From positions 105,772,001 through 105,836,000 of the forward strand of contig OY740782.1 in assembly GCA_963514005.1 (NCBI GenBank): DNA of 64,000 nucleotides, in the 5' to 3' direction. Position numbers and translations under genes: made by a program. The DNA comes from Raja brachyura (lineage: Eukaryota). The notes below the pieces were generated by a model that was not told where the DNA came from, made no database searches, and saw only the letters and a program-made list of their open reading frames with translations. Positions 1-64,000 of the stretch are shown here, one piece after another (position 1 is the first letter of the stretch; each line of letters starts with the position of its first letter).

Positions 1-1095
1 TCAATTTGCGTTTAGCCTCACTCTGACAATGGAGGAGGCTGAGGACAGAAAGGTCTGTGTAGCAATGGGAAGGAGAACTAAAGTATCCAGCAACTGGGAG
101 ATCAGGTTGGTTCACACGTGCTGAGCGAAGGTGTTCCGCAGAACGATCGCCCAGTCTGCGTTTGGTCTCGTCAATGTATAAGAGTCAACATCTTGAACAA
201 CAAATGCAGTAGATGAGGTTGGAGGAGGTGCAAGTGAACTTCTGCCTAACCTGAAAGGACTGTCGGGATCCCTGGACAGTCAAGGGAGGAGGTATAGCGC
301 CTGGTGTTCCATTTTCTGCAGTTGCAGGGGAAGGTACCTGGGGAGGGAGTGGGTTGGGTGGGAAGGGATAAGTTAACCAGGGAGTTGCGGAGAGAACGGC
401 TGTGGAAGGAGGAAAGAGGTGGAGATGGGGAAAAGTGGCTAGTGGTGGGATCCCGTTGGAGGTGGCGGATATTTTGGAGTATTATGTGTTGTGTGCAACA
501 GCTGAAGGGGTGGAAGGTAAGGACTAGGGGGACACTGTCTCTGTTTCGACTAGGGAGAGGGGGAGCAAGGACAAGGGCAGAGGAACCCCCATTCCTTCAA
601 GAATGAGGACATCTCGCATGTCCTGGTATGGAACACGTCATCTTGGGCGCATATGGGGCTTAGACGGAGGAATTGGGAGTAAGGAATAGAGTCTTTGCAG
701 AAGCAGGGTGAGAAGAAGTGTGGTTGAGATAGTTGTGGGAGACAGTGGGTTTGCAATAGACGTCAGTCGATAGTCTATTTCTTGTGATGGAGACTGTGAG
801 ATCAAGAAAGGGGAGGCAGGTGTCGATGATGGTCCAAGTAAATTTGAGTGCAGGATAAAAATTGGTGGTGAAGTTGATGAAGTCAGTGAGTTCTGCATGG
901 GTGCAGGAGGTCACACTGGTTCAGTCATCAATGTAATGGAGATAGAGTTTGTGGATAGTGCCAGTGTACGCCTGGAACAGGGATTGTTCAACGTACCCTA
1001 CAATGAGGCAAGCATAGCTGGGGTCCATGCGGGTGCCTATAGCTACGCCTTGGAGGAAGTGGGAGGAATCAAAGGAGAAGGTATTGAGGGTGAAG
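1..1095 (-). mobile_element. Penelope-like retroelement fragment (RT C-terminus plus GIY-YIG endonuclease), frameshifted, runs off the window start
   Basis: Minus-strand translation gives LPFLDL, YCKPT.SHNYL..TSSHP, KDSIPYSQFLRL, then NLIYCI.CSRC..LYI.ETKRRLGDR.AEHLR, which are typical of Penelope/Poseidon ORFs. Confidence 0.85.
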
Positions 1096-1366
1096 CGGGA
1101 GGAGTCATTGGCTTTGCTGTGCTAATTAGGAAAGTCAGATCAGAGTTCCCACAATACCAGGAGTATGAAATGCTGTAGGTTTACATTTCACTGTTTCATT
1201 GAAATATTTAGAATTTAAAGAGCAATTCAGAGTTCACTCAGCTTGACTGCCTGAAAAATTGCAATCAATGGTTTTCTGCAAAACTATAAACCACGTCCAT
1301 CATTAAATCAAATAAACTGAGAGCTTCCACCAAAGTAGACGCTGCCCATACAATTTGTGATTTTTA

Positions 1367-1793
1367 GACAATAGACAATAGGTGCAGGAGTAGGTCATTC
1401 ATGCCAGCACCACCATTCAATGTGATCATGGCTGATCATCCCCAGTCAGTACTGCATTCCTGCCTTCTCCCCATATCCCATGATTCCGCTATCTTTAAGA
1501 GCCCTATCTAGCTCTCTCTTGAAAGTATCCAGAGAACTGGCTTCCACCACCTCTAAGGCAGAGAATTCCACAGACTCACAACACTCTGTGTGAAAAAGTG
1601 TTTCTTCATCTCAGTTCTAAATGGCTTACCCCTTATTCTTAAACCGTGACCCCTGATTCTGGATTCCCCCAATATCGGGACATGTTTCCTGCCTCTAGTG
1701 TGTCCAAACCCTTAATAATCCTACATGTTTCAATAAGATCCCCTCTCATCCTTCTAAACTTCAGAGTATACAAGCCCAGCCGCTCCATTCTCT
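1367..1793 (-). mobile_element. CR1 LINE 3' end
   Basis: ERLGLYTL.FRRMRGDLIET.RIIKGLD motif; 3' UTR ends in an ATTGTCT microsatellite tail (plus strand AGACAAT repeats). Confidence 0.85.
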
Positions 1794-2164
1794 CAGGAAT
1801 TTGGAGGAATTTTGCAAGAATAATTCCCAAGTAATAATTGCTGATTTATGCCTGCCCTGGCATTGTTGCCCATTGTGAAGCAGTGTTATCTCAGTCCATG
1901 CCTATAACTTCTATTCAATACACAACCAACTAATTTAATGAGTTAGCAGTTTACCAACACCTTTGGTTGCCAGTCTTCTGCACATTTTTGTGCTTCAGAG
2001 TCTAAACTATGTGCATTATTTATGCTAAATATATATTTCTAAATATTTACTATATTGAAAGCTTTTTCTTTGGATGAACTTTATACCATCGTTAAAAGAA
2101 GAAAATGACAAACATCATCAATATTCGTCATGGTATTTAATTTGAAAATAAGTAAAGCAACCTA

Positions 2165-2257
2165 GGTAGACAAAAATGCTGGAGAAACACAGGGGGTGAG
2201 GCAGCATTATAGAACGAAGGAATAGGTGGTGTTTTGGGTCGAGACCCTTCTTCAGAC
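2165..2257 (-). repeat. Short Penelope-terminal repeat with a degenerate hammerhead core
   Basis: Homologous to the termini at 4021-4150 and 21600-21697; minus strand reads CTGAAGAAGGGTCTCGACCCAAAAC. Confidence 0.7.
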
Positions 2258-3061
2258 TTTTGCTATATCATATGCAGAGCAAACAGCTCATTGAAGCAGA
2301 TGGAGTTAATCAATATTTTACACCTTTTACATCTGACCATCACATTTCTGAATTATTTTCTGTAAAGACAAATCTACATCCAGAATTAAACAGTCAACAA
2401 TCCAAAACCTAAAGATCCAGCAGCAAAGATGGCAAGTCACAAGAGGGAAGAAATACCTCTAGCACCTGGAAAGATGTAAACCTCACCAAAAGCGCAAGGA
2501 AGAATTTTCCACCAGTTACTTCCATAGACACCATCGTAGGGATAGAACTTTCAACAACAGCAGAGGTGTGGAACATTTTCATGTGGGTGTCATGTCAGTG
2601 AGTCATGCTCAAACCACCTGAGTGAATTTCAGGCTTCATTATGCATTCAGAGCAAGATCTTGACATATAATCTTCCTGTGTTTTGAGCAAACTGTTTTAT
2701 GTAAATATCTGCCATCACTATAGGCTTGTCATGGTCTGCAGCAGGTAGCTGAAATGCAATGCATTTATCAAAATAAAATCTCTCTGAATTTATCAAAGTC
2801 CACAAGTAACAATGAAGCAGAGAGATTACCTCTCGAAATATTGGGACACTTTTATATTCATGTAGTCAACTATGGAAAGACAAGAAAATAATCACTATTT
2901 CACAAAATGTCATTCAGACTCTGTTTGTGTGCTGCGCTTTGGTCTCAGTCCACCTAAACTGGAAAGAAATCACAACATTTACACATGAAAGATATCAAGA
3001 AGGCGCACGAAAGGATGAGGGGAGGGGTTAGGATGCTCAAGGAAGTGAACTTCAGTTAGCT

Positions 3062-3432
3062 ATGAATGAATGAATAAGTTTATTGGCTAAATATTCACAT
3101 ACAAGGAATTTGCCTTGGTGATCGGCCCACAAGTGACAATGACACACAGTGACAGTTAGGAAGACACATAAAACATTACACATTAATAATAAAACATTAT
3201 TGATTAAACATGTGAATTAAGTGAAATATCAGAACAAAAGGAGGCTACAAATTTTTGGTTATTGAGTAGAGCTACGACTCGTGGAAAAAAAGCTGCTTTT
3301 ATGTCTGGCTGCGGCAGCTTTGACAGTCCGGAGCCGCCTTCCAGAGGGAAGTGATTCAAAGTGTTTGTGGCCGGGGTCAGAGGGATCAGAGATGATCTGA
3401 CCCGCTTGCTTCCTGGCCCTTACAGTGTACAG
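3062..3432 (-). mobile_element. Rex1/Babar-type LINE 3' end
   Basis: IISDPSDPGHKHFESLPSGRRLR....ARHKSSFF C-terminal motif; (ATTC)n tail. Confidence 0.75.
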
Positions 3433-4020
3433 TTCATGGTCATAGTGGTCAATATGATTAGGAGGCAAGGAAGGAAAACAAGGTATATTGATTTTCAACT
3501 ACCCAGAAATGAAGTATCATATGCAAGCCACAGAAAAGCACGAAAAATGAAAATTTGTTTCAGTTTTCACTCTTCTGCCCAAGTTCCACCAGGAAAGTTC
3601 ACAAATAATGTTCACCTCACTTTTTGTTTGATCAGAAATCTCTCTAACCCCGTTTTCATCCTGTGTTTGCTAATATTACCGTAATTGCTAAAAATGTAGA
3701 CCGCCCGCTAGAGGCATTTGCAAATGTGCAAATGACTGATGAAATGTTATGCAGGACAACCAGAGCTGATAAACACTAGAGGGTGTCATTGTTCCTATGT
3801 TATAATACACTGCAACCAGTGCCTACTTCAAGACAGGAAGTTTGTTTTACGCAAATTTAATCCTTTGACTTAATGCTTTTACCCTAGAGCAGGTCCAGCT
3901 GAAAGGAGGTAAAAAGCAGCACATTTCCACCCACTTCACAAGCCTAAACCAGTCCAGCAAAATGCTTCCCCAACTTCAGCACAACCCAACCACTCTGCTC
4001 ACAAAGTAACTGCAATGAAT

Positions 4021-4647
4021 TGTTAAAGAAGGAACTGCAGATGCTGGAGAATCGAGGGTTACACAAAAAGCTGGAGAAACTCAGCGGGTGCAGCAGCATC
4101 TAAGGAGTGAAGGAGATAGGTGACGTTTCGGGTCGAGACCCTTCTTCAGACTGGTCAGGGATCAGGGAAACGAGAGATATAAACAGTGATATGGAGAGAT
4201 AAAGCAAGAACAATGAGTGAAAGATATGCAAAAAAGTATTGGTGATAAGGAAAGCAGGCCATTGTAAGCCGTTTCTGGTGTGAAAATGAGAAGCTAACGT
4301 GACTTGGGGGGGGGGGGGGGGGGGGAGATGGAGAAGGAATGTCAGGGCCCGAGGGCTGAGGGAGAGGTGGGGGGGTGGGGGGGTGGGGGGGTGGGGGGAA
4401 AGGAGCAGTCTGGGTTAACAGAAATGGGGAAATTCAATGTTTAAGCCCAGAGGATGCAGACTCCCCAAGCGGAATATGAGATGCTGTTCCTCACACTTGC
4501 GGTGTTGTTCACTCTGGCCATGGAGGAGGCCCAGGACCGAGAGGTCGGATACGGAGAATACGAAATTCAGAAATTCAGAGGGTGAGGCAGCATCTATGGA
4601 GCAGAGGAAATAGGCAACGTTGTGGGTTGAGACCCTTCTTCAGACTG
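4021..4647 (-). mobile_element. Penelope-like 3' fragment with terminal repeat, plus a second partial terminal repeat (4578-4647)
   Basis: Minus strand encodes DLSVLGLLHGQSEQHRKCEEQHLIFRLGSLHPLGLNIEF; near-identical to the reverse complement of ~21230-21697. Confidence 0.85.
4122..4149 (-). ncRNA. Minimal type I hammerhead ribozyme core (Penelope-associated)
   Basis: CTGAAGA, stem II GGGTC-TC-GACCC, GAAAC-GTC with a palindromic ACGT stem III; stem I is only ~2 bp. Confidence 0.65.
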
Positions 4648-4664
4648 ACAAAGATGTACTATAC

Positions 4665-4764
4665 CTGTGAGTTATTATTGTTAAAACCGACGCATGTATT
4701 CAAATGTACACATTGTTTTGGAGTTCTGCAGTTATAAACCATCTGTACGAACATGTAATCTCAG
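4665..4764 (-). pseudogene. Candidate decayed exon (CUB-like peptide)
   Basis: Acceptor cttttccacag| and donor cag|gtatag; reads EITCSYRWFITAELQNNVYI*IHAS. The domain resemblance was judged by eye only. Confidence 0.3.
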
Positions 4765-5036
4765 CTGTGGAAAAGCATATTTGGAAATCTACCTTCATGT
4801 TCTTTTCGTTACTAAAATAAATCTCCCATTAATAAAAAGGGGAAAAGAACACTGCTGTAAATAAATAGGCTTCCCCGAATCAAAAATAAGAAAAATATTG
4901 AAAAACTGCAAGAATATCCAATTTTTGTACTGGAAGATGTAGAATACTGTTTTGGAATGTAGCAAAATAAAGAGCATTTAAATTTAGAAAGAATTTTCTA
5001 GAATGCCAGATCAGAGCAAAGCAAAAGTTCTCTTAC

Positions 5037-5187
5037 CAATATAACCAGCCCTCAGGGCACATACCAAGTTATACCACAAAGAGGTTTGGATCGATGAATC
5101 AGTGTACTCGGACTTTCCGGGCAAGGCACAATCAGAAGGGATTACAGTTCCACTTGGGCATCAGTATGCAATGTGATTTTTTGAGTA
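5037..5187 (-). pseudogene. Candidate decayed exon (LDLa-like peptide)
   Basis: Acceptor atttttatgcag| and donor ttg|gtaaga; reads AY*CPSGTVIPSDCALPGKSEYTDSS. All three frames contain stops. Confidence 0.3.
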
Positions 5188-5486
5188 CTGCATAAAAATA
5201 TCCGTCCAATTATTTTGTTGAAGCAGCCATTCACCCAGACCTTTTTGTGGAACGTAAAAGGAAATGCTTGTCAAAGAAGCCCCATGATTAAATCCCCCTC
5301 CCATCCATTCAGGTTAAAGCATTTGGTTGAAAGGTTAAAGAGAAAGAGAAAACAACCAGAAGAATATACAAAAGTTGTGAAGGGCACAAATACAGAAAGA
5401 GAATAAACAAAGAAATACAAGTCACAAAATACATACATTTGTGAATGGTAGCACCTCAGGTCATGTAACCGGGGAGATAAAAACTT

Positions 5487-5629
5487 AGATACATTAAAAA
5501 ATAAATTGGATAGGCATATGGATGAGAAGGGTATGGAGGGTTATGGTATGAGTGCAGGCAGGTGGGACTAAGGGAAAAAAGTTGTTCGGCATGGACTTGA
5601 AGGGCCGAGATGGCCTGTTTCTGTGCTGT
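5487..5629 (+). mobile_element. CR1 3' end split by the DIRS insertion; its tail resumes at 10014-10036
   Basis: Matches the intact CR1 end at 53570-53733 (...gtgctgtaattgttatatggttatatgg). Confidence 0.85.
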
Positions 5630-6230
5630 AATAGTAAGATTAAACGAGAACTTACCTGTTCGAAGTTTGATCTTTATTTCATGAGGAGTTACGATGAGGG
5701 ATTACGTGAAGAAGCCCCGCCTGGCGCTGGATCGGCATACTTCAAAGCAGCGGCATGAAAAACACTGAACCAATAGGCGGAGTAAGATAGTAAGGCTCAA
5801 AAATAGACTAGAACTACCAGACGATCATTTATATTATGAGGGTTGGGAGTGGAGGGCACGTAATCCCTCATCGTAACTCCTCATAAAATAAAGATCAAAC
5901 TTCGAACAGGTAAGTTCTCGTTTAATCTTACTATTTTACTTCGGAGTCACGTGAGTGACTACGTGAAGATTTTAAAGCTCTGTGTTTTTTTATGTCGTAA
6001 ATTCATTCCATACGACTCTCTGTTTAGTCAACACAGTAGTGAGTAAATAGTATTTTAAGACATTGTTACAATTTATGTAATAAGTCTTTCAGCCATAAAA
6101 AAGAACAGCTTTTTAAAAAAATAATAACCCCTCTATCCCAGGGGAAAATTACAAAAAGAAAATTGACAAAAGATGTCAATGATAACATAAATCGATAATA
6201 TAAATTGATAATATAAAACAAAGCAAGCAT

Positions 6231-7188
6231 TTAAAGAGAACCCAGTACTGTGTGTCCAAACCCTGGCACCGTGACAACAGGTTTATTGTAGAACTTTGAA
6301 AATGTTTCTACTCTACCCCACCCTGCGGCCTCTAAAATTTTATCGAGTGGTACATCCTGTACCTTCGCCACGGACGCAGCTGCCTCCCTAGTGGAGTGAG
6401 ATTTAAACACATCAGTGTCTATTCCTGCTAGACCCAAACCTGTTTTAACCATCTAGAAATGGTTTGAACTGAACTTTATATGTGGCTTTTTGCGTGTTAT
6501 CAATAACGCTTTCTCAGAACCTCTGAGATTTTGGTTACCTCAATGTATTGAGTTAAATGCTTAACTACACACAATGTTTCATCAATAGGATACGCTTTAA
6601 ACATTACCTTAATTCCAGTTCTCCCTGGTCTGCTTTGTTTGATCAGGTCATAAACATAAACACAATGTTATCTGTAGTCACATGCATGCAATCCAACCGT
6701 AACAATTGCAAAGTTTGTACTCTTTGAGCTGATACCAATGCCATTAACATAACCACCTAAATGTTAATTTCTGCAAAGACATTGATGTAATTGGAGCCCA
6801 TTGTTTCAGCAAAATGAGAACAATGCTAACATCCCAAATTTCTGTATATCTGGGCTTGGGAGGATTTTATTAAAATACCTTTCATGAATCGGGATACTAA
6901 TGGGTGAGACCCTACTGAATCCCGATCAGAAATATGTCCTAAATAGGATGACAATGCACTACAAGCACAATTAATGACACTATAGCTCAAATGCTCATCA
7001 AGTGTAGCCCAGCAAGGAACTCCAAAACATTTGAATGTTTGCAGTATAAGATATCTTTGACTGTGTACAAAACTTCCCATTTTGTTATATGTGACAAAAA
7101 TTGTTTTTTAGTGCTATTCCTCTAAGCTACATCTATACAACCAAGGTCCTGTCCAACAGTTCAACTCTTGCAATGGTCTGGTCAGAAC
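6231..7188 (-). pseudogene. DIRS tyrosine recombinase, frameshifted
   Basis: LSYSVINCACSALS, VGSHPLVSRFMKGI, FKSHSTR, AAGW.....FSKFYNKP motifs, spread over several frames. Confidence 0.85.
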
Positions 7189-8650
7189 CTGCAGATAAAC
7201 AAATTCATATGATCATGCAATGGACAAATTTCTTTTGTTACTGGTTGTGTCAACAGGTTGTCGCAACTGGGAATTGTCATGCATGGTTCAACAATCATTT
7301 TAAGCATCAATGGGAACCATGACTGCGTAGGCCCATTTTGGCACCACCAATAATGCCTTTGGCAGCGTCTTGCGCTATTTCCTTGGGACATTGCCCAATC
7401 AGACAGAATGGTGAAAAGCATAAAAACGTATTCCCCCAGTGTAGCGAGAAAGCATCCACCGCTACTGCCCCTGGATCGTGTTCCCAAGACACGTATTTGG
7501 GCAATTGGTGATTCAATCTAGATGTAAACAGATCAATGTACGGTACTCCATACCGACTGACAATATTTTGAAAATTTGTGGATAACATCCATTCTGTATT
7601 GTCTTTAATTATTCATGATCTTTTGTCTGCCACAACATTGGCTCTTCCTGGGAGATAAACAGCTGAACCAAATATTTTTCCAATACACCATTGCCACATC
7701 TGGTTACCAGATGATCACATGATCTGACACCACCCATGTGATTAATATATGCCACAGTTGTGGTATTGTCTATTTGTGTATGGACATGTAAATCTTTAAT
7801 GTAGAACAATAAGCTTTTAATCCATAATTGCTCCCAGTAGCTCCAAATAATTAATACCATATGTTTGGAGCAAAAAATCCTCTTGGACAGCCCATCTGCC
7901 CCCCGCAGCTGGTCTCATAATCCGTAGCCCCCCCCCCCCCCCCCTAGATTTTAGATTTTGTTGGATAAATCAGGAACCCAACTTCTCAAACAGGCTTGTA
8001 GTTGCTGAGACTGATTTTCAGCTGACTCCTGATTAGCATAAACAATTAATGTCATCTAGATAAGCCATAACGATGTGTTTTGTGCCCTTAGCAGTGCAAG
8101 TGCTGGCTTCAACAATAAAGTGAACAATCTAGGTGCTGAATTAGCATCCAGTTGCCCAATTGACCCATTAGGTAATGCTTGTATTGCCACAGCTGTCCCA
8201 TCCATAAAACTTTAATTACCTGCGAAACTATGGTGAATTGGGACCGAAAATATGCATCCTTCAATCTATTGTAGCCATATAACAACCTGTTGATACCAGC
8301 TGCATTGCAGTGTTGAATGTGTCCATTTTAAAATGTTTATACTGGACAAATGTATTCAATTGTGTGAGATCTAAAATGATTCTACAACCCCCATCTTTCT
8401 TCGATCTGGGGAAAATATTTGATACAATTGTTGTAGATCCTCTCCTGTTTTCTCTATAACTCCTTTCTCACACAAATTCTTAACCTCTTTGTCAATTTGA
8501 ATTATTTCAAGACTGAAACATCAAAGAATGATTAGGCTTATTGTGTCCCAATGGATCCATACCTCCCTTTCATTATAAACATTCGGAGTCTACCACCAAT
8601 CTGAGGTTCATCCAAACATCCTTCTTTAATAGGATAAAGTTTTTGTACCT
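7182..8650 (-). pseudogene. DIRS pol (RT/RNase H/methyltransferase-like), with many frameshifts and deletions
   Basis: HFKMDTF, IDNTTTVAYINHMGG and IDLFTSRLNHQLPKYVSW fragments, colinear with ORF 25124-27133. Confidence 0.85.
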
Positions 8651-8699
8651 CTCCAACTGGACGAAATGATCTCCTTTCCCAATAAATGGGTGTACATTC

Positions 8700-9700
8700 G
8701 GCTGTGCTGGCTGGTAATTCTTCCTTAAATCAAATCCCCATCTCATATGACCAGCCTTTCTGGCCAAACTGAAGGGTTTCACAAGGCCAACAGTTTTTGA
8801 CTCTTCATCCATTTCTTTAATTTGTTTAGACAGATTTCCTCCGAACAAATAACCAAGAGCTTGAACATTGCTTGCCCTGCACAACCCTGAAAATCTTGGA
8901 TGTAAAAGAGGCCGAATGGCAATCTTCCATTTTTTATATAATTTATCTCAAAAATGAGTTGCAGAATAAACCCAACATATGTTTATTCTGAAGTTTGGTC
9001 ATTCCACAACCTTCCAGCTTGTCTTCCAAAAGACAGTGATGCCAAATTAGCTTGAGGATTCTTTGAATCGTAATTCCTGCGCCCGCATTATTGCTGACAT
9101 TGGCACCCAAAAAGCTGGATTCACCATAGGTACCTTCTTTGAGGTACAATAAATAGGTGTTTAAATCCAAATCTGTTGTCTCAACCGTAACAGCTTTTTT
9201 GAGGCAGGTGAGAGACCATATAATTAACATTGGCCGCCAGGTTCCTTCCATGGCCTCACCGCCTCCTCCAGGTATAGTAAACTTTGTGCCCCATCAGACA
9301 CACCTGGATTTGTATTGTGGTGGGTACTTCTGACCACATATAAATACCACTTTCAGGGTCAGTCTCATACAGCCCTGGTACTCCTGAAACTTGTTCAAGG
9401 AGACTTCCTCCAGTCCAATCCCAGGCACTGGAGTTTCAATTCCCAATTCAAACTGGCACCATATTCATGATATGGAACCCCCCCAGGGGCTGCCTGGGAA
9501 TATTCTGGGTACTTAGACCCTTGGTTGATATTGTTTGGAGTATTTTCTCCATTAGATCCATTCTTAGCCAAAGGCTTTCCTTCAGGATCTTTCAGAAACC
9601 TCAGGCCTTTCAAGCTTCCTTTTACAATTTAGGCACTGGGTTTTCAAAGTTTTTGTTTGTGGAGCAACCAAAGGCTCACTAACGGGTATTTCAACGGCCA
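8700..9700 (-). pseudogene. DIRS gag-like ORF1 remnant
   Basis: YLFGGNLSKQIKEMDEESKTVGLV matches QLFGEDLPKQVKDLDDHAKTVGLM of ORF 27055-28197; boundaries approximate. Confidence 0.65.
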
Positions 9701-10587
9701 CCGGTATCGGAACCGGCTCCGCAATAATCTGCTGTCCCGACTTTCCTACACCCCGGGACGCACGTTTTACCCGCGATTTTTAAAAACATTTTAATTTTTA
9801 TTTTAACTCCTCCTGGTTTACCCACCAGCCTACGGAGTTTTTAGAAAACGCTCTGGAAGTAAAATAATTTTACTTACCTGCGGGCCGTTTCCTTACCGCT
9901 GTGTTGGAGCTGCGCTCTGCAGCTCTTCCTCTACCGATAGCGTCGACGTAATGCCGATCCAGCGCCAGGTGGGGCTTCTTCACGTAGTCACTCACGTGAC
10001 TCCGAAGTAAAATTGTTATATGGTTATATGGTTATATACAGAAAGCTATTCATTTGGAATTTTAATCTAATGTACGGTACTCAGTATAAAGTAATCTCCT
10101 CCCCATTGGGCATTTCCTGCAACTTAATATATTGCAACTTTCTTTCTTTGTATTTCCTCAATAAAGTATCAACCAGATGATTTCATCTGCAGCTTCCCCC
10201 TTGCCACCTTTGTCTTAGCATACCAGAGGTACCGTTTTCTCTTTTGCCCTCTTCTGGTCAAGGAGTCCTCAACCTGAAAGGTTAACACAACTTCTCTTTC
10301 CTCAGGTGCTGATGACCTGCTGAATCTTTCCAGCAATTTATGTTTTTATTAGTTAGTTCAGCTCTATGATTCCGAGGTCAACTCATTTTGAAATTTCCTC
10401 ATCTGCTTTCTTTTTTAAAAAATGTAGCAAAGAGAAGACACTTAATCCATCTGTTCTGGCTTCAAAAGTCAGATGTAAATTGGATTTTAGAGTAAATAAA
10501 AGCTTTATGTATCAGTACGCACTTCAAAGTGGGCCAGTGGAAAGAAAATGGCAATGCAGATAGACAGAACTGAGAATTGAACGATTC

Positions 10588-11121
10588 CTCCAAATCTGAG
10601 GAAGGATATTATTGCCATAGAGGGAGTGCAGAGAAGGTTCACCAGACTGATTCCTGGGATGTCAGGACTGTCTTATGAACAAAGACTGCATAGACTCGGT
10701 TTATACTCTCTAGAATTTAGGAGATTGAGAGGGAATCTTATAGAAACTTACAAAATTCTTAAGGGGTTGGACAGGCTAGATGCAGGAAGATTGTTCCCGA
10801 TGTTGGGGAGGTCCAGGACAAGGGGTCACAGCTTAAGGATAAGGGTGAAATCCTTTAGGACTGAGATGAGAAGGACTTTTTTCACACAGAGAGTGGTGGG
10901 TCTCTGGAACTCTCTGCCACAGAGGGTAGTTGAAGCCAGTTCATTGGCTATATTTAAGAGGGAAAAAGATGTGGCCCTTGTGGCTAAGGGGATCAGAGGG
11001 TATGGAGAGAAGGCAGGTACAGGATACTGAGTTGGATGATCAGCCATGATCATATTGAATGGCGGTGCAGGCTCGAAGGGCCGAATGGCCTACTCCTGCA
11101 CCTAATTTCTATGTTTCTATG
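10588..11121 (+). mobile_element. CR1 LINE 3' end (young, ORF2 C-terminus still open)
   Basis: VQRRFTRLIPGM.GLSYEQRL..LGLYSLEFRRLRG...FFTQRVV.LWNSLP; tail TTTCTATG x2. Confidence 0.92.
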
Positions 11122-13046
11122 CCTTCAGTAGTCAGGGAATTGAGTTCAAGAGTTGGGACAACATTTTGCACAGATGCACAGAACATTGGTGAACCCGCAC
11201 CTGGAATATCGTGTGGTTGCCATGCCGTAAGTAGGATGGTGTTTACTCTAGAGAGGGTTCAGAAATTATTCATAATGACATCAGCAGGACTGGAGGTCTT
11301 GAGTTACTGGATAGGCTGGGTCATTTAATCAGGAAGCTGAAGGGTGACATTATAGATTTATATAAAGTCATGAGATTGTTTAACCACTTACCCTCAATCT
11401 ACACTTTCTCAGCGCTGAACCCCCCATCATCAACATCCTGGACCACTACTGACCAGAATAGCAATTGTGCCACCCATACAACATGATTGGCTATAGGAAG
11501 AGATTAGATGCAGGGAACCCTGTGGTATTTTCTTACACATGCCAGGAGCATGATGAATACTCTCCATGTGCATGGATGGGTGTAGGTCCAACAGATTAAT
11601 AAAAGCTCCATTCAATCCAGGACAAAGCAACTCATTAGATTTACACCCCATCATGAATGTTCATTTCCTCTATATTGTGTTTTGCTGCAAAGACTGTAGC
11701 TACAAAATAAGCTGTTGTTACATAATTATGTTGATCTGACAATATCATTGGATATACCGCCAGCTAATCCCACCCCCAACTTAAAAATGTTTTACTGTTT
11801 CTCATTCCAATAATATCTTAACCAATAGTATTATCAGAGTATCTTCACCAGAAAGACAACAGTAGATTGAGGTGGAGACCCACCAATACTTTGTCAAATC
11901 AATTGGGGCAGGGCTCACTAACGGCATCCACACATCCTAAGAATAAACTAGAAACTATAATGGCAGGGAAATAAGTGGAAAGAAGTGTTGGGTATACGAA
12001 TAAATAATGATGAAAGGGCTGTGATGAAGTGCTATCTCAACGTAGGATCAATGTGGGTGGTGATTAGATGTAATAAGGGACAGTGAAAAACACTCTGGAG
12101 CAATTTGTACATCTACAGAAACGATACTGTGGGAGAGAATAGCTATCAGGAAAAGAGAGGATCTTGTAACAGAGGTCATGAATAATCATTCTTCAAATAG
12201 ACTGTGCTAATCAAATTACCAAATTAACAGGGGACCAGTTCATAAAATTCATTAGAATAGTTCTCTAGAGTAATTTCTCATGAAACTAGCCCTGGAGCAA
12301 CTAGTTATAGATCTTGTTTTATGTAATGCCAAGCTATATTGCAATAATATAAGAAGGAGAATTTTGAATCAAGTTAAGCAATGATTAACTTGTTTATGAA
12401 ACTTGAGTCCTGCACTTGCCAAAGACATTTGATGGTCAATGGAAAGTGATGGTGCACTCTGAATCTTTCTTGGTGTCCTTGCATCACCGAGGTCCATTGG
12501 GTCTCCAGATGGACAGGCTCCAGATTGTGATGCAGGAAGTTGTCCTTTAAGCCACTTGCATACGGAACTGCCGATGAATTTCCCCCCATGGTAAATCCAG
12601 CAAAACCATCCTGTTATCAATGCAATTGGATTTCATAATATCACAGAATGGTGCTGCAAAGGAAGCGGCCATTTGGCCATCAAATCTTGGCCAGCTCACC
12701 ACCAAACCAATTCAGAAGTTCCACCCCCCATTTTCTCTGCAGTCTCACATTTCCTTTCCAACACAAATGTATCTGATTCCCTCTTGCAGGCTACAGTGGA
12801 GTTTGCCTCCGTTTGCAGGTAAGGCATTGCAGATTTCAAACACAAAGTCATCTTATGGTCAATTGTTAAAATTGATGGTGCAATTTGCAAAATGCTTTTT
12901 GTCTTTTTCAATAGTTTTGTTCATTGCTGTATACCTATGGCTTATTGATCTTAATCTCTCTGCCAAAAGAAATATCCTCTTACTCTTCACTCAATCAAGG
13001 CCCTCATCATTTTATGTACTCCCATCAAATCTCTCTTCTGCCTTCA

Positions 13047-13326
13047 GGGCAGCACGGTGGTGCAGCAGTAAAGTTGCAACCTTGACAGCGCCAGAGACCC
13101 GGGTTTGATCCAGACTACGGGGGCTGTCTGTACGGAGTCTGTACGTTCTCCCCATGACTTGCATGGGTTTTCGCCGAGATCTTCGGTTTCTTCCCACTGC
13201 AAAGTGTAAATTGGCTTGGTAAATGCAAAAATTGTTCCTAGTGTGTGTAGGAAAGTGTTAATATGCGGGGATTGCTGGTCAGCATGGACCTGGTGGGCCA
13301 CAGGGCCTGTATCTCTAAACTAAACT
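13047..13326 (+). mobile_element. tRNA-derived SINE (HE1/V-SINE-like), inserted in an old CR1 remnant
   Basis: A-box GGTGGTGCAGCAG, B-box-like GGTTTGATCC, central gtacgttctcccc..gcatgggtttt domain, (CTAAA)n tail; homologues at 30105, 36557 and 40630. Confidence 0.85.
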
Positions 13327-14939
13327 AATTTCCAAATAAAATAATCCCAGCCTCTCTAATATCGAATGGTCCTTCATTCCTGCAAGCATTTATCTGGACG
13401 CTCCCTATGCTTTCCCATTCTAGATTTAGGTTTATTACTGTTATTTGTACCATTTTACAGTGACAAACTTTGTTCATATGCTATCCAAACAGATCAGCTC
13501 AAACTCAACAACGATAGTGCAATGGGGAAGATACAGAATACAGTTCTCATTGATACACCAGCTATATGAGCAAAGTCCAATATCCTCATTGGGTTAGAGA
13601 TGAATCAGACAGTACCCTAGTTTATGGAAGGACTGTTCAGAAGCATGATAACAGAGGGGAACCAAGCTGTTCCCGAGTCTGATCGTGCGAGCTTTCAAGC
13701 ACCTGCATCTTCTGCTGGATAAGAACTGTGAGGTGGTGGTTCCAGAAGGGAACTGACAATATTCCTCCCAGCTGTCACAGATTCATCTCATCCCTTGTTT
13801 CTCAGCTGGATGGTCCTTTTATGTTTTGGCTAAAGATGACTTTGATCCCAGTTTCCTATGACATAGTTATCAGCATGTTATTGGGCCATCTGTACTCCTT
13901 CTGCCCATTGTCTATGCTTTAGATCAAGAGATTCATAGATCTGAATACCTTGGACATGAACCATCTAGCCTGCCAATGCTAGACTGACCACTGGGCACTC
14001 ACCGGTATCAATCCCAATTTCCAGTACTCGACCCATAGCCTTCAATGCCAAGGGCATCTTAGATAGCTCATCCACATGCCACTTAAAACTGTCAGTAACT
14101 GTGCTTTCAACATTATCTCGAGCAGGTAGTCACCACTCAAAGCTACCTTTAGATCCCTTCCAAATTACTTACCGCACGCTCTAAATTTATGCTCATTTCA
14201 TTTATATCTGATCATATAGAGTCACAGTCATGCAACATGGAATCAGGATCTTCAGCCCAAATTGCCAATGCCAACCAATAGGCCCAAGCCACACAACTCC
14301 CATCTACTTGCATTTGGCCAAGATCACTCTAAACCTTTCCTACAGTAGGTACGAGACAAATATCTTTTAAATGCCTCAATAACTTCCGGCATATCATTCC
14401 ACATACCCACCACCCACTGTATGGAAAAGCTTGCCAATCAGGATATTATTAAATCTTTCCCCTTTCACATTAAACCAATGTGCTCTGGTTTTGAATTCCC
14501 CTCCTCTGGATAAGACACTGGGCATGTTCCCTATCCGCCTCATGATTTTATACACCTCTACAAAATGCCTGTGCTTGGAATAAAGACCTTCCTGCCTGGC
14601 CTCTCCCTGTAGCTCAGGCCCTCAAGTCCTGGAAACATTGCCATACATCATCACTGCATTCTTCTCAGAATGCATGGCAGATCTATTTCCAGGGGCTACC
14701 CAATCAATACCCCTCAATTTTTGTTACCTCAATCATGGTCCCTCTTAACCTCCTCCTCTCCAGGGAAAGTAGACCTAATATTTCCACTCTTAGGGCTGAA
14801 ATGCTCCATTCAGGCGATGTCCTCAGTCTTCCTGTAGGATGTTAGTCACCAGGTATCCGTAAGACTGCTTCCTTAAGACAAGATGGAATTTCCTATTTAA
14901 GAATACTGTGTTTTCAGACACTTTTCTTAGGCCTCTTTA

Positions 14940-15420
14940 CCTTTCTTAACAAACTAGTCCTGGTGTTATTGGTCAAGATGCCAAGAGTCTCCTCAATGGG
15001 TGCCAATGATGGTGATTTCAGGGCAATCCAGATAACGTGGACAGTATGATGTAATGTTTGAGAGGAGCCCTTGTTGCAATGTCCTTCAAATGTTAAACAT
15101 TGATTTCTTGCGGCAATGTTGTTGTTTTGGAGGCATCAGTTATGACTGACATCCTTGCAGTTATTTGCTCAGATGCTGCAATCTGCAGAAACCAGTACCT
15201 GGATCGACGGTTTCACGAGGCGATCCTCGGATGCTGGTTATAACAAGTTCTGGGGGGGAGAGGAAGACCATGAAGTCAGCTTTCTCTACACTCTCCTCCA
15301 AATCAAGACTGTCCAGAGGGCATGTCCTTTTCAATCATGCACGGAAGTTTCAATTTATCTCTCCTTGACCATTAAGTTCCATGAATCCATGGAGTGAATT
15401 GGCAAAGTCAGATTTGAAGA
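14940..15420 (-). pseudogene. Candidate decayed exon (CUB-like peptide fragments)
   Basis: Frames give TCPLDSL...VFLSPP, RYWFLQIAASEQITARM and SYCPR...IIGTH*GDSWHL; ends at an aag|gtaaag donor. Low certainty. Confidence 0.25.
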
Positions 15421-15529
15421 GGAAATTAAAGGTACATTAAGACAAAAGTTCAAAAGAACATTCCAGAATTCCCAGTGAATCATTATTTTAATAACATGAA
15501 AAACCCATAGAATATTCTATTTTTTTTAT

Positions 15530-15664
15530 CATCTTTTACTACTCTCCAGGAGTTTCTCACACTCGTGTCATTATTGTGCCAAGTGAAGGGATTAAGCATA
15601 GTGTGAGATTTAATCATTTATAATGACATGAGTTTGAGAGACTCCTGGAGAGTAGTAAAAGATG
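15530..15664. repeat. 45-bp imperfect inverted repeat with a 45-bp spacer
   Basis: catcttttactactctccaggagtttctcacactcgtgtcattat versus ataatgacatgagtttgagagactcctggagagtagtaaaagatg. Confidence 0.85.
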
Positions 15665-16139
15665 CTAAAAATAGAAACCATCAGGTTTTTTTCAAAAAGA
15701 GAAGAGATAAGAGTTTCTATACCTTGACAAAAGGAAAATGAAAGATAACACACCTCCCTTAGGGATGAAAGGGAAAATTGTAAAGGAAAACATAGAAATA
15801 GCTGGGGAGTTAAATGTAATTTGTTTTCATAGGAGAATTTACAATTACGATTCTTTATGGGAATAATAGCAAATGCATTTACTGGCATGAACTAAAGCAT
15901 TTATTGAACACAATTGTTCAGCACTAAAACAAAAAGGATGAGGTCAGGACAGCCCTGCAATTTGACACTGCTGCACAGATATTACAATCTTAATCTGAAT
16001 TTGGTCCTCCTGTTTTGCAGTCGGTTCTCAACGCCAGGTAGAATTTGGAGAGCACTGTGGTCCGCACCTTCATTAAAAGTTGTTTAAAGAATAGATACAA
16101 AGAAAAAGATAATATTTTATTATTATTATTGGATATCAT

Positions 16140-17000
16140 TAATTTGATTTGATTTAATTTTATTGTCATTGGCTTCAAGTAAAAGACAACAAAATGCTAT
16201 TTCCCATACAGTCATACGAATAAAAAAACCCAAACTAAACACAGAACACAATAGTCCACAACACAAACATCCCCACAGCAGCACCAAAGTTCCCCACCTT
16301 GAGGGAAGGAACCAAAGTCCAGTCAACCCCCTCACTAATGTTCCCCCGATGTTCACCCGTGGTCGTGGCCTCCCAAGCCCACCGCAGTCGCCGCTACGGG
16401 CGGCCCAATGTTCAGGCCCTCTTGCTGGGAACGATGGAACCCTGATGTTGGGCGGAAGAATATCCTCAGCAGCCTGGATCTCTGAATCGGTCACGTTCCA
16501 CCGGAGTCCTCGGCTCCTGATGTCCACAGGCCGAGCTGGGCGGAGATTAAACACTGGCGGCCCCCGGCAATGGGTCCCAGGACTCTGCGATGTTGGTCAG
16601 AGCCACCCGCGTTGGGAGCTCCGCGAACCACAGCTCCGCGATGTCGATGCAACAGGCCCAACACTCTGGAGCCTCAAATGGCGATCCCAGGTGAGGCATC
16701 GCCCACGCCGGGATGTATCCAGCGCTGTGCTGCTGCTGCTCTGGTCCAGTCCCGGCAGGAAAGGCTGCGCCAATCCAGTTGGTAGGCCGCGAGGGGGGGG
16801 GGGGTCGGGGGGGGGGCAAGGGCGCGACGTGGATAATAGTCGCATCCTCGCTAGGAAGTGACTGAAGGACGCTTTCCCCCTTACCCTACTCCCGTCCCTC
16901 ATGTAAAATACTTAAAACATACTTTAAACATAGTAAAAATAAAAAAGATAAAAAGACAAAAAGACTGCAAGCGAAGGCAGTCATCAACAGTGCCACCACA
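16140..17000 (-). mobile_element. Unclassified non-autonomous retroposon (GC-rich body, L2/Rex-type 3' end)
   Basis: CpG-rich island in AT-rich DNA; the minus strand ends gacaataaaattaaatcaaatcaaat, similar to the tail at 3062. Confidence 0.5.
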
Positions 17001-17944
17001 TAGTGTATCATGGTACATGGTAAAATCAGGTACAATAATGGCAAGATAACAAAAATGTTTATAAAATAGTGTATTTTCCCCTCTGATGCATTTGTTAATC
17101 CATGTATTAACTGAAAGTCAAAGTTTAGCATCTCATTACAAATGGTATGATTTTAAATAAGGACACCTTGGTGTTTTTGGTAAAATACCATGCACTTCCA
17201 GCCAACTGGTTCCACATAGAGACAGGTATAGTTCGACACATACTGGTGCAGAGTGACTGCAAGCAGTTTAATAGAACAAGCTACTTAGGAGGTTTGTTAA
17301 TTATTATCTGAGCAACAGTCATGCTCAGCACGTTCAGCTTGACTTGCCATAACTGGAAGCATTTTCTCCACCATGAAGCATAAAAGATTCATTAAAGCCC
17401 AATGAGTTCATTATCCTGGCAGTAACTGAAATGTCTCTAGGTATGGAACAATAAATACAACATTTAAAATTATGTCAAATTAAGCTCTTTTCTAATTACA
17501 TAATGTAATTTTTCATTTTGTAAGGGCCTATACGCAATTCATTTTAACCTCATTGGCATTTGGGAGTTATCTCAACTATTTATGATATGCATTAAAAGAA
17601 TAGTTTCCTCTTTTTTTTTTACAATGTCACAAAAACATTTCTGCATGACTAACGTATAACTGTAACTTTTAGAAGTTCACTAACTACTGCTTCTTAATGC
17701 ACTTGTGACTTCCCTATCACCCCAACCAGTCCTCCTTCACCGTTTCTCTTTGCATCAAAATATTTTGTTTATTTGTCACCCATTTGTAAGATAAAGGCAG
17801 GATTTAGAATACCCATGAGCTGCTGGGGTTTGGTAGAATTTTGTTGAAGGGGTGCCAGGAATTGATTAAATCTGAAGTTGGCAGGACAGTGGGAAGCCAG
17901 CTCAAAGTCAACACACAGAGCATGGTGAATAATTTTGTAACATG

Positions 17945-18315
17945 CAATTGTTACAAGGCCTGGATCGAGTGAATGTGGAGTGAATGTTTCCTCTAATGGG
18001 AGAGTCTAGGACCACAGGCCATAGGCTCAGAACAAAAGGACTTGCCTTTTGAAAGGAGATGAGAAGGACTTTCTTCAGTTAGAGGGTGGTGAATCTGGAC
18101 AATTCATTGCCGCAGAAGGGTGTGGAGGCCAAGTCAACTATTTTTAAGAATATTTTTAAGGCAGAGCTTGACAGAGTTCTGATTAGTAAGGGGGTCAGGG
18201 GTTAAGGGACAAAAGCAGGAGAATGGGGTTGAGAGGGAAAGATAGATTAGCCATGATTAAATGGCAGAGTAGACATGATGGACCGAATGTCCTTATTCGA
18301 CTCATAGAATTTATA
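17945..18315 (+). mobile_element. CR1 3' fragment, degenerate
   Basis: Homologous to 54700-55078 and, in reverse, to 42155-42500. Confidence 0.8.
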
Positions 18316-19343
18316 AACATATCCACGTGGAATTATGATGCAAAGGATGGAACCGGGAACATTACAGGAACATTATTTTCTGAAAACATGGAAGAATAAG
18401 ATCAATATTTATTAAAAAGAGGGTGTCAATTTTTATAGCACTTTTTAATCATTCGCAGCAATCACCAGTGACTCACTTTTGAATTATAGCCATGGTATAT
18501 GAACAGAAAATCCTGGAAATTCCTATCAATTAAGGCATTGCTTATGGAGAAAAAAATTACAATAAATTAGGGTGGTATTTAAATATAGTATAGTAAACCA
18601 ACCTAATGATCAGTTGTCAGAGTTCAGGACCAGCATGTTCCCATGAGAATTAAATGAAAAGATGCAATAGTGCTGGGGTAACTCACGGTCGGCGGCAGTT
18701 CAGGCGAATCTGGATAAATGACTTCTCGGGTTGGAATCATTTTTCAGAAACATGATTTCTACATGTTCACCAGAGATGCTGCCTGACAGCCGAGTTTATT
18801 CCAGTGTTTTTGTTTCTCAACCGGCATTGGCTGTTCCGTGTTTGTACAAAGTTAAGGATGGCAAGTTTTGGGAATTTTAGATGACAAGAGATATTCTAAG
18901 TTTAGTCAAAAAAGGAAAAGGAATATTTGAGAAGTTGAAATGCACCAGATGTGCTCTCACTAACACTTATATTGCTGATAAATAACCTCCCTACCTCCTA
19001 CACCATGAAGTATTTAACAAGGTTCTACATCAAAGTTATTGCAGAAAATAAATATTGATGTCGTACCATATCAAATACCTTATGGAAATCTAAGAGTAGT
19101 ACATCCTCCATTTTCCTTTTATCCACAATACACGTTACTTCTTCAAAGAACTCCAATAAATATTTAATGTTTATTTCGCAAAACTAGGTCGATTTTGTCC
19201 TATTATGCTGGATTTTTCCCAGGATTTTTCTATAGTGTCATTAATAAAATCATCTAACATTTTCCCACTGATTGATGTGAACTGAACTGCCCTGCATTCT
19301 CTGCAGTTTTGTTTTGAATTGAGGAGCCGCTATTGTACTTTCA

Positions 19344-20171
19344 ATAAACGAGTTTGGTATTCCGACTGCGCATGCCCAGGTCACAGGTCTCAAGCGAAAA
19401 ACACTCTCGGCATCCGTGCCGCGGCATGGTTACCTGCACCTTATCTGCTGCCAGGATCGATCCTGGGTCTCTGGCGGCGCAATCGCTACAGAACCGTCAC
19501 TTGACCATCCCCGTCCCCTCCCGAGTGTCCTCCCCCTACCAGGGGCAGCCAGAGACATTGGGAGTCAGGCGGGAGTGGCACCCCCAGGCAACATGGAGAA
19601 GCAGGGATAAATCCAACTCAACTCTGCCTATCTCGCCGGGTTAACCTACCGGCCTTGCCAGGACTTGCGGAAACAAAGGCCCAGGCTTACAGCCAGCGTG
19701 GAGAAGCAGCACTAAATCCAGCTCAACTCTGTCTATTAACCTACCAACCCTACCTGGACTTATGGGAACAATGGCCCAGGCTTACAGCCAGCGCGGAGAA
19801 GCAGGGCTAACTCCACGGCTCCGGGCTGGTGTCCCATCCACCCAGGCAGGGCTGTAGGTTAACCCGGCGAGACAGGCAGAGTTGAGCTGGATTTAGCGCT
19901 GCCTCTCTGCGTTGCTTGTGGGTGCCACTCACGTCTGACTCCCGATGTCTCTGGCTGCCTCCACATGGGGGGACAGGGGAAGGACACTCGGGAGGAGACA
20001 GGGATGATCAAGTGGCGGTTTGGCAGCGATTGCGCCCTAAAGACCCGGGATCGATCCTGGCTGTGGATGAGGCGCAGGTATATGTTCATGGCTACCGAGA
20101 GTTTTTATCGCTTGTGAACTTTGACAAATCCCATGATTCCTTGTGTTTCTCAGAATACCAAACTCGCTTAT
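19344..20171. mobile_element. Foldback-type non-autonomous DNA element with ~310-bp imperfect inverted arms and internal ~100-bp tandem repeats
   Basis: Termini ataaacgagtttggtattc / gaataccaaactcgcttat; arms 19344-19649 and 19854-20171. Confidence 0.8.
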
Positions 20172-21077
20172 AAAGCGGTGTTATTCATAATTTCCTGTTG
20201 ATGTTCAAGATGCATTTCACTTTACTTTTCATAAAAAGGTAAAAACACTTAGAAAATGTCTCGAATTTATGAGCAATAAATCTAATCTCCCCATTTTCCA
20301 AATGTAATTAGCAAAACTGATAAAGCATTGAAGTCTTGACAAAGTGCATAAGAAAGTGTCCCAAAGTCAAAAGCCCTCTTTAAACTCCAGCTATAAATGA
20401 ACAATGACAACCTTTTTTCCCCAATTACTGCCGATAAAATCACCTAGAATGATTTGCTGCTCTCATTCGCGAGCTGTTATTAGGAGAGGACATAAGATCA
20501 AATCTGATTAATCATGCTCTTCATCAGAAGTCAATTTAAGTAGGCAATCAGCCCTTTAATGATTTTCTTGACAACTGCAAATATTAATTGTTCACCAAAA
20601 TGATATTTGTGCTAAACTGGGGTTACACCAACATTTCAGCTTAAGATTCAACCTTGGCCATCTCTTTTAAACTTTCTCAAAGACCAGAATGGCAAAAAGT
20701 ATATTTTTGTTCTTTAACAAATTAGTGCTCAGACTGCAATTTGAAACCAAAGGTTTGTCCCTAACCAGAACAGTATTTAAGAGCAATAATTAATTGTTTG
20801 GTACTTAAAATAAATACAAGCCTCGGCAATTAAGGAAAGTTCTCACAGTACCGAAATATAATCCAACTCTTGTTGCAGTTACAGTATCGAGCCATATCAG
20901 AATGGGCTTTTAAAAAAAATACAAGTATGCATTAAGAAAATTAGAAATGAGCAAATAATGCTTGCCTTGCCATTGATGTCCAATCCCCAAAAGTAATGAT
21001 AACCAACACCCTTATCTGTTTTTCTGTTATCTCTTAATTTTATGACATCAATTAAGTATTATTCCCTAAAGGACTGA

Positions 21078-21697
21078 GTCATTTACTGCATCCGTTGCTC
21101 CAGATGCCAGCTGATCTATATCGGTGAGACCAAGCGGAGGCTTGGCGATCGTTTCGCCGAACACCTCCGCTCGGTCCGCAATAACCAATCCGACCTCCCG
21201 GTGGCTCAGCACTTCAACTCCCCCTCCCATTCCGTATCCGACCTCTCGGTCCTGGGTCTCCTCCACGGCCAGAGTGAGCAACACCGCAAGTTGGAGGAAC
21301 AACAACTCATATTCCGCTTGGGAGTCTGCATCCTCTGGGCTTAAACATTGAATTTTCTCAATTCTGTTAACCCTGGCTGCCTCCTCCCCTTTCCACCTCT
21401 CCCTCAGCCCTCGGGCCCTGGCATTCCTTCTCTCTCTATCTCTCCCCCACCCAAGTCGCACTAGCTTCTCATTTTCACACTACAACAGCTTACAATGGCA
21501 TGTTTCCTTTATCATCGATACTTTGTTTGCATATCTTTCATTCATTGTTCTTTATCTCTCCACATCACCGTCTATATCGCTCGTTTCCCTGATCCCTAAC
21601 CAGTCTGAAGAAGGGTCTCGACCCGAAACGTCGCCTATCTCCTTCGCTCCTTAGATGCTGCTGCACCCGCTGAATTTCTCCAGCTTTTTGTGTAACC
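21078..21697 (+). mobile_element. Penelope-like 3' fragment (GIY-YIG endonuclease plus terminal repeat)
   Basis: VIYCIRCSRCQLIYIGETKRRLGDRFAEHLRSV...VAQHFN...LEEQQLIFRLGSLHPLGLN. Confidence 0.92.
21605..21632 (+). ncRNA. Minimal hammerhead ribozyme core (Penelope-associated)
   Basis: CTGAAGA AGGGTCTCGACCC GAAAC GTC. Confidence 0.65.
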
Positions 21698-21822
21698 AAC
21701 TGATTTCATGTCCTTTGGTACTACCAACTTTTCATTGGAACAAGCATACCCAGTAATCTCTAAGGTGCCTTAGCCAATATTTATCACCATCACTAACACA
21801 GATGATCTAATTATGCACCTAC

Positions 21823-22927
21823 TAGGTATGTTACAAAATTTACCTTTAGCGGTGCTGCAGTTCTGTCACTGGCTGTGTGCGTGACTTTGGTGCCTTTAAG
21901 GGGGGGGGGGGCTGGTAGTTAGTCAGAACTCTGGGAAAACCCTCACCAGATGCGTGTATACTGTTCACTGTATTGCTTAATAAAGATCACTTTCGATTCA
22001 CAACGCGTGGATCGCTATAATGGTGGCCCTGGCATTTTTTCCCTTGCCATTCGGAATAATATTTTGTCGGAGTGCGATCTATTTCTGGAGATTCCTTCCG
22101 ACTACCGGTAAGTTCATTTTTTTTTTTTTTTTTTTTAAATCGCCCGACTATTTCTGCGCTGCAATAAAATTAAAATTAGCTCCTAATGCCCTGAACGCCG
22201 ACAACGGGGACCGATTTTACGTAGGGGACAGGTAAGTGAAAGCTGTTTATTTTCACATATACACTTGCATGTTTAGGGGACTTTAATCAACATTTCATGT
22301 TGCGAAATGGTGATTTAGTCCCCATATGAACCAACAGAATTTTTCCTGCCAATATTGGGTTTAAATTCACCGCAACGTTCCAATACATCGCGTTCCAGAA
22401 AATCCCACTCGCAAGCTGATTAAATTGCCCATTAATTTACAGGCATTAATGCTATATTGTGAATTGTTGTGTGAATGTTATTTTGGACACTTCGACTTTA
22501 AAAAGAATGTTAATATTTTCTTAGGAAATGGATAGGTGTTTAGATCTAGTATTTGAATTTTGTAATTAGCTACAATTGGGTAACTAACTAATTATATGCT
22601 TTAATTTTAGGTCATCCAAGTAAAATTGTTTCACATTAGTTTCAGAATGCTTCAATCTATAATAACTGAAAATGTCTTTCAGTTCTCTTCATTTTTAAGA
22701 AAGTTATGGGCTTTTGACTGTCCTCGATCACAACGTTTGTGTTAAGTCAATGGAAACGCAAGGGGAACAAGATGCTAAATTTCCGAGTATGAAAATGGCC
22801 ATAACTTTTTTAATACTGAAGATATGAAAGTGAATTAGGTGTCAAATTAAACTTCTTTGTATGCTTTATCTGATGGGATAAATTGCAGACTTGATTTTTT
22901 AAATCTCAAAATTTTGTAACATTACTA
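21823..22927 (+). mobile_element. Non-autonomous TIR DNA transposon (~1.0-1.1 kb family), copy 1
   Basis: TIRs TAGGTATGTTACAAAATTT / AAATTTTGTAACATTACTA; flanks CACCTAC / CACGTAC; homologous to 29115-30072 and 58494-59502. Confidence 0.85.
21912..22032 (+). repeat. Captured Gypsy LTR 3' half plus primer-binding site
   Basis: Near-identical to 30550-30670. Confidence 0.9.
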
Positions 22928-23354
22928 CACGTACTGCTATTTGTATGTATTTGTTGCACACAAATTTCTGGTGTAATTTTAACACCACAATCATAAACAC
23001 CACATAACACAAAGAACACAATCATATTGCTACAGGTGCATGCATGTATATTATTTATATTTTTCTTGTAACACATCACTTACCAATGCACCATATTTTA
23101 TGTTTGTAACACATTATCTCTTGGCAACACATGGGTTGTAGACTGAAAATTAGCAAGACAAAAGCCATAAATCTGAGTCTTAAAGTATAATTAAGACACC
23201 AAACTCTGGGAACAACCCATTTAAAATGTTATGATGTGTTCAGCATTATAAAATTGTACAAATACATCTAAAATGCAGCTCCTCCTTTCATTCTGAATTA
23301 GTGTGCCTCTATCCTCTTCCCTTTTAAGATGTTTCTTAAAATTAACACCTTCGA

Positions 23355-23492
23355 TTCAACTGAGTGTCAGAGGTTATGGGGAGAAGGCAGGAGAATGGGG
23401 CCCGGAGGCAGAGATACATCAGCCATGATTGAATGGCGGAGTAGACTTGATAGGCAAATGGCCTAATTCTACTCCTATTACTTATGATCTTA
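23355..23492 (+). mobile_element. CR1 3' UTR fragment
   Basis: Same 3' end as 54950-55078. Confidence 0.75.
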
Positions 23493-23902
23493 TGGACATA
23501 ATTACACTGTGTATTAAACATAACTATGATCTGCTTCTTCAAGGAGCATATTTTTTAAATTTTGTCCGTTATATCCACAACAAAAATAATGCAGAAATCA
23601 AAGCAATTGTCAGAGAAAGGGTAAATTACTGTGGACCACATAGAAAGATGAATGGCTGTGGAAATAAACTAAAATAGTAAGATTAAACGAGAACTTACCA
23701 GTTTGAAGTTTGATCTTTATTTTATGAGGAGTTGCGATGAGGGATTTCGTGAAGAACCCGCCAGCACGCATGCGCGGCATCTCTTCAAAGCAGCGGTGTG
23801 GAATCACAGAACCAACAAACCAAAGGAAATGACTTGTGATAGTAAGATTGAAGAGACTCTAGTTACCAGTTGACTTTATGATCGAGGGTTGGGAGCGGAG
23901 GG

Positions 23903-24015
23903 CACGAAATCCCTCATCGCAACTCCTCATAAAATAAAGATCAAACTTCAAACTGGTAAGTTCTCGTTTAATCTTACTATTTCATTTCGGAGTCACGTGA
24001 GTGACTTCGTGAAGA
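23903..24015. repeat. DIRS internal complementary region (ICR)
   Basis: Reverse complement of 23673-23751 fused through a shared ATT to the reverse complement of ~28982-29018. Confidence 0.92.
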
Positions 24016-24161
24016 CTTCAAAGCTCTGTGATTACACGCCCTGGACAACGTCCATGCTATCACACACACCACGATAAGGATGGACAGGAGTATCAAAATT
24101 TTTCAGACTGCTAGTTCTGAAAAATAATAATATTTATTAATAATAACAAAAGAAAAACCCC

Positions 24162-25136
24162 TCACTGGGGAGTAGCCGAATGTCCTCGGCCTGCATTCAG
24201 TACAGCTTCTGCAAACATTCCAGGAGCGGTAATAGGTTTATTATAAAACCGTTGAAAGGTGGCTTCACTGGCCCATCCCGCTGCGGCTAGTATATGGTCC
24301 ATGGTACCTCCATGACCTTTGCCGCCGACGTTGATGCAGCCCCGGTGGAATGGGATTTAAATACATTAGTATCTATACCTGCTTCGTTCAAAACGATTCT
24401 GAGCCATCTGGAGATTGTCTGTACCGTCACTCTATGGTGAGATCTCTTATGGCTGATTAGCAAGTATTGCTCCATTCCCCTTAATTTCCACGTCACTTTA
24501 ATATAGTGGCGGATGTAGCCTGGCATCAGCGGGGTATGCTGGAAACACCAGCTGCAGACCTGTAAATCCAGGCCTGTGCTGTTTAAGCAATTCATCAATA
24601 AAGAAAATAACCTTTTCTGGGGTAGAGATCATTCTATCAATCTTGATCTTATGAAGAGTCTGTACCCTTTGTGCCGAAGTAAGTGCCAATAACATCACCA
24701 ACTTCAGGGTGAGTTTGTCCAATTCAAGCCCAATCATGGGCGACCACGTCCTGAGCAGGGTCAGTACATTCCCAATATCCCAGGTAACGTTGTAACGCGG
24801 TCTAGGCGGATTGGAATTAAATATTCCCCGCATCAGTTTGGACACCAACTTATTGGATCCTACCTCCAAATTGAGGTAGTATGATAGTGCGCTCCTGGCG
24901 CTGTTGATGGCACTATAGCTGAGGTGTTCGTCATGATGTAACCCCGCAAGGAACTCCAGCACATCTGTGATTGACACGGAGTCATATGCAATGTCCAAGC
25001 GGCCGCAGTAGGTTTCCCATTTCCTGATGTGCGATAAATATTGCCGTCTTGTGGACTCCCTGCATGATGCTCCTATGGTATCCATGGTCCTTGATGATAG
25101 GCCATACTTCAGTAATGGCCTGTTCAAATCCTGCAA
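24162..25136 (-). pseudogene. DIRS tyrosine recombinase with two frameshifts (~24515, ~24300) and HSTR changed to HSTG
   Basis: LSYSAINSARSALS, LALTSAQRVQTL, TISRWL, FKSHSTG, then DHILAAAGWASEATFQRFYNKP in a third frame, ending at TGA 24162. Confidence 0.9.
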
Positions 25137-27133
25137 GCCAATAAATTCAAATGACTATGGCAGGGATGTGGTTCCCCTGTAACGGGGTTCGTCACCAATA
25201 GTGGGCAACCCTCCAAGAGGACCCATGGTTGACTGATCATACCAAGGACCACTGGATACCATGACTGAGTAGGCCAGTCAGGTATGATAAGGATGCCATT
25301 AGCAGCATCTAGCTGGATTTTCCGCAATACCCGACTGATGAGGCAAAATGGGGGAAATGCATAGAAAAACCATTTCCCCCAGTCTAGCGAGAAAGCGTCC
25401 ATCGCCATTGCCCCAGGATCTGGCTCCCATGATACATATGTTGGTACCTGATGGTTTAACCGTGACGCAAAAAGGTCAATATCCGGCTTACCAAATTTGG
25501 CTGTAATTTGTTCGAATATTTGGGAATTCAACATCCACTCGATGTTATCATTGAATTTCCGTGACCTGGTGTCCGCCACGATGTTGAGCTTACCTGGTAA
25601 ATAGGTAGCTGAAATCCAAATATTCCTTTGAATACACCAGAGCCAAATTGTATTAGCCAATTCATCACATGAAATTGACCTGGTACCACCCATATGATTT
25701 AGATATGCCACCGCAGTGGTGTTGTCTATTTGGAGACGGACATGAGTGTCAGTAAAGTTTGAACAATAAGCTCTGAGTCCGTGGAATGCCCCAAGCATCT
25801 CCAAATAATTTATCCCTTGTGCTAACAAAAGGGTAGATTCTAGTGAGTCCCATCTGCCCCCACAACTTGTGTTGTTGTCTGTAGCTCCCCAGCCATGGGA
25901 GCTTGCGTCTGTTTGTAAGTATACCACCGGACGAGGCACAATGATGGGTTTAAATGAGTTATGGATATTATCAATCCACCATTGTAACTCAATTTTTGCC
26001 TTGAGTGGCAGCTGCATAGGTCTATCAAAATGTCCAGCATTCAATTTTAATGCTGAAATCTTGGATCTTTGTAAATTTTGATAATGTAAAGGTCCAAATT
26101 GAGCAGCTCGAAAAACTGCTACGATTTTCCCAATTACCTTAGCAGTTTGTCTAATTGATGGCATACTGGCGCAGACCAGGTTCTTGCATGTTTGGATGAC
26201 ATCCCCAACCTTGTTAGTTGGTATGGTGGCAATCATGTGATTGGAATCTATCGTGAACCCCAGATAGTCCATGATCTGTGAAGGACAGAACTTTGATTTA
26301 TCTAGATGGATAATAAATCCCATTTTTTGGAATATATCCACAGTGGCTGAAACTGCCAATTTTGCTGATTCCAATGTATGCCCAATAATGAGGATATCAT
26401 CTAGATAAGCCATGACCGTGTGATTTGCCCTCCTCAGTGTGGCTAACACTGGCTTGAGTAATTTGGTAAATAGTCTAGGGGCTGTGGTAAGCCCATTGGG
26501 CAAAGCTTTATATTGCCAAAGTTGATCCATCCAGATGAATTTCAAGAACTTCCTGTGATGTTTCTGAACGGATACTGAATAGTATGCATCTTTCAAGTCA
26601 ATGCATGCCATGAAGCAGCCCTCAGAAATCAAAGATTTGGCTGTTTCAAACGTGTCCATTTTGAAATGGGTATATTGTACAAAGGTATTCAAATGGGTTA
26701 GATCTATAATGACCCGACATCCACCATCTTTTTTGGTTTTAGTAAATATATTGGATACAAACTCAACCGGCTCATGTGTAGTTCTTTCTATCACACCTTT
26801 CTCCAGGAGTCTTAATATTTCAGCATAGCCTACTGCTGTTTCCTTCTTGGAAAGTGCAAATCTGCGATTCGGCATATGCTGAGGTGGAGGAATTTGGCCA
26901 TTTGTAAACTCAATCTCATAACCCTGAATACTTTGTAGAATAAACTCATCTGAGGTGATGGTTTCCCATGCCTCCTTGAACCCCCGTAACCTACCCCCAA
27001 CATGTGAGGTTAGACATGCCAGTGTATGAAAACCAGACCCCCTTACCTTCATGGTTATCGGTGGTCCCTGACGTTTTTGGTGGGACGTGGAGGTGCTGGG
27101 TTGCGCTGGAAATACGGAAACCGCATTTTCCAT
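25124..27133 (-). CDS. pol: DIRS Pol: reverse transcriptase, RNase H and adenine-methyltransferase-like domain (likely real start is the ATG at 27052)
   Basis: Uninterrupted 669-aa ORF: IDLKDAYY, LPNGLTTAPRLFTK, YLDD (RT); TDAS..GWG, INYLE, DN.T, AD..SR (RNase H); IDLFAS..N, DAF..DW, YAFPPF, P.WP.Q.W (MT). Confidence 0.95.
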   Translation of the reverse strand: MENAVSVFPAQPSTSTSHQKRQGPPITMKVRGSGFHTLACLTSHVGGRLRGFKEAWETITSDEFILQSIQGYEIEFTNGQIPPPQHMPNRRFALSKKETAVGYAEILRLLEKGVIERTTHEPVEFVSNIFTKTKKDGGCRVIIDLTHLNTFVQYTHFKMDTFETAKSLISEGCFMACIDLKDAYYSVSVQKHHRKFLKFIWMDQLWQYKALPNGLTTAPRLFTKLLKPVLATLRRANHTVMAYLDDILIIGHTLESAKLAVSATVDIFQKMGFIIHLDKSKFCPSQIMDYLGFTIDSNHMIATIPTNKVGDVIQTCKNLVCASMPSIRQTAKVIGKIVAVFRAAQFGPLHYQNLQRSKISALKLNAGHFDRPMQLPLKAKIELQWWIDNIHNSFKPIIVPRPVVYLQTDASSHGWGATDNNTSCGGRWDSLESTLLLAQGINYLEMLGAFHGLRAYCSNFTDTHVRLQIDNTTAVAYLNHMGGTRSISCDELANTIWLWCIQRNIWISATYLPGKLNIVADTRSRKFNDNIEWMLNSQIFEQITAKFGKPDIDLFASRLNHQVPTYVSWEPDPGAMAMDAFSLDWGKWFFYAFPPFCLISRVLRKIQLDAANGILIIPDWPTQSWYPVVLGMISQPWVLLEGCPLLVTNPVTGEPHPCHSHLNLLACRI

Positions 27134-28197
27134 GCTGGCCGTTGAGGGCCCAGCCCTAAAAAAGGCCTGGGCTGTTGAGGCTGTTGGTACATAGGAGGCG
27201 CCGGAACGTAGGTCCTTGTTGGCCTATCGGTAGGACCTCGTGGCCTGAAAAACTGTGTTTTCTTGGCCGTCTGTCTGGTCACGGTGTGTGACCTCATCAG
27301 ACCCACTGTTTTGGCATGATCATCTAGGTCTTTGACCTGCTTCGGGAGGTCTTCACCGAATAGCTGCCTGGGTGGTGGTGTTGGAGGTGCTCTACATAAC
27401 CCCGCAAATTTGGGGTTTAATATCGGCTTGATAATACTTTTCCTGAAAGCATTAATTTCGTATTGCGTGTTGCAAAGTAGAGCCAGTGCATCCTCCTGTT
27501 CGATGCTCAAGTCCACTCCATCCACCGACCTTGCAAACGCAGTAATCCCAGATGTGAGCAACTTCAGGGTTCTCTGTAATTTTACTTCCTGAGTGCGAAT
27601 GCCCGGGCTGATATTGCCCCAAATCGGCATATTGACTGTAGGCACATTGAGCGAATTACAATTGCCCGGCGCCTTGTGTCTATCCATGGCCTTTGCAAGG
27701 ACCTCCTCCTGTAGTTGATGATTCGTGAGGAAATCTATGGTAGCAGCCAGCTTGGTATCGAGGGGTTGGCCCGATGAAACGGGTAATCCAAACTTGGCTG
27801 CCACGTCCAGGAGCTCTTCCTGGGGAACTTCAGGTGCAACTGGGGCATGTACCAAAATTTCCTCCTCTTCTGGCCTCATGCTGCCCATAGATGATGGGGA
27901 TATGTTCATAAGTCCCCTGGAACTGTGGGCTTCCTGTCTTTGATTAAGCAGGAGTTGTTCCATTATCCTCTCCATCCGGTCTATGCGCCCTTCATCTTGC
28001 ATGAATGGGCGATTAGAGTCCTCATGCCCGAAGGAACTTCTGAGGCTCCTATCATCGGCCCGTACCTCGTCGAGGTAATGTCGGTGCCGTGACGGTAAGT
28101 CGCTTCCAGCCGCCTCAGTAATACTGAACGACTCCCGCGCGGATCTGCTCATACGCCTTCTTTTGGCTGAGCTGCATCCGGCTGCCTCCGAGGGCAT
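27055..28197 (-). CDS. gag: DIRS ORF1 (gag-like), C-terminal part
   Basis: 380-aa ORF directly upstream of pol; PGNC..L.VP.VN..IW, D/E.KLQ and LFGEDL motifs. Confidence 0.85.
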   Translation of the reverse strand: MPSEAAGCSSAKRRRMSRSARESFSITEAAGSDLPSRHRHYLDEVRADDRSLRSSFGHEDSNRPFMQDEGRIDRMERIMEQLLLNQRQEAHSSRGLMNISPSSMGSMRPEEEEILVHAPVAPEVPQEELLDVAAKFGLPVSSGQPLDTKLAATIDFLTNHQLQEEVLAKAMDRHKAPGNCNSLNVPTVNMPIWGNISPGIRTQEVKLQRTLKLLTSGITAFARSVDGVDLSIEQEDALALLCNTQYEINAFRKSIIKPILNPKFAGLCRAPPTPPPRQLFGEDLPKQVKDLDDHAKTVGLMRSHTVTRQTAKKTQFFRPRGPTDRPTRTYVPAPPMYQQPQQPRPFLGLGPQRPAWKMRFPYFQRNPAPPRPTKNVRDHR

Positions 28198-28218
28198 ATG
28201 CGGTGATAAGTCGGCACC

Positions 28219-28818
28219 CTACGCCTCGGCGTGGTGACCCGACATCCGCGCGGGCTTGCCGACTGTCCTTTTTCTGGACCCAGACGGCGTACGGTCCCGT
28301 CCATCCCCCAGCGGGGGAAGCGGTGACCGTGGCGAGCCTCCACCTGTGTGACTCCTCCTGGTCCGACTAGGTGGTGAGTCTCTACTGGCCCTCCTTGGTC
28401 TGCCAGTGGACTCAGGTCTCGCTGCTACACCAGGCCGCGATCTAGCGGCTCCTGGTGAACCCTCTGCCCGAAAAGGGCTAGGTTCTCGAGCTCTATCCCT
28501 GGCTCTACTATGAGGGCTCAGGGAGAAGGGCCGTGCAGCAGCACGTAAACCCTTTTTGCTCGCCTCTGCCAATGATCCAGTTGGCGAGAGGGAAATGGAG
28601 TCAGGGTCCACCTGCTCCGGCGCTATTCCGACTTCTTGCTCTGCGGGAACCCCGCTAGAGCTCAGCTGTGCCGGTGATTCGGGTCCTGTGACTACAGGGC
28701 TCCCCGATTTGCACGCCTTTTTCCCGGTCCTTCCAGCGGGTGCTGTAGAAGGGAACTCCGGGCTTGGTGGCCTGCAGATCCTTCCGGACGTCCTGCGGCC
28801 CTTACTTCTTCTGTCCAT
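28219..28818 (-). CDS. DIRS ORF1 N-terminal Ser/Arg/Pro-rich part, in frame with 27055-28197 across a single TAG
   Basis: ATG at 28818; TAG at 28219-28221 is followed by seven sense codons and then the ATG at 28197 in the same frame. Confidence 0.6.
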   Translation of the reverse strand: MDRRSKGRRTSGRICRPPSPEFPSTAPAGRTGKKACKSGSPVVTGPESPAQLSSSGVPAEQEVGIAPEQVDPDSISLSPTGSLAEASKKGLRAAARPFSLSPHSRARDRAREPSPFRAEGSPGAARSRPGVAARPESTGRPRRASRDSPPSRTRRSHTGGGSPRSPLPPLGDGRDRTPSGSRKRTVGKPARMSGHHAEA

Positions 28819-29114
28819 GTTTCTCTGTAGGAAAAAATACTAACAGACAAACCAACCAGCTCAAGGTTGATTATACTTACCTGAGTTGGTCCTTATGAGG
28901 GCTGGTGGTGAGCCGCGCTCCTCCTCCAGCCGTCGACTGCAAATGCGAGCGACGATATGTCGCGCATGCGTGCTGGCGGGTTCTTCACGAAGTCACTCAC
29001 GTGACTCCGAAATGAAATTGTATTACATAATGTATGTACAGAGTGGAATACAATGAGCGAATAAACACACGCAAGTGAATTCTGTTCTGAAGCCAGTTTT
29101 TCAAACTCTATGCC

Positions 29115-30072
29115 GAGCAATGTTACAAAATGTTGAGATTTAAAAAATCAAGTCTGCAATTTATCCCATCAGATAAAGCATAAAAATAAGTTTAATTTGA
29201 CACCTAATTCACTTTCATATCTTCAGTATTAAAAAAGGTATGGCCACTTTTATACTCAGAAATTAGCATCTTGTTCCCTATTGCTTTTCCATTGACTTAA
29301 CACAAAAGCTGTGATCAAGGACAGACAAAAGCCCATAACTTTCTTAAAAATTAAGAGAACTGAATGAAATTTTCAGTTATTACAGACTGAAGCATTCTGA
29401 AACAAATATGAAACAAGCTTACTTAGATGACCTGAAATTAAATCATATAATTAGTTAGTTATCTAATTGTAGCTAATTACAAAATTTAATTACTAGATCT
29501 AAACATCTATTCATTTCTTAACACAAGGTTAACATTTTTAAAAAGCCTAAGTGTCCAAATAACATTCACACAAGAATTCACATTATAACATGATTTTTAA
29601 ATCTCATAGTCATGAATTGATAGGCCAAATTGAAGGAATTTTGTGTTTAATTCCTGCAAATGAATGGCCATTTAAATCAATTGGCGAGTGGATTTTAGTC
29701 GAACGCGATGGATTGGAACATTGCAGTTTGCGGTGAATTTAACCCCCCATAATGGCAGGAAAAATACTGCCGGTTCATATATTTTTTAAGTCACCTTTTC
29801 GCAACATTAAATTTTGATTAAAGGCTTCCTAAGAAGCACAGTTTTAATGTAAAAATAAAGTGTGTACCTTCTTTTGTCCCCAACGTGAGATCCATCCCAT
29901 TGTCGGCGTTGACGGCATCAGAAGATGATTTTTAATTTACTCCTGCTTTTAATTTTTCCAGCGCTAATTTTAATAAACTTAATAAAACGGCAGTCGAAGG
30001 GATTTTTCTTCAGCAACTAAAATCGCATTTTAAACCCGCCCCCCACTCCCCCCCCCCCCCCCAAACCCCCCC
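29115..30072 (-). mobile_element. TIR DNA transposon family, copy 2, truncated at its poly-C tract
   Basis: Colinear with 58494-59420; the second TIR is missing. Confidence 0.85.
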
Positions 30073-30104
30073 ACTGAGAAATTCTCTAATCATCAATCTT
30101 TTTT

Positions 30105-30416
30105 TTTAGTTTAGTTTGGAGATACAGCACAGAAACAGGCACTTTGGCCCACGCCAACCAGCAATCCCCGCATATTAACACTATCCTACACCCACTAGGG
30201 ACAATTTTTACATTTACAATGCCAATTGACCTACAACTCTGTACGTCTTTGGAATGTGGGGGGAAACCGAAGATCTCGGAGAAAACCCACGCAGGTTCTA
30301 GGAGAGAACATACAAACTCCGTACAGACAGCACCCATAATCGGGATCAAACCCTGGTCTCCAGCATTGCATTCGCTGTAAGGCAGCAACTCTACCACTGT
30401 GCAACCATGACTGCCC
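30105..30416 (-). mobile_element. tRNA-derived SINE (HE1/V-SINE-like)
   Basis: Reverse homologue of 13047-13326. Confidence 0.85.
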
Positions 30417-30430
30417 AATCCTGTAGTTTG

Positions 30431-32021
30431 TATGGTGCCGCCATCTAGTGATTAGGTCACTTACTGAGCGAACCCTCGGCACTAGGACTGGTAGGGTCAT
30501 GTGATTGTGTTTGGCAGGAAGAAGACGTTACGGGTTTGGGGGATGTGCCCTGGTAGTTAGTCAGAACTCTGGGAGAGCCCTCACCAGACGCGTGTATACT
30601 GTTCACTGTATTGCTTAATAAAGATCACTTTCGATTCACAACACGTGGTTCGCTATAATGGTGGCCCTGGTGATCCAAAATGGTTATTTTGGATTTGCAT
30701 AATGGATGCAGCCAACGATCTACCCCAACAACACGAAATCACCATCAATCCAGCCCAGCAGAATGCCTTCTCTCTTATGCTGCCCTTGTTCTGGACATTG
30801 CAGCCCCAAGTGTGGTTTCAGCAGGCAGAGGCCCAGTTCCACATCAGACACATCACGGCTGAAAACACCAAGTACTATTAGGTGGTTGGCGCACTGGACC
30901 AGGAGATGGCTGTTTGCAATGTCCATTACCTACGTGCGCCACCGGCTGAGGACAAGTATGATGGTCTCAAAGCGCTCCTCCTGCGCACCCTTGGGCTCAG
31001 CCACCATGACTGAGCAGCGAGGCTCATGCACATGGGCGGTCTCGGCGATTGCAAGCCATCTGTGCTGATGAGTTAAATGCTTATCCTAATGGACAGTCCT
31101 CAGCCCCGTCTCCTATTTGAACGCGCTTTCCAGGAGCAGATGCTGGACGACATCCACCTGCTCCTCACGGGTGAGAATTTTAATGACCCCCTGCAGCCAG
31201 CGGAGAGTGCGGATGAGCGGAGGCAGTCCAAGCAGCACGGTGGCGCTTCGATCGATTGGGTGTCGGCAGTGCCTTGGAAGGCCCAGCGACCATGCCCTGT
31301 ATCCACCAGGGGATCGGCTGTGCAGCTGGTCCGGGCAACGCCAGTAAAGGGAAGTGGTACTACTATCATCAGCGCTGGGGTTCTGCAGCCCAAATGTGCC
31401 TCCCGCCCTGCTCGTATCCAGGAAACGCTGGGGCCGGCCGCCAGTAGTCGCTGCAGTGGCCAGCCAGAAACAACGCCTCTACGCTTGGGACCGACATTCG
31501 GGACGACGGTTCCTCATTGATACGGGTGCAGAGGTTAGCGTTTTGCCCCCATTGGGGGATCGACACTCGTTCTGGCAAGTAGCGTCCCTCTCTAACTGCA
31601 GTAAATGGCAGCTCCATCCGGACATATGGGGTACGCATGGTCCTGCTCATCTTTGGCCCATCATTTTACCTGGACTTTTATAGTTGCTGACGGGCTCAAT
31701 CTCTGTTGGTGGATGTGAGGGGGCAGAGCCTCGTTCGTCTGCTGGTTTGTTTTTGTGCCTCCGATTCGGGGGGGGGGGGGGGGGGGGGGGTGCTGTGGCA
31801 CCACCTGGTGGGTAGGCCACTAACTGAGCAAATCCTCAACACTAGGACTGGCAGGGTCATGTGACTGTGTTTGGCGGGAAGAAGATGTCAAGGGGTTGGG
31901 GGGGGGGGGTGTCCTGGTAGTTAGTCAGAACTCTGGGAGAACCCTCACCAGACACGTGTGTGCTGTTCACTGTATTGCTTAATAAAGATCACTTTTGATT
32001 CACAACGAGTGGCTCACTATA
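30431..32021 (+). mobile_element. Internally deleted Gypsy LTR element (CsRN1-like): LTR, PBS, gag, protease, PPT, LTR
   Basis: LTRs ~30431-30657 and ~31794-32021; degenerate tRNA-Trp-type PBS at 30659; gag LPLFW..QP.VWF.QAEAQF....IT...TKYY with stops; protease FLIDTGAEVSVLP; G-run PPT; no RT or integrase. Confidence 0.88.
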
Positions 32022-32877
32022 GTATTTACAGTTATACAATTGGGACCTTACTAGTGAATAGACTCACATTTATGTGTGCAATGATAACAAGTATAGAAAG
32101 CAATGCAATTTCAGCAATATTACTGGGATAGTTTGAAAGTCACCATTAGCTTGGGAAAGAAAAAATTGAGATTAGTAACTGCACGATGATCATTTTACAC
32201 TATCACACGATCCATCATGCTTTTTATGAATCGATAGAAACTGTTCACAAACAATTTACGATAAATACTTTGTTTCTTTAAATCTTTATGTTTTCTCAGA
32301 TGGATTTCTGCAATCCTGTATCCCCTTAGCAAGAGAAATGAAGCCATGTCACAGCATAGTTTTCAGCATTTCAGCTTTCATTGATGGTGCAGCATTGCAA
32401 TGAGGGGCAGAGTTTCCTGATAAAGTCAGAGCTGTTAATAATTGAACAAACATCTATGCTTCATTTCTGGCACTTAAAAACAGTTGGAAGTCTCTGAAAC
32501 ATGCCAATTTTAACCGCTCAACGTGCACATGCTGTTTATGGATTTTAGCTGAGAGGGATCTGACCTAAAATTGTTGCCAATGTGCATTGCTTTATCCCAT
32601 CAAAAGCCTCAATAATTTAACACCTGCAATACTAAACCAGCGCAGGGAGCAGTTTTTATTTGAGGTTATGATGGTTCTTTGGTCTCACCCACAGAGACAT
32701 CATATCTAATTCTCACCTCAAGAACATTAGTTGATCATATCAATATCTGAACCTCTGAACCATTTGTGGTAAGAGATAGTTGATTATCTTCAAAAAGATA
32801 GAATAAACAGGAAATAACCACGTACTTTATCACTGGCTACATGCTGTCGGTCCATAAGTGAAAACATTTGTGATTTA

Positions 32878-33195
32878 TGGGCCTGTCCCACTTAGGCGAC
32901 TATTCAGGCGACTGCAGTCGCCACATGGTCGCCACATGTTCGCAGGTAATTGCCAGGGAGTTGCCCTCATGGTTGTGAGGAGAAGGTAAGCAGTAGTTTT
33001 CAGAACTAAGGAACCGACCGGTAATGTTAAATGTCTGCCGAACTTCACAGAAGTGTATCTCTGGGTTCTTAAAGGTTGTCTCCACTCCTTCTCCCCCCCT
33101 TCTCTTTTAATGGACTTACCGAACACTGTGCTTTAGCTGTATTAATTACAGCAACAACCTTCCTGTTCAAAAATCGCCTAAGTAGTACAGGCCCA
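32878..33195. mobile_element. PIF/Harbinger-like MITE
   Basis: TIR TGGGCCTGTCCCACTTAGGCGA with TTA target duplication. Confidence 0.8.
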
Positions 33196-33634
33196 TTACT
33201 TCCCAAGAAACCAACTCTCACTCGATGATGCTGATTCATGAAAAGCTGAATTTTACTTTACCAAAAATCAATACCCATTTTTATTCTGTTTGGATCAATC
33301 AGTCCAAGTGGTGAAGGTGGCCTTTGCATTGAATGCAAGCCTGAATGGAAACATTATCTTTGCCACAGGATTGTTACCTTTGAAGAAAAAACAGAGCTGC
33401 TACATATCTAAGATAGAAGAGGCATTCACACAAACCTCCGGTTACTGACAAGATTCAACTATTGTGATAAAAAGCTTATGGATCTTTGAATTTTAATGTC
33501 GGTAAGATCAATTTTAATTATACAACATAATCTTGGCACACTTCAGAAGCATCTAATTCATACTTTGATCAGTTAGCCGACTTGAGATAATGAGTAGCGT
33601 TTAAAAAATGATCAGATGTAGTTAATATTAACAA

Positions 33635-33683
33635 TCTATATACTATTACTAAAACTCTTTGTCTTGTTTGTGGCTGTGTGTGG

Positions 33684-33740
<57 letters not shown>

Positions 33741-34965
33741 AATTTCTATTTTCCTATTTTCTTCCAAATGTGAGGCCACAGCCTTCCCATTTTCACACAT
33801 TCTACTCACATTTTTCCCATCGAGGTGATAAACATCTTCCCGTTGCATTCCCATCTACATTTCTGCACTTTCTAAACGTTTAAACTTTTTTAAAAAGCAA
33901 GAAAACTCGCCCATTTCGGAAGAAAAACTTGGGTGATGTCACAATGGACTCGCAAGGCAGTACACTCCGGGAGGAAGGGGCCACTCCAGCACTCCCGAGT
34001 GATGTCACAATGGACTAGCAAGGCAAGATGGGAACACTCCGGGCGGGAGGGGCACTCCCGCACTTGTTCGGCAGCTGCCAGCGCCTAACGCCCTGGCTGG
34101 AGCTGAACCTGGTGCATGGGCTGGAGTGAGAGCCGAGCCCAGGGCTTGGGATGGGGCCGTGACCACCGCACCAGACGCCTGGTGCCAAGGGTGGAGCCCT
34201 GGGCCCTGGCTGGAGCCGAGGCTGGTGCTCGATCTGGAGTGAGAGCCGAGCCTGGGGTCGAAAAAAAGGAGATGGTGGGGGTATGGAGGAGGGAGATGGG
34301 GTGGGAGGGGGGAAATAGAGGGGGGGGTTGTGGAGTGGGGAAATGGAGGGGGGGTTGTGGAGGAGATGCGGGGTTGTGGAGGAAATGGGGGTGTGTGGAG
34401 AAGGGAGATGGGGGTGTGTGGAGGAGGGAGATGGGGAGGGGTAGAGGAGGGGGATGGGGGGGTGGAGGGAGATGCCCCCTCCCTATCTACCCTCAGTCCC
34501 ACCCACTCTACCCCCTACCTCTCTACCCCCTCCCTGCCCCCTTCCCTCTCCCTCCCTTGCCCTCTTCCTCTCTACCCTCCCTCCAACTTAACCGCCCTCT
34601 CTCTACCCCCTTCCTCTACCTACCTCCCTCTCGGCCCCTGTCCCTCTCTACCCCCCTCCCCTTCTACTCCCCTCACCTCCCCCTCCCTCTCTACCCCCTC
34701 CCTCTCCACCCCATCCCCTCTCCCTCTCTACCCCCACTCCCTCCCTGCCCCCCTCCCTCTCTATCACCCCTCCCTCTCTACCACCCTCCTCTCTAGGGAT
34801 TGAAGAGGGAGGGTGAAGATGGGGGATTAGGAGAAATGAGCTGTGCCAGCGCAGTTGGGGCTATGTGTGAGTTGTGCATTATTGCATTGGGGGAACGGCT
34901 TGTGCTGGTGAGTGGTGGAATCTTGGCTTGGGGGAACAGACCCAATGGGTCTACACGGGGTCTAG
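33635..34965 (+). mobile_element. Non-autonomous Helitron-like element containing (GT)n and purine/pyrimidine tracts
   Basis: 5' TCTATATACTATTACTAAAACTCT; 3' hairpin AGACCC-AAT-GGGTCT followed by CTAG; inserted between A and T with no TSD. Confidence 0.8.
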
Positions 34966-35693
34966 TGTAATATTAAAAAAATGCAATTAGCAGTTTTCAT
35001 TCGCCCATCTCTCATAATATCCGTTGCATCATTAACTGGCAGGGATGTCAGTACAAAACTTTGCACCACCTCTTAAAAAAATTGGATCACGGCATCTCAG
35101 ACATGAAGGAACGAAAAATCAACATTGACAAATATATTTTGAATGCATCCGATTAGATTGTCATATGCATTTTATTATATGATGATTTACAAAATCGTTA
35201 TATGATTTTATGATCATAACTTAGCTGTTAGTCATTGGTTAGAATGGGATATTTTAACTAGATTCGTGGATCTTGCACAAAACAGTCAGGCTTTCACTCT
35301 TTTAGGCAATTGCTGACAATTTCAGGACAGTTGAGACACAGAGCATGAAATCAAGCCCAATAGCACATTGAGCATATACTGACCATCACAAACTGATTGT
35401 CACTAATTATGTAAGGATCCTAATTTTATTCCCCCCACAACTATAATAAACACAAGATCACCATTAAAGTTTTAGGCTGAAACAGACAATTCCTTAGAGT
35501 TGGTGCAAGAAGTGCATTTAAAATAAGAAGCACTGTTTTATGAAGACAGACAAAAGTCCAGGTGGAAGCTGAATGAATTACTATCACTGTGCAGTCTCCC
35601 AATCCAACATTTGTGCTACAAATTCAGAAGTAGTCCAGTGGCATCAGCTAAATTGCTGGGGCAAATGTAGGCATTTCAGCACTCAATATCCTA

Positions 35694-38050
35694 TTGCTTT
35701 AAACAAATGTTCATGTTCTATATCCTCTGGAGGATAAGGTACAAGTCACACAGCTTGCAGCTTTATCATTGTGTTGTGCTTTTTGAGTGTAGACAACATC
35801 CTGCCATGCTAAAATACCTGTACAAAATTATGTTATACTATTGTGCTGACATTGACAAGTGTATTTTTCAAGGCATTGTACACAACCCACCTTTTTTTTC
35901 ATTTATCAAGATTCTTCATTGATACAAATACTCACCACCATTTCAGGTTATAAATGTATCACCAATCCTCATAATGCAGCTGCATGATACAGGAATTTAA
36001 TGAACCGGGCAAAGACAACTTGGAGAGGCATCGGATCGTTTCGTACTCTAAGCTTTGTCTAGCGTGTCTTACAGTGAAGTAAATATTTTACAATTGGGGA
36101 ACCACGGTGTCAAGCCTGCTTAGAGGAAGACATTGCAAACAATAATACAGAATAGGTATTAGCTCAAGTAAAAAGATACCTTGATTTTTTTCCATGCAAT
36201 TCCAGAGCACTCCTTGTCCTTGTGAGGGGACAGATAATTTATTTTGACACATCATCCAAACTTCAGTATCTTTGTCAGTAGAACTCTGTTAGTGTTGCAT
36301 TGAAGCATGAGACTGAATTATGCCCTTAATACACAATAGTGTGACTTACCCCACAATCCTCAGGCAGAGGTAGCAAAGGATATGACTGAATCATTGGCAG
36401 GGGTAGATGTTTTCCTGCTGAGGAAGGGGTGAAATGTTGTTGGATGTAAATGGGAATCCAATGTTTAACATTGGCTCAGTCAGAATCCTACTGAATGGTG
36501 AAGAAGGCTCAAAGTGCTGACCATTCTATGCGTGTTCATGCCTCTATATTTGTATGGGGTAGCACAGTGGCATAACAGTAGAGTTGTTGCCTTACAGCGC
36601 CAGAGACCCAGGTTCAATCATGACTATGGGTGCTGTCTATACAGAGTTGGCACATTCTCCTTTGGACTGCATGGGTTTTATCCGGATGCTCCAGTTTCCT
36701 CCCACATTCCAAAGATGTGCAGGTTTATAGGTTAATTGTCTTCTGTAACTTGTCCTTAGTGTGTAGAATAGAACTTGTGTACAGGTGATCCTTGGTTGGA
36801 GCAGATTCAGTGGGCAAAGGGCCTGTTTCTGCACTGTATCTCTAAACTAAACTATTTTAAATTTTGTGCATCTCTGCAGCACTTTGCTTTTGGGCAGCTA
36901 TATTTTTTTATTGGAATGTAGTAATTATTTTGGAAAGCCATCTTATTTTTACATAGCAGTGGCTGCACCAGTGCGTCAAATTCCTTGAAAAATATTCCAC
37001 ACCATCATCTACACAATTCGGATGGTCAATTGGCAATATATTTAACAGCAACTGAACATCAGCCAACGAATTTGGATTGAAACCTCACTCTTGCTGTGAG
37101 GAATGTTGGAAGTGAACGGTAATTTTAAATTTAGTGGAGAAGGAAAATTACCAATAATAGACCATCTCCCATTGAAAGCAATGCACAGGAAATTTGGAGA
37201 AGTAACATGGACAGCTATTTTGTTACCAGCAGTTTCTCTTCACTTTTCAATATCATAATCGCTTCTCAGGAATCTATGTACCGATTTGTCCATTTATGTT
37301 GTTGTGACAATACAGATGCAGTATTCACAAAATAACAAAATGTCACGCAAAAACAACACCACGTGAAAAAATAATTTGGCCAGTTTTTCATTCAACTTCT
37401 AAGGGATGCAAGTGTCTGTGTTACGTTATACAATTAACAGGGACTTTATTAAAGCAGACAAATATTGAAGATACGTGAAATGGTTGAAATATTCTGGTCA
37501 ATTAGCTTGGAGGACATTAGTACTTTTTCTCCATTAGCAATGACTTATCTTATGTGAATTTCCAAGATTTTCAGTTCATCCACCATAGCTACAATTCAAA
37601 AGAGAGTCGCTATAAAAATTGACAACCTCTCATAATAAATATTTTAGTGATCACTTTATCCACTAAATATTTACGAAATACATGCACTGTTTCTCAAGTA
37701 TGGAAGGTGTTTGTTCGGGAAAAGGATTCCACTTTAAGAAAGTTTTGCAGTGCGTAACTGTCCATATCCATTAATTGTACAGAGTATTTGCTTCACTATT
37801 ATGTACTCCATTTTTATCATTTTTTTAAACAGAAACAAAAGAAATATGAACATGCTAAATCTCCTACCTGGAACTAAGTGTAATATGCACAGATCACAGA
37901 ATGTCAGAAAGACACTTAAAAGTATGATCTTTCATAAACAACAGGTAGACAAAAATGCTGGAGAAACTCAGTGGGTGAGGCAGCATCTATGGAGCAAAGG
38001 AAATAGGCAACTTTTCGGGCTGAAACCCTTCTTCAGACTTTCATAAGCAA
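35694..38050 (+). repeat. Left arm of a large inverted duplication
   Basis: Reverse complement of 39145-42105, including the shared SINE and the shared Penelope-terminal repeat. Confidence 0.95.
36557..36853 (+). mobile_element. tRNA-derived SINE (duplicated at 40630-40925, minus strand)
   Basis: A and B boxes (GGTTCAATC), central domain, CTAAA tail. Confidence 0.8.
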
Positions 38051-38279
38051 AGAGCTGCTTTTCCCAAATTCTATGTAGCGTGGCAAGGTTCCTATTAAAT
38101 AATATTTTGTTTTTGCATCTAATTAGCTCCTAGTTATTCTCATGAGCCCAATCCAAGTGTTTTTTTTTTTTGCTTAAGTCACCATAGCTCATTATTGTGA
38201 ACTTTAGATGTTTGGCTTCTGTTAGGTTAGAATTGTCCTGTTCTCTGAAGCACTATCTGAGGAAAGCTCTCATTGTAGG

Positions 38280-38935
38280 ATGCTTCAGATTTTCAATGTT
38301 GATTGGCTTACAGGCATGCTCACTACCACATGTGTCTTTACGGTTCCTGCCTCTGCCTTCTACCTCGGTTCCAGACATCCAAATTCAGATCCAACTTGGA
38401 TTTTGCTTGGGCAGTTTACAACCCAGTGGTATGAGTGGGTTACACAAAAAGCTGGAGAAACTCAGCGGGTGCAGCAGCATCTAAGGTATAACCCTCCTTA
38501 GATGCTGCTGCACCCGCTGAGTTTCTCCAGCTTTTTGTGTAACCCTCGATTCTCCAGCATCTGCAGTTCCTTCTTTAACACCAGTGGTATGAGTATTTGT
38601 TTCTCAAACTTCAAGTAATCCTTGCATCCCCCCTCTCTCCATCCCTCCCCATCCAAGTCACACCAGTTTCAAAGTCGTCTTATTGAGTCTCATTGTCTGT
38701 ACTTTTTTCAACTAGGCCACAGCTAACAATGGGATGTTTCCTTTACCATCATTACTTCTTTTTGCATATCTTTCATTCTTTTTTGCTATATCTCTCCACA
38801 TCACCGTCTATATAGCTAATTTCCCTTTCCCCTGACTCTCAGTCCGAAGAAGGACCCAAAACGTTACCTATTCGTTTTCTCTAGAGATGCTGTCTGACAC
38901 ACTGAGTTACTACAAATTTTTGTGTCTATCTTCTA
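38280..38935 (+). mobile_element. Old Penelope fragment carrying a nested younger palindromic Penelope terminus (38437-38580)
   Basis: 50-bp perfect inverted repeat 38437-38486 / 38496-38545; flanking duplication CCAGTGGTATGAGT at 38423 and 38581. Confidence 0.8.
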
Positions 38936-39835
38936 TTACTGCTGTCGATTTGGGGTCAGGCTGTTGAAGAAAGCAATAGGAAAGGCAATAGTCAGGCAAA
39001 TGGCCACTAGAACCTAACATAATGCAAGTGGCAGGGATGTCCTTGGGGTTTCTCAATTAGATAATTATGTAATGTAATGAGTGCCAGGGCTAGGATGGTG
39101 GATGTTGTCATTAAATTTTTTAAGTTGTCTGATGAAACAGGATGTTGCTTATGAAAGTCTGAAAAAGGGTTTCGACTCGAAAAGTTGCCTATTTCCTTCA
39201 CTCCATAGATGCTGCCTCACCCGCTGAGTTTCTCCAGCATTTTTGTCTACCTGTTGCTTATGAAAGATCGTACTTTAAGTGTCTTTCTGACATTCTGTGA
39301 TCTATGCATATTACACTTAGTTCCAGGTAGGAGATTTAGCATGTTCATCTTTCTTTTATTTCTGTTTAAAAAAATGATAATGAAGTACATAATAGTGAAA
39401 CAAATACTCTGTACAATTAATGGATATGGACAGTTACGCACTGCAAAACTTTCTTAAAGTGTAATCCTTTCCCCTAACAAACCACTTCCATACTTGATAA
39501 ACAGTGCATGTATTTTGTAAATATTTAGTGGATAAAGTGATCACTAAAATATTTATTATGAGTGGTTGTCAATTTTTATAGTGACTCTTTTGAATTGTAG
39601 CTATGGTGGATGAACAGAAAATTCCGGAAATGCACACAAGATAAGTCATTGCTAATGGAGAAAAAATAATGATGTCCTCCAAGCTAATTGACCAGAATAT
39701 TTCAACCTTTCACATATCTTCAATATTTGTCTACTTTAATAAAGTCCTTGTTAATTGTATAACGTAACACAGACACTTGTATCCATTAGAAGTTGAATGA
39801 AAAACTGGCCAAATTATTTTTTCATGTGGTGTTGT

Positions 39836-40452
39836 TTTTTTAAAAATAATATTTTTATTAGAAGTAAGCATTTCAGAATGCTAAAACAAATTTACAAATA
39901 CCAACTTAATTCGGTATTTATACAAATATCACATTGATTATTATTATCTTCTGTTTTTTAGAAATAGAGAGAAAAAGAAAAAAGAATAGGTTTTAAATCA
40001 ATAAAGGTTGTGATTAAATAATGATTTTGATTATATATAAAAAAGAAAGGAAAAAAAAACAAAACAATTAATATATATCTATTTAATATATATTTTTTTT
40101 TTTAAACAGTAAAAAGTATTATATATATATATAAAAGAAAAACAACAAAATATATTGTAAATAAAACTATTACAAATGATAATATCAATAGAGACATGTA
40201 TACAAATCCCAGTTTGAAAATGAATTATTTTCATCAAATCCTGTCGGGTATCCATTGTGTTGTGATGCCAAGAACAGCTACCCCCTCAAATATTGTATAT
40301 ATGGAGACCATATCTGTTCAAAGATTTCATATTTGTCCATTAGGACAAATCTAATTCTTTCCAAATGCAACGTCTTCGACATCTCTGCTGTCCACATTTT
40401 AATTGTGGGGGATAATGTTCCCTTCCAAAATTTCAATATTATTATTGCCAAT
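39836..40452 (-). mobile_element. L1/Tx1-type LINE 3' end
   Basis: ILKFWK...SPTIKMW..EM...LHLERIRF.......FEQIWSPYIQYL (ORF2 C-terminus); AT-rich 3' UTR with AATAAA and an A-rich tail. Confidence 0.8.
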
Positions 40453-41304
40453 TGATCATCCGAATTGTGCAGATGATGGTGTGGAATATTTTTCAAGGAA
40501 TTTGATGCACTGGTGCAGCCACTGCTATGTAAAAATAAGATGGCTTTCCAAAATAATTACTACATTCCAATAAAAAAATATAGCTGCCCAAAAGCAAAGT
40601 GCTGCAGAGATGCAGATAATTTAAAATAATTTAGTTTAGAGATACAGTGCAGAAACAGGCCCTTTGCCCACTGAGTCTGCTCCAACCAAGGATCACCTGT
40701 ACACAAGTTCTATTCTACACACTAAGGACAAGTTACAGAAGACAATTAACCTATAAACCTGCTCATCTTTGGAATGTGGGAGGAAACTGGAGCATCCAGA
40801 TAAAACCCATGCAGTCAAAAGGAGAATGTGCCAACTCCGTAAAGACAACACCCATAGTCATGATTGAACCTGGGTCTCTGGCGCTATAAGGCAACAACTC
40901 TACTGTTATGCCACTGTGCTACCCCATACAAATATAGAGGCATGAACACGCATAGAATAGTCAGCACTTTGAGCCTTCTTCACCATTCAGTAGGATTCTG
41001 ACTGAGCCAATTTTAACCATTGATTCCCATTTACATCCAACAACATTTCACCCCTTCCTCAGCAGGAAAACATCTACCCTGCCGATGATTCAGTCATATC
41101 CTTTGCTACCTCTGCCTAAGGATTGTGGGGTAAGTCACTCTATTGTGTTTTAAGGCATAATTCAGTCTCATGCTTCAAAGCAACGCTAACAGAGTTCTAC
41201 TGACAAAGATACTGAAATTTGGATGATATGTTGAAATAAATTATCTGTCCCCTCAAAAGGACAAGAAAGTTCTCTGGAATTGCATGAAAAAAAAATCAAG
41301 GTAT

Positions 41305-41589
41305 TGTAGCGGCACCATACGTGGTGAATAAAGGTGAGACGTCAGGCCGGTTCAACCTGTTGTTTATTCAGTCGTTACGTTAGGTTGGTGCGCTAACCAT
41401 ATTACAATGTTGCTGTAGCTGAGCAAGGTTGTACTCTCAAGCTCAGCTACCTGTTGACTCCTTCAGGTCTCGAGGTGAGAGACCTTAAGTACCAGGACAC
41501 TCCCTCTAGCCCATGACATCACGTGCCCGCCCTCGTATCTCCTGACGAGGGTTTGAGCATAAGTGGCCCGTGTATAGGCTGACGCCACA
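41305..41589. mobile_element. Solo LTR (285 bp)
   Basis: TGTAGCG...CGCCACA termini with GTAT target duplication; absent from the left arm, where the empty site is at ~36176. Confidence 0.9.
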
Positions 41590-43298
41590 GTATCTTTTTA
41601 CTTGAGCCAATACCAATTCTGCTTTATTGTTTGCAATGTTTTCCTCTAAGCAGGCTTGACACCATGGTTCCCCAATTGTAAAATATTTACTTCACTGTAA
41701 GACATGCTAGACAAAGCTTAGAGTACGAAACGAGCCAATGCCTCTCCAAGTTGCCTTCGCATGGCTCATTAAATTCCTGTATCATGCAGCTGCATTATGA
41801 GGATTGGTGATACATTTATAACCTAAAATGGTGGTGAGTGTTTGTATCAATGAAGAATCTTCATAAATGAAAAAAAAAGGTGGGTTGTGTACAATGCCTT
41901 GAAAAATACACTTGTCAATGTCAGCAAAAGAGTATAATATAGTTTTGTAGAGGTATTTTAGAATGCAGGATGTTTGTCAGCATGATACTCTTTCTGACCG
42001 CGTGAATGCCCCTGGTTTATAAGCACAACACATTGATAAAGCTGCAAGCTGTGTGTCTTGTACCTTATTCTCCAGAGGATATAAAACATGACATTTGTAA
42101 AGCAAGCAAATTCAGATTCTACTACTAAGAGATTTTGAAAGTATATTATAAGGTTACGTCATGTGATAGGAATAGAATTAGGCCATTCAGTCCATCAAGT
42201 CATTCAATCATGGCTGATCTATTTCTCCCTCTCAACCATATTCTCCTGCTTTCGCCCCATAACCCCCGACACCTGTACTAACCATTAATCTATCTATCTC
42301 TGCCTTATAAACATCCATTGACTTGGCCTCCACAGCCTTTTGTGGTAAAGAATTCCACAGATTCACCACCGTCTGACTAAAGAAATTCTCCTCATCTCCT
42401 TCTAATAGGAACGTCCTTTAATTCTGAGGCTATGACCTCTAGTCCTAGACCTTCACACTAGTGGAAACAACCTCTCCACATCCTCTTCATCCAAGCCTTT
42501 CACTATTTGATGAGTTTCAATGAGGTTCCCCCTCATTCTTCTAAGCTCCAGCGAGTACAGGCCCAGTGCCGTTAAACGCTTATCATATGTTAACCCACTC
42601 ATTCCTTGGATCATTCTTGTTAACCTCCTCTGGACCCTCTCCACAGCCAACACATCATTCCTCCAATATATTGCTCACAATACTCCAAATGCAGCCTGAC
42701 CAGTGCCTTAGAGCCTCAGCATTGTATCCCTGTTTTTGTATTGTAGCCCTCGTGAAATAAATGTTAGCATTGCATTTGCCTTCCTGACTACCAATTCCCC
42801 TTTCAAATTAACTTTTTCCTCCTGCACTCCCAAGTGGCTTTGTCCCTCTGATTTGTGGAATCCCTCCCCATTTAGAAAATAGTCTTCGCCTTTATTCCTG
42901 CTGCCAAAATGCATGACTCCACACTATATTTCATATGCGTGACTCTACACTATATTCCATCTAACACTTCTCTGCCCACTTCCAACCTGTCCAAATCTCT
43001 CTGTAGAGTACCTGTTTTCTCTACACTACCAGCACCTCCACCTATTTTCGCCTGCAAACTTAGCCACAAAGTCTTCAATCCCCTCATCCAAATCATTAAT
43101 ATACAACGTGAAGAGTAGTGGCCTCAGCACCAACCTCTGCCCAACTCTGCTAGTCACTGGCAGCCAACCAGAAAAAGCCCACTTTATTGCCACTCTTTGT
43201 TCTTATACCAACCAGCCATTCTGTTATCCATGCTAGTATCTGCCCTTTGATAGTATGGGCTCTCATCTTCCTCAGCAATCTCAGATGTGGCACCTTAA

Positions 43299-44006
43299 TG
43301 GACCTGTCCCACTTATGTGACTTTTTAGGCGACTACAGGAGACTATGAGGTCGCCACATGTTCGCCGGTGGCTGCCGGGTGGTCACCTGCGTGGTGGTGA
43401 GTAGTTCCCGCATTCTTGGAACTAGTCACGGCATAAATCTGGTCGCCGCTAATTTTTCAACATGGAGAGTAGTGAGAATTCACATGACGTAGGTGCAGTG
43501 GTAGTGGGTTGCCAGGAGGTCGTAGGTTATCGACGGTGCTGACCGGTGAATTTCATTGGCTCATTGGGAAAAAAAACGTAAACAGTAGTTTTCAGAACCA
43601 AGGATAACAAACCAATAATGTTAATGTCCACCAAGCTTCACAGCCGTGTATCTCTGCTTTCTTAATAGTTGTCTCCACTCCTTCTCCCACCATCTTTTAA
43701 AGGGCTTATGTGACACTTCCTGTACACTGTGCTTTCACTGTCTTAATTACAGCGCCAACCTTCCTATTCATCGTGGTGCGTGTCTGTATCACATTGGCTT
43801 TGCACCGTGTGAATTTCACTCAGACAATGCTCCCCCCGCTTGCCCTGTCCCCCGCCTGCATAACTGGCTGGTGAAGGAAGCGATGTGTGTTTGTGTGTGT
43901 GTTCCACTCTGACAGTCGCCGTTCCAGTCGCCAGTTTTTCAGTGACCTGCTACGACTTGACAGTCACTGGATGTTGCCTGAAAAATCACTTAAGTGGGAC
44001 AGGCAT
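43299..44006. mobile_element. PIF/Harbinger-like MITE (longer relative of 32878-33195)
   Basis: TIR tggacctgtcccactta / taagtgggacaggca; internal similarity to 32878-33195. Confidence 0.75.
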
Positions 44007-44824
44007 ATACAGGTTTTCTGAATAACTAGGTAAACTGAATCTAGTTTGTCTGTCCTGCTACTTACTTCTTTAAAGTATTCCAGAAGAGCTCCCCTTCACA
44101 GTACCATGCTGATTTTGTTCTATTTTATCATGAACTTCCAAGTACTCCGTAGCCTCATGCTTTATAAATGCCTCTTAAAATCTTACCAACCACTGAATTC
44201 AGACGAACCGGCATATAGTTTCCACGATTCTGTTTTGCTCCCTTCTTGTACAGCGGGGTAATATTGGCAATTTTCCAATAGTCTGAAACCACTCCAGTCT
44301 CTAGCGATTCCTGAAATATCACTATAATGCCTCTATCTATCTTTCTTTCTTTCTATACATCTATCTATCTATACATAGCTAAAACTCTGATCTTGTTATG
44401 TTCCAGTTTGGCAGTCTTTCTATTTGCGCAAAAACGGTTCGCGATAGCGCTACGATATTTCGGCAGTTCACTCACCGTTCTCCTAGGCGGCGAATGCACC
44501 AAGTTTTGTTCCGATCGGTTGATCGGTCTTAAAAACCGCTCGAACGCAGATCGATCTCTTCTCCTGCCAATCAGCGCCGTGCGGATTAGCCTTTCCCCTG
44601 TCGCTCCCCGGGACGGTCTGCCCCTTCCTGCGCCATTGCGTATTTACAGGGGCTGAGGATGGCCAGCGCAGTTTTCCAACCACACTTTCGGAGGGACGCG
44701 AAGCAGCCCCGCCCCAAGCAGCCCGGCCTCAAGCAGCCCGGCCCCGCCCCAAGCAGACCCCCCCAAGCAGCCCCCCCCCCCCCAAGCAGTAGCCCCGCCC
44801 CAAGCAGCAGCCCCGCCCCAAGCA

Positions 44825-44878
44825 GAGGTGGGAGATTGCAACCTTCACGTGGTCCACCCTGTTTCGACTAATGTAATC
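44825..44878 (+). ncRNA. HDV-like ribozyme (one P1 mismatch)
   Basis: P1 GAGGTGG/CCACCCT, P2 GATTGCA/TGTAATC, P3 ACC/GGT, L3 TTCACGT, J4/2 CTAA. Confidence 0.7.
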
Positions 44879-44952
44879 AACCTGGCGTGCACAATCAAAT
44901 AGAACAAGTTGTCTTCCAACTTTAGGCTGTGCACGCCATACGCAAGACGAAA
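44825..44952 (+). mobile_element. Short retroposon headed by an HDV-like ribozyme, copy 1
   Basis: Target duplication CCCCAAGCA; homologous to 48103-48221. Confidence 0.8.
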
Positions 44953-47052
44953 CCCCAAGCAGCAGCATAGCCCCAAGCAGCAGCCCAGCATTGGAGACCC
45001 GACCCAGCCCAGCCTTGGAGATGTCGCCAAAGGGAAAGCGGAGGCTCAGATCCCGGAGGCGGAGGAGAACGACCAGTGACCAGTGCCCGCAATGAGTCCC
45101 CATCGCACCGCCAATTCCAGCCACTACCCCTCTGGTCCCCCCCTCCCCCGTGATGCCCCCCTCTCCCCATGGCTCTCTCCCGTGTTTTTTTCTGAGCTCA
45201 CTACCCCCCCGCTCATACACCCCTCTCGCCCGCAACCCTCAACCGCCCACACACCCCTCTCCTGCCACACAACCCCCCGCCTGCCCACACACCCCTCCCC
45301 CCAAGTCCCCCTGCCCACACACCCCTTTCCCCAAGTCCCTCTCCCCCACACACACCCCTCCACAAGTTCCCCTGCCCACACGTCCACATACACCACATCC
45401 CCACATGCACCACCCCCTCCCGCCCACATGTACCACCACCTTCCCACATGTACCACCACCTTCCCACTTGTACCACCACCTTCCCACACGCACCGCCCCC
45501 TCCCCACATGCACCGCCCCCTCCCCACACACACCACCTTCTCCCCACACACACCACCCCCACATGCACCTCCCCCCCCACATGCACCACCCCCCTCCCAC
45601 ATGAGACACGCCTGCGCAGTTAGGGGCTATGGATGAGTGGTGGTATATTGCGTTGGGGGAACAGGTTGTGTTGAGAGAACGGGTAAGTGGTGGAATATTG
45701 CGTTGGGGAATAAGTTGCCTCAGGTGACCAGGCCTCCTCTGTGATTGGGACCCAACGGGTCCCACTTCATCTAATAATTCTTAAAACCACCTCTTTTATC
45801 ACCCTCGGATGCAGTCCATCTGGTCCAAGTGACATATCCACCTTCAGCCCTTTCAGCTTCCCAAGCACCTTCTCTTTAGTAATAGCCATTCAACTATTAC
45901 TGGCTCTCTTAAATTTCACCCCCTGGCTCTCTTAAATTTCAAGCATGTTCCTGGTGTCTTCCACTGTGAAGACTAATGCAAAAGGTTATTCAATTCCTCT
46001 GCCATTTATTCCCCATATCACTATCTGCAATTTAACTGCAGCGGTTTACTATTTAAATAAAACAAACATGCATTCTCGATTAAGTTTGCTGCAGCTTGCT
46101 AACATGGTAGAAATGGTATGAATGTAATTTATAACAATATTAATAATTTGTTAAATATTATTAGATTTGTATTTACACACTGTTGTCTTTTCAAAATGGT
46201 TGTTCCAGGTATACACAAGATGGCTTGGATGTTTTTGTAAAAGTAATGAATTATGGAGAAGTCTAAGATAACTGGAACCTGGTAGAAATGAAGGAACACC
46301 TGGTGTAGGAGATAATGTGTGGGCAAAAACAACACGTTATCCTTGACCTTTTGCTGATTAATATGACGGTGCTGCAATTGTACATTGATTGCCATGTTAA
46401 ATTCACTACCAAAAGATGCATCTAGTAATTAATGGCATATCCACTCTTTTGAAACATTATAATCAGTTTTTGACCCTTGATCGATCTTTCAACCTGAAAA
46501 GTGAACAATTAAAATGTGTGATGTCTCACCTCAAGACATTAATTTTAAGATTTAAAGAGTGACATTTTAAAATGTCACTGTTATTTCTTTTTTTTTGCTT
46601 CCATATTTATAGAATCTAATTTAAGATCAAACCATCCCTAATGCACAGGTGTAACCTAATGAACTAGTGTTCGAGCAGTGTTTCACATCTGCAAATTCTT
46701 GCCTATTTTGCTTTAGATATGTTTTTAAAAAGAAAATCTTATTTAATGGTAACAAGAAAATTGAAAACATGAGCCCCCTGGATTTAAAAATAATCCTGCT
46801 CGGATATTAAAGTCATTCAGGCAGAAGCAGCAATACCTGGTTAGGAATGTTAAAACCAGGAAAGCTTCTGTGCCCTGTTTTAAGAACCTGCAGAAGTAGG
46901 GGTAGATACTTATTACATCCTCCAGATTTGAACCAGAACAAAGACAAGGCAGGATGTGTAGGAAGGAACAGCAGGATCATGTAGGAAGGGACTGGTTTAA
47001 AGCTGGGAAAACTCAGTGGGAAAGGCAGCATCTCTGGAGAAAAGGAATGAGT

Positions 47053-47080
47053 GACGTTTCGGGTCATGACCCATCTTCAG
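47053..47080 (-). ncRNA. Minimal hammerhead core in a Penelope-terminal repeat (~46980-47105)
   Basis: Minus strand CTGAAGA TGGGTC-AT-GACCC GAAAC GTC. Confidence 0.6.
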
Positions 47081-48102
47081 AATAGTCATGGGAAAGGGAA
47101 ATAAGAGAATATCTCTCCAAATCATCATCTGTATCTCTCTGCATGGTTTAGTCTTTCTCATCTTACAAAGGGCGAAGAATAGACTTATTTTAATTCCCAA
47201 ATAATACCGACAATTTGTGGCCTTTATAATGAATTTACAATCCATATCACAGGATATCCTAACCAACATTACAGTTAGAATCAAGCAAACCACAATGATG
47301 GTTCAAAGCTATATTGTCTAGATTCCAGGAACTGCTGCAACAAGTATAAGCAATTCATCTGGACAATACTACTTCATAAACCAAGAGGCACCCAACCTTA
47401 ACCTCCCATCCACAAACTATATCAGAGATGTTTTTTTCCCCATATGTGATCAGTGTAGTCTTACATTCCATGTTAATGAATATTTTAAATATCCTCTTGT
47501 GAATCACTTAAAGGATGAATCACTTATGGCAATTTTGAAAGATTAATAACAAATCAGAATTAGATTATGCGATATCCTCCTTATGGGATTAGGCATGAAA
47601 CACTTTAAAATATTTTGCAAAAGATACAGCAAAGACAAGTTTGGATAATCTTAACTTTATCGGAGTGACTGAAATTTCACGATTTTGTTTGCTCAATATT
47701 CGCCCGTGGTTTTGGGAGCCTTTCTCAAATAGACCACAAAACACCTCATTAAAGTGCTCCAGAAAATGCAACAAAGTGTCTGTCATTCTAAGCCTGGAGA
47801 ACATAAAGCAGGCTAGTGTTGAAATGGCTGTTGGAAAATTGTACAACTTTCCCATCTTATAGCTTTTTCACTTCCTCAGAAATCTTTATGTGAAGGGAAG
47901 CCTCATGCGGCAGACAGCCTGGGCCTTTTTTGGATTCAAAAGAAGCAATTTACCACAAGCTCAGTATAGACTGGATGATGAGTCAGAAGTGTGCCCTTCT
48001 TGCCATGGGTGTTTTTGTGGATAGTTGTGGATAGGGGAATGGGGGCTTTGAGAGGGAGTCAGAGGAATGACGCTGGCTTCATTACAGATGAGATATAGTG
48101 AG

Positions 48103-48156
48103 GGGGTGGAAGATTGCAACCTTCATGTGGTCCACCCTGGTTCGACTAATGCAATC
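48103..48156 (+). ncRNA. Minimal HDV-like self-cleaving ribozyme
   Basis: P1 GGGGTGG/CCACCCT with G1-U wobble, P2 GATTGCA/TGCAATC, P3 ACC/GGT, L3 TTCATGT, P1.1 GG, no P4 stem (TTCGA), J4/2 CTAA with the predicted catalytic C at 48146. Confidence 0.8.
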
Positions 48157-48221
48157 GGATAAGATCAAATAGAACAAGTTGTCCTATAACTTTAGGCTGT
48201 GCACCACCATATGCAAGAAGA
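48103..48221 (+). mobile_element. Short retroposon headed by an HDV-like ribozyme, copy 2
   Basis: 12-bp target duplication AGATATAGTGAG (48091-48102 and 48222-48233); (AAG)n tail. Confidence 0.85.
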
Positions 48222-48661
48222 AGATATAGTGAGAAATCAGGACTGGTGTTGAGGGAAGAGGTGGACGAAAGAGACAGATGGGGTTGTGTTAAGTGTTTGG
48301 GGAAAGGCCATACAAACCCATTTGTATGGCTGTGGCCAGTTCAACCCTTTCCACCAATATTCCTCCCTGGTTTCACATTTCACACCTCTTCTGTCCTCTC
48401 ATTTTCTAACCTTGTCTTTGCACCACTGTCCTTTGTCTAATCATTTCCCAATCAAATCCCCCTCATCTCTTTCCATCTATCACTTGCCTGACTTTATCCC
48501 ACCCTCTCCTCTCTTCCACCTCTTCACTCCACCCCAATCCGATTATAATCAGACTAAAGGGTCCTGTCTTGAAATGCTGTGTATTGTCCTCCAGAGATGA
48601 TGTCTAACCCGATGAGATACTGCAGCACTTTGTGTCTTTTGCTGTGACCAGTTGTCACTTG

Positions 48662-49100
48662 CTCAGATATTAATCACACCTGTGGAGATGCTTCCACCCA
48701 GAGGTGACAAACAAAACAATATAACCAATCCTTCACAAAATAAATTAGATGCTCGAAAGCCATGAAATCTTTGTGTCCCTCTCTTTGTGCCTCCATGTCC
48801 CTCTCTGTGTGCCTCCGTGACCCTCTCTGTGTGTGCCTCCGTGACCCTCTCTGTGTGTGCCTCCGTGACCCTCTCTCTGTGTGCCTCCGTGTCCCTCTCT
48901 GTGTGTGCCTCCGTGACCCTCTCTGTGTGTGCCTCCGTGACCCTCTCTGTCTGTTCCTCCGTGTCCCTCTCTGTGTGTGCCTCCGTGACCCTCTCAGATA
49001 TTAATCACACCTGTGGAGATGCTTCCACCCAGAGGTGACAAACAAAACAATATAACCAATCCTTCACAAAATAAATTAGATGCTCAAAAGCCATGAAATC
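48662..49100 (+). repeat. ~24-bp minisatellite (48770-48992) flanked by a 108-bp direct duplication
   Basis: 48662-48769 equals 48993-49100 with one mismatch; unit CTCTGTGTGTGCCTCCGTGACCCT. Confidence 0.9.
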
Positions 49101-49319
49101 GGACTGGTGACAGTAAAATGGGCTGGAAAGTCTATGTTTTTATTCGCTTTTCTCCCCCCGTAGATTCATATTGCCTCCAGAAGAGGTCCACGAGAGAACC
49201 AAAACAATTCTCGTGACACAAAAAAAAGGCTAGACAATCTGGAGATGCTGAATAAATATAAAAAACAAAATTTCCAGACAAATTCAGGGTCAGGTAATAT
49301 GTGCACAGGAAGAAATATA

Positions 49320-49671
49320 TCTATCTATATACTATTAATATTAAGATTTGCCCTTTGATTTCATGGTTCGCCAAAACCATACTTTCAAACCCCAAGATAT
49401 CTTCCATTTTGCCACACATTACACTTTTACATTCACCCATTCGCTCCTCATTACATTTAGACATTTTTATGTACACTTTTTAAAATAAAATCCTTCACCC
49501 CCCTCCACACACACTCACTTATATTGTGGCCTCTTGCTGGCCAGACACCATAACGGCAGCTACTGCAGCCTGCTCTCCTCCAAAAACGCCACCATTTTCT
49601 TTCCCCGTGGCCGATTTATGCGACTGAAGCACGTTCGGGGACCAGACCCAATGGGTCTGCACTTGGTCTTG
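49320..49671 (+). mobile_element. Short Helitron-like element
   Basis: 5' TCTATATACTAT; 3' hairpin AGACCC-AAT-GGGTCT followed by CTTG. Confidence 0.65.
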
Positions 49672-50954
49672 TATACTTTTAAAACTCTGCGTGTGTGTGT
49701 GTGGGTGTACGCTGTTTTGCATTTGATTTGTTACTCCACGCAAACCGCACGCAAAAACACCAACATTTTTTCCATTTCGCTAGCGATTTTACTTTTACTT
49801 TCGTACATCCACTCCTTGGTCAATTATTTCCCCAGATCTTGAGGAAAATTGATCACAAAACTCAAACACAACTCAATTTTTAAGATCTAACGGCTCTTAC
49901 CAGCTCCACATAAGTTCTGCTGAACTCACAGCTGGCACAGCTAGCGAAGCCCTGCCCACCTGCACGCTCCTCCCATCCCCTGCGCGCTCCAGAGAGTCAG
50001 AAGCCCAAAGCTGGATTTGCCTGCTCCAAACCTCCCCCCCCCCCCCCCCCCACCCCCATTCTCAAAATTCTCTGCCGATTGGGAGAGAGATAAGGCAATG
50101 GGCAGGGCAAAGGCCGGACACCGTCATCGCACTTTCACTCCGTGTTCCTCTGTGCCTCCCTGTCTCCCTCTCTGTGCCTCCCTGTCTCCCTCTCTGTGCC
50201 TCCCTGTCTCCCTCTCTGTGCCTCCCTGTCTCCCTCTCTGTGCCTCCCTGTCTCCCTCTCTGTGCCTCCCTGTCTCCCTCTCTGTGCCTCCCTGTCTCCC
50301 TCTCTGTGCCTCCCTGTCTCCCTCTCTGTGCCTCCCTGTCTCCCTCTCTGTGCCTCCCTGTCTCCCTCTCTGTGCCTCCCTGTCTCCCTCTCTGTGCCTC
50401 CCTGTCTCCCTCTCTGTGCCTCCCTGTCTCCCTCTCTGTGCCTCCCTGTCTCCCTCTCTGTGCCTCCCTGTCTCCCTCTCTGTGCCTCCCTGTCTCCCTC
50501 TCTGTGCCTCCCTGTCTCCCTCTCTGTGCCTCCCTGTCTCCCTCTCTGTGCCTCCCTGTCTCCCTCTCTGTGCCTCCCTGTCTCCCTCTCTGTGCCTCCC
50601 TGTCTCCCTCTCTGTGCCTCCCTGTCTCCCTCTCTGTGCCTCCCTGTCTCCCTCTCTGTGCCTCCCTGTCTCCCTCTCTGTGCCTCCATGTCTCCCTCTC
50701 TGTGCCTCCATGTCTCCCACACCGTACCTGTGAATTGGGGGCTATGTGTCAGTCGATAGGGCAAGGCATGGGGTAAAAGAAGTGAATTAATAATATTAAT
50801 ATAATATCAATGGGGGTGGTTAGTGTGTGTGAGGGGTGGTTAGTGTGTGTTTGAGAGAGAGGTTGGTTAGTGTGTGTGTGACACCTCCGGCCGCCCCCTC
50901 CCCGCGCAACCGCGCTCTGGGGGAACAGACCCAACGGGTCTGCACTTGGTCTAG
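49672..50954 (+). mobile_element. Helitron-like element abutting the previous one head to tail
   Basis: 5' TATACTTTTAAAACTCT(GT)n resembles 33635; 3' hairpin CAGACCC-AAC-GGGTCTG followed by CTAG|T. Confidence 0.75.
50147..50718 (+). repeat. 22-bp minisatellite, ~26 near-perfect copies
   Basis: Unit TCTGTGCCTCCCTGTCTCCCTC. Confidence 0.95.
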
Positions 50955-51804
50955 TTATCCTTAAAGTAATGATTTTCACCAGAATTAATTTGAGTTTCCC
51001 CAGCCCTGATCTTGACTCTTCATCTGACCACCTGCAGTTCCCTTTGATCTCTGATGCTAACTGTGATGTCTTGTACTGGCTTCAACTGGAAGCCTGTCCT
51101 TTGCAGATCAAATAACCCAGGCTTTGAACATATGCAAGGAATATATTTAGAAGTTATTACTCAGTGGGAAGAGAATATTGAAGGTGAATGTAACCTTGAC
51201 CTGCATTCCCCTAAATCTTTTGCTAACAATGATTTTTCATTAGTATGCCATTCCCAGAACTGAACAGTTGAAAATTAATTAAAGATGAATAAAAATATGC
51301 TTTTAGTTGCCTCAGGTGAACAGGAATATTACAGCATGGATAAAATGAAATGTTGTGTGTCACTGGGACAAGTATGTCAGGTCAAAATTATTCTGTTTAA
51401 AATTACACCTTAGGAAACATTATCCAGACAAAAATAGTAACACATGGCACCACTGTGACTTCAACAGCCAACAGTATGCTAGGAAACGTTTGAGCATTTC
51501 ATCAAATGCACAAGGCTGGTGTCATTTCACTTGTTTCTAGAACAGAAAATGTCTCACTGGGACAAGTAATCAACCTCTGCTCACAACTGGTATAATTTCC
51601 CAAATGAATTCCAACAGTAAAAATAAACAAAGTTTCCATTCATCGGGGCTGAGGAAAGACTTCAGGCCAATATTGGCGAAATGATGCTGAGTTAAAAGGA
51701 GCTGCATTATTCCAGTAACAATGGTAATCTTGGTAGTGCATTCCACAATTCTTCACTATATTTTGACAAAAGATGGAGCTGAAAGGATATTTTCACAGAA
51801 CTCT

Positions 51805-51940
51805 TTCGCATGGCGACCAGAAAGACACTACGACTCTTTGGGCGACTGAGGAGACTACTCACGGCCATACAGGCGACACCCCGGTGACCATGTGGCGACA
51901 GCGTAGTCGCCTAAAAAATAGCCTAAGTGGGACAGGCCCT
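51805..51940. mobile_element. Harbinger-like MITE, partial (one TIR)
   Basis: Ends GCCTAAGTGGGACAGGCCCT followed by TAA. Confidence 0.65.
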
Positions 51941-52342
51941 TAAGAATTTTTAATTTCCACAAAAATTGAATGTTGTCATGGAGCAAATGTTTATGGCTCA
52001 GTATGGCTCGGTTTCCAGTAAATAAGAAGATTTTGACAAACGTAAATGGGTTTTAGCATACAACAAGAACATCTGATTATTGGTTAAAGATATATTTTAA
52101 ACATTATTTAGATTACTAGTCAGATAAGATATTGAATATTATATTGTACTTTTGACGTTACTGCTGAAGAGTAAAGTGGGTTGGATAACATTCCAAGAAA
52201 GGCACAGATGGATTTTGCATCTTTGGATTCTTCAGTATAGTCAAACCTAGAGTCAAATCTATTTGGATACATCTGTTATCAACCACTTCTGATCATTGTT
52301 TTTCCTAACTGTACATTGTTAACCGTGACTGTTTGACATGCA

Positions 52343-53733
52343 ACACTATAGTTTGCCGTCAATGGTGGGCAAATTAATGGAAAGGATACTTAGAGATAAT
52401 ATATATAAGCATCTGGATAAACAGGGTCTGATCAACAACAGTCAACATGGATTTGTGCATGGAAGGTCATGTTTGGCAAACCTGCTTGAATTTTTTGAAG
52501 AGGTTACTAGGGAAATTGATGAGGGTAAAGCAGTGGATGTTGTCTATATGGATTTCAGTAAGGCCTTTGACAAGGTTCCCCATGGAAGGTTGGTTAAGAA
52601 GGTTCAATCTTTGGGTGTTAATGGCAGAGTAGCAAGATGGATTCAACAGTGGCTGAATGGGAGATGCCAGAGAGTAATGGTGGATGGCTGTTTGTCAGGG
52701 TGGAAGCCGGTGACCAGTGGGGTGCCTCAGGGATCTGTGTTGGGTCCACTGTTGTTTGTCATGTACATCAATGATCTAGATGATGGGGTGGAAAATTGGA
52801 TAAGTAAGTATGCAGATGATACTAAGATAGGGGGTGCTGTGGATAATGAAGTAGATTTTCAAAGTCTACAGAGAGATTTGGGCCATTTGGAAGAGTGGGC
52901 TGAAAGATGGTAGATGGAGTTTAATGCTGATAAGTGTGAGGTGCTACATCTCGGCAGGACAAATCAAAATAGGACGTACATGATAAATAGTAGGGAATTG
53001 AGGAATGCTGTGGAACAGAGGAATCTAGGAATAACTGTGCATAGTTCCCTGAAGGTGGAATAGCATGTAGATAGGGTGGTAAAGAAAGCTTTTGGTGTGC
53101 TGGCCTTTATAAATCAGAGCATTGAATATAGGAGTAGGGAAGTAATGTTAAAATTGTACAAGGCATTAGTAAGACCAATTCTGGAGTATGGTGTACAATT
53201 TTGGTCACCTAATTATAGGAAGGATGTCAACAAAATCGAGAGAGTACAGAGGAGATTTACTTGAATGTTGCCTGGGTTCCAGCAACTAAGTTACAGAGAA
53301 ATGTTGAACAAGTTAAGTCTTTATTCTTTGGAGCGCAGAAGGTTAAGGGGGGACTTGATTGAGGTCTTTAAAATGATGAAAGGGATAGACAGAGTTGACG
53401 TGGATAAGCTTTTCCCATTGAGGGTGGGGAAGATTCAAACAAGAGGGCATGACATGAGAATTAAGGGACAGAAGTTTAGGGGTAACATGAGGGGGAACTT
53501 CTTTACTCAGAGAGTGGTGGCTGTGTGGAATGATCTTCCAGCAGAAATGGTGGAGGGAGGATCGATGTTAACATTTAAAAGTAAAGTGGATAGGTATATG
53601 GATAGGAAGGGAATGGAGGGGTATGGTCAGAGTGCAGGTAGATGGGACTGGGGAAAATAAATGGTCGGCATGGACTGGAAGGGCCGAGAAGGCCTGTTTC
53701 CGTGCTGTAATTGTTATATGGTTATATGGTTAT
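52343..53733 (+). mobile_element. 5'-truncated CR1 LINE: RT domain in one frame with three internal stops
   Basis: QHGF..GRSC, YMDFSKAFDKVPH, GVPQGSVLGP, YADD; stops at 52911, 53061 and 53262; (TATGGTTA)n tail. Confidence 0.95.
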
Positions 53734-53769
53734 AGATAGCATTGAACCATCAGAATCCTCTGACAAGAG

Positions 53770-55078
53770 TCCATTATAAAGGATGTCATGGAGTACTTAG
53801 AAGTTCACGATGAAATAGGCCAAAGTCAGAATGGCTTTGTGAAGGCGTCTTGCTTGATAACAAAAATTGAATTTTTTGAAGATATAAATAGCAGGACTGA
53901 CAAAGGAGAGTCAGTAGATGTTGTTTACTTAGATTTTCAGAAAGCCTTAGATAAGGTGCCACACGTTAGGCTGCTTAGGAAGATGAGAGTTCACGGTATC
54001 AAAGGGCATATATTAGCATGGATAGCAGGTTAGCTGGATGGCAGAAGACAAAGAGGAGCATTAAAGGAGGCTTTTTCTGGATGCCCTATGGAGGTCCACA
54101 AGGGTCGGTGCTGGGGGCCACTACATTTCACGTTGTATATTAAGTATTTGGACGAGGGGATTGAAAGATTTGTGGCAAAGTTTGCGGATGACACGAAAAT
54201 AGGGACTCTGTAGAAGGAGTTGGACAGGTTGGGAGAGTGGGCAGAGAAGTGGCAAATGAAATAGTGTAGAAAAGTGTGACGTCATGCATTTTGTTAGTAG
54301 GAATGAAGGTGTAGACTATTTTCCAAATGGGGAGAAAATCCAGAAATCGGAGGTGCAAAGGAACTTGGAGTGCTGGTGCAGGATGCCCAAGAGGTTAATC
54401 TGCAAGTTAATCTGCAATTTACTGAATTGGTAGTAAAGAAAGCAAACTCAATGCTAGCATTTATTTCAAGAGGGCTTGTATACAGAACCAGGAATGTAAT
54501 GATGAGGCTCTTTCAAGCCGCATGTGGAATATTGTGTGGAATTTTGGGCACCATATCCGAGGAACAATGTGCTGGCTGTGGAGAGTGTTCAGAGGAAGTT
54601 TACAAGCATTATCTCAGAAATTAGTAGGTTAACCTATGATGACAGTTTGTCAGCATTGGGCCTGTATTCGCTGTTTTTTTAGAAGAATGAGAGGGGACCT
54701 CTGAAACATATAGAACAGTGAAAGGCTTGGATAGAGTGGATGTGGAGAGGATGTTTCCAATAGTGGGAGAGTCTAAAACTGGAGATCATAGCCTCAGAAT
54801 TAAAGGCCGTCGTTTAGGAAGGAGATGAAGAGAAATGTCTTTAGTCAGAGGGGTTTGAATCTGTGGAATTCTTTGCCACAGAAGGGTATAGCGGCCAAGT
54901 CAGTGGATATTATTAACACAGAGATAGATAAATTATTGATTAGTTCAGGTGTCAGCGGTTATTGGAGAAGGCAGGGGAATGGGGTTAGGAGGCAGAGATA
55001 GATCAGCCATGATTGAATGGCAGAGTAGACTTGATGAGTCGAATGGCCAAATTCTACTCCTATTCCTTATGACCTTAT
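53770..55078 (+). mobile_element. Second, more decayed CR1 LINE
   Basis: YLDFQKALDKVPH, PQGSVLG, FADD with frameshifts; CR1 3' UTR. Confidence 0.88.
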
Positions 55079-55480
55079 AATCAAACCTGCCACCATACCA
55101 GTGCAGAGTGGAATCCAAAGAAAATTAATTGTTTTTAATATTTTGCCAGAGGTTCCCCCAATAAATCATTTGGATTATTAGTAATAGGGGGAAACACTCA
55201 AATTCAGAATATTAAGTCTACAATATGTTGGATTAATTGTTCATTACATGTTCAATTGTGAAATTATTCAAATAATTATTTCTGAAATTCACATTTTAGT
55301 AGCAACATTGATCTAATTGAAATACGAGTAATAGTAAAGGATCAAGAAACCTAGACCTGGAACTCTACACAGTTGTTGGAACATCAAATACCACAGATTC
55401 AACTTCTGTTAAAAAATACTTCTGGCAAGGATTGTAATCAATTTTTCCGCAAATGGCATTCAAATAGTTTGAGAATTTGG

Positions 55481-55770
55481 AGTAGCATGGTGGCCACAGG
55501 AAGTTTAGCTGATTCCTCTCAGCGCCCATAATCTGGGTTCAATCCTGACCCCCCCAGTGCAGTCTCTATGGAGTTTGCGCATCCTCCATAACTGTTTGGG
55601 TTTCCTCGGGCACTTCTACTTTTCGCCCATATTCCAAAAATATACAGGTTGATCAGTTACTTTGCAGTACCCTCAGTCTGTATTTGAATGCTAGACATTG
55701 GGAATATATGAAGAATAAAAGGAGGGTTCATGTAAGCAGGTGGTTTATGGTCAGTGCAGACTTATAGACA
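55481..55770 (+). mobile_element. Degenerate tRNA-derived SINE
   Basis: B-box GGTTCAATCC followed by tatggagtttgc..gggtttcctc. Confidence 0.6.
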
Positions 55771-57059
55771 GCATGGAAATAGTCCCTTTGGCCTGCCATG
55801 GCTCTGCATGTCAAACAGTAATGGTAACAACCAAATATATATTTGCTGTTAGGAGGAGCAACAAACATTACAGATATGAGTATGGGTGTAAATCAACGGT
55901 GATGTATGGGAAATGGTGCTACCCGAGTTGCTGGCATCACTTTACAGAGCTATTGGCCATTTCTGAATGATGGAGATGTTCAATGACACTCAATGCTCTT
56001 GTCATTTATCTGTCAGGACACATCTATGCAATCTCACAAGGAGAGTAGGTTAAAAAAAAAATCAACTAGTTTATATATGGGCCATGCAGGAGAAGACTTG
56101 AACTAAATAATATTTTCTTATTGTCCAGTTTACAATACTTTATTTACCATGTTATATATTAGTTCAGAATTTTCAATATATGTGAAAGATAAAATAAAAG
56201 GCATTTATATTTTACATTGGGTGACAGTAATTACAGCACAAAGTCAACTTCATGAGAGCAATTATAGCAAAATAAAACACCCCCAAAATTAGTGGTATTT
56301 AGGTTCCTTAGGAATTAATTTGAAATAGTTTATGATTTAATTTTATTATATTATTGCCAACATTTGTGAGTAATGTTGTTTCTTTTAACCAGAAGTGCCC
56401 AACTACAAATATGCAAAATATTACCAAGACATCAATTGACAGTACAGGCACCATACGTTTTCCGTGGGAGTTACGTTCTTGAAAAGCAGCAAAAAGTAGA
56501 TCGAAAACACGCAAATACGGGACTGCGAAGTCAGGTGTAAGTTTGAGCTCAAATATACGAGCAGCTGAATCAGGCATTGGTATTAAATGAACAAAAGCAT
56601 TATTTCAAAAGCGCATCAATCAAACATGTGTAAAATATGAGGTGCCAGTATTTCAATTAATTGAGCACTTCCAAAATACTCTGCATACAAGGTGGGGTGT
56701 AGAAGGAAAGAAACAATGTGAATATGGTGATTTATGAGCATGAGATATTTGGGAATTACTCTTACTTTGCAGAACAAATGAGTCTGATGCTTTAATTCAT
56801 ATTTTCATCGGGATGGCAATTTGTTCAGGTTCAATACGAAAAATCTTTAACCGACACTGATCTGTGAGGAGTGATAAATCACATTGATTTGATGGGTCCT
56901 TGGCATTATTACCAGTACTTAACATTTTTGTTGAAATTTAAAAAGATACAACTAGCTAGTTCAGGCTATTTAATTATTTACAGGGATAATTGTGCCACAT
57001 AATAGCTTCCCTCTTGGCCCACCTGGTCATCGACATAAATCCTATTTGCCTGCATTCTG

Positions 57060-57900
57060 CTCATACAGTGAAAAGCTTTGATTGTGTATAATCTAGTAAA
57101 TTATACCAAAATGTGTACAATCGGTTGTAAGTGTAAGAAAGCAAAAGCAGCGTGGAGATTGTGATCCAGCTACTGAGAATGTACAGATGAACAAAAAATA
57201 GGGCTGCAGATTGGAAGATCAATAATTCATCCTTAGCATACAGAATGTTTGTCCATTAGACAGATAACAGCCGGAAGAAGCTTCAAGATTCTAGTGGCAT
57301 GCCCTGTCAAGCTTATGCAACTCTGCCTAGTTTAGTTTAGAGATACAGCAGTTGATGTGTTTTCTTAGCTGAGGCACCAATTTGGTTAGACCAGTACGGA
57401 TTGTTGGTAATATTTACACCTTAGAACTTCAAGTTCACAACCACATCCACTTCAGCACCATTTATACAGACTGGGGCATGTACTCTTACCACCTTCTTCA
57501 ATGATCAGCTTCTTCACTTTGCTGACATTGAGGGGGAGGTCATCTTCTTGAAGCCATGTTACTAAGCTAGGCCGTTCCATCCTGTACTCTGTCTCATCGT
57601 TGTTTAAGATCAGACCACTACAGTAGTGTAATTTGCAAACATGGAAATAGAGGTAGAGCAGATTTAGCTCCACTGTCGTCAGGGTATAGGGAATATAGTA
57701 AGAGGCTGAGAACACATCCTTGTGGGGCACTGGCATTGAGAAAAATGCATGGAGGAAGTGTTGTTTGCTTATCCCTGCCAATTGCTCTCTGTAGGCCATG
57801 AAGTTTAGGATCTAGGTGCAAAGGGACTGCAAGATCCTCAGTCCAGAAGTTTGGTTGGGATTATCTTGTTGAAGACAGAGTTATAAGCCAATAAATAGGA
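57060..57900 (-). mobile_element. Degenerate Rex1/Babar LINE RT fragment
   Basis: APQGCVLS.LLYSLY; GLILNNDETEYR...LVTW.....L.LNVSK.K. Confidence 0.7.
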
Positions 57901-58493
57901 GTCAGACATTGGTGGTTCATGCCAGACACCATGACTTAGTCCAGCACTTTGTCTTATTTGTAACGCAGCATCAACAGTTCCTTGTGTCTGAATCAGAATG
58001 ATTTTTTGCTTCAAGTAGCAATCCAGACTTTTGAGAACTGTATAAGCTGACACTCAATAGTGGTATGAAGGTATGTTGGAATCACTGGATATTGGGAGAG
58101 ATATAAAACAGAAGCCTGTCTGCTCATCCAATTTAATGGAAACGATTCTGTGAAATTGGTAGCTCCTCGGGATCCTGGCCAACATTGATTGCATAACAAG
58201 AGTTTTCCAGAGGTACTCAGGCAGCTTCTGTTGAGGGAAATGGACAAATTACATTGAACAAGGGTCCTGAACCAAAACATTGTCGATTTCCCTCCACAGA
58301 TGCTGTCAGACCCACTCCAGCAGTCTGATTTATTTCCTCAAGATTCCAACATTAGCAGTCTCTGGTGCCTTTATTTTCTGCAATGTTTGCAAATCAAAAC
58401 ATATGTTCGCTTTCACATTGTTTTTAGCAATAGATAACTACACATAAATTGGCTGCCACACTTCTGATGGTACAATGTCTACAATGCAAAATG

Positions 58494-59502
58494 TAGCAAT
58501 GTTACAAAATTTTGAGATTTAAAAAAGTCTGCAAATTATCCCATCAGATAAAGCATACAAAGAAGTTTAATTTGACACCTAATTCACTTTCATATCTTCA
58601 ATATTAAAAAGGTTATGGCCATTTTCATACTCGGAAATTAGCATCTTGTTCCCCATTGCCTTACCATTGACTTAACACAAAAGTTGTGATCGAGGACAGT
58701 ACAAAGCCCATAACTTTCTTAAAAATTAAGAGAACTGAAAGAAATTTTCAGCTATTATAGATTGAAGCATTCTGAAACTAATATGAAACAATCTTACTTG
58801 GATGACCTGAAATTAAAGCATATAATTAGTTAGTTACCCAATTGTAGTTAATTACAAAATTCAATTACTAGATCTAAACATCTATCCATTTCTTAAGAAA
58901 ATATTAACATTTTTTTTAAAGCCTAAGTGTCCAAATAGCATTCACACAATAATTCACAATATCACATGATTTTTAAATCTAATTGTCACTAATTTATAGG
59001 CAAAATTGAAGGAATTTAGTGTTTAATGCCTGTAGATTAATGGCCATTTAAATCAGCTTGCAAGTGGGATTTTCTGGAACACGATGGATTGGAACGTTGA
59101 GGTTGCGGTGAATTTAAACCCAATATCGGCAGGGAAAATTCTGCCAGTTCATATGGGGACTAAATCACCGTTTCGCAACATGAAATATGAAAAAATAAAC
59201 AGCTTTCACTTACCTGTCCCCTACTTATATCAGTCCCTGTTGTCGGCATTCACGACATTAGGAGCTAATTTTTATTTTACTGCAGCGCTGAAATAGTCGG
59301 GCGATTAAAAAAAAAATTTACTTACCGGCAGTCCGTACGAATCTCCAGAAATAGCTCGCAAGCCGACAAAATATAATTCCGGATGGCAAGGGGAAAACCG
59401 CATTTTAACCCCCCCCCCCCCCCCCCCAAAGGCGCCAAAGTCACACACACGGCCAGCGGCAGAACTGCAGCACCGCTAAAGGTAAGTTTTGTAACATACC
59501 TA
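58494..59502 (-). mobile_element. TIR DNA transposon family, copy 3 (complete)
   Basis: TAGCAATGTTACAAAA ... TTTTGTAACATACCTA with a perfect 7-bp flanking duplication CAAAATG. Confidence 0.9.
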
Positions 59503-59858
59503 CAAAATGTATTACATTGGCTGCAATGCAATTGAAGCCTTCTAGATTGTGAACCCAGTTAGAGCTCTGCAAATATATATATCTTAATTTTGCCTGGAAT
59601 CATTCTTGTGCATCAAACCAACACATTCATGGCAAGAGTCATGACCAGGCCTTTTCAAGTACCAGATTATGTTCTGAACAGAGTTTTATAGGCTCCAACA
59701 TAAACCGTTTCCCTTGCATCTTGATCTATGAGATTGAAAGGGACCTAGCATTTTCACCATCTAAAGAACATACAGGAAAAGCCACACTGCCTCCATCATT
59801 GCGTTATGTAGTATGTAAAGTTGCAAACTCCAGAAACAGAACATTATCAAATCCCTTA

Positions 59859-60086
59859 AGGGCCTGTCCCACTTTCACGACCTAATTCACGACCTTTTTT
59901 AACTCGTGGACATTTTTCATCATGTTGATAAAACGCCCCGACCTACTTGATGCCACGAGTGCCTACGACTAGCATCATGACCTGCTACGACCAACCTACA
60001 ACCTCGCGATGACTATGCTGCGAGTATGAGTCAAGGGCAAACTTGGCAGAGGTCGTGAATTAGGTTGTGAAAGTGGGACAGGCCCT
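59859..60086. mobile_element. PIF/Harbinger-like MITE
   Basis: ~35-bp TIR AGGGCCTGTCCCACTTTCACGACCTAATTCACGACC with TTA duplication. Confidence 0.85.
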
Positions 60087-60783
60087 TTAGATTTCATATT
60101 GCCCTTATCAACATTAAAGGAATAAAACAAACAGGAACATTTGAACACAAGCCAATTCTTTTTTCACTTTAGCAAGCCAATTAATAATTCATTATTTTTG
60201 AGAAGGTAAAAAGGTAATTAGGCTATTTTGAATTTATAAGTAGTCATTAGAGGAAGCCACCACAGTCTAACTGGCTGTGATTCCAGGGGAAGCACATGCA
60301 GTAACACTCCAGGAGGGAAGACTAAAAGGCAGCAGTAGCAAATCTCTCCTGCATGTACTGCCCTGGAGATATCTTAAATTGATTAATCTTTCATCATCTT
60401 GACCTCAAATAGCAAGGCAGAGTAGAAAGAATATCTTATATAAAACAATGTTTTCAACTAAACATTGTCAAATAAGTTCTGTTTAAAAAAAAATCAGAAC
60501 ACTGACCCCTCGATTAACTGGCCCATTTAAATATTTTTGTGTCACATTATATCAAATTAAATAATTATTTACACAAGAGATGAAAATAAAAGCATATGTT
60601 TGACCACAGATGTCCCCAAACTTCAACATTTAAAAAATTGTGCAGTTAACAGAGCATCCTGCTCATATTTATTGCAAAATTAAAAAATAGCATGCTATTT
60701 GTAACCATGAAAGCTATCGAAAGATGAGTAAAATAATGTAGGTGGTTTCAGTTGTCTGGAACAATGCATTTAGTTGTTACTTA

Positions 60784-61342
60784 AGGGCCTGTCCTACAAG
60801 CATGCAGCTCTAAGCGATGAACGCGATCAAACTAGAAGCGGGGGCCGCACGGAGGTCGGGTGATCCCCTGTACAGGGCCGTTCCCACCAGCATGCTCCTG
60901 CATGCGGCAAGCGCAACCAAACCTGCAGCAGGGGCCGCGCGGAGGTCAGGTGAGTGGCCTAACGCGGCGCACAGTGAGGCGAACTTGGAGCGAAGTCTAA
61001 GGTAAGTTCACCAGGACAGAGAGGGGCACAGAGATGCGCACACACACAAACAGAGGGCCATGGAGCCACACACATAGAGGGTCATGGAGGCACCTACAGA
61101 TAGGTTCACGGAGGCACGATGTCGGGGCGGTGTGTAATGCGTCGAGGCGACAAGCCGTTGCCACGCGGAATTTTTGAACAGTCAGTTTTTCGGAGCCCCG
61201 CGCGATGTCGGGACGAACTCCGCACAATTCCGCACGGCTCCGGCGAATGAAGTGGGACCGGCCCCGCGACGCCGCACGGCTCAAGCGACCACGTTAGGTC
61301 GCGCTAATTGCAACAGAGTTGCATGCTTGTAGGACATGCCCT
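60784..61342. mobile_element. PIF/Harbinger-like MITE
   Basis: TIR AGGGCCTGTCCTACAAGCATGC / GCATGCTTGTAGGACATGCCCT with TTA duplication. Confidence 0.8.
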
Positions 61343-61409
61343 TTAGACAATATATTGCACTTTAGTTGGGATAGTCATGAAACAGTTTTCAGGCCACAGG
61401 TTATGCAAG

Positions 61410-61612
61410 ATAGACAAAGTGCTGGACTAACTCAAAGAGTCAGGCAGCATCTCTGAAGAAAAAGGATGGGTGATGTTGCAGGTTGTGACCTTCAGACCCG
61501 AACCGAAACAGCATCCATCCTTTTTCTCCAGAGATGCTGCCTGACCCGCTGAGTTACTCGAGTACTTTGTGTCTTTCTTCAGTATATACCTGTACCAGCA
61601 CCTGCAGTTCTA
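61410..61612. repeat. Inverted pair of Penelope-terminal short repeats
   Basis: 61410-61470 is the imperfect reverse complement of 61515-61574. Confidence 0.7.
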
Positions 61613-62059
61613 CACAAATCAGTTTCTACATATATCAAGCAATCCTGACCGAGTGAACAAAACAGTGGAATGTGAGCTCACAAATATTTGTCTCTCCTTT
61701 CAAATATCACTTAGAGTAAATAGACAGATGGTGTTTGAACAGAAAGATAATTGGTAACTGTTCGGTCAAATGCTGCAGACATTTTCAAATTCGATCAAAT
61801 CGAGTGTATTCACCTACTCCTCTGGAAGAACTTAAAGGAATAATTTAAAATACTTTGTGCATCTCCAATTTATATTATTTTCTAGAAGGTGACATTCTGC
61901 TCCTTTAAGATGATTTAGGACTATTATTGATTGACAGAATCTGTATATCAAAGTCTTGCTGTCAGAAGAAATCAGATGATTTTCTCCCCATACTTTCTGA
62001 CAAAAATCTTACTGAAAGCAAACCAGAACATTCAACTTACAAATTACATACTGGGCAAA

Positions 62060-63716
62060 TCAAATCTGCTGCATGCTTTCAAAAATCATAGAATAATTGC
62101 AGCAACAATGCATCCCTCCCTGCTGAGTTCAATGCATTCCATGCTTGTATCAAACAGAAGGCTAGTGGAATAACCTCCCCTGCCCATCAGACTCAGGTGG
62201 ATCTTCACCCATGACTTTTGCAGTCATCAGATCAGCCTTTCTGCGAATAGACCAAAAAGAGAGCAACTGGTCTGTTTGGAGACACGGGCCATGTCGTCAG
62301 AACTTGTGCAGACAACAATAACCTCTCCCAACTCCAATCAGACGTTCCCACTGGCTTCAGGGCAGCTGCTGGCAACTGTCCCAATGAAACTCAAAATAGA
62401 AAGCTGTAATGACTACCTTCTGGTGGCTCTGACATCCACCATCAAGTAGCGCATCGAGAGACTGGTAGGCATGGTGCACATGGATTCCCGTTACCCAGAC
62501 AGCCTGGATCCATTGAAATTTGCCTACAAGTCAATGGCAGATGGCATCTCCCTACAGTTGTTACTGGAACACTGCTTCAAAAGGGTACCTGTTAAATACC
62601 TATTTATTGACTATAGCTCTGCCTGTAATAGCATATTTCCTACCAAACTCATCTACAAAGTTCTGGATCTAGGTCATAGCACCCCTCAATGCAACTGCAT
62701 CCTTAATTTCCCGATCCATAGACCACAATCACTAAAGATAGGTGACAGAAAATTGGCCATGATATTTATCAAACCTGGTGACCCGCAAGGACTTCTCAGC
62801 CTTTTACAAACTCCCTGTACATTTACAACTGTGCAGCCAAGTTCTGGTCTAACTTCATTTAAAAGTCTGCAGATGGCATGGTCATAGTGGTCTGGATGTC
62901 ACACAATGAGACAAAATACAGGAAGGAGATTGAGTGCTTCATGGCATGGCGGCAAGACAACAAATTGTCCTTCAAAATCAGGAAAATTAAGGAACTAGTG
63001 ATCAACTTCAGGAAGCTGGGTCTCAGTCTGTGTCAATGGAGTTGATATGGAGATGTTTGAGAGCTTCATGTTTCTAGGCATAAATATAACCAATTTATCC
63101 TGAAAACCACATTGACATATAGCCAAGAAAGCCCATCAATGTCTCTACTTCTCAGAAGGCTAAGGACATGTAACATGTCTCCAATGGCTCTCACCAATTT
63201 CAATAATGCACCATCGAATGCATCTTATCGGGATGCATCACTGTTTAGTGTAGTAACCGTTCAGCCCAAGACTGCAAGAAATTGCCTGGAGTTCTAATGC
63301 AGTCCAGTCCATCACACAAACCAGCCTCCCCCCACCCCCCCTCCAAATGACTTGTTCTGCACACATGTTGACTTGAGCGTACAGCCAACATGTCCATTCA
63401 TACCTTGGCTATTCCCTCTTCTCCCCTCTCATCAGGCAGGATACAAAAGCTTAAAATCGCATATCATCAAATTTATAACAGCTCATCCTTGCTGTTACCA
63501 GACCACTCATAACCAAGGATGAATTCCTGATCCCACAATCGACTTCATTGCACTTTTTCTTAACAGCATTTTCCCTGTTATTATAACACTAAATTCTACT
63601 CTCTTTGCCCTTTTGCGGTAATTGTTCTCCTTGTGTTTGGTATGTTTTGACTGGGGAGTCCTCAAAATAGAGTTTTTCTTCCACTGTATCTCAGTACTTC
63701 TGACAATAATAAACCA
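62060..63716 (+). mobile_element. Degenerate Rex1/Babar LINE
   Basis: LDPLKFAY, LFIDYSSA.N.I.P.KL and G.PQG motifs; 3' gacaataataaacc end. Confidence 0.75.
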
Positions 63717-64000
63717 ACAGCAATATTTTTAACCTTATCTACTGGCACACATTTCTGCCATCTCTAATCATGTGAATAATACACCACTGTTGACAGATCA
63801 TATTTATTAGCATGCCAAGCAAATCATCATCATCTAACTGAACAAGTTCCAACATCATGAAACATGCAACTCCCAATCCAGAGATGGCTATAATTAAATG
63901 TTGTATTTCAAAACAAACAAAAATTTGAAAGCCAGAATTCGTCCCAATACTGTTCCACCTCATGTAACACCTCAAATGTCATAAACATCTCCATGACCTT

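Follow-up and report, generated by a model that had tools for sequence, protein, structure and literature searches.

A ~135-bp retroposon of Raja brachyura built from the two ends of a Vingi-like LINE, with a predicted minimal HDV-like ribozyme at its head

Ribozyme-headed elements made from LINE ends

The overall architecture of short elements that join a ribozyme to the 3' end of a LINE is already known from NARTc, RIME and the R2 SIDEs. NARTc and RIME, which derive from L1Tc and ingi, are derivatives in which an internal deletion has brought the 5' end of a LINE next to its 3' end, and they insert at dispersed sites (PMC3383444, PMC4035085). Their HDV-like ribozyme (Pr77/L1TcRz) cleaves before position +1 (PMC3383444), and in NARTc this active ribozyme doubles as a promoter (PMC3383444, PMC4035085). 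The R2 SIDEs and R2/R1 hybrid SIDEs of Drosophila likewise combine a ribozyme with a LINE 3' end, and the R2 SIDEs are thought to be freed from co-transcripts (PMC3414825). The derivatives of Vingi-1_EE and the bipartite LINEs of RTE, Ingi, Vingi and R2 arise by the same kind of internal deletion (PMC5786205), and a review notes that some non-autonomous SINEs use HDV-like ribozymes (PMC6765202).

How does the element at positions 48103–48221 of the Raja brachyura DNA analyzed here, a stretch of 64,000 nucleotides that we call the window, compare with these systems? We propose, with a probability of about 0.8, that it belongs to a ~135-bp family of non-autonomous retrotransposons in which a 3.1-kb Vingi-like LINE is reduced to its first ~75 and last ~45 bases, and that its predicted HDV-like ribozyme head would free the RNA at G1 for copying by the LINE protein. 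The observations behind this proposal are ends shared with the LINE, target duplications, an (AAG)n tail, 5' ends at G1, and a fold that is conserved across LINE families. The family resembles NARTc and RIME in its joined LINE ends and dispersed insertion, with the difference that cleavage, established for them, is predicted here (PMC3383444, PMC4035085). NARTc is 263 nt long and its ribozyme comprises 77 nt with a P4 helix, whereas the present family measures ~135 bp and has a 54-nt head without P4; NARTc and RIME end in poly(A), whereas this family ends in (AAG)n and its partner LINE, which would belong to a sister clade of the NARTc and RIME partner, has no RNase H (PMC3383444, PMC4035085). 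Also unlike NARTc and RIME, the family numbers ~25,000 copies in a 2.7-Gb genome. The R2 SIDEs, in contrast, are confined to rDNA and are described as rare, while the present family is spread genome-wide and has an APE-type LINE as its partner (PMC3414825).

The fold at 48103 and its counterparts in related LINEs

All features of the window copy lie on the forward strand. The 54-nt minimal HDV-like ribozyme fold occupies 48103–48156, is identical in origin to the 5' end of the partner LINE, and begins with G1 (48103), the predicted cleavage site. P1 (48103–48109 with 48132–48138) opens on a G1-U wobble and is separated by J1/2 (AA) from P2 (48112–48118 with 48150–48156), which is paired at seven of seven positions; P3 (48119–48121 with 48129–48131) is capped by the 7-nt L3 (48122–48128). 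J1/4 (48139–48140) is followed by a 5-nt remnant of P4 (48141–48145) and then by J4/2 (CTAA, 48146–48149), whose first base, C48146, is the predicted catalytic cytosine equivalent to C75. The hallmarks of the HDV fold are present: the G1 wobble, U20 and G25, C22 with the G of J1/4, and a C that is first in J4/2 and is followed by N-A. There is no P4 helix, as only 5 nt separate J1/4 from the C75 equivalent, and the same holds for a second mini-family described below. Misfolding of the P4 remnant could produce a UUCG hairpin of 2 bp and so sequester the catalytic C. In its nested double pseudoknot, its short loop in place of P4 and the position of its catalytic C, the head resembles drz-Mtgn-1 and the theta ribozymes (PMC10879173). 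According to the survey that describes them, ~99% of minimal HDV-like ribozymes are in phages and none came from the eukaryote genomes searched, whereas the fold described here heads a retrotransposon (PMC10879173).

The fold at 48103 is far beyond chance. A strict HDV descriptor, built from general HDV rules and composed after the element had been seen, matches the two strands of the window at 48103 only and has no match in 100 shuffled windows; a relaxed version matches both window copies and gives 12 matches in 30 shuffles. Minimum-energy folding, which is limited to pseudoknot-free folds, ranks the element no better than shuffled sequence (z 0.40 to −1.36). An Rfam scan of the window names neither copy (48103 or 44825), and one family copy gives a sub-threshold match to HDV-F-prausnitzii (16 bits, E 0.81). 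Separately, an inverted pair of a common short repeat at window positions 38383–38580 forms a long hairpin and is the source of spurious sub-threshold Rfam matches.

Behind the ribozyme lies a spacer derived from the LINE 5' UTR (48157–48175), from which ~16 nt including the 5' arm of an end-pairing helix are missing. A 7-bp hairpin is predicted at the deletion junction (48176–48192), with one mismatch in this copy and a loop that differs among subfamilies. The LINE 3' end (48179–48221) contributes the last ORF codons with the stop at 48193–48195, the 3' arm of the end-pairing helix (48198–48204) and the (AAG)n tail (48215–48221). The element is flanked by an exact 12-bp target-site duplication (48091–48102 and 48222–48233). 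A second copy (44825–44952) has its ribozyme at 44825–44878 with one mismatch in P1, a 9-bp duplication (44816–44824 and 44953–44961) that lies within a tandem repeat, and an intact 11-bp end-pairing helix (44883–44893 with 44928–44938).

The stems, L3, the P4 remnant, J4/2 with C48146, the 12-bp duplication and the start of the second copy at 44825 had all been placed at these positions by an earlier sequence-only reading of the window, and each was recovered there; the Rfam search which that reading had suggested gave the result above. Two of its statements hold for the window copy and not for the family. P1.1 is present, but GG in J1/4 is a peculiarity of this copy: nt 38 is T in 64 of 67 family copies, and because J1/4 therefore reads GT, P1.1 in the family is one G-C plus U-U. 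Similarly, the size of ~120 bp describes the window copy (119 bp), which is short by ~16 nt relative to a family of ~133–137 bp. The exact deletion junction of the window copy has only 32 matches, and in the 25 examined the bases that mark the subfamilies are mixed; for both reasons the ~16-nt loss points to a recurrent deletion between short repeats rather than to an amplified subfamily. The window copy, in which the end-pairing helix has lost its 5' arm, probably gives rise to no further copies.

Could the element instead be a classical Pol III SINE whose head merely resembles a ribozyme? It is short, very abundant and free of any run of four T, and positions 48139–48147 of the window copy look in part like a B-box. 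However, this look-alike depends on the private GG, so that the earlier statement that Pol III boxes are absent needs this one qualification. There is no match to GWTCRANNC in either copy, the window contains 0 tRNA genes, in agreement with the earlier observation that a tRNA head is lacking, and the head is the 5' end of the LINE itself. We consider a Pol III origin very improbable.

The fold is also found in related LINEs. Among 27 metagenome loci that encode a related N-terminal part of the ORF, six (five of them distinct) carry it 95–402 nt upstream of the ORF match, and in none of the 27 is it found at any other place or on the opposite strand. A looser descriptor gives nine good matches in 26 metagenome loci; the remaining 17 are without a good fold, and some of them end too early upstream. 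More than one type of base pair occurs among seven heads at six of seven P1 pairs, seven of seven P2 pairs and two of three P3 pairs, with U20, C22 and G25 fixed; this pairing is partly by construction, as the descriptor picked the heads, and the control is their sense-strand position before the ORF. An alignment of 17 heads by MAFFT was left out of the pair counts because it misaligned the 3' strand of P2, a consequence of the differing lengths of P4. The C of J4/2 is also constant across metagenome heads with widely different stems. All of the metagenome LINE heads have a real P4.

The partner LINE and the amplification of the family

A pattern for the end of the ORF ahead of the shared tail occurs at 207 places in the genome, and the 20 that were read are the ends of 5'-truncated LINEs that share this tail and contain a Cys/His motif. 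Walking upstream from such ends leads to near-complete copies of ~3.1 kb that start with the family head. In locus L111 this head is 95% identical to family nt 9–72; L155 begins at G1 and has the duplication at both ends; L151 also carries the family head; and L159 is a ~500-bp deletion form with the same head. The start codon lies ~100 nt past G1. The reading frames match APE and RT domains, and a domain scan of them gives no match to RNase H. The closest intact relative among those listed is 69% identical and 1,019 aa long; the intact relatives are APE-RT proteins of ~1,000 aa, and the RNase H family is absent from the 120 listed. All genomic copies of the partner LINE that were seen are broken, and the single ORF is read from these intact relatives. 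The predicted layout, one ORF that encodes APE and RT but not RNase H in a total length of ~3.1 kb, is Vingi-like: Vingi elements have a single ORF with APE and RT and without RNase H (PMC13708176), and Vingi-2_Gav is listed at 3,128 bp (PMC5786205, table). Heads of the sister LINEs discussed below match labelled Repbase Vingi heads in a comparison by eye. In the RT tree CR1 is the sole outgroup and reference proteins of Vingi, Ingi and RTE are not among the rows; the L181 row comprises 70 residues and L337 has a long branch, and both placements are unsure. A PDB search with the RT frame gave 0 matches, and a faint Pfam similarity between a piece of the RT and an exotoxin domain, at E 0.027 and below the cut-off, was set aside as chance. 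One copy of the partner LINE (L152) is itself interrupted at 3410–6484 (+) by an intact CR1-like ORF of 1,025 aa. Elsewhere in the window, at 24498–28839 (−), is what we take to be a DIRS/Ngaro-like element with long open frames, one RT/RNase H-like (699 aa) and one recombinase-like.

The sequence-only reading had described a SINE that uses a partner LINE and had proposed looking for a LINE with the same two ends, for 5' ends at G1 genome-wide and for covariation in P1, P2 and P3. Such a LINE exists in the same genome, 66 of 70 copies start at ribozyme nt 1–5, and the pairs vary among homologous heads with pairing kept. The designation as a SINE has to be revised: the head is the partner LINE's own 5' end rather than an independent module, and the element is therefore a LINE with an internal deletion, of the kind known from NARTc, RIME, the R2 SIDEs and the Vingi-1_EE derivatives.

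The abundance of the family was estimated from exact patterns. In the 2.7-Gb genome a 35-nt head pattern has 5,518 matches and a 20-nt body pattern 11,349, with 0 for either reversed control. The initial 27 Mb of contig C1 contain 47 head matches and 100 body matches, and 22 of the former fall together with one of the latter. From this overlap the family is estimated at ~24,000–25,000 copies, which is probably a lower bound. These numbers also bear on the idea that the copies are deletion products of individual LINE insertions and not a self-amplified family. Internally deleted LINE copies of other sizes do exist (L159, L136), but by exact patterns the copies outnumber the LINE 3' ends ~50-fold (11,349 versus 207), and thousands of them share one junction and subfamily bases, each with its own target duplication. 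The idea is refuted, and we leave it a negligible chance.

The 5' ends were surveyed in the first 70 of the 100 body matches listed, which are chosen by the tail half of the element. The head is present in 67, the alignment runs from nt 1 in 54, and exact duplications of at least 8 bp flank 41 of the 67, ending directly before G1 in 20 and at most 3 nt away in 36. A junction common to many copies, the target duplications and the (AAG)n tail are features of a family that amplified by target-primed reverse transcription. The two main subfamilies contain 37 and 21 copies, with medians of 3.3% and 6.6% from their own majority sequence. A perfect fold is kept in 25 of the 67 copies and a relaxed fold in 29, a low share that is expected under neutral decay at such distances (median 3–7%). 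The catalytic C of J4/2 is kept in 62 of 67, and the base after it varies by subfamily (T in 40, G in 20, A in 4, C in 3). The three head positions that differ between subfamilies are structurally neutral: nt 8 is in J1/2, nt 32 is a pair-preserving change in P1, and nt 45 is the base after C75. At the family junction, ~10 nt are not matched exactly by any LINE copy seen. Among the 70 body-selected copies, a pyrimidine precedes G1 in 40 of 51, against 50% in the flanks. Near-identical sequence occurs in sequencing runs of at least seven organisms. Contigs from three runs break at G1 with varied flanks (their RNA status is a guess, and two metagenome runs are not counted); these breaks show neither transcription nor cleavage.

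A second mini-family (L288, L290–L296) of ~140–170 bp also has a P4-less HDV-like head and an (AAG)n tail. It repeats the layout with a 5-nt P4 remnant, with other sequences in P1, P2 and P3, and has an ORF-end-like segment ahead of (AAG)n.

Do the 5' ends at G1 reflect cleavage? They are equally expected from an internal promoter that starts at +1 (PMC3383444), and the earlier description of the element as promoter-less is unproven, as L1Tc and NARTc use the same 5' end as a promoter and as a ribozyme (PMC3383444). The head might serve mainly as an internal promoter from which Pol II starts at +1, as in Pr77, and the P4-less fold might be a weak or vestigial ribozyme. For this reading there is the precedent of Pr77/L1TcRz (PMC3383444), dispersed insertion favors an element with a promoter of its own, the loss of P4 may slow cleavage, and starts at G1 are compatible with either model. 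We nevertheless judge it unlikely: every pairing and the catalytic base are kept in the LINE and in all subfamilies, a second family with other stems is also without P4, and P4-less ribozymes are active in vitro (PMC10879173). The promoter and ribozyme roles of the head are not mutually exclusive.

If, as we favor, the head acts as a ribozyme, we propose the following route. First, a copy would be transcribed by read-through from a host promoter. Second, the ribozyme would cut before G1. Third, the segment behind the ribozyme would pair with the 3' end, closing the RNA and presenting both ends together. Finally, the APE-RT protein of the LINE would nick DNA, prime on the (AAG)n tail and copy up to G1. 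The predicted pairing of the third step extends over at least 8 bp in 40 of 67 family copies; the second mini-family has a 12-bp end pairing of unrelated sequence in three of six copies, and in a third LINE family (L337) it is weak, with only 5 and 7 bp in single copies. It is absent in seven metagenome LINEs checked, three or four of which are without a true 3' end. End pairing would account for the origin of the mini-elements, as the enzyme would skip the looped-out ORF, and for 5' inversions of the LINE that capture its extreme 5' end.

Inversions were found 10 times in 50 LINE loci picked by sequence from the middle or the 3' part (with one copy present twice). Seven of the ten begin within the ribozyme, with the joined body 0.4–2.9 kb downstream, and one begins in the 5' UTR, likewise far from its joined body; two are ordinary local inversions. 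In 16 of 18 inversion junctions the head starts at nt 1–13, with no clear donor flank, and one has up to ~25 nt unassigned. Unusual 5' inversions, in which the LINE's extreme 5' end has been inverted although it lies far from the truncation point, are present at L061, L065, L071, L079, L093, L094, L109, L112 and L124–L146. The twin-priming model provides the framework for reading 5' inversions. Read by this model, the junctions suggest a template RNA that ends at about G1, with this 5' end close to the priming site, which is what end pairing would predict.

CPEB3-like heads of sister families, and significance

The CPEB3 ribozyme (RF00622) resembles the family in its G1-U wobble, U20-G25, and a P1.1 of G-C plus U-U (PMC4836649, PMC8233481). 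In contrast to it, the head of the window family has no P4; neither the window copies nor family copy L060 matches RF00622, and the LINEs with CPEB3-like heads are on another branch of the RT tree, where they form one group (99/99) apart from the partner of the window family. At the RF00622 cut-off of 35 bits, the head of one metagenome LINE (1 of 12 loci) scores 55.6 bits. In the R. brachyura genome 32 of the 41 matches listed are above the cut-off, sister Vingi heads reach 65.8 bits, and 14 control genomes give none. The CPEB3-like head of L337 is followed directly by a full LINE ORF; other such heads adjoin inverted LINE fragments.

Several sister elements carry heads of this type. L337 (170–3113) is a Vingi-like LINE of which L338 and L339 are deletion forms ~340–400 bp long, and L286 is a ~95-bp form of an L337-type LINE with its junction at the predicted end-pairing helix. 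Two further head families are above the CPEB3 cut-off (L270, L272, L278, L280 and L283; L274–L276, L284 and L285), and one of the two has most of the stem sequence of the CPEB3 consensus P4.

The 5' ends of Repbase Vingi-2_Gav, Vingi-4_Crp, Vingi-2_SPur and Vingi-1_BF are printed in a supplement (PMC5786205). Compared by eye with the Rfam CPEB3 consensus, Vingi-2_Gav is equal at 52 of 54 positions outside the tip of P4, and the likeness extends to stems whose sequence differs freely among other families. A Vingi remnant is recorded for the human genome (PMC5753468). In the alligator, the tRNA-headed SINE2-1_AMi has a CPEB3-like Vingi head right behind its tRNA part (PMC5786205, supplement); this head, if active, would sever the SINE's own promoter. 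CPEB3 is nowhere mentioned in the text of PMC5786205, terms for an origin or a transposon do not occur in PMC8233481, and CPEB3, ribozyme and Vingi were not found together in the literature searched. From these sequence comparisons we consider it likely that the CPEB3 ribozyme descends from a Vingi 5' end, a proposal that concerns the sister families and not the head of the window element. To a broader proposal we give even odds: that Vingi-type LINEs are generally ribozyme-headed and have an RNA closed by end pairing, which would generate two-ended mini-elements; that hardly any known self-processing retroposon is smaller than the 135-bp family, whose P4-less ribozyme has 54 nt; and that the mammalian CPEB3 ribozyme is an exapted Vingi 5' end.

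A P4-less ribozyme in a large animal genome, the end pairing, and CPEB3-like heads of Vingi elements were not found in the literature searched, and Ruminski 2011, Kojima 2011 and Webb 2009 may already note Vingi-type ribozymes. If our proposal is correct, P4-less HDV-like ribozymes would extend from gut phages to an animal genome, in tens of thousands of copies, and each copy would be able to cleave the host transcript of its insertion site. Vingi proteins are under development for RNA-based gene insertion (PMC13708176). The present family would be a natural minimal template for them (~135 nt), and the end pairing suggests a testable rule for template design. Finally, the Vingi heads would offer a concrete and testable origin for the CPEB3 ribozyme, which is linked to memory in mammals.
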